Translations under genes and position numbers: made by a program | Notes under the pieces: generated by a model | The model's input: the letters and a program-made list of their open reading frames with translations, nothing else | The model's database searches: none | Told to the model about the DNA's origin: nothing | NCBI GenBank assembly: GCA_021613535.1 | Contig: CP075492.1 | Span: forward strand, 13,392,001 to 13,456,000 | Direction: 5' to 3' | From: Adineta vaga | Taxonomy: Eukaryota; Animalia; Rotifera | Length of the DNA stretch: 64,000 nt | Part shown: in pieces, positions 1 to 64,000 of the stretch | Layout: each line of letters begins with the position of its first letter | How positions within the stretch are numbered: the first letter of the stretch is position 1

Positions 1-126
1 TATGTAAAAATAAAAGACTATTTTCTGTACAATTTTATTTGATATATTAAATATCAACAAAAGAAAACTATTGAATAATCATATTTTAACTGATAAAACA
101 GTAGTACTCATAGGATCTCTGTACTA

Positions 127-1117
127 TTATGTTTGATCACATATTGTACTTAATGGCCGAATTTGTATTGCACGCTGGCAGCATGATATTCGATGTTTAA
201 CAATAGACCGAAATCGACTTGATGTAATTATGAACATATAAAAGTTTCCCTAGAAAAGAAAGATGCAACGTTTGTATATATTATCCTTGAAGATTAAGAC
301 AGTAACATACGACAAAATAGATATTTGTTGCTAATGCAACAATATTCGAAACAAATACTTCTTTCATTTGTCGATCTGCACTTTTAACACTGTCACTTGT
401 AATTGACATATAAGCAGAACTGATACCTGATGGAATGACACTAATCATAATAAGTAGAACTTGTATCAATGTCATTTGTGTTACTTGCCGATCAGCACGT
501 TGTTCAACAAGAACAATTGACTGACTAATATTTCGAAATGTACAATATCCAAATAGAACAACAATTAGAACTGGAATAACACAGAGTAAAATCAAAGTAT
601 ATCCAACAATATAATTACGATAGATAGGATTGGTTATAAGACACATTTTACTTTCCAATTCAATATTGTAATAAACTAGAAAAGGAATTCCATGTAGACA
701 CCAGATAATAATCATACCGAATGTAATTCGATGCGTTCGTTTGATATTACTGTATTGACGAAGAAGAACATTTTTTGATGTAATTAAAAACTGATCTACG
801 GTGGCCATACATGAGCACGTCAATGAAATTAAGGCCAAAACTGAAACGAGAAAGGGACGCATTTTACACCAAACTATCGAAGATGAAGTCAAATCAAGTT
901 CGTAACCAACACTAAGAATTCGAACGGTAAGAATTATTATAATATACAAACAGTTGGTTATTGAACTGAGAAGAAAACAAAATGTCGAAGGATTTTTACG
1001 ATATGTAGCTGTACTCGACAAAATGAAGACATTCATACCATTACCAATAACACCTATAATAAAAAGGAATATACCAATATAGATCGTTAATTGTTGACCA
1101 AGATATGTCAATGTCAT
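127..1117 (-). CDS. Orphan rhodopsin-like (class A) GPCR, bdelloid-expanded family; 2 exons (311-1117, 127-249)
   Basis: Seven hydrophobic segments, GN in TM1, WC before TM3 and ATVDQF at the DRY position. A GT-AG intron at 250-310 joins the terminal exon GNFYMFIITSSRFR, which supplies the end of TM7 and helix 8. Confidence 0.85.
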
Positions 1118-1587
1118 AGTTATTTGTTCTTGTTATTGTAACAGATTGTTTGTAGTTAGTTAAGTAAATATAAAATGCAAATAAAATAAAAATCTAATTA
1201 TCGAGTATTTTCAAGTATTGATCATCTTATAGTCAACAGTACTTATATTTGTTCGTACAATTTCATTCTAGAAATAAATTCTAATCAAGCGATATATACG
1301 AATGTATTTATTTAAAATCTAAAACAATACAATAAGAAACTCAACAATATTACAAATGTTTCTTTTTATGAACAACAGAAAGAAATAAAATTGCTAAGAG
1401 TTGCAGTTATTAAGAGTGAAGTAAAATAGTCAACTAATTTCCATTAAGTAATGACATTTCCATGATTACTAACTAAAGAATGAAATATTAGAATAATCAT
1501 GCGTAACTGTTTTCAAAAAAAAATGTTGAGTAACAAGCAAGTAAAATAACTTATATAAATGTTTTAAGTTTTACAACATATAATTTA

Positions 1588-2539
1588 TCATCTGGGATGA
1601 ATTCGATGCCACACTGATAATCGACTTTTTACCGTTCGACGAAATCGATTTGATGTGATTAAAAACATATAAAAATTTCCCTGAAAGAATAGAAATGAAA
1701 ATTTAAAAAGTAAAAAATAAAACACAACTTACGACATAATAAAAATAAGATATAAGAATAAATATAGTCGAAGCTAACAATTCTTTAACAAGACGATCAA
1801 GATTTTTAACTATTTGATTCGTAAGAATATTATATGCCATATAACTTCCGTATGGAACCATACTAATGATCATCAATAGAATTTGAATCAACATCATTTT
1901 GATTAACTGTCGATCAGCTTGTTGTTCAGCAAGAATTCTTGTCAAATGAATATTTCGATACGTTAAATATCCAAATATACTCATTATTATTATTGGTACA
2001 GTACATTGAAGAACAAGAATATATATTGGCACATAGATAATATAACTATTACTGTTAGATTGACATCGATTGGTTACTGGTGAAATATCATAGGAAACAA
2101 GAACAGGAATTCCATGAAGAAACCAAATTATATTAGCGAGGAGTACAAATTTCTTTGCTCGACGAAGATCACTAAATTGTCTAAGATGTGCATGTTTTGA
2201 AGTCACCAAATATTGATCAATAACAGCTAAACATGAACAAGTCGCTGAAGTTAAACCACAATAACCGACAGAGAATTGTTGAAATCGACACCAGAATACT
2301 GAGTATTGAGCTATATTAATATCAAATATTGCATTAATGAGGCGACTGGTAAGATTAACTAATATATAAGAATTATTATATATTGAACTGATTAGAAAAA
2401 AGAATGTGCATGGTGTCGTACGATAATTCTCAACAGTAGAAAATATGAATATGTTCATTGCATTACCAAATAGACCTGCGAAATAGAGCGTTGATCCTAA
2501 ATAAATAGTTAATTGTTGACTGATATACGTCAATGACAT
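1588..2539 (-). CDS. Orphan class A GPCR, tandem paralog; 2 exons (1733-2539, 1588-1680)
   Basis: Same architecture and same intron position (1681-1732) as its neighbour. Shared motifs: MSLTYISQQLTIY, EQQADRQL, GNFYMFLITSNRFR. Confidence 0.85.
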
Positions 2540-3445
2540 TATTCAAATGAAGCTTTTTTCAAGTTCTTCACGCTCATACTCTTTTTTTAAGATATAATTA
2601 GAACAAAAATAGATTAAGATGAAATCGCTTGGATAAGCAGAAAATATCAATTAATCATAACGAGCAATAAAAAATGTCGCATCACCTTTCATCCGCTTTG
2701 AAATCTAATCTGCAAGAACTTTTCAAATTCACAACTAAAATAAGTCTATTTTATTCATACAAAAAGTAGAAAGTGATAACTGTAAATCTTCGAATTCAGA
2801 TTATATAAAGGTCAAACTTTTAGAACATATTTTTTTAGTTAAAACCAAATCGAAACTATTTTTATAATGAAGAAAAAAACAACAAACAAACAAATATGAG
2901 TACAGATGTCACCAATTGAATATTGTAAAGTAGAAAGTGATACTTTGCCAAATAGAATTCGATCTAATTATGCAAAATCAATTATTTAAATGATAATGAT
3001 CGAAAATATAATTATACTTTTCAATCTTTTGCCCTTTCTCTTCTCGTGTATTGATGAGAAAAAGCAGAATGATGTTTTTTCATACACACTATCATACAAT
3101 ACATATTAATATATGTTCGATAAGGTTGTTTATTAGCATAAACTGTATGATGTTTTTTTCCTCAATTTATTTGAAGTGCTGGTAAGAAAAAATAACTTAC
3201 TTTAATGATTCTAGCAAAAGGATTCACAAAACTCAACAATATATTTCTGTCGTTGTCAGATAGAATAATGTTTTTATAGAATTTAAATATCAGTTCATAC
3301 TCGATAGAGATGATAAATAATTTACAAATAATCGATTTACTACTCGTGCAATAGATATTCTTCTGATTCTATGTATTTTTCATAGAGTATATACTTCTTC
3401 AGATTAACATCTGATCATTGAATACTACAAGAGCCAGAACAAAAG

Positions 3446-6163
3446 ATGATTCAATTTAGTCGAAACATTCGTTTCTCATGTTTGTGTTTACTACTTCGAT
3501 TATTTACTTTATCGTATGTCAAAACAGATTGGCCTTCGACGAATTCATCCAACGTGAAACTGTTAGGTCTCTTTTATGATATATCAAACGTAACGGAAAC
3601 CACGACATGGTCTCTTCATGCTCGTGCGATGTTCAAGTCGGCAATCATTCTTTCTCATCGTTATAACATCACTATACAACAACATCTTATTGGATGGCAA
3701 TCAGCCCAAACTGCAGGTGATCCTATGACTGCTCTCGGAACAACATGTCAACTGATGACCAACTCCAACATTCTCGGTATCGTCGGACCTCCATTATCGA
3801 GAGAATCTGTCATTCTTGCACCGTTCGCCGCACGAGTTGGTATTCCTCATATTTCCTATGCAGCCACAGATCCGGCATTGTCTGATAGAAGTACTTATTC
3901 TACTTTCTATCGCACAGTTCCATCAGACAACACAGCTGCACTAGCCATTGCTCAGCTTTTCATTCGTTTCAACTGGACATCCACTATCATCATCTATCAG
4001 AATGATGCATATGGATCTGGTGGAGCAACAGCCATCATTGACACATTCGATCGAATGAATCTCAGTGTTGCACAATCAATCGTCTTTGACATCGTATCCA
4101 TGTCGATCCGAGGAAATCTCAAAACTCTTCTCACCTCTAGTCAAACACGCATTGTCATCTTATGGACGGAATCAAACTACGCTCGTTTGACATTAGAAGA
4201 AGCTATTCGATCCGATGTTCTTGCTCCACATTTCACCTGGATACTGAGTACAAATATTCCACTTGACAGTTTCAACAGTACTACTGACTATGAAAAGCTA
4301 AGCGGTATGCTCACAGTCGAACCAGTCGTTGGAAGTGTTGTTGGTGCATCGATTAATACTACATTGTTGACTGCAGCATTCGACATCTGGAAAGAATATG
4401 AACCAGCATCATTTCCTGGATCAGACAATGTTATGAACTATGCATTGTTCGCATTCGATGCCACTTGGATGTTGATTCAAGGTCTCGTTGAACTATGTTC
4501 ACAAACAACATCCAACATTTCATCGACATCATCATGTGTATCCTTTACAGGTGATTCATTTTGTTTCAATCGACGATTTGTACATTCAGATGAGTTCATT
4601 AATATTCTTGATCGTCGTTTGTTTCGTGGTGTAACAGGACCTGTTGAGTTCAATAGTAATACAACAGATCGAGTGGATGGAAACTATTACATTGCAAAAA
4701 ATGTACAACAATGTTCAAAAGATTTAGAGTATGTTCCAGTGTTGGTATGGTCGAATTCAGGTGATTGGACAAGGAATGCACGAACGAGTGTGATTGTATG
4801 GCCAGGCACTTCATTGAAAGTTCCTACTGGTTATATAGCAATATCTCGAGTGACTCTACAGATTGCAGTAATCGAAGCATTTCCATTCACTATAAAAAGA
4901 GAGTTTAGAAATCAATCAGGTGCAGTATTTACTAAGTTAACTGGTTATATACCTGATTTCATTGAACAATTGCAAGATTATATGCATTTTAGTGTAAATA
5001 TTACTTATTTTTCACCAGATCAGTCATATAATGAACTTGTCGATGCAGTAGCTAATGGTACTTTCGATATGTTCATTGGTGATGTCACAGTAACTTCTGC
5101 ACGAAGAGAAAAAGTCGCATTTTCAAGTACTATCTTTGATAATTCACTACGTATCATTGTACGAGAATCAGTCGATGATCAATTGAATCTTTGGTCATTT
5201 CTCAAACCATTTTCCAGTAAACTTTGGATCACTTCTTTTGCAGCAATAGTATATGCTGGATTAATAATTTCCATCATAGAAAGAGATGAAAATGAAGCTC
5301 TTCAAGATCGATCATTCATATCATTGATTGCAATGAGTATGTGGTTTTCATTTGGTACAATCACAGGATATGGTATTGATTTTCATGTTACAACAGCTGC
5401 GGGTCGTATTCTAACCATTGGGTTATATGCTTTAAGTCTAGTATTAGTTGCAACATACACTGCACATTTAACATCTGATCTGACAGTAATGAAAGCAACA
5501 AGTAGCATATCTGGAATTGATGATATTAAAAACGGAAAAGTCTCATTCGATCGTATTGGTATTCTTATTAATACCTCTGTCGAAGACTATTATTTGAGAG
5601 AGATCTCTGGTGGAAATCGGAATTTCTATCCATTAAAATCAATTGATGAACTGTTTGATGCTTTAGTAAACAACATAATCGATGTATCAATGATGGATGC
5701 TGGTATTCTAGAATATGCTACTAGTAGTACTTATTGTAATTTGACTTTAGTTGGTACAGATTTCGATCGAAATGCATTTGGAATTGTTTTTCAGAAAAAC
5801 TGGTTTTTCGAAGACGATCTTGATGTGGCTATATTATCAATAAAAGAATCAGGCATAGCGGATGATTTAAAAGTAAAATGGTTTCAATCAAGTGCTTGTA
5901 CACATTCGGATGAAACTTCTGTTGCAATGTCGATCGAGTCAATGGCTGGTTTATTTTTAACATTTACAGTAATTTGTATTTTAGGACTATTATGGTTTAC
6001 GTGGAAAAAACGATTGAGCATCAGAGATCATTTATTATTGTGGATGCAGAAGAAAAAATCATCAACTGAACGAAATGCCCCTTCGACAAAGCATTCAAAT
6101 GAATTTTTACCTAACGATGGGTCAGGTCATAAATCATCAGTGTATTCAGTTACGTATTTATAA
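3446..6163 (+). CDS. Ionotropic glutamate receptor, AvGluR1-like (LIVBP-type N-terminal domain, S1/S2 ligand-binding domain, K+-channel-like pore); intronless, 905 aa
   Basis: Signal peptide and ANF/LIVBP domain (ISYAATDPALSD, FYRTVPSD). S1 GDVTVTSARREKVAFS, pre-M1 FLKPFS, pore TITGYG, M3 ATYTAHLTSDL, S2 ending KWF..C, M4 SIESMAGLF. Confidence 0.92.
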   Translation: MIQFSRNIRFSCLCLLLRLFTLSYVKTDWPSTNSSNVKLLGLFYDISNVTETTTWSLHARAMFKSAIILSHRYNITIQQHLIGWQSAQTAGDPMTALGTTCQLMTNSNILGIVGPPLSRESVILAPFAARVGIPHISYAATDPALSDRSTYSTFYRTVPSDNTAALAIAQLFIRFNWTSTIIIYQNDAYGSGGATAIIDTFDRMNLSVAQSIVFDIVSMSIRGNLKTLLTSSQTRIVILWTESNYARLTLEEAIRSDVLAPHFTWILSTNIPLDSFNSTTDYEKLSGMLTVEPVVGSVVGASINTTLLTAAFDIWKEYEPASFPGSDNVMNYALFAFDATWMLIQGLVELCSQTTSNISSTSSCVSFTGDSFCFNRRFVHSDEFINILDRRLFRGVTGPVEFNSNTTDRVDGNYYIAKNVQQCSKDLEYVPVLVWSNSGDWTRNARTSVIVWPGTSLKVPTGYIAISRVTLQIAVIEAFPFTIKREFRNQSGAVFTKLTGYIPDFIEQLQDYMHFSVNITYFSPDQSYNELVDAVANGTFDMFIGDVTVTSARREKVAFSSTIFDNSLRIIVRESVDDQLNLWSFLKPFSSKLWITSFAAIVYAGLIISIIERDENEALQDRSFISLIAMSMWFSFGTITGYGIDFHVTTAAGRILTIGLYALSLVLVATYTAHLTSDLTVMKATSSISGIDDIKNGKVSFDRIGILINTSVEDYYLREISGGNRNFYPLKSIDELFDALVNNIIDVSMMDAGILEYATSSTYCNLTLVGTDFDRNAFGIVFQKNWFFEDDLDVAILSIKESGIADDLKVKWFQSSACTHSDETSVAMSIESMAGLFLTFTVICILGLLWFTWKKRLSIRDHLLLWMQKKKSSTERNAPSTKHSNEFLPNDGSGHKSSVYSVTYL

Positions 6164-6411
6164 ACAAAAGACTTTAATATTTACATTGCATTTCATATAT
6201 ATATATATATACAGAATAAATTTGTCTATGATATAAAGATTTGTCGAGATGAATTGTTTATCATGTATCATCTTTGCTTTGTTTTGCGTTAGATGATGAT
6301 TGTCATTCATAATATACGATCTTTTTCAAGTATGATCAAGTTCAGACATTAATTTATTAAGTTATCCGTAAAAATAACAAAGCAAAAAAAAAGAAAACGA
6401 AACGTAACAAT

Positions 6412-10397
<3,986 letters not shown>

Positions 10398-10695
10398 CGA
10401 ACAGCATTAACAAACAAATGATAACAATCTAGAACAATTCTGTCTTTCATTCATAGATGAGGTGATCAAGAAGAAGAAGAAGAAGCATTTATTTGAGAGA
10501 TAAATGTTTACTTTATTCGTTCTTTTTTTTTTACTTAAGGATTAAATAAGGATAAAGACAAGACAAGAACAACAAAAAAAAATACATTTATGTATAATAA
10601 AGAAATAGGTTGAAATATATCGAGAATTCTTAAAAATAAAAGTGAGACAATCAGTTAACGAGACGAACAATATTCAGAAGGATCTATTGTAAGAA

Positions 10696-13600
10696 TTAAG
10701 CATCGACGGGTGCTTCATCTAAGAGAAGACGAAAGGAGAATGGAACGAATGGATAGCCTTCGCCTTTATAAAATTTCGATTGAAATTCAACCCTAGAATA
10801 AAACGAAATAATTTTCAATGACAAAAGAAAAACAATTTCAAATACAAACCAATGAAGACGTAATGCATGTAGAAAAGCTGAAAGTCCTTCCATAAGAAGT
10901 AGAATAAATACTGTTAATGATGACCATGGCATAAAAACTATAAACGATGCAATTGCACCACCGTATCCATCCATAGATAACCCAATATGTAAAACCATGT
11001 TCCACAAGACTTCCGATAATTCTATAACGAACAGATAAAAAAAGAAAATGAATTATAGCGAGAACAAATGAAGTTAATCTACGAACGGGCATGAGCTAAT
11101 GATAAAGCCCAAAGTCGTAAATATGATGCTGTATGAGATATACAACCAAGAAAATATTCGATGGTATGAATTCCTTGTTCAACCCAAACTTCACTCATTT
11201 CAACCTAGAATTGATTGTTAAGAAATAGAAAGAAAGAGAAATAGATGATTAATTAGCAATAAAAAGCAAGTATTTGTGTAAAGCACCTCAGCTTGGTGAT
11301 GTTGTTGGTGTAAATGTTCATCGTCAAGCATTTCCTCCGTATCTGTATCCCGTACATCAACATCAAGCGCAACACCTCTCTATAAAAAAAAGTAAGCAGC
11401 ATTAAATTAATCTGAGCAAAATTAATCATGATTTAAATTAGATGAGTTTTTCATTAAAAAAAAGAGTTTGGCATTGTTTTTTAACCTTTTGTGGTGGTTC
11501 GTGAAATTCCGATTGTTGTTGTTGATCATGTTGTTCTTCTGTCTCACTCTCACTACTTGCATTTGCATGTGTTACTGATGAATACTGTAGTTTCATCATT
11601 AATATACATTGTATTCAAATGAAGAAATTTTAGTGAATACTTACATTTGCTCGTCTTTTATTCATCATAATTCGATAAATAGGTTTGCCTAAAAGTAACC
11701 ATGGAATGCAAGCCACTGCTATAAGAATAAGGATTGTTTGGAGTGCTTTTTGGCCAGTATAGAATTGTCTAGAACTTTCAGGTTCATTCGGATAGGTCAT
11801 TAAGATCATATTAATCAAATCTTCGAAAAGAAAACAAATTCAAATATTGTTTTTTTTTTGTAACGAAGAAAGAAAAAATGTTTCTTACGTATCAGTAGTG
11901 AGGGTGCACCAGTTGCAGTTTCTCCAGCATAATGGGTCCATTTATAGAAGATTAATATGATTAAATAGAAGAAAATACATGCAAGAAAAATGATTTGTGG
12001 AAGAAATTCGAGATAAATTGCATGACGATGATTAAAATGTCTGAAAACATAAGAAAAAAAGAGAAAGAGAGAAAAGAAGATTTTTGATGATATTAAAACA
12101 AGTATTCTATATCTTACAAATGATTCCATAAACTAAGAAATACACCAAAACCCATTTGAAGAATTCCGATAATAATTGCAAATTTCATTTTAATTGAATT
12201 TGTAAATGTTATTTTATTTTCTGCTAATTGCCAAACTGGATCCAAACCTATTGGATATGGTGTACCCGAATACATCTGTTGATAAGTACGTGTACCATTA
12301 TATAGATATGGCGTTGGTTCGAGTGTTACTGCATCACCTTTATTCAATGTTTTATCACTGAAAACAAAACGAAAAATATTGTTTTTGTTGAAAGAAAATT
12401 AAAACAAATTTTTTATACTCGAATCGAACTCTCCACGACGAACCAAAAATATTCATGGATCTTGAAAAAATATCATTATAAACCAGACCTGTATATATCG
12501 AGAATAAACCCATTAATAAGATAATATATCTTCCACCAAAAAAGATCGTCCAAACTTCTTGATTTTTCCATTTATCTTTCAATGAACGTTCTTTTAGAAC
12601 CATCCAAAGTGCAAAGACAGAAACGAGAATACCATGACCAGCATCACCAAACATCACCGCAAATAGAAATGGAAATGTGATTACAACAAATGGCATTGGA
12701 TTGATTTCTCGATATGTTGCAACACCATAGGCATCAACGATATTTTGAAAACCTTGAGTAAATCGATTTAATTTATGATGAGTTGGTGGTTGTTCACGAG
12801 TTACCATACGATTTAATACTGACGAAACAGTTCCACCACCACTAGCTTCCTATATTTAAATAAATATAATTGAATAAATGCAAATGATTTAATATATAAA
12901 AATCACATACGGATCCTTTTCGAAGTGCTAATTGAATTCGATCAAGTTCGCTAACTGGTGCCCAACATTCTGCAATTAAACATTTTCTTGCCACATCATT
13001 ATTAAACATATTCATTGTATGATAAATAGCTTTAATTTTTTTCACTTTAATTTGCCATGTTCGAAGATTTCGTGATGTAGCAGCGAGAACTCGTTGACGA
13101 TGATCTTGAGTTTGACTGAGAACAACTGTCAGATCTTCTAAACGTGTCATGACACCCATAGCTAATTCTCGACGTTCATGTGGATTTTCCGGACAAGGAT
13201 AGATATTTGCACGAAAACTAAATATATCAACGCATTTTGTTTTTGTATTATTATGAATTCAATCGAATAAAAAGAAGAACTAAAAACGTACCCTTCACAA
13301 ATCTTTTGTACACGATTTTTAAGTTGTTCACCTTGAAAGAATATGACAAAGACTGTTTTATGGATTTTTTCACCCTAAAGGAACAAAATGCACATTTCAT
13401 TATACGTATAAATAAAATTACTTACTGTCAAAGGATCTTCGATGAGTTCAGGAATTTCAGCTTGACGAAGAAATACATTTCCTCGACAAACTCGCCATAA
13501 CATTCGTTCAAATGCTACCATACGTTCACGTGGAACAACACCGGTTATGAATCTATTTTCAAAGAAAAGGAAAAAAACCAAACATTTATATATGTGAAAA

Positions 13601-14690
13601 ACAAAAAGAAAACAGGGGAGACACATGACGCTAGGCAAAAACTAAACATATGACACAACTATTTAGTTTACCCAAGTTTCATTCCACTAGTTGTTGTAGT
13701 TGTTTGTCCACCTAATTCAATATCTCGATCGCCATTTATGTCTTCCATGACACCACCTGGTCGAGAGATAGCCTTTAGAAAAGAAACAAAAAAGAAAACT
13801 AACATGCAGACTAGAAGAAGAAGAAGAAGAACAATGAGAAACTAATAATCGAGCATATGTTATAATCAAATATAAGCGAGCCGAGCAGCAAGTCAGTGTG
13901 TCCCCTCGGTTTTCAAACAAGAATCATATCTCTACCCTAATTTATTATGACTGATCATCGAATATTCATACAGTAGTTGTGCTTGATCGTCGTCCGAATC
14001 CCCCTGGTTACGATTGCGTGCTGATGTAAACACCATCTCTGCCTAATGTCTCCCGTGATTTTAAAAAGCAAAGCTTTCAGTTATTTAGAAAAACTTACAT
14101 CATCAAAAAAGCCTTGTGTCATTGTTAAATTATGTTTTAGTTCAGTTAATTCATTAAAATTTCGAAGAAGTGCATCGGCATTCGTATTAATTTCTTTTAA
14201 TTCATGATCCAATTTTTCAAATGTTGCCTAAATAAACAAAATTCTTTTCCTAATCAATTCTTCGAAGATTAAAAACAAAAATTTTACTTCTAAATCAATC
14301 ATTTCTCGAGGTTTTGGTGCATCTGGATTATCTTCTGGGTCATAAATTGGTAATTCATCTTTCTTTATTTCCGTTTCAAGAAATCCTATAAAAACATTCA
14401 CATGAACTTTCCTTTCAAATCATATTGTTAAACATACGAAGTTTGCGTTCCATTTCTTCACATCGTCGAACTTCATTGACATATTTACGTTGAAAAGCAT
14501 TGACATTCGGATTCAGCTAATTAAACAAAAATTAGATGAAAATGAAACTTTAAAAAGACAACAATTATCATACATCACGAAATTGAACAATTCCTAATTC
14601 TCCCAATTCAGATATACAAGAATAAGCTGCATCTGGTTGCAAGAAGAGCTGACATAAAGTCATTTCTTCACTGCGAAAGATCGTACTCAT
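10696..14690 (-). CDS. ATP6V0A: V-type H+-ATPase V0 subunit a (116 kDa), multi-exon with alternative exons
   Basis: Diagnostic motifs: [89 protein letters not shown]. Confidence 0.96.
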
Positions 14691-15598
14691 CACTCGGCTG
14701 TTCAAATAAAAAAGAATATAAATATATCTAGAAAAAAAAGAACAAAATACGTATTCATTGCAATAACTATTACGTATAGTAATTATATCTTTCTTCACAC
14801 TTTTATTAATGTATAGAGAAATTTTTCCTTCAATATAAAGATAAAATTTTCGATTGAGTTTAATAGTCATCAGATGATGTCTTCATTGTAAGATGTTAGT
14901 TTGGTTTTTATTTGCAAATAAAGAATCCATCTTCAAAGAATGTGATTGTCCTCCTCATAATCACTCATCATCAAAAATGACGACAACAACAGTTTTTCAT
15001 CATTTCAATACTTACCAATGAGAATTATACCATCTATAGAGGGCGCTAGTTTTCATATCTGTTAGTTTCAACATAAAATCTTTCGCTAAACCAAGATGTA
15101 CGCACATTCGATTCGCACTGGGATTTTAGGAGATTTCTTCTGTAGAATTTATCATCGCATATCTTTCATTCGTGAGAAAGAATTCTAATTAACGAAAATT
15201 TTCAAACATCACTAAAGAGGTTACTTTGAATTCATTTCATTGGAATTGTGCTTCATCATACAGTCAAACGACGACAACGACGACGACGATGTTTATTATT
15301 CGAATTCTAATAAATCAATTGAGGCCTTCAGCTTCTTCATTATGATATATTCACCTATTGCCTCGAAGTAATGAAATACAACTCGAAATTATTTTGATTT
15401 TATCAGTCAATAATGACAGAATACAATGCATCAATCTATATAAATATAGTTGATATTTAAGAATTTTCATAAGAAGAATGAACGTTGCGTTGTCCATGTA
15501 GAAATTCATTTTATCAATTTCTCTGACACACGTCGGAAGTACGACATTCCCGTTTTTTGTTTTAGAAAACTTAACGTATTGAAACATACACCAATAAA

Positions 15599-16000
15599 AT
15601 GTTTACACTCAAACAGATAGAAGAAGCTCATAGTAACGTAAAAACAGGCCATGATTATCCTCGTTATGTACAAAATTTAAAGAAACTTGGAATGACACGT
15701 TATGAACACTTCTTAAAAAGTGGAATTACAGTTTACTATGGAACAAATGATTATAAAATTGGTTCATCTCCAACTCATGAACCGATAGATATATCTCCAA
15801 ATGCATCACCAACAGGATTAAAGGAAATAATAAGTAAACACCAGCAAGGTCAAACCGATTTTCCAACATTCAGTCTTCAAGCTGCTGAAAATGGTACGGA
15901 TAGATGGATTGTTAATTTAGAAGCTATGGTTTGTACTTATTATGATCAACAAGGAAATGAAATGTATGCCGAACCTATACCTGAAGTAACTGACAATTAA
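15599..16000 (+). CDS. DUF1398/YbcV-like bacterial-type protein, intronless (HGT candidate)
   Basis: MFTLKQIEEAHSNVKTGHDYPRYVQNLKKLG ... HQQGQTDFPTF...AAENG...W.V.L..M.CTYYD..G matches my recollection of the DUF1398 consensus over its whole length. Confidence 0.8.
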   Translation: MFTLKQIEEAHSNVKTGHDYPRYVQNLKKLGMTRYEHFLKSGITVYYGTNDYKIGSSPTHEPIDISPNASPTGLKEIISKHQQGQTDFPTFSLQAAENGTDRWIVNLEAMVCTYYDQQGNEMYAEPIPEVTDN

Positions 16001-16039
16001 TTAATTAATCATGAAAATAAGCATTGAAAAACAACCTTA

Positions 16040-16445
16040 TCTTTGATATCATTTCTTTTTCTTCTTTTCGAATATAATCTCATTATCCGATTATAAAAGA
16101 TTCTTATATCGTCTATTTCCTTAACAAAATCATATGGATTAAGATGTTATTATTGGAAGTAGTTTTTCTATTTGATGATAATATATTACAATATAATCTT
16201 TTGCATAATTTCTCCACTGAATATTTCCTTGCATTTAGCGAAAATATCTCGATAAATTCTCATTTTTTTTTCATAATAAACATCATTTAATAATTGCTTC
16301 GTTTGCTTCCAGTCACTAATACTATTTTTGGTAATCACGTTTTTTATTCTTGAAGATTTAGCAATACTACATTGAAGTTTATGGTGTACAGACCAACTTC
16401 GTTATTGATCTTTTTTCAAATATAGACAGTTGGTTCACACTGACA
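16040..16445 (-). pseudogene. Degenerate MYND-finger-containing gene relic
   Basis: The minus strand reads CQCEPTVY then, in another frame, KKDQ*RSWSVHHKLQC. This resembles the MYND tail C-x3-C-Q-x3-W-x2-H-x3-C, with stops and frameshifts. Boundaries are approximate. Confidence 0.35.
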
Positions 16446-16559
16446 TCAAAATATTTAATTTTATACAAATAAAACTTTCTGACTAGTTTCAATGTTCTTT
16501 TGTTTTGAACTTTAAGTGCTTAGTGTTGCGATGGTGTTAGAGAGATTGTGGATGAATTC

Positions 16560-17292
16560 GGATCGGCTTTTTCCATTAGAATAATACAGTAAATGTAGGA
16601 TGTAATAATGATAAATGTTGTAATGAATGATTCAATCTGCAATCGCTCTGTACTTTTAGACATAGTACTAGTGATTAGATGGCAGATATAAAAAATACCA
16701 AAAGGACCTACACTAATCACGACTAAAAACATTTGCATCATTGTCATTTTCACCAATTGACGATCAGCATGTTGATCAGTAAGTCTGATTGTGCTTTGTA
16801 TATTCCGTTGAGTTTAATCATCCAAAGATTACCATGATTGAAATCGAAATAGCAAATTGATAAACGACACCACATATGGAAATATATGATCGATAAGCAT
16901 CATTATCAACTGCACAAAAATTTGTTGGAGGTAAAATATTCATAGAAATCAAAGTAGAAATTTCATGAAGAGCCCAAAAATAACTGTAATCAATGTTAAT
17001 TGATGTGCCCATTTTATATTACTACAACGGCGTAAACGTGCATCGTTTGATGTAATAAAGAATTAATCAATTGTAGCTAAGCATGAATAAATAATCCATA
17101 ATTTCTCAGTTTACACCACAGAATTGATGTACGAGTTGCATTAATTTCAGAACTTTTTGTACTTACAATACTTAATATTAAATTAATTAGTACAGAAATA
17201 TTATTAACAATTGAACCGGCCAGAAAACAGAATGCAGAATGACTTGTAAGATACAAAACAATTAATTGTTGACTAATATATGCGAGTGACAG
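16560..17292 (-). pseudogene. Decayed copy of the orphan GPCR family
   Basis: Fragments SLAYISQQL, SCLATID*FFITS, DQHADRQLVKMTMMQ and ERLQIES match the GPCRs at 127-2539, but with stops, frameshifts, a deletion and no ATG. Confidence 0.75.
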
Positions 17293-18039
17293 GATACTGT
17301 TGTATTAGTTGATGATAAAAGAGTAATAGATAGGTTGAGTATCAACTTATTATTTTATTTTATTTTTCAGAGTAATATATTTGTTATGACAGATAACAAC
17401 GTCATTTGTTTGTTTTATAGAAGGTTCTATACTTTCTAAGATTATTAAATGCAGAGTAAAAGAGAATATGGAGAAAGTTTCCTAGTCTTCTAAATATTAA
17501 ATTCCAAAGAAACGTCGCTATTTTCTGAAAGATGTCTCGTTTCAAAGATTACTTCTTATAATCAAGATTTTAGTTTTATATTTCTGAATTTGAAAAATCT
17601 CTTCAAAAATAAAGATAAAGAGAACTTTATGTATAAAGGCATTGTCTTTCATCTGTGACAGAATGTATAATACAACAAAATTACTATTTATTTCACCCCA
17701 CAATATATTCTATTTATATCTCGTAATTATATTATTAATATCGATAATTATTTGATCGCTAAATTAAACCTCTAAATTATGAATTTATAGAAGTTTATAA
17801 TATTAGAGGTTGACCATCGTGAAGAATATAATTTTCTTAGATGAATTCGTCAGATAGAAGATAGATATATCATCTTATCAGCATATTTACTTCGTTGTTA
17901 CAATACATCTTATATAATTCAAAGGTAACTCTCAATGACGTAGACACTGGTTATATAATTCTTTTGTTTCTATTTATATCATTGATTCGCTTTTTATTTC
18001 GATCACAACTACAACTAATAGTTAATAAAAGGTATAGAA

Positions 18040-18687
18040 ATGAGCCGTTTTTATCTACTCAATCTGCTCTCCATCATGCTAGTATATGCATGGCCAGATA
18101 TGCCATGTCGAACACCACCACCGGCAGCTAATTATACGATTGAAAAGGTATTATTTATTATCTTTCATCTAATTTATCAATTAATAAAAATATCATTTTT
18201 CTATCAATAGTACATTGGTCGATGGTTTGAAATTGGTAAAATTCAAACAGCTGGTGGTGCTTTCTTTGAAAAAGATTGTGTATGTACTCATATTGATGTC
18301 GATCAAAATTCTGAAGATCCATCTGAAGTCGTTGTTTCAAATATTTGTAATAAAAAAACATTCGATGGTAAACTAATTATTGCAAATGGAACATTGACTA
18401 GCATACGAAAACCGTCTGATGGTCGTTATAATGAGACTATCTTTCCTGTCACTGTTCCTGTTGCATACAATATTATCGTACTTCAATCAGATGAATACAG
18501 TATCGAATATGATTGTATAACAGAATATGGTTTTACAAACTATTGCGTACATATTCAATCCCGTCAACCAACACTCAATGAAACAATTTTGAATAATTTA
18601 TTAAAATTTATTGAACCGTACAATTTGAATCCGAAAAAACTCGATTTTATACGAACAAAACAAATGAATTGTACTTATAAATCATGA
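18040..18687 (+). CDS. Secreted lipocalin (ApoD-like); 2 exons (18040-18147, 18211-18687)
   Basis: Signal peptide MSRFYLLNLLSIMLVYA and N-terminal Cys. SCR1 motif YIGRWFEIG follows the intron; SCR3-like IQSRQPTL and a C-terminal Cys. Both exons splice in phase 0. Confidence 0.8.
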
Positions 18688-19402
18688 TATATACTTTCAT
18701 AGGATCGATGTATTTAGAGTAACGAAATGTGATTGCGAATATAGTTTCTGTGTCAATCGTTTTTTCTCTCAAGAAAACAATACATATTGATTGAAAATAT
18801 TCAATAGTTTTACACATAATGAAATGATGTCGATAGAATCAAATAAATTCTAATAGAACAAAGAGATATAGAGTTTCTATAATTTCATACACGAACACTT
18901 GACAAATAACAATTATTAATAATTCTTGATCTCTTCGTCGAATATTACTATTTCTAAATTGGATGGATACACAAATGTATTTATTATCTAATATTTCGAT
19001 GAGTTAGATAGGCAAATATATTCATGATTATTGTTGAAAGTATCTTTCTTTTACGGTAATTCTTATCTATCAATATTCAAACCATCTAAATTTGAATCAC
19101 TGTCGTATGATATAGAGATGAACTGAAAATTCTATATTATTCAGTTTCTCGTAGAATATGGATAACTAAATTCTCCGTGAAAATATGACATTATCAAAAT
19201 TCACAACTGGAAAATCTGACTCTTCTAGGTTTTCGGATTTATCCTTAGAGGTGTACACCAATGTGTTACAAACGATTTCCTTATTATCATTCAAGTTTAA
19301 TAGTTGATATAATGTTAGTAGTTTGATCAGAAATTTTGCAAGGATTAGATTACATGAATTCAAATCTAAATATGACACTTTCTGCTGCAAATACAAATAT
19401 TT

Positions 19403-21768
19403 TTATTTAGAATGATGTTCACACTTTAAGGGAATATGATTTATCAAATTTTGTTTAGAATAAAAGTCTTTAATATATTGTGGTGATTCGACAAATACAA
19501 GAACCATTCCAAGTTGTAAATGCCGATCGTTATGACAATGTAACATCCATATACCTGGATTATCTGCTTTAAAACGCACAATAATATACGAATACGGATT
19601 AACAGTAAATGTATCTCGATAAATTGGATTATTGAAATTGAGATCAATAGTTTCTAATGTTGTTTCATTTAAATATCCATCATTTGTATTTCCTTGAGCT
19701 AGTACCCAAACATGATGACCATGAAGATGAAATGGATGAGGAGCAAAATCGATATTATTTATAATCATATCAATAATTTCATTATTTTCAATGTATACAA
19801 TTGATGACAGAGATAATTCTTGAAAATTCTTATGAAGAAGTAATGCTAATAAACTTGTATTAGTTGGATGAACAAATGTTTTGTTATTTAAATAAAAATG
19901 TCCAGGTTGACTACCTTTATGTTGAGAATTAAACATCAATCTTCTAACATTACTTTTAATTGGAACTTTTGACTTCATGGGAACCAATTCTAATTCATCA
20001 CTATACATTTGTCCAGTTGTTATCGATTGATTATTATCAAATAAATTGATTGATGAATTTATCTCGATATTTTCATTGATATATTATCAAATAGCCTTTA
20101 TATTTGGTTGAATTGATGATTTATACTGATTATTATAATCAAGGAATGGATGCATAGTTGTTTGTATCAAATAATTTCTATAAACATTTGTTTTCCCAGT
20201 AATTAATGCAGAATACCTTTGTCCAGGATTTAAACGAAGAGTTTTAACATATTTATTTCCATTAAGATAAATTCCATCGATTTCAATCAATCTCATATCA
20301 TGTTGATCAATAGTTAATGTTATTGTAGCATAAACGGATGTATTTATAATACGAAATCTTTTTGTTTGACTCGATTTAATAGATATACGATAGAATGAAC
20401 ATTTTTTATTTAAATCACAATCATATTGTCCAATACCATTAAAAAGAGCTGTATCCGGTATGGCATCTAGTATACCTGGATATAAATAAGATTTTAAATG
20501 AATATGAGCTGGTGTATGATACCAATCTGTTAATTGAAGAATTTCTTCATCTTGATAAAACATTTCCCATGGATCCTTGGGATCTTTTATGATTAAAACA
20601 CCTTTAAGTCCATCACCATATTGCATTGCATAATGTGAATGATACCAATAAGTACCTGATTGGTCGTTAGTAGAATATTTGTATTGAAATGATTGACCTA
20701 GTAATATTGAACATTGAGTAACACCATCCATATGTAAAGTATTTCGTTGTAATAAACCATGCCAATGTATTGCTGTTGGCTCAGATGATTCATTAATTAA
20801 TGTTATATTAATTATATCGCCTTGTTTTACAATAATAGTAGGCGCTGGAATTTGATCGTTGAGTGATAAAATTTCTCTCGAATAAGTATCTGGAGAAGCG
20901 CTGAACCATCGAACACGAAATACAGCATTGTAAATACGAATATTTTCTATTTAATTAAATAGAATGAAAAATTTGTTCAGCTATTATTTTCCTCTGAAGA
21001 ATGTTCGTATTACTGCTTACTTTTCGATAGAGATGAGGTTGAAGATTGTGATACATGAAAAAAAAAGACTATTTAGATTAAAATTCGAATTTGGTTGTAA
21101 GGTTAACCAACATTTAGCGTATGAATTTACAAATTCTTGTAATGGTATATTCAACACATGTCCAAGATCATGTCGATCAGATGCATATTCAATTGAATTA
21201 CCAAGTCTATCACATAAAATATCATCGTTGCTACCATGAAAAGTTATTCGTATACTAATTATTTGATTTATATTATTCAATTGACCAATTATTATTTTAC
21301 CATTGAATACATAGTTCAGATCAGCAGTAAACCGTAATTGATATATATATATCATTTTGTAATCCATTGTCAATGATAATATTTGATAATTTTACATATG
21401 TCAAAGTATTACCAGCATAAACATCATTCAATTTACTTAAAAGATCTTCTAATGGAACAGTAAAACCAAACGATAGCAAAAAAAGAAATATTTCTATGTA
21501 AAAGTTAACTACACACTAACTTGATATTTCGTTTTCGTTACTAGAGAAGACATCGAAGTTATTATCGTTTATCGCATAATCATCACTTTCTTGATTTTTT
21601 ACAGAAACGATCTGTGGAATAGCATATATGAAAGTAGAATTTCAAAATTAAAAACTTACAAAATGAATTGATATCTATATTACTGGAATCAAACTTTTCA
21701 TAATGTTGCTATGTATCAATGATGAAAACTAAAGAAGTTTTATAGAATAAAAACAAAACAGATGTCAT
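19403..21768 (-). pseudogene. Multicopper oxidase (laccase/Fet3-like) with an N-terminal extension, disrupted
   Basis: All four Cu motifs present: IHWHG, YWYHSH, HPFHLHGH, HCHNDRH..GM. In-frame TGA TAA at 20084-20089. The upstream exon (ORF 21017-21373) splices via intron 20947-21020 only after correcting a poly-T frameshift. The 5' boundary is uncertain. Confidence 0.8.
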
Positions 21769-22627
21769 TTCAAAGGCTATAGAAAGAAGAAGAGAGATTG
21801 ATTTTTTCAGCTATCATAATAATACGTAAATAAAAACTCGCCTTTTTTCATTTTATTCTGTTCCACATTTTAGTTTATATCTTTAAAATCGTTTTAGTAA
21901 ATCTATATTTACAAAATCATATATTCTTAGTAACTATGTGTTACGATTCATTGTGGTGATTTTTGTTTCATTTGACATCTGGTTTTGTTTTTCTCCATTC
22001 TTTTTCCTTGTCAGGAAATAAATATTTTACATTTGTTACTTGTATGATTATTACAAAGACAAAGATATCAGTATAAATGAGTTTAGTCAGATTAGGTATG
22101 ATATATCAACCTTACAATATTTTTCATTCCCTGTACAAATCTACTTTCTATCTTTTATATGACTTCTTACACTCGAAAACGATTTATTAGAGAAAATAAT
22201 GAGATCGCTCAATAATATTTGAAATTATATAGTAAACTGCATATTGAGTTTATATTCTGATTTGATTTCTTGAAAAATTAATATAGTGAAATGATAATGT
22301 TCTCATATTTTCAACTTCCATAGATTTAATTTTATATGAACAAAACAAAGGAAAACGATTTATCAATGGGAACTTTGAGAAACTTTTTTTTTCTGCTTCA
22401 ACAGATAATTCTTGATCGTGACTGTTTGCTAATCGTTTGATTTCAATATTGCTCATGATAAGTTCTTTGTAATATATGATATATTATTTCTAATTGACGT
22501 AAACAAGACACGGAAATAAATATATGTATGAATTAAGGAGTCTTTGAATAGTATATTTTCATATATTATGCACGATTATTTACTGCATGGTGAGTTATCT
22601 TTGCTAATTGAAAAGATAATATAAATT

Positions 22628-23767
22628 CTACGATGGAATCGGAACACAAGGTTTTGGTATCGCTAATTCAACGGATTGATTTCTGTCAAATGCATGACGT
22701 GTAGTGTTATTTGTAACGGGGTTAATATGACGATTTCTTCCGTACCATCCGCATGTTGCCATCAATTGCACCATTCTTAATAGTTCATTACGAAATGAAT
22801 ATGAAGCTATTGTATACAAATAAAATGATAAAGTAGGAAAGAGATAAATAACTGCTTCAGCGATAAAAAGAGCAAATCTTTCGACAGCTACACGTTCAAC
22901 TGATTTATTTCGAACATTTAATGATACAGCATTGTAAAAATAGATGCCCATTAAAGGTGTTATTAAAATGACGTAAACGCATATTTGAACAAGTAACATG
23001 AATAAGACTTGCCGGTCACGTTTGCGTTGTACATACTGTTCGTTATTTCCTCCTTCCAATATTTGACGATGGTTCGGTTGACGACGTCGTTGTTTAAGAA
23101 CAAGATTACGATAAATAAGTAAAGCACATGTAATCATTATTGAAACCGGTAGAACACTACCACAGATCGTTGTAAAAAGACTATGATACAGTGACATTGT
23201 AATGTTATTATGGATACTACAGATATTTCCAAATGCATCGTAGTAGATTAGAAGATGAACAGGTAGTATGAACCAGACGATTATAATCACGAATATAGTA
23301 CGGCAAGCGATACGAATATCGGCAAAATTTCTTAAACGTTGTTGAACTGAGGAAAGAGCAAACCGATCAAAACAAGCCATTGTTAAACACCAACGATACA
23401 TCATCGAACTAGATTGAAGGATATAAATACGTAGTTTACAAAAGATTCCGCTATTTAAAGTAGGATCTGCATAATTTATTGCATACATCGTTGTTCCAAC
23501 ACCGAAACTCAAATTGATTAGCATGGTTACAGATGCCACAATGAAATCTACGATAAAAAAAAGCCTTTGCGAGATTTTCTGTTAAAATGAAAAGCATAAC
23601 TCACATGTACAACAAGAAACAGTTCGATACTGTCGTTGAGTCAAAAGTATAATATTGAGACAACAACCAGTTATACCAAAAATTAAATAGACTGAGTATA
23701 AATATCGCGTAACTTGTTGTTGAATAAAAAACAACGTACTACTCAATGTGATATTTGTCGAAGTCAT
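22628..23767 (-). CDS. Orphan class A GPCR; 2 exons (23605-23767, 22628-23547)
   Basis: 7TM with FCKLRIY, MACFDRF, RKRDRQV and FYLYTIASYSFR. GT-AG intron 23548-23604 restores the frame (CCT/YFIVAS). Confidence 0.88.
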
Positions 23768-24181
23768 TTCCTAATGTATCCAATAGAATGAATGAATCTG
23801 CAATTTAGACCTTGATAGTATTCTATATGGATGCCGGTTCAATCGCTAAATTGAACATACATCTATCGAGAGAATCGTAATAATGTCTAGAAAGTATTTT
23901 TGTGTAAAGATAAATAGAAAAAAGAAATATAACTGACTTGCTTTCTTAAGATAAGAATCTCTAGAACATTTTATATGATTAAAAATTGTTTTAGTCGATC
24001 ATCATGTTGTTCTTCAAGAGTGCATCTTTCTATGCATTCCTTTGTTTCAACTCTCGATAGAATCATTAAGAATTCTCGTCATATAAGATTAAAAGGTAAT
24101 CTTCTCATTTGACTTCTTTATATTCTTATTTAAGAAAGATTTTAACAAGGGAATGACAAACAAAATAATTAAAAACATATT

Positions 24182-25469
24182 TTATAATGATGTTGTTTCA
24201 ATCTGAACAGGAATTTTAGTGACAGGTTGAAGTCGTTTTTGTTTTTGTCGTAATAATTCTGTATAAGGAAGTTCTGAAATGACCAAATCTCGACATACTT
24301 TGTTCAATTTTTGATCTTTTCTATAATGTACAATCATCGTTTTTGAATCTTTATTATTACCACATTGATTAAACATTTTCATTCTTAAAGATTTCAAAGT
24401 ATCGATTTCTTTTTGCATTCTTTCATGGCCAAATTTGGTTGTTAAACGAGTAAGTTTATCGGAAAAATGTTTATATAAAAGTTCATCTGCGACATTGAAC
24501 AAACGTATTCGTTGTTTCAAAGATTTCTTTAGATTTTGAACACCATTACTAGATCGAGCATTATGTCGAAAAACAATAATATCCTTTATAGGCCAACATA
24601 AAAGATGACGTAGATGAATTAAAGATTCATCCATTCGATCAGCAATCATAACTAAATGAAATTGTGATTCAATTGAACGAATGAATTCATGAACAATTTC
24701 CAAATTATCGAAATGTTCAACATTAAAACCAAGATCAAAAGACATTTGATTGCGACCAAATTTTGCTAGATGTCGTCGAGTTGATAGTGCATGATAAGCC
24801 GATATATTTGGAGAAATGGAAAAGAATGTTTCCAAAAAATGAATCGAAGAATTTTCATGAAATAAAAACTTTAAATTATAATACGAAAAAAGTGATTCAA
24901 TTAAACTAACAGGGTCACGAAGAATAGTAACGAATATTGTATTAATTGGCATAATAGATTTCATTTCTTGATAATTAAATCTTGCATGATGTGTAAAGAT
25001 ATTATTTTGACTAGTTAATGTACTTTGATTATATTGTGATTCTAACATATTTCGATGAAAATGTTGAGGATGACCAAAATAATTATATTTTGCTGGTAAA
25101 ACAAATGTTAGATTATTTCGATCACCATAACGAAGAAAAATATTTTGTATAGTTGAAGAACCTGTTTTATGTGTTTTTAGAAAGAGAATATTTCGTTTTG
25201 GTTGACATGTATGTCGTTTTCTTGTCGTTAATTTTGTAGATCTTTTTATAGGAATTGTTTTGAAAGAAAAAGTTCGTTTCATTCGAGTTCTTGGATGTGT
25301 TGTAGTACTAGAGAGAAAACAAAATATTGAATAAGAAATTCTAAATTCAAATAATAATGTATACATACACTTTACTCATATTAATAATGAAAATAATGAA
25401 AGAAATCAATAGAAATAGAAATAATAAGAATATAAGTACAACTTTTTTCTTAACAAATATATGCACCAT
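24182..25469 (-). CDS. Galactose-3-O-sulfotransferase (GAL3ST/cerebroside sulfotransferase family), type II membrane; 2 coding exons
   Basis: 5'-PSB motif FLKTHKTGSST, 3'-PB motif TILRDPV..ESLFSYY, NQMSFDLG and DESLIHLRHLLCW. The TM anchor is in exon 1 (about 25369-25469; the start could be a few codons upstream). Confidence 0.9.
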
Positions 25470-27427
25470 GGTAAATTTCATACACATATAAAATAATGTT
25501 AATACAAATCAATCATGAATGAATGATTGATATCTAAAATTATTTGTGTTCAATCATTCTGAATAGCCAATATATGTTGGAAAAGAATGCGATTAGAATT
25601 CTATTCAATTATAAACACTTCTTTGGAAATTTTAAATATTTCTCATCATTTCTACTTGAATAACGATAAAAGTTTTGCACTATGGGTATTCGAAAAATAG
25701 AATAGATTTACAAGTAGCCACGGATGTCAATGAATCAATAAGGATTCAATAATCTACAAAAACTCATTACAATTCAAGACGAGTATAACGAAAAGAACAT
25801 CAATATAGATGAAGAATCACGTAGAAATTATACATGACATAATGCTAATAAATTTCAACTCTCCTCCTTTCTTTGTACTTAATAATGTGTGGATTATAAT
25901 CAAAACAAAAACGCAAGTTTACTTCTCCGACTAAACTGTTGTTCATGTCTGTTTATCGACAATTTTAACTGAAATAAAACATTTTTTTTCTCTTTTCTTT
26001 CTCCAACACGTACAGATTGCTTCTTTTTTTAAACCGAAGATATTTACGTATGTTTGTCCTTCATTCTTTTTTATTCATACAATTGTCCGAAGAACAATTT
26101 TCTTTGTTCCATTTCTTCATCGATAAAAACTTGTGGAACATGACGAAATTATATTTTCAAAAACGTTTTTTTTCTCTCCATATCTACGATATGTTTCTGA
26201 AAAATTGTTAAGTTCATTCGTTTTTTAACATGTGCGAAAAGATTCGAGTATTTTATTACGGATTCATTTTTGTACTTCTGTCTTACAAAAGAAAAAACAT
26301 ACAATGCAGAAGAGAAAAGGGTAGATGTGAAAAAAACTGACTGTCATGAATGTTGCAGGAATAAAAAATGAGGAGGAGAATCGAAGGTAGAATGAATCAA
26401 GTCCTTCAATTCGATCGTTGGAAGGTGTACAATTAAAAATGATAAAACTATTGTTATCAATTCACTTTTGATAATATATTAATAATGGTTACATAAAATT
26501 TTAGATTTACAAACACAGAATAGAATTAACCAGTAAAAAAACAAATTCTGTCCTCTTTTTCTTGAGATAATGTATTGAAAATATGAATAGTAATTAGTGA
26601 ATTATGATGATTTACATGTCTCATAAGAATTTTCAATAGATTTATAGAACATGGTAAAACTCGTATGACGTGTAAGCAATCATAAAGTAAAAGATCATAT
26701 TGCTTAGATTTTCATTTCATATTAGCGATTCTTTTACAAAAAAGATTCATCTATCGATCAGAACTTAAAAAAATAATACTAAATCATTTGTATTTCATCA
26801 TAAACAACAATTGCTTTCACAAACTGCGTCATGTAAGTATTAAGAAAACAAACCATACTCAGTTCTTTTTTTTCTCAAAAACTAGGCATCATAAAAACAA
26901 ACTCTCACAATCCTACTCTATGTTAAAAAATGAATTTTTTACTTCTTTAATATTGCTTTACATTCAAAAGTAAAAAGGTAACGAAAACGTTTAGAGTGTA
27001 AAATGGGATTAGACATTTTGTTTTGATTAATAACAATTCTCTTCTGTCTTCGTCTGCAAATGAAATTAATTGAGACAAAACTAATGAAAAATCGTTATAA
27101 TACAGAAAAAACCGCCCATGGCATACTTGTTCTCAGTTAGTTTTGTTTTCTTAACTGAAATATATGATGAATAAAAAAATTTATTTTATTTTTTTATACT
27201 GTTTATCACTTTGATCACATAGAATAAAATGAAGGTAGAAAATGCTGAAACATTCGTATGTTTTTCGAATTCTTTCAGTAGAAAGCATCAGAACTTTTTA
27301 TTGTAATAGTTCTACGTAAACACGATGGTTTCTTTTTGTAGATAAATGTGTTGTTAATTCATTTTTGTCGATCATTAAAAGACGCAGCTAATCAGTTACA
27401 TGCAAACGTGTTTTTTTTGTAGACAAC

Positions 27428-28435
27428 ATGTATTCATCACCATCCAATAACTCGACGAAAATAAGTCAAATTAGAATATTAACAAAATATCTATGTTTAA
27501 CTTTGCTTCTTATATATATCGGATTACTACATATAAAAATACCACCAAGAATCATTATCAGAACACTATCGCTTAATGAAACAATGACCCAAAGGTTACC
27601 AGTTGAAACGATGTGTTATGCATCCGATGGTGTTTCATATCAGCGTAATCATTTACGAAAAGTATATCGACGACGAGCAGGTCATACCAGTGCATATGTA
27701 GCAGAAAATGATTCATTATCGATTACTTATATAACAAAAAACTTTACTGATTTTAGTGAATTTGTTAATTTTTCTCGTACGAAAATTTTATCACGTCGTT
27801 TAATCAATAATAGTCGTTCGATTGAAACTATTTTTCGTAATCCTCGACATCGCGATATGGTTACACCATCTTGCGACGGTTTATGGATGGAATTTGGTGT
27901 CTTTAGTGGTACGACTTTGAGACACATAGCAGATTGGAAGCGTATACATTGTGGTAATAATAGTCAATCAGTATATGGTTTTGATACATTTACTGGATTA
28001 CCGGGAGATTGGAGAGCAGGATTTAAACGTGGACTTTTCGCTTTACCCAATGGAACAAAGATATTAGTACCAAACAATACTGTCTTAGTTAAAGGTCTTT
28101 TTATCGATACACTTCCAATTGAACTTCTTCGATTTGATCAACAATCTCATTGTCATACTCCTGTTTCATTTGTACATATTGATTGTGATTTGTACGAAGG
28201 TACAAAAGATGTTCTCTTTCTACTTGGAAATCGATTTGTAACAGGAACAATTCTAGTATTTGATGAATTATTTAATTATCCAGGTTATGAACAACATGAA
28301 CTCAAAGCATTATTCGAATTTTTATCAGGTTCAAATATACGACTAATACCTGTAGGTTCAAGTACTGACATTTCACTACATCCGGAAAAAGATGCATTAA
28401 TACAATCATTTGCATTTATCGTTAGCTTAGAATAG
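27428..28435 (+). CDS. TylF/MycF/NovP-like class I SAM-dependent O-methyltransferase with N-terminal membrane anchor; intronless CDS
   Basis: Motifs MEFGVFSG, YGFDTFTGLP, VKGLFIDTLP, HIDCDLYE and LVFDE. Hydrophobic stretch YLCLTLLLIYIGLLHI near the N-terminus. Confidence 0.85.
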   Translation: MYSSPSNNSTKISQIRILTKYLCLTLLLIYIGLLHIKIPPRIIIRTLSLNETMTQRLPVETMCYASDGVSYQRNHLRKVYRRRAGHTSAYVAENDSLSITYITKNFTDFSEFVNFSRTKILSRRLINNSRSIETIFRNPRHRDMVTPSCDGLWMEFGVFSGTTLRHIADWKRIHCGNNSQSVYGFDTFTGLPGDWRAGFKRGLFALPNGTKILVPNNTVLVKGLFIDTLPIELLRFDQQSHCHTPVSFVHIDCDLYEGTKDVLFLLGNRFVTGTILVFDELFNYPGYEQHELKALFEFLSGSNIRLIPVGSSTDISLHPEKDALIQSFAFIVSLE

Positions 28436-28755
28436 ATTGTAATATCGGTCAAACATGAATTCAATTAAATATAAAAACAGATATCTGTGTGTCATTTCCT
28501 TCCATTGTCTTACGATTCTATGTGTTCGTTCTATATGAAAAAAGCTTAGTCATATGATAAATAAATAAATAAATAAATAAATATATATATAAGATTTTAG
28601 AATTTTGATAGTGATTTATGTGCATCATATTACACCCACACATCCTTAAGTAAAAGAAACACTATTGAAAATAGATGATTTCAATATTTTATTTCTTCGA
28701 TTATAATCGACAGAATCAAAATGACTAAATGTCAAACGGAACTACTTAATATATT

Positions 28756-29228
28756 TTATTTAAGAAATCGTTGAATATGAACTGCTTTTTCATCGCTATC
28801 TTTATTTAAAAGACGAGTAACGATAAGATCACCAATACCCCATGTATCAAAATTTGATGAGACAAGATCAGAAGAGATTTTTCCATTATCTTGATAACAA
28901 GCGTAGATTTTCACTGTTTTTCTTTTGTCTAATCTAAAATTATTCGGCAGAATAAATGAGATTTCTGGTCGATTGTCAACTTTTCGAAGAAGACACCATC
29001 CAGTTAGATCGACATCTTTCAATGTTGAAGTATTTGCCAATTGAATATATTTACCATCTGATGAACATTCATCTATGCATACAGGACCTAAATGATAAAC
29101 TATGAAGATTTAATTCAACCAAAACACAAATAAGACAAACCTTTCGCTGAACACTGAACAGTAGGTTTTAATCGAATTTCATCGATTTTTTTAGATGTGT
29201 CTCCATTCGTAATTGTGCTCGTCTCCAT
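28756..29228 (-). CDS. Stand-alone lamin-tail (Ig-like LTD) domain protein; 2 coding exons (29141-29228, 28756-29087)
   Basis: SAKGPVCIDECSSDGKYIQLANTS..DVDLTGW.L.R...F..P..F.L...TVKIYA...WGIG...TRL.N...EKA is the LTD signature. No coiled-coil rod exons were found upstream. Confidence 0.8.
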
Positions 29229-29860
29229 TTGATGTGGACAATGTTGTTTATAACGTCTTAAATCTGAAAAAGAAGAATTAACCACGAACAATCATCGTCA
29301 TGAAAATACTTCGTTCTTCATGAGTTTCTTTTGCGGGAATGAATACAATTACTCAAATATTTAATGTAAAAACACGTGGGTATCCCATAAAAACATATGC
29401 AACATGAATTTCTCATCTATAACATTGTTTGTGTAATATGAAAAAGATATGTTAGAAAAGGATATTGTTTTTAATAGTTAGTTTCAATCGAAACGACAAA
29501 TCTGCAGATTTAAATAGATATTCATATTCTATCCAGTATTGTAAAAATAAAATACTTGTAAATTCTCTTTTACATCAACAGAGAAAAAGCAGAATAAGAG
29601 AATGACATACTTGTTTAAAAAGTGTTGTGAAATCAGAAATAGGAGAAAAAAAATGTATATATACATGAATACTATTCACATGTCTCATGTATGAAATTCA
29701 TAATAATTCAATATAAATATGAAAAGAATATTTGTGTTGTCATTATCCGTATTGTTTTCTTTTACTAACATGTGTTTAAAAGATTTTCATGAGCAAACGT
29801 TTTTCTACTACATCTTTTATCTCATTTTCTTGTTTCTCTGACTAAAATAAGTATTGAATT

Positions 29861-29925
29861 GAGGGTGTGGATGTGGGTGAGGTTGAAGTGAAGAGAAGAG
29901 TATTACTTTCACTCATACCCACACC
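29861..29925. repeat. Short GT-rich/CA-rich hairpin repeat (mini-MITE-like family)
   Basis: Left arm gagggtgtggatgtgggtgagg...gtgaag and right arm ttcactcatacccacacc. A related copy lies at 63085-63141 and degenerate copies at about 53760-53955. Confidence 0.55.
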
Positions 29926-30064
29926 TAGACTTTATATATATTTTCAATTTTTAAATTCTATATCCTTTTTTAAAAACTTTGTCTTTAATGCAGAACAAAA
30001 TATTCACTTAAACAGTAACATCTTTTTTCAATGGTTTTCTATCAAAAAGTACTTTTGAATATTT

Positions 30065-30227
30065 ATTTTTCGACCTTTTATTATGTCGACGTTTTTCACT
30101 ACATACTTTATTCGAACTCACTTATTTTGCTTCGACATTTCTCCTTTCGGCATTTTCATTTTCGATCATTTTTCATTCGACATTTTGTTTCGATATTTTG
30201 TCTTTCGACGTTTTTCAATCATACCGT
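30065..30227. repeat. Degenerate ~15-nt TTCGAC-containing minisatellite, probably a transposon subterminal relic
   Basis: About 10 spaced copies of ttcga(c)attt(t)/tcgac, ending in cataccg. Confidence 0.55.
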
Positions 30228-30741
30228 ATTTATGAGGAATAAAGCATTCAAAATAATTGATTTCGATACATAACTCTGAATTAAATATGTTCCAACTGAA
30301 TGCTTTTTTTCTTTTTCTTACCTTGATAATGACATCATGTATTAAAAACACAATCATATGAAAGAAGAAACCAGGATTGAGAATTAATAAAATAGACGTG
30401 ATTGTACACTGAGACCGAGCAACACACCTACGCATATTTCTGATAAATATTTCATCAGAATAATTGTAAATCAATGCAATATTCCATGGAATCAAGTATT
30501 ATCTGTTCATTATGATATATGTCCTGACAAAATATTACATCATTTAAATTATAAAGGCCATTCAGAACGAAAAAGAGAAAAATAATATTATGATTTTTTT
30601 TTCTTCTTTCTAACATACGATTTTATTCTCATCGATACATACATATATATATATAGTAGAAATTTGATAAGTGTCTTGCATAGATGGAAAAGAGAAAATA
30701 TAATTGATAAATAAGTTACAAAAAAAGAAAATTACTTGTAA

Positions 30742-36043
<5,302 letters not shown>

Positions 36044-36666
36044 AAACAAATATCATAAATATAATTTATTGAAAAAACAATTTGTTCCGTCTTATTATTA
36101 AATAAAATAATTAAGCAAGTCTTTTTTGTTATATGCTGCAATATCTTAATGAATACAGTAAAAAAATCCATTCATTCAATTACGAACAATAGTCTTTATA
36201 AAAGTTGCGTAATTACTTTTTCGAATAAAATAAAGATTCCGAGTATGTTCAATGGTACTGTAGATGTGAAAGGATGAAAATAAATGGATTGATTGTTAGT
36301 TCGAATAATTATGAAACATCAGGAAATGATACAAGATACAGAAAAGATTCTTGTAATGTCATCAGTTCCGGTATAAAAAGTTCACTGTCAAATTTAAATT
36401 CTATCCCAAGAGAAGCAGTCAATTTTCCTTCATATTCACATCACATTTCATTGTCGTTTAACAAATGAAACTTTTTTTTCACATTATTTTTTGTATAGCT
36501 TACTTCTTTCTATGAAATATACGATGCAAAATGAATGACATCTTTTTTTCTTTCGCCGATTAAATATTAATATCACAAAAAAAAGTTTTCAACAAAATGA
36601 AAAGCAATCCAACAATTGCATAATAAAATGTTCTTTTTTCCTCTAAAGAAGCAAAACAAACAGAAG

Positions 36667-38566
36667 ATGTTTTGGAGCGTTGTTATGCTGCTGATATTTC
36701 CAATTGTTCAATCTGTTCCCATTGGAAAGATAGAACAATACATGATGGTTAGTTCCGTCGTTAATACATTGTTAAATATCACTGAGAAGCAATGTGTATG
36801 TGAAATGATGAAAATGAATGGATTGATTATTGCTTCAAATTATTATCGAACAAATCAAACTTGTCAATTGATGACAAGTAATCTGAATTTGATTATGATA
36901 CAAGTAGATTTTGATAGTTCTCTACAATTTCTCAATCGAACTGCAATGATAATAACAGATATTGGAACCAGTCGTAAGTTTATTTTTATATCAAAGCAGA
37001 TAGAATTATATAATTTGACTAATTCCATGCAATCAACTAATTATCCTAATTTCAGTACTGTATCCATGAGTATAGTCTCTTCAAAAATATATGTTTCTAC
37101 ATGTAACGTATTGAACACGTATATCTTATATAATATAACCAATGCAGAAACCGAAATCCTAGTTCTTTCTTTGTACGCATTGATGCAATTTTCTATTATT
37201 TAGCTGCCGCTTGTAATATGTCTCAAACGAGTTCCGTCGCTCAATCTGGCTCATCAATACTCTACACATTTGACAATACTACAAATGACTATTATGGTAA
37301 TTATAATGCTATTCCATATAATAATCCAGTGTATATATCGCCTGGTTATAATGGGCGTGGTTCTACCATACAAATTCTATCTAATGCATCACAATATTTA
37401 ACAGTTGCTAATTATATGAATTTCTATAATAAAAGTCTAACTGTTGAAGCATGGATTTATCCATTAGCTGTTTTTAGTAGTTCTACATATATCGATATGA
37501 TCATTTATGCCCAAACAAATACAACACAGCAACCTCAGCTTATGTGGCTAATGCTGAGAAACGGGAAAGGCTACGGTGCATTTTATGCCAATGATGTCAT
37601 TGGACCGACTGCATTCTTACCCAATCGGTGGCAACATATTGCATTTACATATGATCGTAGGACGGCAACACAAGTTATATACTATAATGGAGTTGCAGGT
37701 AACTGTTGAACATATACTTCATCTTTATTATTCTATAGCATTTTGTTTTAGATTCAATACATACAGAAGCACCTCCCTGTGTAATTACTGCTGGTATACA
37801 AACAATAGGTACATATCAAGATCATAATGGTGGTTTCTTTCATGGATATATCGATCAGTTACAAATTTTCTTTAATAGAGCAAAAACAGCGACTGAGATT
37901 CTCAATGATGCAACGCTAGTCGGATACTATCCGATGGATTGTCTAACGAATCCTGGGCTAGATAATGGACCTAATTCGATCAATGGTACAGCTGTTGAAT
38001 TACGCAGTAGTGATGGTGGACGAGTTGGTCAGTCGTATTTGTTTAATACAAATGCCAGTTATTTTCAAGTGACTGGATTAGTTCTATTAGGACAATCCTG
38101 TAGTCCATATTCTTTTTCGCTATGGTTACGACCAAAACAATCCGTTATGAATGGAGGTACAATCCTACATGTCTCGCAAAATATGTTTGGTAGTGATTGG
38201 TGTATTCCATTTCTTGGTTTAAGTTCATCAGGACAAATCGTTGCCAACGGATACCATATTGGTGGCATAATAGAAATTATTGGACCTATACTCACAATTG
38301 ACTATTGGGTTCATATTATTTTAACGTATAGTGAAGCTAATGGAATGCGTTTATATATTAATGGAATTCTCTTTGGTCAAAGTGTTCCATTTGTTTATGC
38401 AGCAGCAGGCGTACCGATGACTGTTACACTAGGACAGTCTTTAAATGGTAATGAATGCTATCACAGTTCACTTCAAACAGGTGTGTATCGAGGACAAATG
38501 GATGAATTCTATATTTATAGTAGAGAATTATCTCAAGCAGACGCAACAAGATTAGCCAATCCATGA
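36667..38566 (+). CDS. Secreted protein with an N-terminal PAN/apple-like Cys motif and two LamG/concanavalin-A-like (pentraxin-like) domains; multi-exon
   Basis: Signal peptide and QCVC..SNYY..NQTCQL. LamG motifs SLTVEAWIYP, WQHIAFTY, FHGYIDQL, SFSLWLRP, WVHIILTYS...LYING and GQMDEFYIYSRELS. Confidence 0.8.
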
Positions 38567-38766
38567 GATAACAGATGATATTATCATTTAAAAAGTTATT
38601 TTAGCAATCAAAATAAAAACTTTCAGCAAGACAACAATAAACAATCAAATATATTATTTTTGTTCTATGACATAAATAAAAATAAACATAAAAAACAAAA
38701 TAGTTTCTGATTATCTTTCCATTTTCATAATATGCAGTAGTATCTTCATATCACTTCAACAATTTA

Positions 38767-39198
38767 CTACATAACACTACATTGGTTTTGTTTTACATGC
38801 TGAAAATGTTCTGGACAGTGAGGATATCTACCGCCATTCATACCAGGTAGTTCCATAACATGAGTTAAGCATAATAAACGACCACAAGGTTGACCTCGAC
38901 TTATTCCATAGCTGCATTTAGTAGCTGCTCTACTGCCACAAATACAACATGTATTTCCATCTGGCAGTATGGGCATTGCATTGGGTGGTACGATGGCATG
39001 ATGTGATTGCATTGGAATATTTTGTTGTGATGGAATCAATGTATAATGAATTGGTTGACCATTTGAATCTAACAATGTAATTTGTCTAGGATGAGCAGCT
39101 GGATTATAAGCAATCGTAAGAAATGAGGATTGTACTGTTGTTGGTGTTGCAGCAGCAGGAACTTTTTCGTTGTATACGGGAGGTGAAGAATCAGCCAT
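38767..39198 (-). CDS. Small protein with a C-terminal Cys/His zinc finger (B-box/AN1-like spacing) and a CaaX box (CSVM)
   Basis: Pro/Gln-rich N-half, then C-x2-C..C..C..LC..H..C..H, ending CSVM*. Confidence 0.7.
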   Translation of the reverse strand: MADSSPPVYNEKVPAAATPTTVQSSFLTIAYNPAAHPRQITLLDSNGQPIHYTLIPSQQNIPMQSHHAIVPPNAMPILPDGNTCCICGSRAATKCSYGISRGQPCGRLLCLTHVMELPGMNGGRYPHCPEHFQHVKQNQCSVM

Positions 39199-40370
39199 TG
39201 GTTGATTTTACTGTGCAAGTAAGAACTAAGTTAAAACTATGAGTGAATATCATTATACGATTGTTTGATATTTATATACACGCAGTTTTATTACCATTCT
39301 GTTCTTCTTTATTTTTATCTATCTAAGTCAGTACTATCAACTAGACTCATGAAATGAGTTCTTTTCTTTCGCATGTAAAACGTGATTCATATACGTTAAG
39401 GTGAGCAGTAAATCAGAGTAGATAAGATTAAATGACATCATCACGGTTATTACAGTTCTACACAAATTGTTATGCAATAATAAAATATCACTATTCATGG
39501 ATAGTACAGTGAACTTTTGTTTTTCCATTTTAATTTTAGAGGTGAAAGAAACGCCATTTTCTTATCCTTTACTTTCTATTACACAGAAATCAATCGATTA
39601 CTCGATAGAGAACTAAATAGATGAAGTAATTTATCGTGTATATACAATCTAACAAAAAGAGATTGACAATGATAAGTATTCCCTTAGTTTACCGTGCTGT
39701 TCATTTTATAATTGATCGTAGATTCTATTATCATCAATATGTGATTAGAGTTGATCACAGAAATAATCTCAGATGAAAACATGAACTGTATATATATATA
39801 GAAGTTAAATGAAAGTATCCAAAATTCTAAATGACAACATAAAGTTTTCATGTATAAAAACAGTGCAAATTGGTGAGAAATTCATTAAAAGGAGTAGATC
39901 AATGTTATATGTGTCAGTTATAATCTTCTTCTTTTGTATAGTTCAGAAAGGACAAAACATCATCATCGATGTATGCACAGAATTGATGTGACAACGACTC
40001 TCTCTCTCTTTCTGTCTCTTTTTTTCGTTCAATTCTGTCGTTAGTAGCCCGTCGATCGTTGATATTTCTCTTTCTCTTGTAGTTTCATGCGTATCGATAC
40101 GGAAAAAGGATGATGATGATGATGACGAACATTGCAGCTCATACATCATCATTATTAATGTAAATGAACACTAGTCAAGGAAGAGGAATTATTACATATA
40201 CATTACATGACTCATTGATTAATATCATTCTTCTATGATGTCATAAATGTGTGTGCATAGAAAAGTATATGTCCCTATGTATCTAACCGTATGAATGAAG
40301 ACCAATTATTTCAATATATTCATCAGTACATCTTGCAGATTTCAAATTTCAGTATTTTCAGCAGGACAAC

Positions 40371-41426
40371 ATGACATTTGAACAACAAATACACAATAGT
40401 AGTGAACAGTTTCAACTATTGACGAAGCAATTAACCGATACGGAATGGAGTGAAATGGCAATATCAGATGCACAATCTCGCTTAACTACTTGTCTTCGTC
40501 AGATTCGTTTAACAAACATGAAAATTAATGCTTGCCATATTGCAGCTGACAAAGAACATAAACGTTTTATTGATTTAAAGAAATTTGGTGTTCGACATGC
40601 CTGGTATAAAGTTCGAGGTGTCTATGCTCAATTTGTGGATAAACAAGCAAAAGCATGGTTACGAGAATTTAAAAAATGTCAAGAAGAAGAACAACAATTA
40701 ATTACTCTAAAAGAAGAAGCTTACGCTGCTCGAAAACATCTTCAACAATGTCAAAATAGTTACGAACAATATACACAAACAAAACAAGAATTAAATGAAT
40801 TATTAGATCATTTATTTGCTACTGCTGAACCTTCCTATCCTTATGAAGATGTCCTTAAACAAGATTTAAAAAAGAAAAAAGAAAATTTAATTAATCTACA
40901 AGGTGATAGTCGTATATTTAAACATGTCTTTCATATATTGACGAAAGCACATCGTACTATTATGATAGCTCAACAAGCAATTGATGATGCATTAAATATG
41001 GAAACATCGGATTTATTTTCGCATTGTATGTTTGGAAATATGGTTGTAAATACCTTTTTGTCAAAAGCTAAAGATGCATTAATACAAGCACAAGATTTAT
41101 TAAACGACGCTAAGCGTATTCATCCAAATAATTCATTTCTCAATAATCTTGATATTCGAAAAGATCATTCGATTTTAAATATTATATTCGATAATCTGTG
41201 TATTGACAAGCCTATAATGAAAAATCTTAGCGAATCATCGAATTATATGACTTTTTTGAATGCTACTTTAATTTGTACATTAAAACAACTGAAGGAACAA
41301 ATGGACACATGCGAAGCTGAACGAAATCAAACGAATAAAGATATTAAACGATTGACAACAATACATTTTGTTCTACGATCTGCTATTGTATTAGATATTA
41401 TTGAATCATCACATTTGTCTCCATGA
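40371..41426 (+). CDS. Intronless coiled-coil protein resembling an uncharacterised fungal/bacterial family
   Basis: 351-aa helical ORF. VRHAWYKVRG, LFATAEPSYPYED and ILNIIFDNL resemble, from memory, the conserved blocks of a family ending in D(V/I)FFDNIFTD. Confidence 0.65.
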   Translation: MTFEQQIHNSSEQFQLLTKQLTDTEWSEMAISDAQSRLTTCLRQIRLTNMKINACHIAADKEHKRFIDLKKFGVRHAWYKVRGVYAQFVDKQAKAWLREFKKCQEEEQQLITLKEEAYAARKHLQQCQNSYEQYTQTKQELNELLDHLFATAEPSYPYEDVLKQDLKKKKENLINLQGDSRIFKHVFHILTKAHRTIMIAQQAIDDALNMETSDLFSHCMFGNMVVNTFLSKAKDALIQAQDLLNDAKRIHPNNSFLNNLDIRKDHSILNIIFDNLCIDKPIMKNLSESSNYMTFLNATLICTLKQLKEQMDTCEAERNQTNKDIKRLTTIHFVLRSAIVLDIIESSHLSP

Positions 41427-41681
41427 TATTGTATAACATATTGTGTTTTTTTATTCGTGTGTCTTTATCTTATTACTAACTAAAAACTGCAGGCATAACA
41501 ACTCGAAATTTTAAAATAATTCATAGAAGATCTATTATGAAGCAAAAGTTAAAAAAATGAAAGGAACTCGAACGTTTATATCTTTATAGAGATAAAGAGC
41601 ATGAATGTAATACCAAAATAAAAATGAAAAAAAACAATTTTGATTCAGTCTATGACGAGGTTTTTCCATCTTATAAGTCAG

Positions 41682-43196
41682 TTAGCCATTACAACCTGGA
41701 AAGAAACATGGTCTAGTTCCATTAATAGTACCACCTTGTAAACAATCGTTACATGGTTGTCTTAACTGCGTTAAACACAAACGTTGTCGAATATATATTC
41801 CACTTCCGCATGTCACACTGCATTGACCATTAACCCATGATGACCAAAGACATGCTAAAAATATGATAGAAGTTTGAATAATAAAAGAGACTCAAATGTG
41901 AATGAATAAATGAACAGTTTATGACAGAAACAATTTCTATCATGAAATTAGATAGACTCAGTTTTGTAAAGCTGAACATACAAAAGATCTAGTTTTGTTT
42001 TCATCTACTTTCAAAGACTTTTACTTATCTATAGGTAAGTATTTGAAATTCAAAGTTGATATTGCTTACGTTGATTAATGAGTGTAGTTGATGAGGAAGT
42101 CATTGTTGTGGTGGGTGCAGTTGTTGAGGAAGCCGCTGTTGTTGAGGAAGCCGCTGTTGTGATGTGTGCAGTTGTTGAGAAAGCTGCTGTTGTGATGTGT
42201 GCAGTTGTTGAGGAAGCCGCTGTTGTGATGTGTGCAGTTGTTGAGAAAGCTGCTGTTGTGATGTGTGCAGTTGTTGAGGAAGCCGCTGTTGTGATGTGTG
42301 CAGTTGTTGAGAAAGCTGCTGTTGTGGTGGGTGCAGTTGTTGAAGAAGATCCCATTGTCGTCATAGCCACTGTCGAAGAAGGTCCCATTGTCGTCATAGC
42401 CACTGTCGAAGAAGGTCCCATTGTCGTCATAGCCGCTGTTGAAGAAGGTCCCATTGTCGTCATAGTCACTGTCGAAGAAGGTCCCATTGTTGTCATACCC
42501 GCTGTTGAAGAAGGTCCCATTGTCGTCATAGTCACTGTCGAAGAAGGTCCCATTGTCGTCATAGCCGCTGTTGAAGAAGGTCCCATTGTCGTCATAGTCA
42601 CTGTCGAAGAAGGTCCCATTGTCGTCATAGCCGCTGTTGAAGAGGATACCATTGTTGACACGGTTGTTGTTGTTGATGATACAATCGAAATGGATGAACG
42701 GACTGATGTTACTTCTGTCGTCATTAATGTAGACATTATTGTTGACACTAAAAAAATATTGATGATCAGTAAAATGTACAATAACAGTCATGAATACATA
42801 CATTGATTGTTAAAGCAAAAGAAACTCATGACACGAGGCATACAAATTCGTCTTCCACAAGCACTATCGATGATACACACATCAGTGTCCGATGAGCATA
42901 AATTTTCTCCCTCAGAACAGGTCTCAAAAAATGAACAATCAGCACTTGGTGCACATAATATTTGATCTGTGTTTATATGAAATTTATGGCATTCAAAACC
43001 AGAAGAACAGTTTCCACTTATCGAATTTCGAATTGAAGATTCACATAGAGGAACTGAATAATTCGATGAGTTTTGACCAGTTAGTTCTAGAATTAAAGAT
43101 TTAAAATAACTAAAGATCGAATTATTTTAAATTACCTCCTTGTAATTCACCAATATATAACGAAGCAATAATCATCGAAAATATATATAACATCAT
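41682..43196 (-). CDS. Secreted mucin-like protein: signal peptide, Cys-rich domain, Thr/Ser repeat region and C-terminal TSP1 domain; 4 exons
   Basis: Exon 1 MMLYIFSMIIASLYIGELQG; exon 2 CAPSADCSFFETC..C....VCIIDSACGRRICMP; exon 3 T/S repeats; exon 4 CLWSSWVNGQCSVTCGSG.YIRQRLC (TSP1). Splice phases are compatible. Confidence 0.85.
42112..42655. repeat. Coding 33-bp minisatellite with two unit types (TTMGPSSTxxM and TTAAxSTTAHI)
   Basis: Tandem units visible directly: ~gaagaaggtcccattgtcgtcatagccgctgtt and ~gcagttgttgagaaagctgctgttgtgatgtgt. Confidence 0.92.
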
Positions 43197-44793
43197 TTTG
43201 AATACTTCCAATTTTTACTTGCAGATCGTAGTGAATTCTAAAAAAAAAGAAAAATAACGCAGATTGTCAACTGGAAACAGAGATACTCAGAAAAAAATCA
43301 TTGTAGCAACGTTTATTTTCTTATTTTTACTAATCTTCCTAATGTTTATAATTTCAAATATGGTTAAGCCTATTTATTACTTTGACTAATACTTCCTCTC
43401 AATGAAAATGCGACACCACTGAAGAAAATCATGTTCTACATTCATCTCTTGATATAGTGTGTGAATAGTACATTCAACAATAGAATTTTTTCTATTTTAC
43501 CAACAGAGACAGTGAAGAAAAAACATTCTTTCAACTGTTTACTGCATTGAGAGTAGTTGAAAGGGCGATTTCAAATTGAAAAAACATGCAGTATCCAAAA
43601 AGATTTTTCTTTCTTTCTCGCATTTCAAAAAAGTACAGCGGGCATATTCTCAATCATTGAGAAAAGGAAGAGAGCATCGTTCACTTCGACGTTAACCAAC
43701 AAATAATATTTATCAAATATGCTTTCATACGAAATAATCATACTTCTCGAATAAACAACGAAAAAACAACTCTTGTGTGGTGACGCTAGCAACATTCTTG
43801 TTGTCAGATGTAAATGTTACGTTTTTTCCCCAACTCTACTTCACTTTTAACTACGCAAAATCAATTTTCTTCTTGACGTCAATGGCAATATAACTGTTAA
43901 CATAGAATGTGTAATCAGCTATGAAAAGTGAAATAAATTTGAACTTTTAAAGCAATATGTGAAAAAAGAATGATTTGCAACTTTGTTGTTACATACTTTA
44001 TTATAATTATCTTAATTTTGTCTGTGATAGTAACATTTACTCATCCTGAAAATCTTTGGTCAAAGATTAATTGGTTAATAACATAGCAAAATCTTATTCA
44101 GAAACATAGATTCTTTTTTACATTTCGTTTAATACGTTGTTGTATGATTTTTGATTTCATTAATATGGATTGGTTGAATTGTATGTCTATAGCTGTTTAC
44201 TTAAGAATAATGACTCTGCATAGGGTGACTTAAACATACACTTCTCCCTATGTAATTCATTGAAAGAAATCGAGAATAGTTTCATTACTACATAGATGAA
44301 TTAAACATATTTTAAATGTTGTACTCATAGTTTGGTTTCTACATGATCTTTAGTGATAAGTGACAATCAATAGTTGAGTATTTTGAAAATCTGCCTTCGC
44401 TTTTTCAAACGTATTGTACACATTACTTCAGTGTATGATTTACAATTATTCTATTCTTTATCTTGAATCAGATATGCATGATGTTTGAATACACAAATGT
44501 TATGAAATGTGCTCTTATCTACAAGATTTCACATAGCACCGAAGAAAATTTGAATAATGATGAAAGATTATCATAAGATTGGTATATAGTGAAACATTTT
44601 TTCTGGTTTTTTATACAGCATAACTGTCAAATTGATGAAGTGCTAGTAGTGCAAGTCAGTAGATATTTGAGATTCATATGTGGAGTTCTATTAGTTGTAT
44701 TTTAGAATTTAAGCACAATAGTTAATCAAAACAAAAAGCACAAGAAGTATTTTTTCGTTTATTTTGAATTTTTCACATAATCTTTCCGTCAGT

Positions 44794-45530
44794 TTATTTC
44801 TCTTTATTCATTGTCATCTGTCCGTCTTGTTTTTGTTTCTCTTGCTCTCGTTTCTTCTCTTCCTTTTGTCTTTTCTTCTCCTCTTTTTCTTTCTTTTTTT
44901 CCTCCTTCTCTTGTTCTTTTTTCTTCTTCTTCTCTTCTCTTTCTTTCTTTTTTTCTTGCTTCTTCTCTTCTTTCTCTTGTTCTTTTTGCTTCTTTTCTTC
45001 ACTTTCTTCTGATTCTTCATCACTATCTTCATTTACGACTTGATCATGATTGTCCAGTTCGACTCTATCAGCTATTCGATAATTTGATTTTTTGACTGAT
45101 ATTTTCAGGATATTATCCATAATATTGTTCTTCGCATCATTAACACTCTGTAACTGCTCTTGAAAAGAGATATCCACGACATGAGAATTGGGAGAAAATG
45201 CAGGTCCATGATGGTGACGACGTTTGAATGGTTTGACCAATTTTACTATAATAGGAAAGAAAAACATTTTTTGTTTAAATATCTTAATATAGCTGAAGAA
45301 GTACGCTAGATCTTTGAGACAATAAGGAATAATTACCTGTATTGCTCCGTTCATCCGTAATAGTATGCTGATCTATACTATCAATTTGATTAGATGTTGG
45401 ATCCAATGGATATTGACCATATGTTCCTAAAGCAAATCAATACTAATATACATGGTATTTTCAATTTATTTTACTTACCAAGAATGCAAAACGTGACGAG
45501 ATATGCTACGAAGTATAGCTGCATAATCAT
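44794..45530 (-). CDS. Secreted hydrophilic protein with an acidic tract and an E/K-rich charged C-terminal helix; 3 exons
   Basis: Spliced product MIMQLYFVAYLVTFCILGTYG/QYPLDPTSNQ...SNT/VKLVKPFKRRHHHGP...EDSDEESEESEEKKQKEQEKEEKK. Two phase-1 GT-AG introns. Confidence 0.7.
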
Positions 45531-46141
45531 ATGCTTTTTCTATGTAGACAAACTAAAATATCCTATTCTTCTTAGAATCACTGAATATATATCGAAGAAC
45601 AGGTAATATATATTCATCCTAATCCATATAGCATTATTTTCGATCTTTAGACCCACCCATAAATTATTCATCATTTTTCTTGTATACAGATTAAACTAAA
45701 AGGTCATGATTAGCAAGAGATTATCATTGCACGAAGCAGAATTTTTCTTATTTCCCAATCTTTGATGTACCTGTATGTATTTGCGTATAGTAGATCTCCT
45801 GGGTTACTCAGCTAAGAATATTATAACATATGACCTGAAAAACTCCTTCTTCTCGCCTCCTTTTTACTTTGAGACGCTTGATCAAAAACTAAATTAATAT
45901 TAAGTTATCTCAACATTGTATAGTACTTATTTCGATATAAAATATCAAGGATTACGAGTTGATTTTTTTTTCTATTTACAAATGAAGAGAACAACAAAAG
46001 CTAATAAACATGTACTTGGTCTATCATTCATCAATTTTAAGAACATTATGTCGATGAATTTTTATTTAAAAAGATACTTTCGCTAAATTAAAAATAACGG
46101 TTAATAAACGTGATCAATTACAATTCTAAATCACAATCTAC

Positions 46142-49100
46142 TCAATTGTGTTTATTTACAACTTTATTCCATGTAATTTTGTGACTTTGCGTCATAATTA
46201 ATGACAACGAATCGATACGCAAAAATTGTCTAGAAGAGTTAACTACTGTATGCATATGCTGATTATCTGTAGTTATTGTAGTTGGTATTTCATTCCATCC
46301 ATATATAATTAACGAATCTAATATTAATGTAGACATATATGAATAGTTGTTTGTAATAACATCAATCGATAATAGACAATTTACTGATGACCAATTGAAT
46401 GTTGCATAGTAATATCTTTGAGAGTTGATTGTATCAAAAGATTCACCATCATCATAGAAAAGATCTCCTTCAGCTTGCCCATTCGCATTAAGTACAATAA
46501 TGAGTTCAAATGGTTTCATTCTAGAATACAAATAAAGCTACATATTGTTGTATTCAAAGGAAGTGTACGTCTTTTTACCTTGAATACTTCGTGCTTAAAG
46601 CATATCCTTGCGTTGGTATGATAGCTCCACCTCTCAACAAGATCGGAATCGTCTCTAATGGTGCTTCTAACATGATAAATTGTTGTTTAGCTTGAATAAG
46701 TGAACCTGTATAATAATCGTACCAATGGGATGAAGGAATATAAACATAAACTTGTCGTGCTCCATTATCAGTTACAGGAAGTATCATGATATGTGATCCA
46801 ATAAGAAATTGAAGATGAATATCAAATGTTATTTTATCGGTGGGAAATTCATGAAATAATGGACGAATAACTGTTGAACCTTGGGTATGTGCTTTATAGA
46901 ATAATGTATAATAATAAGGTAGCAGACGATAACGAATTTGAAGAGCTGATATCATAATCGTAACAGCTGATTGAGACCAAGCAGCAGGATCTTGATCAAA
47001 TGGTTTATTACTACTATGCTATATAGAGTAAAACATATACAAGAATAAAATGAAATAAATCGAGATATTCTACACATACGATTCGTGAGAATGGATAGAA
47101 AGCACCGAGTTGCATCCATCTAATAAAAGAAGGATAGAAGGAAGATATGTGTAGAATAATTAAATTATTTACCTAATACACATTTCTTCTGTTGGTATTT
47201 GATCAAATCCACAAATATCAGCACCATTGAATGGAATACCAAACCAATTGAATTCAACCATTAATATCAAAGATCGTTTCATCTCTTTCCAAGTAGCCTG
47301 ATTATCACCGAACCAATGACTACTCCATTGACCAGATCCAACAAATGTCGAACGTGAAAGAATCAAACTTCGATTTCCTATTGTTGACTTCAATGCATTC
47401 CATGTCGCTTTTGTTTCACTCCAACCATAAAGACTACACAAACAGAAATTAATATGGATATCCAATGAATAGACAAACGTACTTGTGAACATCATAATGA
47501 AAATATTTCGAATTCTCTGTGTTTGCATTGATCTCACCTTGTAGAGCAGACATACATAAAGTATGATCAGAAAGACGAGCAGATCGATTTGCTCTTTCAT
47601 CATATCGAAAAACAGCTTTCGTTCGATAGGGTGGATCATCGAATGTATTCTGTGTACATTTCAATGTATAATTGCTATTAATTTCTAATGAATTCCATGG
47701 AATTAAATCATTTGTACTGAACAAAGCTAGAAATATTAAGATGAAATTTTTTTTTACAAACAAAATATAAAATGTTTACCAGGTTCATTCATATCGATCC
47801 AAAGTCCATCGAATGTTAAATTTGTTTGTCGAAAATTTTTGATCCATCTTGACCACCAAACTTGTGTTTGATTTTTAAAGAAATCTAAATTGACTTCGAT
47901 GTCAATCTATTCTATTTACTATTCACAATACTCACCGGGAAAGAATACATTACCCGGCCAACATACTCCTTTCATTAATGTTTTAGTTTGATCTGATCGA
48001 ATGAATACATCTTCTCTAATACCTTCAATTGTTGGTACATAATTCTTTTCATCATCGAACATACCGGGATCAAGAATAATCATAGTTCTTATTCCATCTC
48101 GATTCAATTGAGTAAAATATTGATTTAATCCTTGAAAATTAATAGAATCGATTGTGAAATCTTTTCGTGCATCCATATAATCAATATCAGCATATTGAAC
48201 ATCGAATGGAACTTTAGCATTACGATTTCTTTCAATAACTCTTTGCATATGTTCTAGATTAGAATAACCCCAACGAGAAAGTTGAAAACCAAGAGACCAA
48301 TATGGTGGAAGAAAGGTTCGTCCAATAAGCCATGTATATTGTTGAGTAACTTGTTCTGGTGAAGGACCAAGAAAAACAAAAAAATCAAGAATACCACCAA
48401 TTGTACGTATAGTTAACGATGGTTTTGAATCAAATGAATAATCCATTGCGTTCGAATTTAGCAAAAGAACACCATGCATATGACCTGATGGACGTTGATC
48501 TGACTTAGATACTTGTTCCATAACAACATAGAATGGATGTGTACCATAATGATTAGTATTCGATCCCCAATTGGTACCTAAAACAAGTAAATCATTGATT
48601 TTGTTTATTCTTTGCAAGAAAAAGATGGTCTACGAACCTTGATCTCGTGCAAAAATTCCCCATGTCTTTCGTTCGTACACATTATGTTTGAGTGTATCAT
48701 GATTATTCTCTCCGAATCCATAAATATGTGGTGATTGAAGTCGTGTTACAATTTGAAGAAATTGATTATTGAGTACAAGACCACCGAGAGATGTATCAAA
48801 TAGGATCGCTTGACTTGTTCGACGTTTGACAACAAACGAAAATAATTTTTCCGGTAAATCACTCGACGAATAGCCAAATTCATACAGTGGTGATGGCGCA
48901 CGACCAGGTGAACCAGTCAATGGGATTGGCACCTTTTGAAAATTGATTATTTTGAAAACATTTTTTTCATTCCCATTCACCTTACCTCATAGCGTGGTTG
49001 ATCATTATCATAAAATCTGAATCGAAGTATATCATTCGTATAATACTGAACATCGAGAATGACGTTTTTAATTGGTTCAGGAAACATACTTGCAACAGCT

Positions 49101-49543
49101 GAATTTCGTTTCAATTTCAATCGTAAGCCTGATTCAGTTTGTTCTTCATGTATAACTTTATATCCATAATTACGTTTTAAATAACACTGAGTCATATTTA
49201 GTGTAACCTTTTCATCAAAAATACAATTACGTTTCAAACATGCTTCTTTTGAATAATTTGAAAACTTCGATAATGCTTCCGGATAACAATCAATTCGATA
49301 CATACTTGTCGATGATTGAAGTACGAATAGTATAGTGATAGCAATGAACGAAAAAATGATTAGAATTGTCAAAGGAATTATAAACGGAAATATTGCAAAC
49401 CATACCTATATTAAAATACATTCAAATCAATCAACATTTTCAAAAATCCAAAATAAAAGATCTACTTTTAAAAATCTTGATTTTTTCTTATCGATATTGT
49501 CTGTGGCATTTGGTGACACGAGTGGGATATTTTCTTCAGACAT
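46142..49543 (-). CDS. GH31 alpha-glucosidase (maltase-glucoamylase/lysosomal alpha-glucosidase-like) with trefoil domain, type II anchor; multi-exon
   Basis: RIDCYPE trefoil, YGTHPFY, GGILDF, PPYWSLGFQLSRWGY, DIDYMD, catalytic WIDMNEP, HWFGDN, GADICGF and RYRLLPYYYTLF. Confidence 0.95.
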
Positions 49544-52159
49544 ATGCAAATAGTAATACTACACAAAAAATATGACTGTAAAAAGTAACAAATATATTAA
49601 TGTGCGCATGTCGTTCACGTTGATTGATGAAACAAGAAAAAGAACACGTTTTTTTTCGTTTTCTTTCAAACTGAATCATACTCATCAAATGTAGTCAAGA
49701 TAGTCGACACGATTGATACGAGCAACGTATATTTTACATTTTTCTCGATTAGAATACATAACATAGAAAAATGCTTTCCGTAATGGTTGAATGAATCAAA
49801 ATATAAACAGTCGGTTTCATAAAGATACAAAATATTAATAAGAAATCTTCATGTAATACAATTTAGTATCTGTTTCAATAGAAAAATGTTATGATTCCGT
49901 TCTAAATCATTATTTATTGATAATCAGTATGTATCATTTCGACACAAGATCACCGCTTATGGTCATATAAATGCTGATAGTTTCTGGATAATTGTAAAGA
50001 ATAGAGTCGCAGTTTTCATTGTCTGTAGAACAAGATCGACGAGCATAGTTTTTATTCTTTAGTGATGTATTCAAAACAGATTAAAAATTACAAAAATATT
50101 TTTGTTGTCGAGTTTATTTTAAATTTGATAATTGATAAAGCGTATTTAATAGTAAAAGCGTGAGAAGAAAGAAGTTTTATACGAGAACAAGAGAAATTGT
50201 CTTTCATTTTAGAAAAAAAATCGTAGTAATAACAGAGATTGCGACAAATCCAAGATGAAATGATGATAAAACTGAAGTAGCTCCATTGCAGAGATCTGTT
50301 TTGCAGCACCATGTTCCAATGCCTTTTATGTTACCTTCTTTACAATCTTTTTTTATGTCACGAGTTGTACCTACGTTTCGAGCAGTAATTTTCTATTGTA
50401 GTATTAAATTGAGAGTATTTCTCATTAGAATAAAATCAAACTTACTTGACAAGAATATCCTTCATCGTCAACCACCTCTGTTATCGTATCATTTGTTGGT
50501 GTAAATGGATTATTGCAATTTGTACATTTGTAGCACTGAAGACCATCCGCAAATTCACTTAATGCTGAAAAGAATTATCATTTTATTCATTTCTTTGTAT
50601 ACTCAACTAATGTTAAACATACCGAATAAGAGAAAACATCCAACGATAATATGTCGAAGAGATGACATTATTTCTCGGTTTGTTGTATTTTTGAATAACA
50701 CGTATTTTATGAGAAAAAAGTGACTGTTAATGGAATGCTACATGGAAAATATATATATGCAGATAAGAAAAACACAGATACAATATTTGGCAATTAGATA
50801 AGACTGAGAAAAATTTAATTTATTGTTGTTCACAACCTACTCATAGTAACCATGATGAGTAACGATATTTAAAGTTTTGATGGATTTGCGAAGAACGATT
50901 TGTAACTATTTTCACAGAATGAGTATTTATTCATTGATAAGAATATCGAAGCTTTTATCGCCTCATAATCTGACATCTTTGTCAAATGTTTAACTCAGCA
51001 CAAAATTTGTGTCAATATCGAATAAAATGCATGGTCTCAAGTCTGGAATGAATGTATGACAAGAAAAAACACATTTTACATATTTAACAATGTTTCCTTC
51101 TGGTGAATTATACAAAAAATATTGTGCAGCATCTTTTTCACATACTACAACGATCAGTATAGAACTGAATAGTAACCGGGTATTTCTAGAAATATTGATA
51201 TTTCACATATACGAAGATCAAGAATACCTTTGACTTGTGTTTTGGGATTCGCCACTAATAATGGATCAGTTTCTATATCATTGAATAACAAGTCTCGTAG
51301 AAAACGAATATGTTCTATAGTAGTTGATTGATTTCTATTGGTCTATCTGTACTTGTAACATGATTTGGTTCGATCGTTGATGTATCGAAAGCATTCGTTG
51401 ATAGAATACGAGTAAGATTGCTATTCACTGATAAATATGAGCCAAATGATGGTGTGAATGCAGTTGGTATCCAATTCTCACGAAAGCCAATAAAACGAAA
51501 CGGTGAATATAGAAATGAACTATCAGAAAAGTTTTTCATTTTTGATTCAGCAGAATTTCATGAACGTCAACAAAATCGGAGAAACATGAATTATCAAGGA
51601 GTAAATTGTAGATCAGTTTTAGTCTATAACGATATATAGAAGTTCATCTCAATCATGATGATTTTGACAAACATCTAGCAAATGTTGAATAACTGGAATA
51701 CCGAATTGATTCAGTAAATTTTCATCATCAATAACACTAAAGTGTAAAAATTGAAGTGATCTCCATTGTCCAACAAAGATAGCTATTTCTCGTTTAGAAT
51801 AAATAGAATATTGTTTTAAATTATAAGAAATTTAAAAGTGATAATGATAATGGACTAGCTTTACATAAATTCGAATCATTAATATATCGAACACTACATG
51901 TTTGTTCAGATAAGTAAATTGGATGGTTTCATTGAATGAACATTTTTACATGGATTTTACATGGAGTGTTTGTCTTAGGAACCCTTTTATTCTTATTGAC
52001 AACATAATCCATAATACGAGCAAATTCATTTTTTAGATAATTAGCTCATTTTTGCGTGATTGGATGCATCGACGCCTCCTCTAATTAGAAAAGTCAAAGA
52101 TTTTTTATGTTGAAAATTCAAAATAACCAGGGACGATTGATTTTCAATTACAATAATAG

Positions 52160-53110
52160 AAAATAACTAGAGAATACTTATATTAATCACCAATCGTTTA
52201 ACATTAGCACTTACTAAATTATGAGTAACTGATGATAAATCGATGGTCATGTTATAAATTTCAACAATCAATGTACTCATATTTGTGAAACGACCATCAA
52301 ACAAAGAAAATCGACGAACGTTGACAGAATAATGCATACACCATTTTTCTATGACTTTTAAATGATTTGATCTCATTTGTGATAAAGTGATAGATAATAT
52401 GGAGATTCCAGAATTTCAATTCAGTAAAATTTGAATGAGAAGTAGCAAGTAGAAAATGTTTCATGTTTTCTAGTTGAAGAATAAGACATTTTGACGTTGA
52501 AAGAAATTCGAGATAATTTATCACTACAGAATCGATCCGAGTCTCGGATCGATTTAGACATGTGCAGGGTAAGCATTTTCCTTACCCTATACCCTAGCAT
52601 AGCAAATTTTTTAAACCCTAACCCTACCCTACCCTACGACCTTCGTACCCTAACCATACCCTACCCTACGACCTTCATACTCTAACCCTACCCTACCCTG
52701 CACGGTAGGGTAGGGTAGGGCAGGGTAGGGGGCCCCTGCACATCTCTAGAACATTTGATAATGCAATACTATAAGTTCAGAAACACTTAAACTATTATGT
52801 ATAATAAGATGTTCAATAGGGCTAGGCTTTTCTATCATCGGTAATAACGAACGAAATCCAAAATGTGTGTAAAATGGAAGCTTAAAATATTCTAATACGG
52901 GTAAACACAATATCCAACAATAAACACTCTTCTTATCTTTGATGATATCGATGGTAATAATCACTAGAAAATGAAGATAGGGTAAATCAGTAATATCATT
53001 GATCAAGTCTTTAAGACGTATTGACTTGATTTAATCAAGAATAAGTGTTTGAAGTTGATAAAAATCTTTGATAGGATCAGGAGATGAAAGGAAATGATCG
53101 ATAATGAATT
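52160..53110 (-). pseudogene. Decayed bdelloid-type F-box/LRR-like gene, interrupted by a MITE
   Basis: Fragments QLQTLILD*IKS, DLPYLHFLVI, SPIEHLII and LENMKHF in shifting frames, with stops. Confidence 0.55.
52555..52748. mobile_element. MITE (hAT-like TAG...CTA ends), 194 bp, with internal (CCCTA)n/(TAGGG)n arrays
   Basis: 15-bp TIRs tagacatgtgcaggg / ccctgcacatctcta with 1 mismatch. No clear 8-bp TSD. Confidence 0.8.
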
Positions 53111-53126
53111 AGTTCTATATCTATTA

Positions 53127-53575
53127 GGGATAATAAAATGTTGATAATAATGCAAAAAGTCGATTTAATGGAATTCATGTAAATCATCCAGATGATTGTT
53201 GGTTACAAACATTTCTTGGTAGATTTCGAGATTATTTGATGAAATATAGGATTTTTATTTAGGTAATGTGAAAGTTGTAATAGTTGGTGAACGTACACTT
53301 GATGAACCACCACGCCTAACAGATATTCATGAATATGATGTTTCATATATTATTCCAGATAAAAACAAAAAGAATATTTTGACATTTCTTTATCAAGTAT
53401 TATGTTTTCTTCAACAAAATGTGAAACAAGATGGAAATTATTTACTTTCTCGTCGTTATGATTCAATTCTTATAGAGAAAAGAATTTATATCTTTATAAA
53501 ATAGATGATCAAGATGAACAACAATTAACATTTATTACACAAGAAATACTTATCGAATTAGGTTTTAATCGTTAA
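53127..53575 (+). pseudogene. 3' fragment of a DXO/Rai1-like decapping nuclease gene
   Basis: Spliced reading CWLQTFLG/NVKVVIVGERT...FLYQVLCFLQQNV resembles the Rai1/DXO motif W.QSFL.GV..I..GFR. The 5' part is missing and one splice donor is broken. Confidence 0.4.
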
Positions 53576-54183
53576 ATTATCCTATAAAAACATTTATATA
53601 ATAACTGTGAATATATATATATATATTGAATTCGAATAAAATAACGATATCCTATACGTTTAAGTGCATAACGATAAATTGAACTAGTGAGTATATATAT
53701 AAATAAAATGGAGTTGAATGTGTAAGACAAATCAAAAGTACAATTAATGAATGAATCTTGAAGTGTAGGTGAGGATTCAGTAACAATCGCATTCAGTCTC
53801 ACCCACCATCAAAATCATTGGTTCTTTATTTACAACAATTCAATCGGTGCAAGCTGGGTTGCATGTGAAAGAGGATCGAGGAGAAAATATTTTATCAAGG
53901 ATGTGTGGGTTTGAGGGTAAATATGTATGTGGATGAAAGTACAAGACACCCATGCCTTCATCCTAATATTAAAAAAGAACAAATGAAACAAAAATTGTTT
54001 ATTGAGAAATAGTATCTACTTACAGGCTCAATAACAGGTTTTTGAAGTATTTTTAAATAATGATATGACCAAAACAAAACAACGTCAAAAATCTGGCTTT
54101 GTAACAAATGTAACCATTCACAAGAAAAATCGAGGAAACGATTGAAGGAAAACCATAACAACAATAATTAATAAGTTTGCTTC

Positions 54184-57107
54184 TTAGCAAAGCCAAATAC
54201 TCAGCTGATTGTGATAGGAAAATTCAATTTGAGTTGTAGTTAAATCCTTTAGACGGTCAATGTTTGCTATAATTGCTTGTTTAGTATTTTCTTTTACACC
54301 TGGTTTAAGGATGTAATTACCATTTTTATTTATTTGTAAGAATAATAATTCACTCAATTGAGCTTTGTCGATCAGTAATTCACATACAAAATTAACCATT
54401 TCTTTTTCTCTTACCAATTGTCTTTGTCCACGAATACTAAGATAATGCACTTTAGGAATGATCATATTGAATTGAATTACATCAAAATGTGCACCATCTC
54501 CTCCATGAATGATATGAACATGTCTAATCATTGGATATCTTCCAGAACAATGAGAAAGATCTATCCATCTTGCATTGAGATAGAAAAGATGGGGTGATGT
54601 ATCTAGAATTAATTGTAATAGTGAATGGTGCATTGAACAGACGCGGGAAACATGTGTTAATCGAAATGTCAACGAGCGAAGATAATGACATAGATGATTG
54701 GCATGTGTTGGAGTTACAACAATTTCTACTTGATTCTAAAAATTGAAATGATACATCATCTAGTTATTTCTTGCATTTTTTTTCAGTTTAAAACTTAAAA
54801 TATTAAAATGAAAACCAAAGTCCAAATATAAATATGAGAAAATTGATATATGTTCTCATGAAAATGATGACTTACATTTATTCCGAAAAAATGACAATGA
54901 AGTGTCTTAATGTTTCTCACTGTTTGAAGACTTTTAATTAATTGAGTTTCATTGTTTGTCCATTTACATAACCATTCCATGTTTTGATAACTGAAGTTCT
55001 TTCGAGTTATTGTTGAATGACGAGTGAAAAGTTTATAGTTGTGTATGGTGCGCATATATTTCAATATATCAAAAGGAATAGAGTAGACGAAAAGTACATC
55101 TTCAATAATATCTGATAGTGGTGAATAATCAAACTGATCCTCGATACGTTCATCTACATGAAAGCCAACATTATTAAATGGCCATCCATTATTAGAATAT
55201 CTTTGAATCCATTCATGTTCGCATTTAGCAGGAAATTGAAGTAAAAATTGAAACTGATTGCGTTTAAGAGAAGGTAAATTTGAAGGACCAATTAATTGTT
55301 GAAAAGCTAATAAATTATTTAGAGCTAAATAAAAACTCCTATATTATTTTTCTTTATCTCAAATATCTAATAAAAATTCAAGATTAAAGAGCATGAACAG
55401 TGTAAATTATGGCCATCGAAAAATCAATCTCAGTTCCTAAACATTCGAATAGCTCGAAACTGGGAGCATATGTGGGAGTGAAAGAAGGCTGAAAATATCC
55501 CGTTTTCAGACAGAAATTTCTCGGTCCAGGTTCGTACAACATGTATGTCTTTTCTAATTGGAAAGAGTATGTTAGGATACGACACATCAGAATCTTTTTT
55601 AAATTTTTTCCAGAGAAAGAGTTCAATGACCCAAAACGCACGCCTATAATTTGTGTCTAACTACATAAATCTCTGCAAATATATTTTAAAAAAAGTTGAA
55701 CAAAAAATGGCGCGATGCGCTCTTAATAATAAAAATACTGATACATTTGCAGAATCTGAATCGAGAATCCGTTGTTCGAAGATAAAAACTCATAGAACAA
55801 GAAGAATTGAAAAACTGCTCATTTCTCGAATACTCTACTTAAGAAAACATCAAAGATTTCCGAAAAAAGTAAACTATCGATGAAAACTTGTTCTCGTTTA
55901 CGACAGTTGATGGCAGGCTATTTCCTCAAGTATGTACCTCAATTTCGAAGTCTCTGACAACAACTGGATTTTCAAGGGAGAACTTTAATCATTATTATAA
56001 AAATGATTAATATTCGAAAGTCTTTTAGTTAGTAGTGAGTTCATTGCACTTACATTTATCAAATATATCGACCAATATAAGTGTTTCAAGAAGAGGAAAG
56101 GTGAGTATGTTGAATAAAGTCAGGAGATCTTGGAGCTCCATTTGACGTAGCACAAATGATCGAAGTTTTGTTCCAGCAGCATTAGTATCACGAAGATCCT
56201 TTTCGGATAATTGAATAGATTTTGTTTGTTGTTTTCTTTTAGTTATTAAATCTTTTCGTGGCTGTTCGATAGTTACATTCAAATGTTCAAGCAATGGTAA
56301 AGCTTCAGGCATTAAGAGAAGAATAAGCTCTGATGAATGTTGTAAACTAATAGTCAAACAAACAGTGCGCATCCAGTATAATGAATGTTCTATATTGTAT
56401 AAGTCTGCATATTCCAAATGTTGGTATGTATGTCCTAGAAATAAATTCATGATCGTTAAAATTAGTTATTATTAATCAAAGATTTGAAACATAAAACTAC
56501 TCAATTTTTTAAAAATTTCCTCTAAAAGACACTATTCCTTGATGATCATAGTTTTGGTATACAGACCTCTCGTTACTTGTAATATCATAACTGGACATGA
56601 AATACGTTTTTCCACTAAGTGAGACAATGTAGAATGATAAGTAGAACATGGTTGTTCGAAAATAAGATGAAGATAATGGAGTTGCGATTGAAGAATTTGC
56701 ACAAATTCAAGTTCATAATATAATATACCAATCTTGTTTATAGCTCCTGGTAAAATGTAAATTGTTCTTAAAGATGATAATTTCCAATTTGGTTTTGTTG
56801 CAATCCATCGATTAATTAATATTTCATAATCAAGATCATTTTCAAGACAAATTGCATGTGCATGAGAAACAAATTCTGTCTGCCAAAGATAGTCATGTGA
56901 TTTTTTATCATGATTTTCAAGTAGTTGAACTATTTCAGGATAAGATATATCTTTCAAATCGATAGTATGACGTATTAGATTCGAACTCAATAGTTGAGTC
57001 AAACGTCTATTAATACCAAAAAAAGCTCGCCAAGTATGCCGTGAAGATAAATAACTGAAAATAATAAGCCATATTTCGTTTGGTAATGATTCAAACGTAA
57101 GAGTCAT
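54184..57107 (-). CDS. Bdelloid-type F-box protein (N-terminal F-box plus LRR-like repeats); 4 exons
   Basis: MTLTFESLPNEIWLIIFSYL..AFFGINRRL F-box. Exons 56567-57107, 56054-56434, about 54876-55324 and about 54184-54735 join via GT-AG introns. Confidence 0.85.
55384..55988. mobile_element. Probable non-autonomous DNA transposon inside the 729-nt intron of the F-box gene (TTAA-flanked, Kolobok-like?)
   Basis: The intron is more than 10 times the typical size and the internal segment is more GC-rich. It is bounded by TTAA|AG ... CT|TTAA, but TIR identity is weak. Confidence 0.4.
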
Positions 57108-60100
57108 TGTTTTTTATTTGAAAAAATCTAAAATCGATATATTTGTCTTTTTATTCAGTCGCTCAACTATAGATAACAATGGATGTTTCTCATTGTATTT
57201 TCTTTTTTCTTGATCATAACTGTCTGCCGTCCAACTAGACTATAATCTGTAATTGGATTGGTTGTAGTGTTCTTACGGTTTATTTTTTTAAGTGTCAAAC
57301 AGACTGAAAAATTGAATTAAGCGATATGATTGGCACATGATGTCTGAAAACATTTAAAGATGATTCAAGTTAAAACATGACGATAATGAGTCAATCGAGC
57401 GTCTTAACTAAACTTTAACTTAATTGAGTTTTACTTCGTTTTATTATTTTCTCTGATTGATTTCTAACACAACATAAAAATTTCTCCTTTATTAACTAGT
57501 TTCCAATAAATATTGAGCATTTGGTATTCCATATTGTTTGATTTAATTCATTATGCCTTATTTGCTATATTTATGGATGATATTCAACGTAGTAGTTTTC
57601 ATTTTTAAAATGGAAATTTGAGTTATCCAATTAGTTAATCATTAAGGATGTGTATAGCATCAGTGCCTTCAAATTTTGAAGTACGTTAGGTTTTTACCTG
57701 GATGTGGTTATGCGATTCTATTTCTAAGCTGTTTGAGTTTCGATCATATTCAAAAATATTCACTGAGACTATTTACTATAACTTAGTTGCAAACTAAATT
57801 ATTATTATTAATAAATTTTTAAAACTATTCAGGATTTTTTAATTGTATTATATTGAGATTCTTGAAAATGATCATGAACGTTAAGATATGTACATCATGA
57901 GCATTAGAAAAGTACTCAATTTATTTTTGTTAATTGTTCAAACGATGAATGGAATTGAGTAAAATCTAACCTTTGAATTTAAAAAACCGCAGTTAACCTA
58001 TTGTTTGCTATTTATAAGCCAATAGATAATGAAATTAAATAATTTAAGTTAGGTAATACGCCATTTAACTATAATATTTTTCATTCACAAAATGTCCTCT
58101 TATGAATTGTATATAGCTGTTACCGCACTTATGTAGACGAAATCATATATTGTCTCGTGCATCTTCGATTAAAGAAATAAGGAAGTCTGACAACAAGCTG
58201 TAAAAATTCTATTCAAATAATTTAGAACGAAATCACAATAAGAAAAAGAAAAGGGTTTAGTAACTTAGATATATTTCGACTATTCTTATAGTAATCGTCA
58301 GAATCATATAAAGTAATGTGTATACGAGTATTATATGTAGAATTGATTTCAGAAGAAATGAAAGAATATCCTTGACGTTATAGTCGATCATATGTTAAAA
58401 GCTAAGAACACTATTTTTTGAATTTATTTGTGAATAGGATGCCTATTGTACATGTTGTTTTTATATGACTTTGATGATGACTATGAAAATGGTTAAAATA
58501 CCAGAGATTTTAATTAGATGAAAGAAAGCATTCAGAACAATCTAGTTTCGTTTTAATCTTAAGAAAGATGCCTAATGAAAATGGAAAATAATTTGATAGA
58601 GATAAATAAAAGCTGATTTGAATTAAAGGATTATTACTCAGTCAAGAACTTACAGAACGAAAAACTAGGAAAATTGTATTCGAAATATCGTTTACGCGAA
58701 TAAGTCATATTTAATCGTACGAGAATCATATGACGAAATGATATTCATAAACGCACGTTTCCTCACACTAAACACAAGCATTTCAATACACAGTTTTGTT
58801 CTAACTTTTATAAATGATAACTATTTGGTTCATTTGTAAAACAATCATGCACTCCATCTTTCGATTTGTTGCTATTATTGATCAGAATAGATCCACTAAT
58901 GAACGTATTTTGTCTTTTACTCCTCTTTATATTTATATATAGCTAATAGATAAAAACATCGTTTATAATGATCTTTATTTCGTCATTTATATAGAAATAA
59001 AACAAATTATTTCGATAATATATTACCGTCAACAAATCCGGTTATCATTCGTATCATAAATAAACAACATTCATTAGATTATTTCACGTGAACATCAATT
59101 TTAAATGACTAAATATGAATAACTGGCATCATTAATATGACTTCATATGATAGACTCGTGAGTAGTGATGATTGTTCATAAGATTACTATAGATGATCTT
59201 TTTCCAGGTACTCCAAGATGATCTATGAAGAACATAAGGTTCTAAATTATTTATTTCAATTGTATTTTCTTTTGTACATATGGTGATACATTTAATTATA
59301 TAAAAAGAATCTATTAGATATGAATGAAATGAAACAGGAAGATTTATCAATGATATAAGAGAGATCAAAGTGAAGCTTTGCATTAATCAACAATATATTA
59401 ATGGAAAAGAAATGGTTTTTACTGAGATTTTGTACAAAACTATCTTAGAATCTCAGACAGAAGTCAGATGTATTTTGATTATAACTAATGAGGATATTGG
59501 TGAAAATTCGTGAAAGCAACTCAAATTGAAAAAGAAACAAAAATGTATATAATCAGTGTAAGTGAATGTTTTACCTAAATGAATTCTTTTCTTATTCTTT
59601 TTTTTAAGTTGTCAAAAGAGAGAAATAAAAAAAAACTATTTACGATCTCAAGTTGACAATATAACAAGATGTTGCAGCTGTTGTGTTGATGCTCGTGGAA
59701 TGAAACTAAATGGAATTAACAGTAAGGTCAGTAGTTCAGTTAAAAATTTATAAAAATATTTCATATATAATAACTAATTAAAAAACTTTTTAGGGTGAAT
59801 TTTTGTCGATAAAAAGTCAGTCTTTTTTTGACAAAACTATTACGAACTCAACCGACATATGACGATCTTCCATTCTTATATGTTCGATCGCTATGTTTTT
59901 GAAGTCTCATCTAAATCTTATTTTGGTCTGTTGTTCTCTCTGTCAATGTGAATTACATTTAAAAGGTGAGTATCTGAACGGATATGTGGGAAAAGTAAAT
60001 GTATATAATAAGGTTCAATGTCTGAATATTCTTACTTTAAGGATCGTAGAATTCATCCCCAAAATCCATAGCTTCATCATCAGAGCTGTCTTCAACATCT

Positions 60101-60310
60101 TGTTCCATAACTGTTACATGTTTGATGAGATTCGTGGCATCATCATCAAATAATTCAGTTGCCTTGACATGTAACATACTTGTTTGAAAATGAGCAATCG
60201 AATTACTTTGATATAATTGCGCTTGAGTTCCTGCAATAATAGAAATTGCAAGAATGATTGAGTACAATAGTCAGTTTTTATATTATAATTGAATTGAATA
60301 AAGATTTTAT

Positions 60311-60756
60311 CAAAGGGGGAAAAGTGGATCCTCATAGATCCTAGGCTCCAGTGAGATCCACGAATATCTGTCAGGATCTCACAGAATCTAGTAGGATCTC
60401 TCAGGAGCTATTAGGATCCATAAGGAGTCAATTCAGTTGAATTTTTTTCCAACTAAATAATTGAATTAACTATAGAATAATCGACAATAAATACAAAGTA
60501 AAGGGAATATGATAAAAATTGAACCAATTTCACTAAATTTAGCTATTTATCCAACAAATTCAAGAGACAGAAAAGCAAACTAAGAATTCCATAAAGTTTT
60601 CGGATCTTAATGGATCCTGACAGGTTCTTATCGCTCGTAGGATCTGTCAGGATCCACTTTTTTTCGACCATTAGAATCTATGAGGATCCGTGAGGAGCTG
60701 TAAGGATCCAAAAATCTCGGAGGATTCGGGATCCAGGATCCGCTTTTTTCCCCTTG
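60311..60756. mobile_element. MITE with TIRs and many GGATC subterminal repeats
   Basis: TIRs caaagggggaaaagtggatcc / ggatccgcttttttccccttg. Internal inverted pair ggatcctcataga / tctatgaggatcc around an AT-rich core. Confidence 0.8.
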
Positions 60757-60763
60757 AGAAAAA

Positions 60764-62017
60764 CTAATTCAATTTACCTTGATTATTTGATGCATTATTG
60801 CCAATAGCAAAATAAATATTTTCTGATATTGGATTCAATATCATAACCCCAATCAATGACTCAGCCAAACCTTCTGACAAATTTGAACAGTATTGTGCAA
60901 GATTAATTTGAGTTAAGTTGCGATTTCGATTAATGACAACACTGATGCCACACTCTCCTGCTGTTTCTGGTAAATCTGTATGTAAATTCATGACTGCATT
61001 TACCAATTTGATATTTTTGATCATCTCGCCGTAAGGAGATAAATCATGAACATCATTTTCTTTAATTAATTTTTCAATTAAACTTTGTTTATCTTCAATA
61101 TCAGATTCTTTTTTCACACCACCAAGAATATAGACAGATCTACGTTAAAAAATATGCAATTAAAAATTAATTATGGTTAATCTTCTTTCAAGTTTAACTT
61201 CATTTATTGGAGATACAATATTCTTTTTTTCTCCTTCAAAATGCACTACTCTCAATCTGATTAATCAATTATTATTAAGGGAAAGGTATTGATTTCTTTT
61301 GAAATCTTTTTAGATGTGTCACAATAGAAATTGAAAGGTCGGAAAAATTGAAATTTTAATATCTTCTGCAACATCTTATACATATAACAGCATCATTTAC
61401 AAATGAAATAACTACATTGCTGAATATCATGCATAAAAATCGTTTGAATTCATGGACTCTTTTTTTTAATTTGCTCTCTTTTTATCATATTATTTGTTGA
61501 ATATTTCTAAGGAATTAATCTCGACGGCATCCCATCTATTTTACTACAGGTAACGTAACATATCTTCATGGATTTATTTTAATAATACAGATGTTGAAGA
61601 TGAGCTTTCTTGAACTAATCTGTTGATTTCTCAACAATTACAGCAAATTTCAATCACAACCGAACGAAATAAAATTTATTTTTAATCTCTTTTATGAAAA
61701 TATTCAAACATGAGAGATCGAAATTCTTTCGTCTTGAAAAAAAGCTGCAAAAGTACTTACGATATTGTTGCTTTTGGCTCATTTAATTTATGAATATGTG
61801 AAGCCACGTATGTCAAACATATTTTCATATTGATTTTATTCAGGTTGTCTGAAAAATCATTTCGATGTTCAATAAAAATTTTATTGTTTTCTTTAAAGAA
61901 AGCAATAATAATAACACAGGTGTTAGCACCAGTACTAGCTAAATGACCTGTCACGATATTAAATTTATCTGTTCCAACATTACGAATAATTTTCTTTGCA
62001 TCAGTACTGTTAGCCAT
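60764..62017 (-). CDS. Uncharacterised protein with a CheD/CNF1/NTAN1-like Cys-His deamidase motif; 2 exons (61761-62017, 60764-61139)
   Basis: Spliced in phase 2. ASTGANTCVIII...IFIEH...SVYILGG matches the (S/T)C-hydrophobic strand-H...GG layout of this fold. Confidence 0.55.
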
Positions 62018-62566
62018 TATTTCGATTTAACTATAGAAAACCTATCGAATATGTGATTAAAATATAAATTCACAAACAAAGAAAAAAGCTTTCTCTACGA
62101 CGTCATTTTCTTTCATTCTTCGATATGTATATATGTCGTATCGAGGTTAGTACCTTCGATACGGCAATCATAATCATGTTATTTCAAGTACATGTAAACT
62201 GATTTTTCCATCATTTTGTTAAAAAATAACGGTTGGCAAATGATTAACTGCATAAATGTGAGAAGACTGATGTTCAATGATTGTAATAAAGCTTCAATTA
62301 ATGGTATATACCTTTGAAGTGATATTATTTCGTCTGATAATATTTTTCGATACACATGAATAAGAAAAAACGTTTTTTTTTATTAGACTTTAAAAATATA
62401 AATGATCCAAATTTGTATGAGATTTTATCAATAATATTTATTCTCTATAGTAAACAAAATAAAGAATATATTTTTCCTAAAATATATATCATTAAAATCA
62501 AGGAAAAAAACTAATTAATATAGAAAAATAGAGATGAAAATTGCTTGATTATCTATCTAAAAAATA

Positions 62567-63060
62567 TTAATTTTGAATTGAAGCACGTTTAATAATTTCA
62601 TAGAGTGATATTATTAGAACAGAATTTGGTATAACAATACAAGTACGACGTAATGAACCAAAACAAATACCTTTTAAACCTCTTTCGTGTATAAGAATAG
62701 GAAATGTATTCCAGAGTGATTGTCTTTTTGATGAAAGTTGTAAAGTTGTTTTTAAAACATCAATTTGTTGTGTTATTAATGATATTAAAAGTGCTGCTAA
62801 AGTCGACGATAATGGAATAATAATTTGATCATATTTTAATGAAATAAATCTCTCTAATTGATTTTGAATTTTCCAATAAAATGTCCAAATAATTGAATTA
62901 GATGAAAGAGATATATCTAAAGCTATTAAATAACCTTTATAAAACCTACACACACCATCACCAGATTTGGAATAAATATCACGATTAATATTATTGATTC
63001 GAATTTTATTATATGAACAAGTGATCATTACTTATTGAGTTACAACATCAGTTGAAACTA
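62567..63060 (-). pseudogene. Truncated, degenerate mitochondrial carrier (SLC25) gene
   Basis: Eroded carrier motifs TDVVTQ*, G..RFYKGY, QQIDVLKTTLQ, ERGLKG and LYEIIKR. The first repeat is missing and replaced by repeats. Confidence 0.7.
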
Positions 63061-63084
63061 AATTGAAACAAAAAAACCCATCTT

Positions 63085-63141
63085 GAGGGTGTGGGTGTAG
63101 ATGTGCGTGAAGAAGATATACTCACACCCTCACCCACCCAC
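63085..63141. repeat. Second copy of the GT/CA hairpin mini-repeat
   Basis: gagggtgtgggtgtagatgtgcgtgaag ... ctcacaccctcacccacccac. Confidence 0.55.
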
Positions 63142-63193
63142 TGATCGTGAAGGAGGTCCATTTATAAAGTTAGTTATCTGAATAGTACATTAA

Positions 63194-64000
63194 CAGCGGG
63201 CGAATTTATATACATCGGTCTATTTCCATCTATTGTTGCATAATATTTATATGGTGCCGAAGATTCCTATTCAAAAGAGAATACTTCCTATTCCGAAAAG
63301 TTACACATTCCGGAATTGATTTACCCGCTAAAATGCCTATCAATCAATTCCGGTATTCCTCTTATTCAAATCCGGAGCAGCTGGCATTCGATTTCCACAA
63401 ATGCAATCAAACTCCTGCATTTTCCGCGCATTCCGGAATTGTTGTTTTATGTTAGTCGATGAAAAGATCATCCTCATTGATCGATCGAATTCCCAAGCGG
63501 AATTTCGGAATTCGTGCACAACCGGAACAGCTAGGATTTAGCAGGAATTCCTGCATTTCCTGCCCATTTTTGCCTAATCCGGAAGTGATTGGATGTGTGA
63601 ACTCAGGATAAGTTGATCCTGATTTATTTATGAAATGCGGTGCGCACTTTCGAGTTCGTGACCGTGCACCTTTTCTATGAATTTCTTTGATGTGTTGGTT
63701 TCTCCATCAGGTCGCTTTAATCAGGCGTTTTTCGGACACCGTTACTATTGTGCTGCCCCACCGACTGAGCCTTCCACCCACCCTCAAGATGACGGTATCG
63801 GCAGGAATAAACAGAAATTTCTGATCGTTGCATATTACTGAAATTCCGGATGTGCACGAATTCCGGAATTCCGCTTTTATTTTTCATGGCTACGAATGCT
63901 TGATCATATAAATATACTATATATAGATGCAATTCCGGAATTGAGCGATAGTCATTTTGGTGGGTCAAGCAATTCCGGAATGTGTAACTTTTCGGAATAG
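63194..64000. mobile_element. Foldback/MITE-like element rich in ATTCCGGAAT motifs, continuing past the window end
   Basis: 63288-63352 (ctattccgaaaagttacacattccggaattg...) is an inverted copy of about 63936-64000. Many ttccgg/ggaa motifs lie in between. The left boundary is approximate. Confidence 0.75.

Follow-up and report, generated by a model that had tools for sequence, protein, structure and literature searches.

The 64,000-nucleotide stretch of Adineta vaga DNA analysed here (the window) contains, at window positions 3446..6163 of the forward strand, a complete intronless coding sequence (905 amino acids plus stop) for an AvGluR-family iGluR subunit, as indicated by an open reading frame without internal stop and by domain profiles. 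Because most of its many rotifer relatives are also devoid of the two arginines with which AvGluR1 is said to hold glutamate, this 905-aa iGluR counts as an ordinary representative of a diversified family of amino-acid sensors; two of its substitutions, one in the pore and one in the gate, are uncommon. AvGluR1, the textbook link of the K+-pore bacterial GluR0 to animal iGluRs and the sole family member studied, is the unusual one within its own genome's paralogs, among which its arginine/chloride ligand scheme is an exception.

The overall organization of the protein is that of the iGluR superfamily, with an amino-terminal domain (ATD), S1, M1, a re-entrant pore loop, M3, S2 and M4 in this order. 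A probable signal peptide (residues 1 to ~27; 3446..3526, +), inferred from a hydrophobic N-terminal segment that lines up with the start of AvGluR1, precedes the ATD (Pfam PF01094 ANF_receptor, residues 79-416; 3680..4693, +). Alignments placed the two halves of the ligand-binding domain (LBD), S1 (residues 466-575, 53% identity to AvGluR1; 4841..5170, +) and S2 (residues 687-818, 63% identity, gap-free; 5504..5899, +), as well as the transmembrane helices M1 (residues 593-611, aligned to GLR3.4, 7LZH; 5222..5278, +) and M4 (residues 833-853; 5942..6004, +), beyond which the C-terminal tail shows little conservation. Besides PF01094, matches to PF10613 Lig_chan-Glu_bd, PF00497 SBP_bac_3 and PF00060 Lig_chan each lay above the curated cut-off, and a match to Ion_trans_2 (K+-channel pore; residues 629-677, E 0.007) remained sub-threshold with 16.6 bits vs a cut-off of 22.5. 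The top match among solved structures was the AvGluR1 LBD (4IO2-4IO7, E 7e-81), to which the homology is unambiguous at the sequence level, the next standing at E 2e-57, which is the value of the best full-length solved homologue, GLR3.4 (7LZH; aligned residues 100-855). Together with its clustering among bdelloid paralogs, this bears out an earlier note on this DNA, in which the gene had been called an AvGluR1-type iGluR.

AvGluR1 (P0073 at C3:13799363; one residue apart from 4IO2, otherwise identical) is found on the same chromosome, 404 kb from the 905-aa iGluR gene. Both genes are intronless and encode the full ATD-S1-M1-P-M3-S2-M4 architecture, with 51% identity overall and 58% in the LBD. 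The proteins also share the backbone-binding D-x-T, Arg and Asp, the cysteine pair of the LBD and a G-Y-G in the pore. The S1 motif GDVTVTSAR (5078..5104, +) provides D546-x-T548 and R553, and Asp751 (5696..5698, +) the acidic ligand for the alpha-amino group; T548, R553 and D751 align with the AvGluR1 crystal sequence. By position, D546, T548 and R553 correspond to GluA2 P478, T480 and R485, which bind the alpha-amino and alpha-carboxyl groups of the ligand, and Asp751 is the equivalent of GluA2 E705.

The two receptors part at the arginines of S2. Over 132 aligned residues without a gap, AvGluR1 reads RIGIRIGTAGED and the 905-aa iGluR RIGILINTSVED. The first AvGluR1 arginine position is occupied by Leu707 (codon 5564-5566, +), followed by I-N-T-S-V at the start of helix F (5564..5581, +; I-G-T-A-G in AvGluR1), and the second by Ile733 (5642..5644, +; PLKSIDE, as opposed to PLKSRQE in AvGluR1). 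The AvGluR1-type pair (GIRIG plus KSRQE) is absent from these aligned positions, and three further arginines found in S2 of AvGluR1 are preserved (R703 and those of YLRE and GNRN). The AvGluR1 motifs GIRIG and PLKSRQE quoted in the earlier note proved correct, because the gap-free alignment to the 4IO2 sequence shows them; the replacement of both arginines by hydrophobic residues and the retention of the S1 D-x-T and Arg were likewise confirmed by alignment to the AvGluR1 LBD. Lomash et al. are said to have described in 2013 the two S2 arginines of AvGluR1 as ligands of the gamma-carboxylate or of Cl-. The designation Arg676/Arg702 agrees with residues 700/726 of full-length AvGluR1 once a 24-residue signal peptide is subtracted; a text search of the literature found no paper naming AvGluR1's arginine residues.

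Reviews describe AvGluR1 as K+-selective, with Cl- acting as a co-agonist surrogate (PMC11479355; PMC12226733). The 905-aa iGluR would form a tetramer whose channel opens upon binding of an L-amino acid, the side chain entering a pocket that is mostly hydrophobic and carries no charge (L707, V712, I733, F782). Given such a pocket, neutral amino acids, small or hydrophobic, would most likely be preferred over glutamate, and Cl- would not be needed, unlike in AvGluR1, in which it stands in for the gamma-carboxylate. The hydrophobic, Cl--independent, non-glutamate ligand proposed in the earlier note appears reasonable from the sequence. Alternatively, arginine loss may have altered affinity and not ligand class, a response to polar amino acids, glutamate and aspartate included, persisting through the canonical N-terminus of helix F, which we consider unlikely. 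Asn, Thr and Ser were gained around this N-terminus relative to the G-T-A-G of AvGluR1, and the backbone amides and hydroxyls of N709, T710 and S711 could hold a side-chain carboxylate or hydroxyl (compare GluA2 S654/T655). The first arginine position also aligns with L650 of GluA2, a genuine glutamate receptor that binds glutamate through helix F despite this Leu, so that arginine loss alone does not exclude acidic ligands. Yet the equivalent of GluA2 T655 is Val712, and S711-V712 matches the helix-F Ser-Val pair of glycine-binding GluN1, the glutamate-binding subunits having Ser-Thr; moreover, the modelled pocket is hydrophobic owing to L707, V712, I733 and F782, and no other positive charge has taken the place of the arginines. 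The kinship with GluN1 is otherwise distant (third-best class of solved-structure matches, E ~1e-37): the 905-aa iGluR has Met750, not Trp, before the alpha-amino-binding Asp, and a K+-channel-type pore in contrast to the NMDA-type Asn site.

How common this pocket is was estimated from the best 120 homologues of the 905-aa iGluR, the named members of which all belong to bdelloid rotifers. The suggestion that an arginine-free pocket sets this receptor apart found no support in the comparison, as the pair occurs in only 27 of these 120 closest homologues and is missing from 93; of about 19 A. vaga paralogs, AvGluR1 and one broken, fragmentary copy have it and 17 do not. At the first arginine position, Leu ranks second in frequency. 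The backbone-binding residues are nearly fixed (R553, 120/120; D751, 119/120; D546 and T548, 114/120 each), and R553 shows no change on the tree, position 707 having changed at least 41 times and position 733 at least 56 times. When 242 LBD columns were ranked by entropy, position 733 came 2nd, 712 8th and 707 37th. With backbone residues near-invariant and pocket positions among the most variable, a diversification of amino-acid specificity at the level of the AvGluR family is therefore supported by these sequences, as the earlier note had suggested, and the rapid turnover of side-chain-contacting positions fits a chemosensory or nutrient-sensing repertoire. Homologues with a hydrophobic residue at 707 often have a bulky hydrophobic residue at 712 (50/66) and Phe or Tyr at 782 (39/66), and Arg707 is accompanied by Gly or Ser at 712 in 30 of 46. 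In phylogenetically independent pairs, correlated evolution between Arg707 and a small 712 residue was not demonstrated (median p 0.25), nor was that of arginines at 707 and 733 significant (median p 0.375), although in raw counts 27 of the 46 homologues with Arg707 have both.

A similar lineage-specific expansion of iGluR-derived receptors with rapid pocket turnover is offered by the variant IRs of Drosophila and protostomes. In IRs, the ATD and the Arg, Thr and Asp that bind the ligand backbone have commonly been lost. In contrast, the AvGluR family, which has no close sequence kinship with them, keeps the ATD and the near-invariant backbone residues, and so remains a family of alpha-amino-acid receptors. 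This combination of a fixed backbone clamp and a shuffled side-chain pocket represents a natural panel for studying the evolution of iGluR ligand specificity.

Two features are particular to the 905-aa iGluR, the filter Thr (TITGYG) and the M3 His (YTAHLTS), and both are also found in its A. ricciae ortholog; AvGluR1 has TIVGYG and YTANLAS at these places. Motif and alignment placed TITGYG at 5357..5374 (+), with Thr640 (5363-5365) where K+ channel filters have Val or Ile; these bounds, previously assigned to SFGTITGYG, are exactly those of TITGYG, the longer motif beginning at 5348. The T-x-V-G-Y-G signature is thus incomplete, the first Thr and the G-Y-G being kept and Val replaced by Thr. 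At position 640 the 120 homologues have V (50), M (39), L (16), I (6), T (5) or F (4), so that TxVGYG in its strict form is not diagnostic of the family either and Thr640 may, judging from this variability, be functionally neutral. The closest A. steineri relatives have no G-Y-G at all (TIMGKS, GVMGAG, TIIGGG). Bacterial GluR0 also has a K+-type pore (PMC11479355), but neither ATD nor M4. A Thr at the usual Val/Ile position is present in the T-T-G-Y-G filter of TWIK1 (K2P1.1), where Thr118 underlies dynamic selectivity and permits Na+ permeation under some conditions, T118I locking the channel in a K+-selective state (PMC11079055). Since Thr at this filter position makes K+ selectivity unstable in TWIK1, the cation pore of the 905-aa iGluR would be expected to be less strictly K+-selective than that of AvGluR1. 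TWIK1 is, however, of an unrelated channel class, with Thr and not Ile before the Thr in question, and any corresponding effect in the inverted iGluR pore would hold by analogy.

The M3 gate reads ATYTAHLTS (5450..5476, +; motif and alignment), with His674 (5465-5467) where SYTANLAAF has Asn; this gate motif and GDVTVTSAR were both recovered in the reading frame as previously read. The fifth residue of SYTANLAAF, this Asn, is among the best conserved metazoan iGluR positions (PMC6307864). Here, it was found in 100 of the 120 homologues and His in 2, and the Y-T-A core is kept in the 905-aa iGluR. Plant GLR3.4, which differs in having no G-Y-G filter, also departs from Asn, carrying Ser (YTASLTS), so the position is not inviolable. 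Gating is probably altered by this His, and sensitivity to protons or metals is possible. The Thr-filter and the His-gate represent conserved natural mutations at positions relevant to selectivity and gating.

The 905-aa iGluR is intact and under strong purifying selection. A syntenic ortholog was identified in A. ricciae (P0003; common gene order TBCE-ERCC1-7tm_1-iGluR-GH47...V-ATPase), which retains TITGYG and YTAHLTS and has a Leu/Leu pocket. Between the two, dN/dS amounts to 0.14 overall, with values of 0.09-0.11 for the pore and M3-S2. In the tree, the 905-aa iGluR belongs to an Adineta-only group of 8, in a subclade other than that of AvGluR1. A pseudogene or decaying copy was ruled out by the intact frame and by the dN/dS of 0.14 against the syntenic ortholog. 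All this is probably best explained by a functional subunit of the bdelloid-specific AvGluR family, composed of signal peptide, ATD, S1, M1, a K+-channel-like pore loop, M3, S2, M4 and tail, with a pocket for neutral ligands and an altered pore and gate.

An observation absent from the earlier note is the mosaic relationship with an upstream tandem paralog, which spans C3:13389305-13392004, ends at window base 4 and differs in its binding domain, its gate being canonical. The ATD and pore DNA is 97-99% identical between the two genes. The first LBD half and the entire portion beginning with M3 have diverged, and did so long ago. A first tract (3525..4707, +) has 8 differences in 1183 nt (dS 0.02), and a second (5027..5421, +), covering the end of S1, M1 and the pore loop, has ~97% nt identity, with about 11 differences in 395 nt (dS 0.09). 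Between them, the first half of S1 (4708..5026, +) is unconverted, with ~65% nt identity to the paralog and dS 1.2, and is closest to the A. ricciae ortholog. Such an alternation of identical and divergent blocks within one gene pair points to gene conversion. The AU test, applied to regions picked after viewing a sliding-window plot, rejected P0001+P0002 (p 1e-11) in the binding-domain and gate regions, for which a recent duplication confined to A. vaga, considered as the reason for the 81% identity between the neighbours, is ruled out; the converted regions gave the opposite topology (p 0.004).

The shared ATD raises the alternative that the 905-aa iGluR is not self-gated but acts as a modulatory partner of the tandem paralog or of other AvGluR subunits, its M3 His and filter Thr tuning a heteromeric pore. 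The ATD, which directs assembly in other iGluRs, is 99% DNA-identical to that of the neighbour while the binding domains differ, and the loss of G-Y-G in the A. steineri relatives suggests that not every family member is able to build a selective pore by itself. Against this, every backbone-binding residue and the G-Y-G are intact in the 905-aa iGluR, the identical ATD is possibly a passive by-product of conversion between adjacent copies, and reviews describe AvGluR1 as functional in homomeric form (PMC11479355; PMC12226733). We regard a modulatory role as very unlikely. Near-identity through an artefact of assembly, with tandem repeats collapsed or wrongly joined, is highly improbable: no independent record of either tandem protein was found in other assemblies, each protein cluster being a single member on a single contig, but the tracts are imperfect, their dS values are unequal, their boundaries are sharp, and both genes have open frames across all junctions. 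The question of an artefact has no bearing on the main finding.

Beyond a functional subunit with a neutral-ligand pocket, a wider but quite unlikely reading of the tandem pair can be proposed. In this modular mosaic, repeated gene conversion would homogenise the assembly domain and the pore and selection would separate the LBD and the M3 gate; the subunits would co-assemble via identical ATDs into one channel reading two amino acids; the Thr-filter and His-gate subunit would confer pH- or ligand-dependent ion selectivity; and K+-pore iGluRs would serve bdelloids as a combinatorial amino-acid chemosensor array. Because ATD and pore are common to both and binding domain and gate differ, the 905-aa iGluR gene and its neighbour offer a convenient matched pair for experiments, and current understanding would change only if function were measured.

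The combination of a Thr-filter and a Leu/Ile pocket recurs in a second clade (P0050, P0078). Gene conversion was considered as its source, but no local rise in identity was found, and the resemblance, with two origins only, may be convergent.

The AvGluR1-type ionotropic glutamate receptor (iGluR) gene has no introns and occupies 3446-6163 (+ strand) as one open 905-codon frame. No part of the window resembled human sequence. Pfam searches found the full iGluR domain set in its product, with ANF_receptor (residues 79-416) followed by Lig_chan-Glu_bd, SBP_bac_3 and Lig_chan, in that order, and a sub-threshold K+-channel pore match at residues 629-677. The motifs quoted in the earlier note were all located in this frame at the positions it gave, namely GDVTVTSAR in S1 (5078-5104, +), the pore filter TITGYG (5357-5374, +), the M3 gate ATYTAHLTS (5450-5476, +), Leu707 (5564-5566, +) and Ile733 (5642-5644, +). 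Named relatives of the protein come from A. vaga, A. ricciae, A. steineri, Rotaria and Didymodactylos. Among solved structures, the ligand-binding domain (LBD) of AvGluR1 is the top match (4IO2-4IO7; E 7e-81), ahead of plant GLR3.4 (E 2e-57) and then GluN1 (about 1e-37).

AvGluR1 itself (P0073, identical to the crystal construct but for one residue) is encoded on this chromosome too, 404 kb downstream. The S2 halves of the two proteins align without gaps over 132 residues, pairing AvGluR1 RIGIRIGTAGED with RIGILINTSVED and PLKSRQE with PLKSIDE. The AvGluR1 motifs given in the note were thus correct, one Arg being replaced by Leu707 and the other by Ile733; three further arginines of the AvGluR1 S2 half are kept. 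The replaced pair corresponds to AvGluR1 residues 700 and 726, which we take to be the gamma-carboxylate/Cl- ligands, and Leu707 matches by position GluA2 Leu650, a known pocket residue. Subtraction of a 24-residue signal peptide from 700 and 726 gives 676 and 702, the numbers under which these arginines reportedly appear in Lomash et al. 2013. AvGluR1 is K+-selective and is opened by glutamate and hydrophobic amino acids, with Cl- standing in for the glutamate side chain (reviews PMC11479355, PMC12226733).

An arginine-free pocket is the norm in this family and not unusual. Among the best 120 homologues of the studied protein, all bdelloid or metagenomic, only 27 carry the arginine pair; residue counts are R 46, L 35, V 14 and I 9 at the first position (707) and R 34, K 15, E 14, Q 13 and I 8 at the second (733). 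About 19 alignable paralogs were recovered from A. vaga, and the pair was present only in AvGluR1 and one fragmentary copy. In the family tree, the pair falls mostly within one large clade that includes AvGluR1, and position 707 is mostly hydrophobic in the half containing the studied gene. The amino-acid backbone clamp is fixed, the same homologues keeping R553 (120/120), D751 (119/120), D546 and T548 (114/120 each). The side-chain positions rank among the most variable of the 242 LBD columns (733 is 2nd, 712 is 8th and 707 is 37th), and the tree requires no change at R553, at least 41 at position 707 and at least 56 at position 733. Family members with a hydrophobic residue at 707 usually have a bulky hydrophobic residue at 712 and an aromatic one at 782, and those with Arg at 707 usually have Gly or Ser at 712; coupling between pocket positions was not significant once phylogeny was allowed for. 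A fixed clamp combined with variable side-chain positions therefore supports a family of amino-acid receptors whose side-chain specificity has diversified. The note's observation is confirmed and its interpretation upheld to that extent; a reading of this gene as a special exception is not supported.

With its clamp intact and its pocket uncharged at the AvGluR1 arginine positions, the protein would form a tetrameric, amino-acid-gated cation channel preferring neutral amino acids, small or hydrophobic, and lacking the chloride dependence of AvGluR1. In the main alternative, a less likely one, acidic or polar ligands would still be bound through helix F, which offers N709, T710 and S711; against it, Val712 occupies the place of the Thr used by glutamate-binding subunits.

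The gene adds a member to a known family, and its moderate interest lies in a conserved Thr-filter/His-gate pair and in domain-selective gene conversion. Thr occupies the Val/Ile position of the filter in 5 of the best 120 homologues. At the Asn position of M3, His is found in two, the studied protein and P0003 from A. ricciae, and Lys in 12; GLR3.4 has Ser. Few residues of metazoan iGluRs are as well conserved as this Asn of SYTANLAAF (PMC6307864). The filter of TWIK1 also has a Thr (Thr118) at the Val/Ile position; it allows the channel to become permeable to Na+, and the T118I mutation fixes K+ selectivity (PMC11079055). P0003 is the positional ortholog of the studied gene: its locus reads TBCE, ERCC1, a 7tm_1 receptor, the iGluR, GH47 and then V-ATPase a, and the window agrees, with a 7tm_1 ORF at 1703-2539 (-) and GH47 fragments downstream. 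The dN/dS between the two orthologs (0.14 for the whole gene, 0.09 for S1b-M1-pore and 0.11 for M3-S2) shows purifying selection, and the Thr filter and the His gate are conserved features rather than decay. This selectively maintained subunit, with a Thr-containing G-Y-G pore and a His in its gate, would be less strictly K+-selective, and its gating would be modified, perhaps proton-sensitive.

A second, unrelated clade (P0050 and P0078, from metagenomic bdelloid contigs) combines a Thr filter (TITGCG, TMTGYG) with Leu plus Ile/Leu in the pocket, the PLKSIDE motif of P0050 being identical to that of the studied protein. No local rise in identity or sign of sequence exchange with the studied gene was found for either; the combination seems to have arisen independently, and two origins are too few for a claim.

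The tandem paralog P0002 (900 aa, same strand) ends at window base 4, 3.4 kb upstream, and extends to G000:C3:13389305 (locus L002:1501-4203). It has Pro/Thr in the pocket, a TITGFG filter and a canonical M3 (YTANLAS). Its identity to the studied gene, 81% overall, is very uneven. The amino-terminal domain (ATD) tract (gene nt 80-1262, window 3525-4707, +) holds 8 differences, and the tract spanning the S1 end, M1 and the pore (nt 1582-1976, window 5027-5421, +) is about 97% identical; identity falls to about 65% in the first half of S1 (nt 1263-1581, +) and to 75-85% from M3 onward (+). The similar tracts show synonymous divergences of 0.02 and 0.09, and the other parts 1.2, 0.5 and 0.9. With partitions picked after viewing the sliding-window plot, the studied gene groups with P0003 in the divergent parts (100/100; P0002 pairing rejected by the AU test, p 1e-11) and with P0002 in the similar ones (100/100; ortholog pairing rejected by the AU test, p 0.004), a conflict of the kind predicted for gene conversion. 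Conflicting trees and uneven divergence therefore place the duplication before the A. vaga/A. ricciae split, and recent conversion homogenised only the assembly domain and the pore. The Thr filter common to both copies lies inside the converted tract and the His gate just beyond it; the two subunits may co-assemble through their shared ATD. The A. ricciae locus has no second iGluR copy, and in A. steineri two iGluR genes adjoin ERCC1. A search of other assemblies for independent confirmation of the mosaic found no record of either protein.

Between P0002 and the studied gene, the 7tm_1 ORF encodes an intronless, 278-aa rhodopsin-family receptor (PF00001, E 7e-10); a 7tm_1 gene likewise sits beside the A. 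ricciae ortholog. GH47 (alpha-mannosidase) exons at about 6412-7664 (-) are convergent with the iGluR, the terminal exon ending about 250 nt from its stop codon, and this arrangement is syntenic in A. ricciae. The A. vaga genome (loci L020, L021, L022, L024-L026) holds at least 34 matches to the studied protein, with clusters on C1 (10.9-11.5 Mb) and C3 (13.39-13.80 Mb, including AvGluR1). About 17 matches are full-length and open, and in-frame stops or split frames mark several others as broken or fragmentary copies. In A. steineri, the nearest relatives (P0005-P0008; from locus L027 and others) have lost G-Y-G (TIMGKS, GVMGAG, TIIGGG) and retain a canonical M3 and the backbone-binding residues; one of the L027 copies, at 4338-6584, is a truncated P0007 allele.
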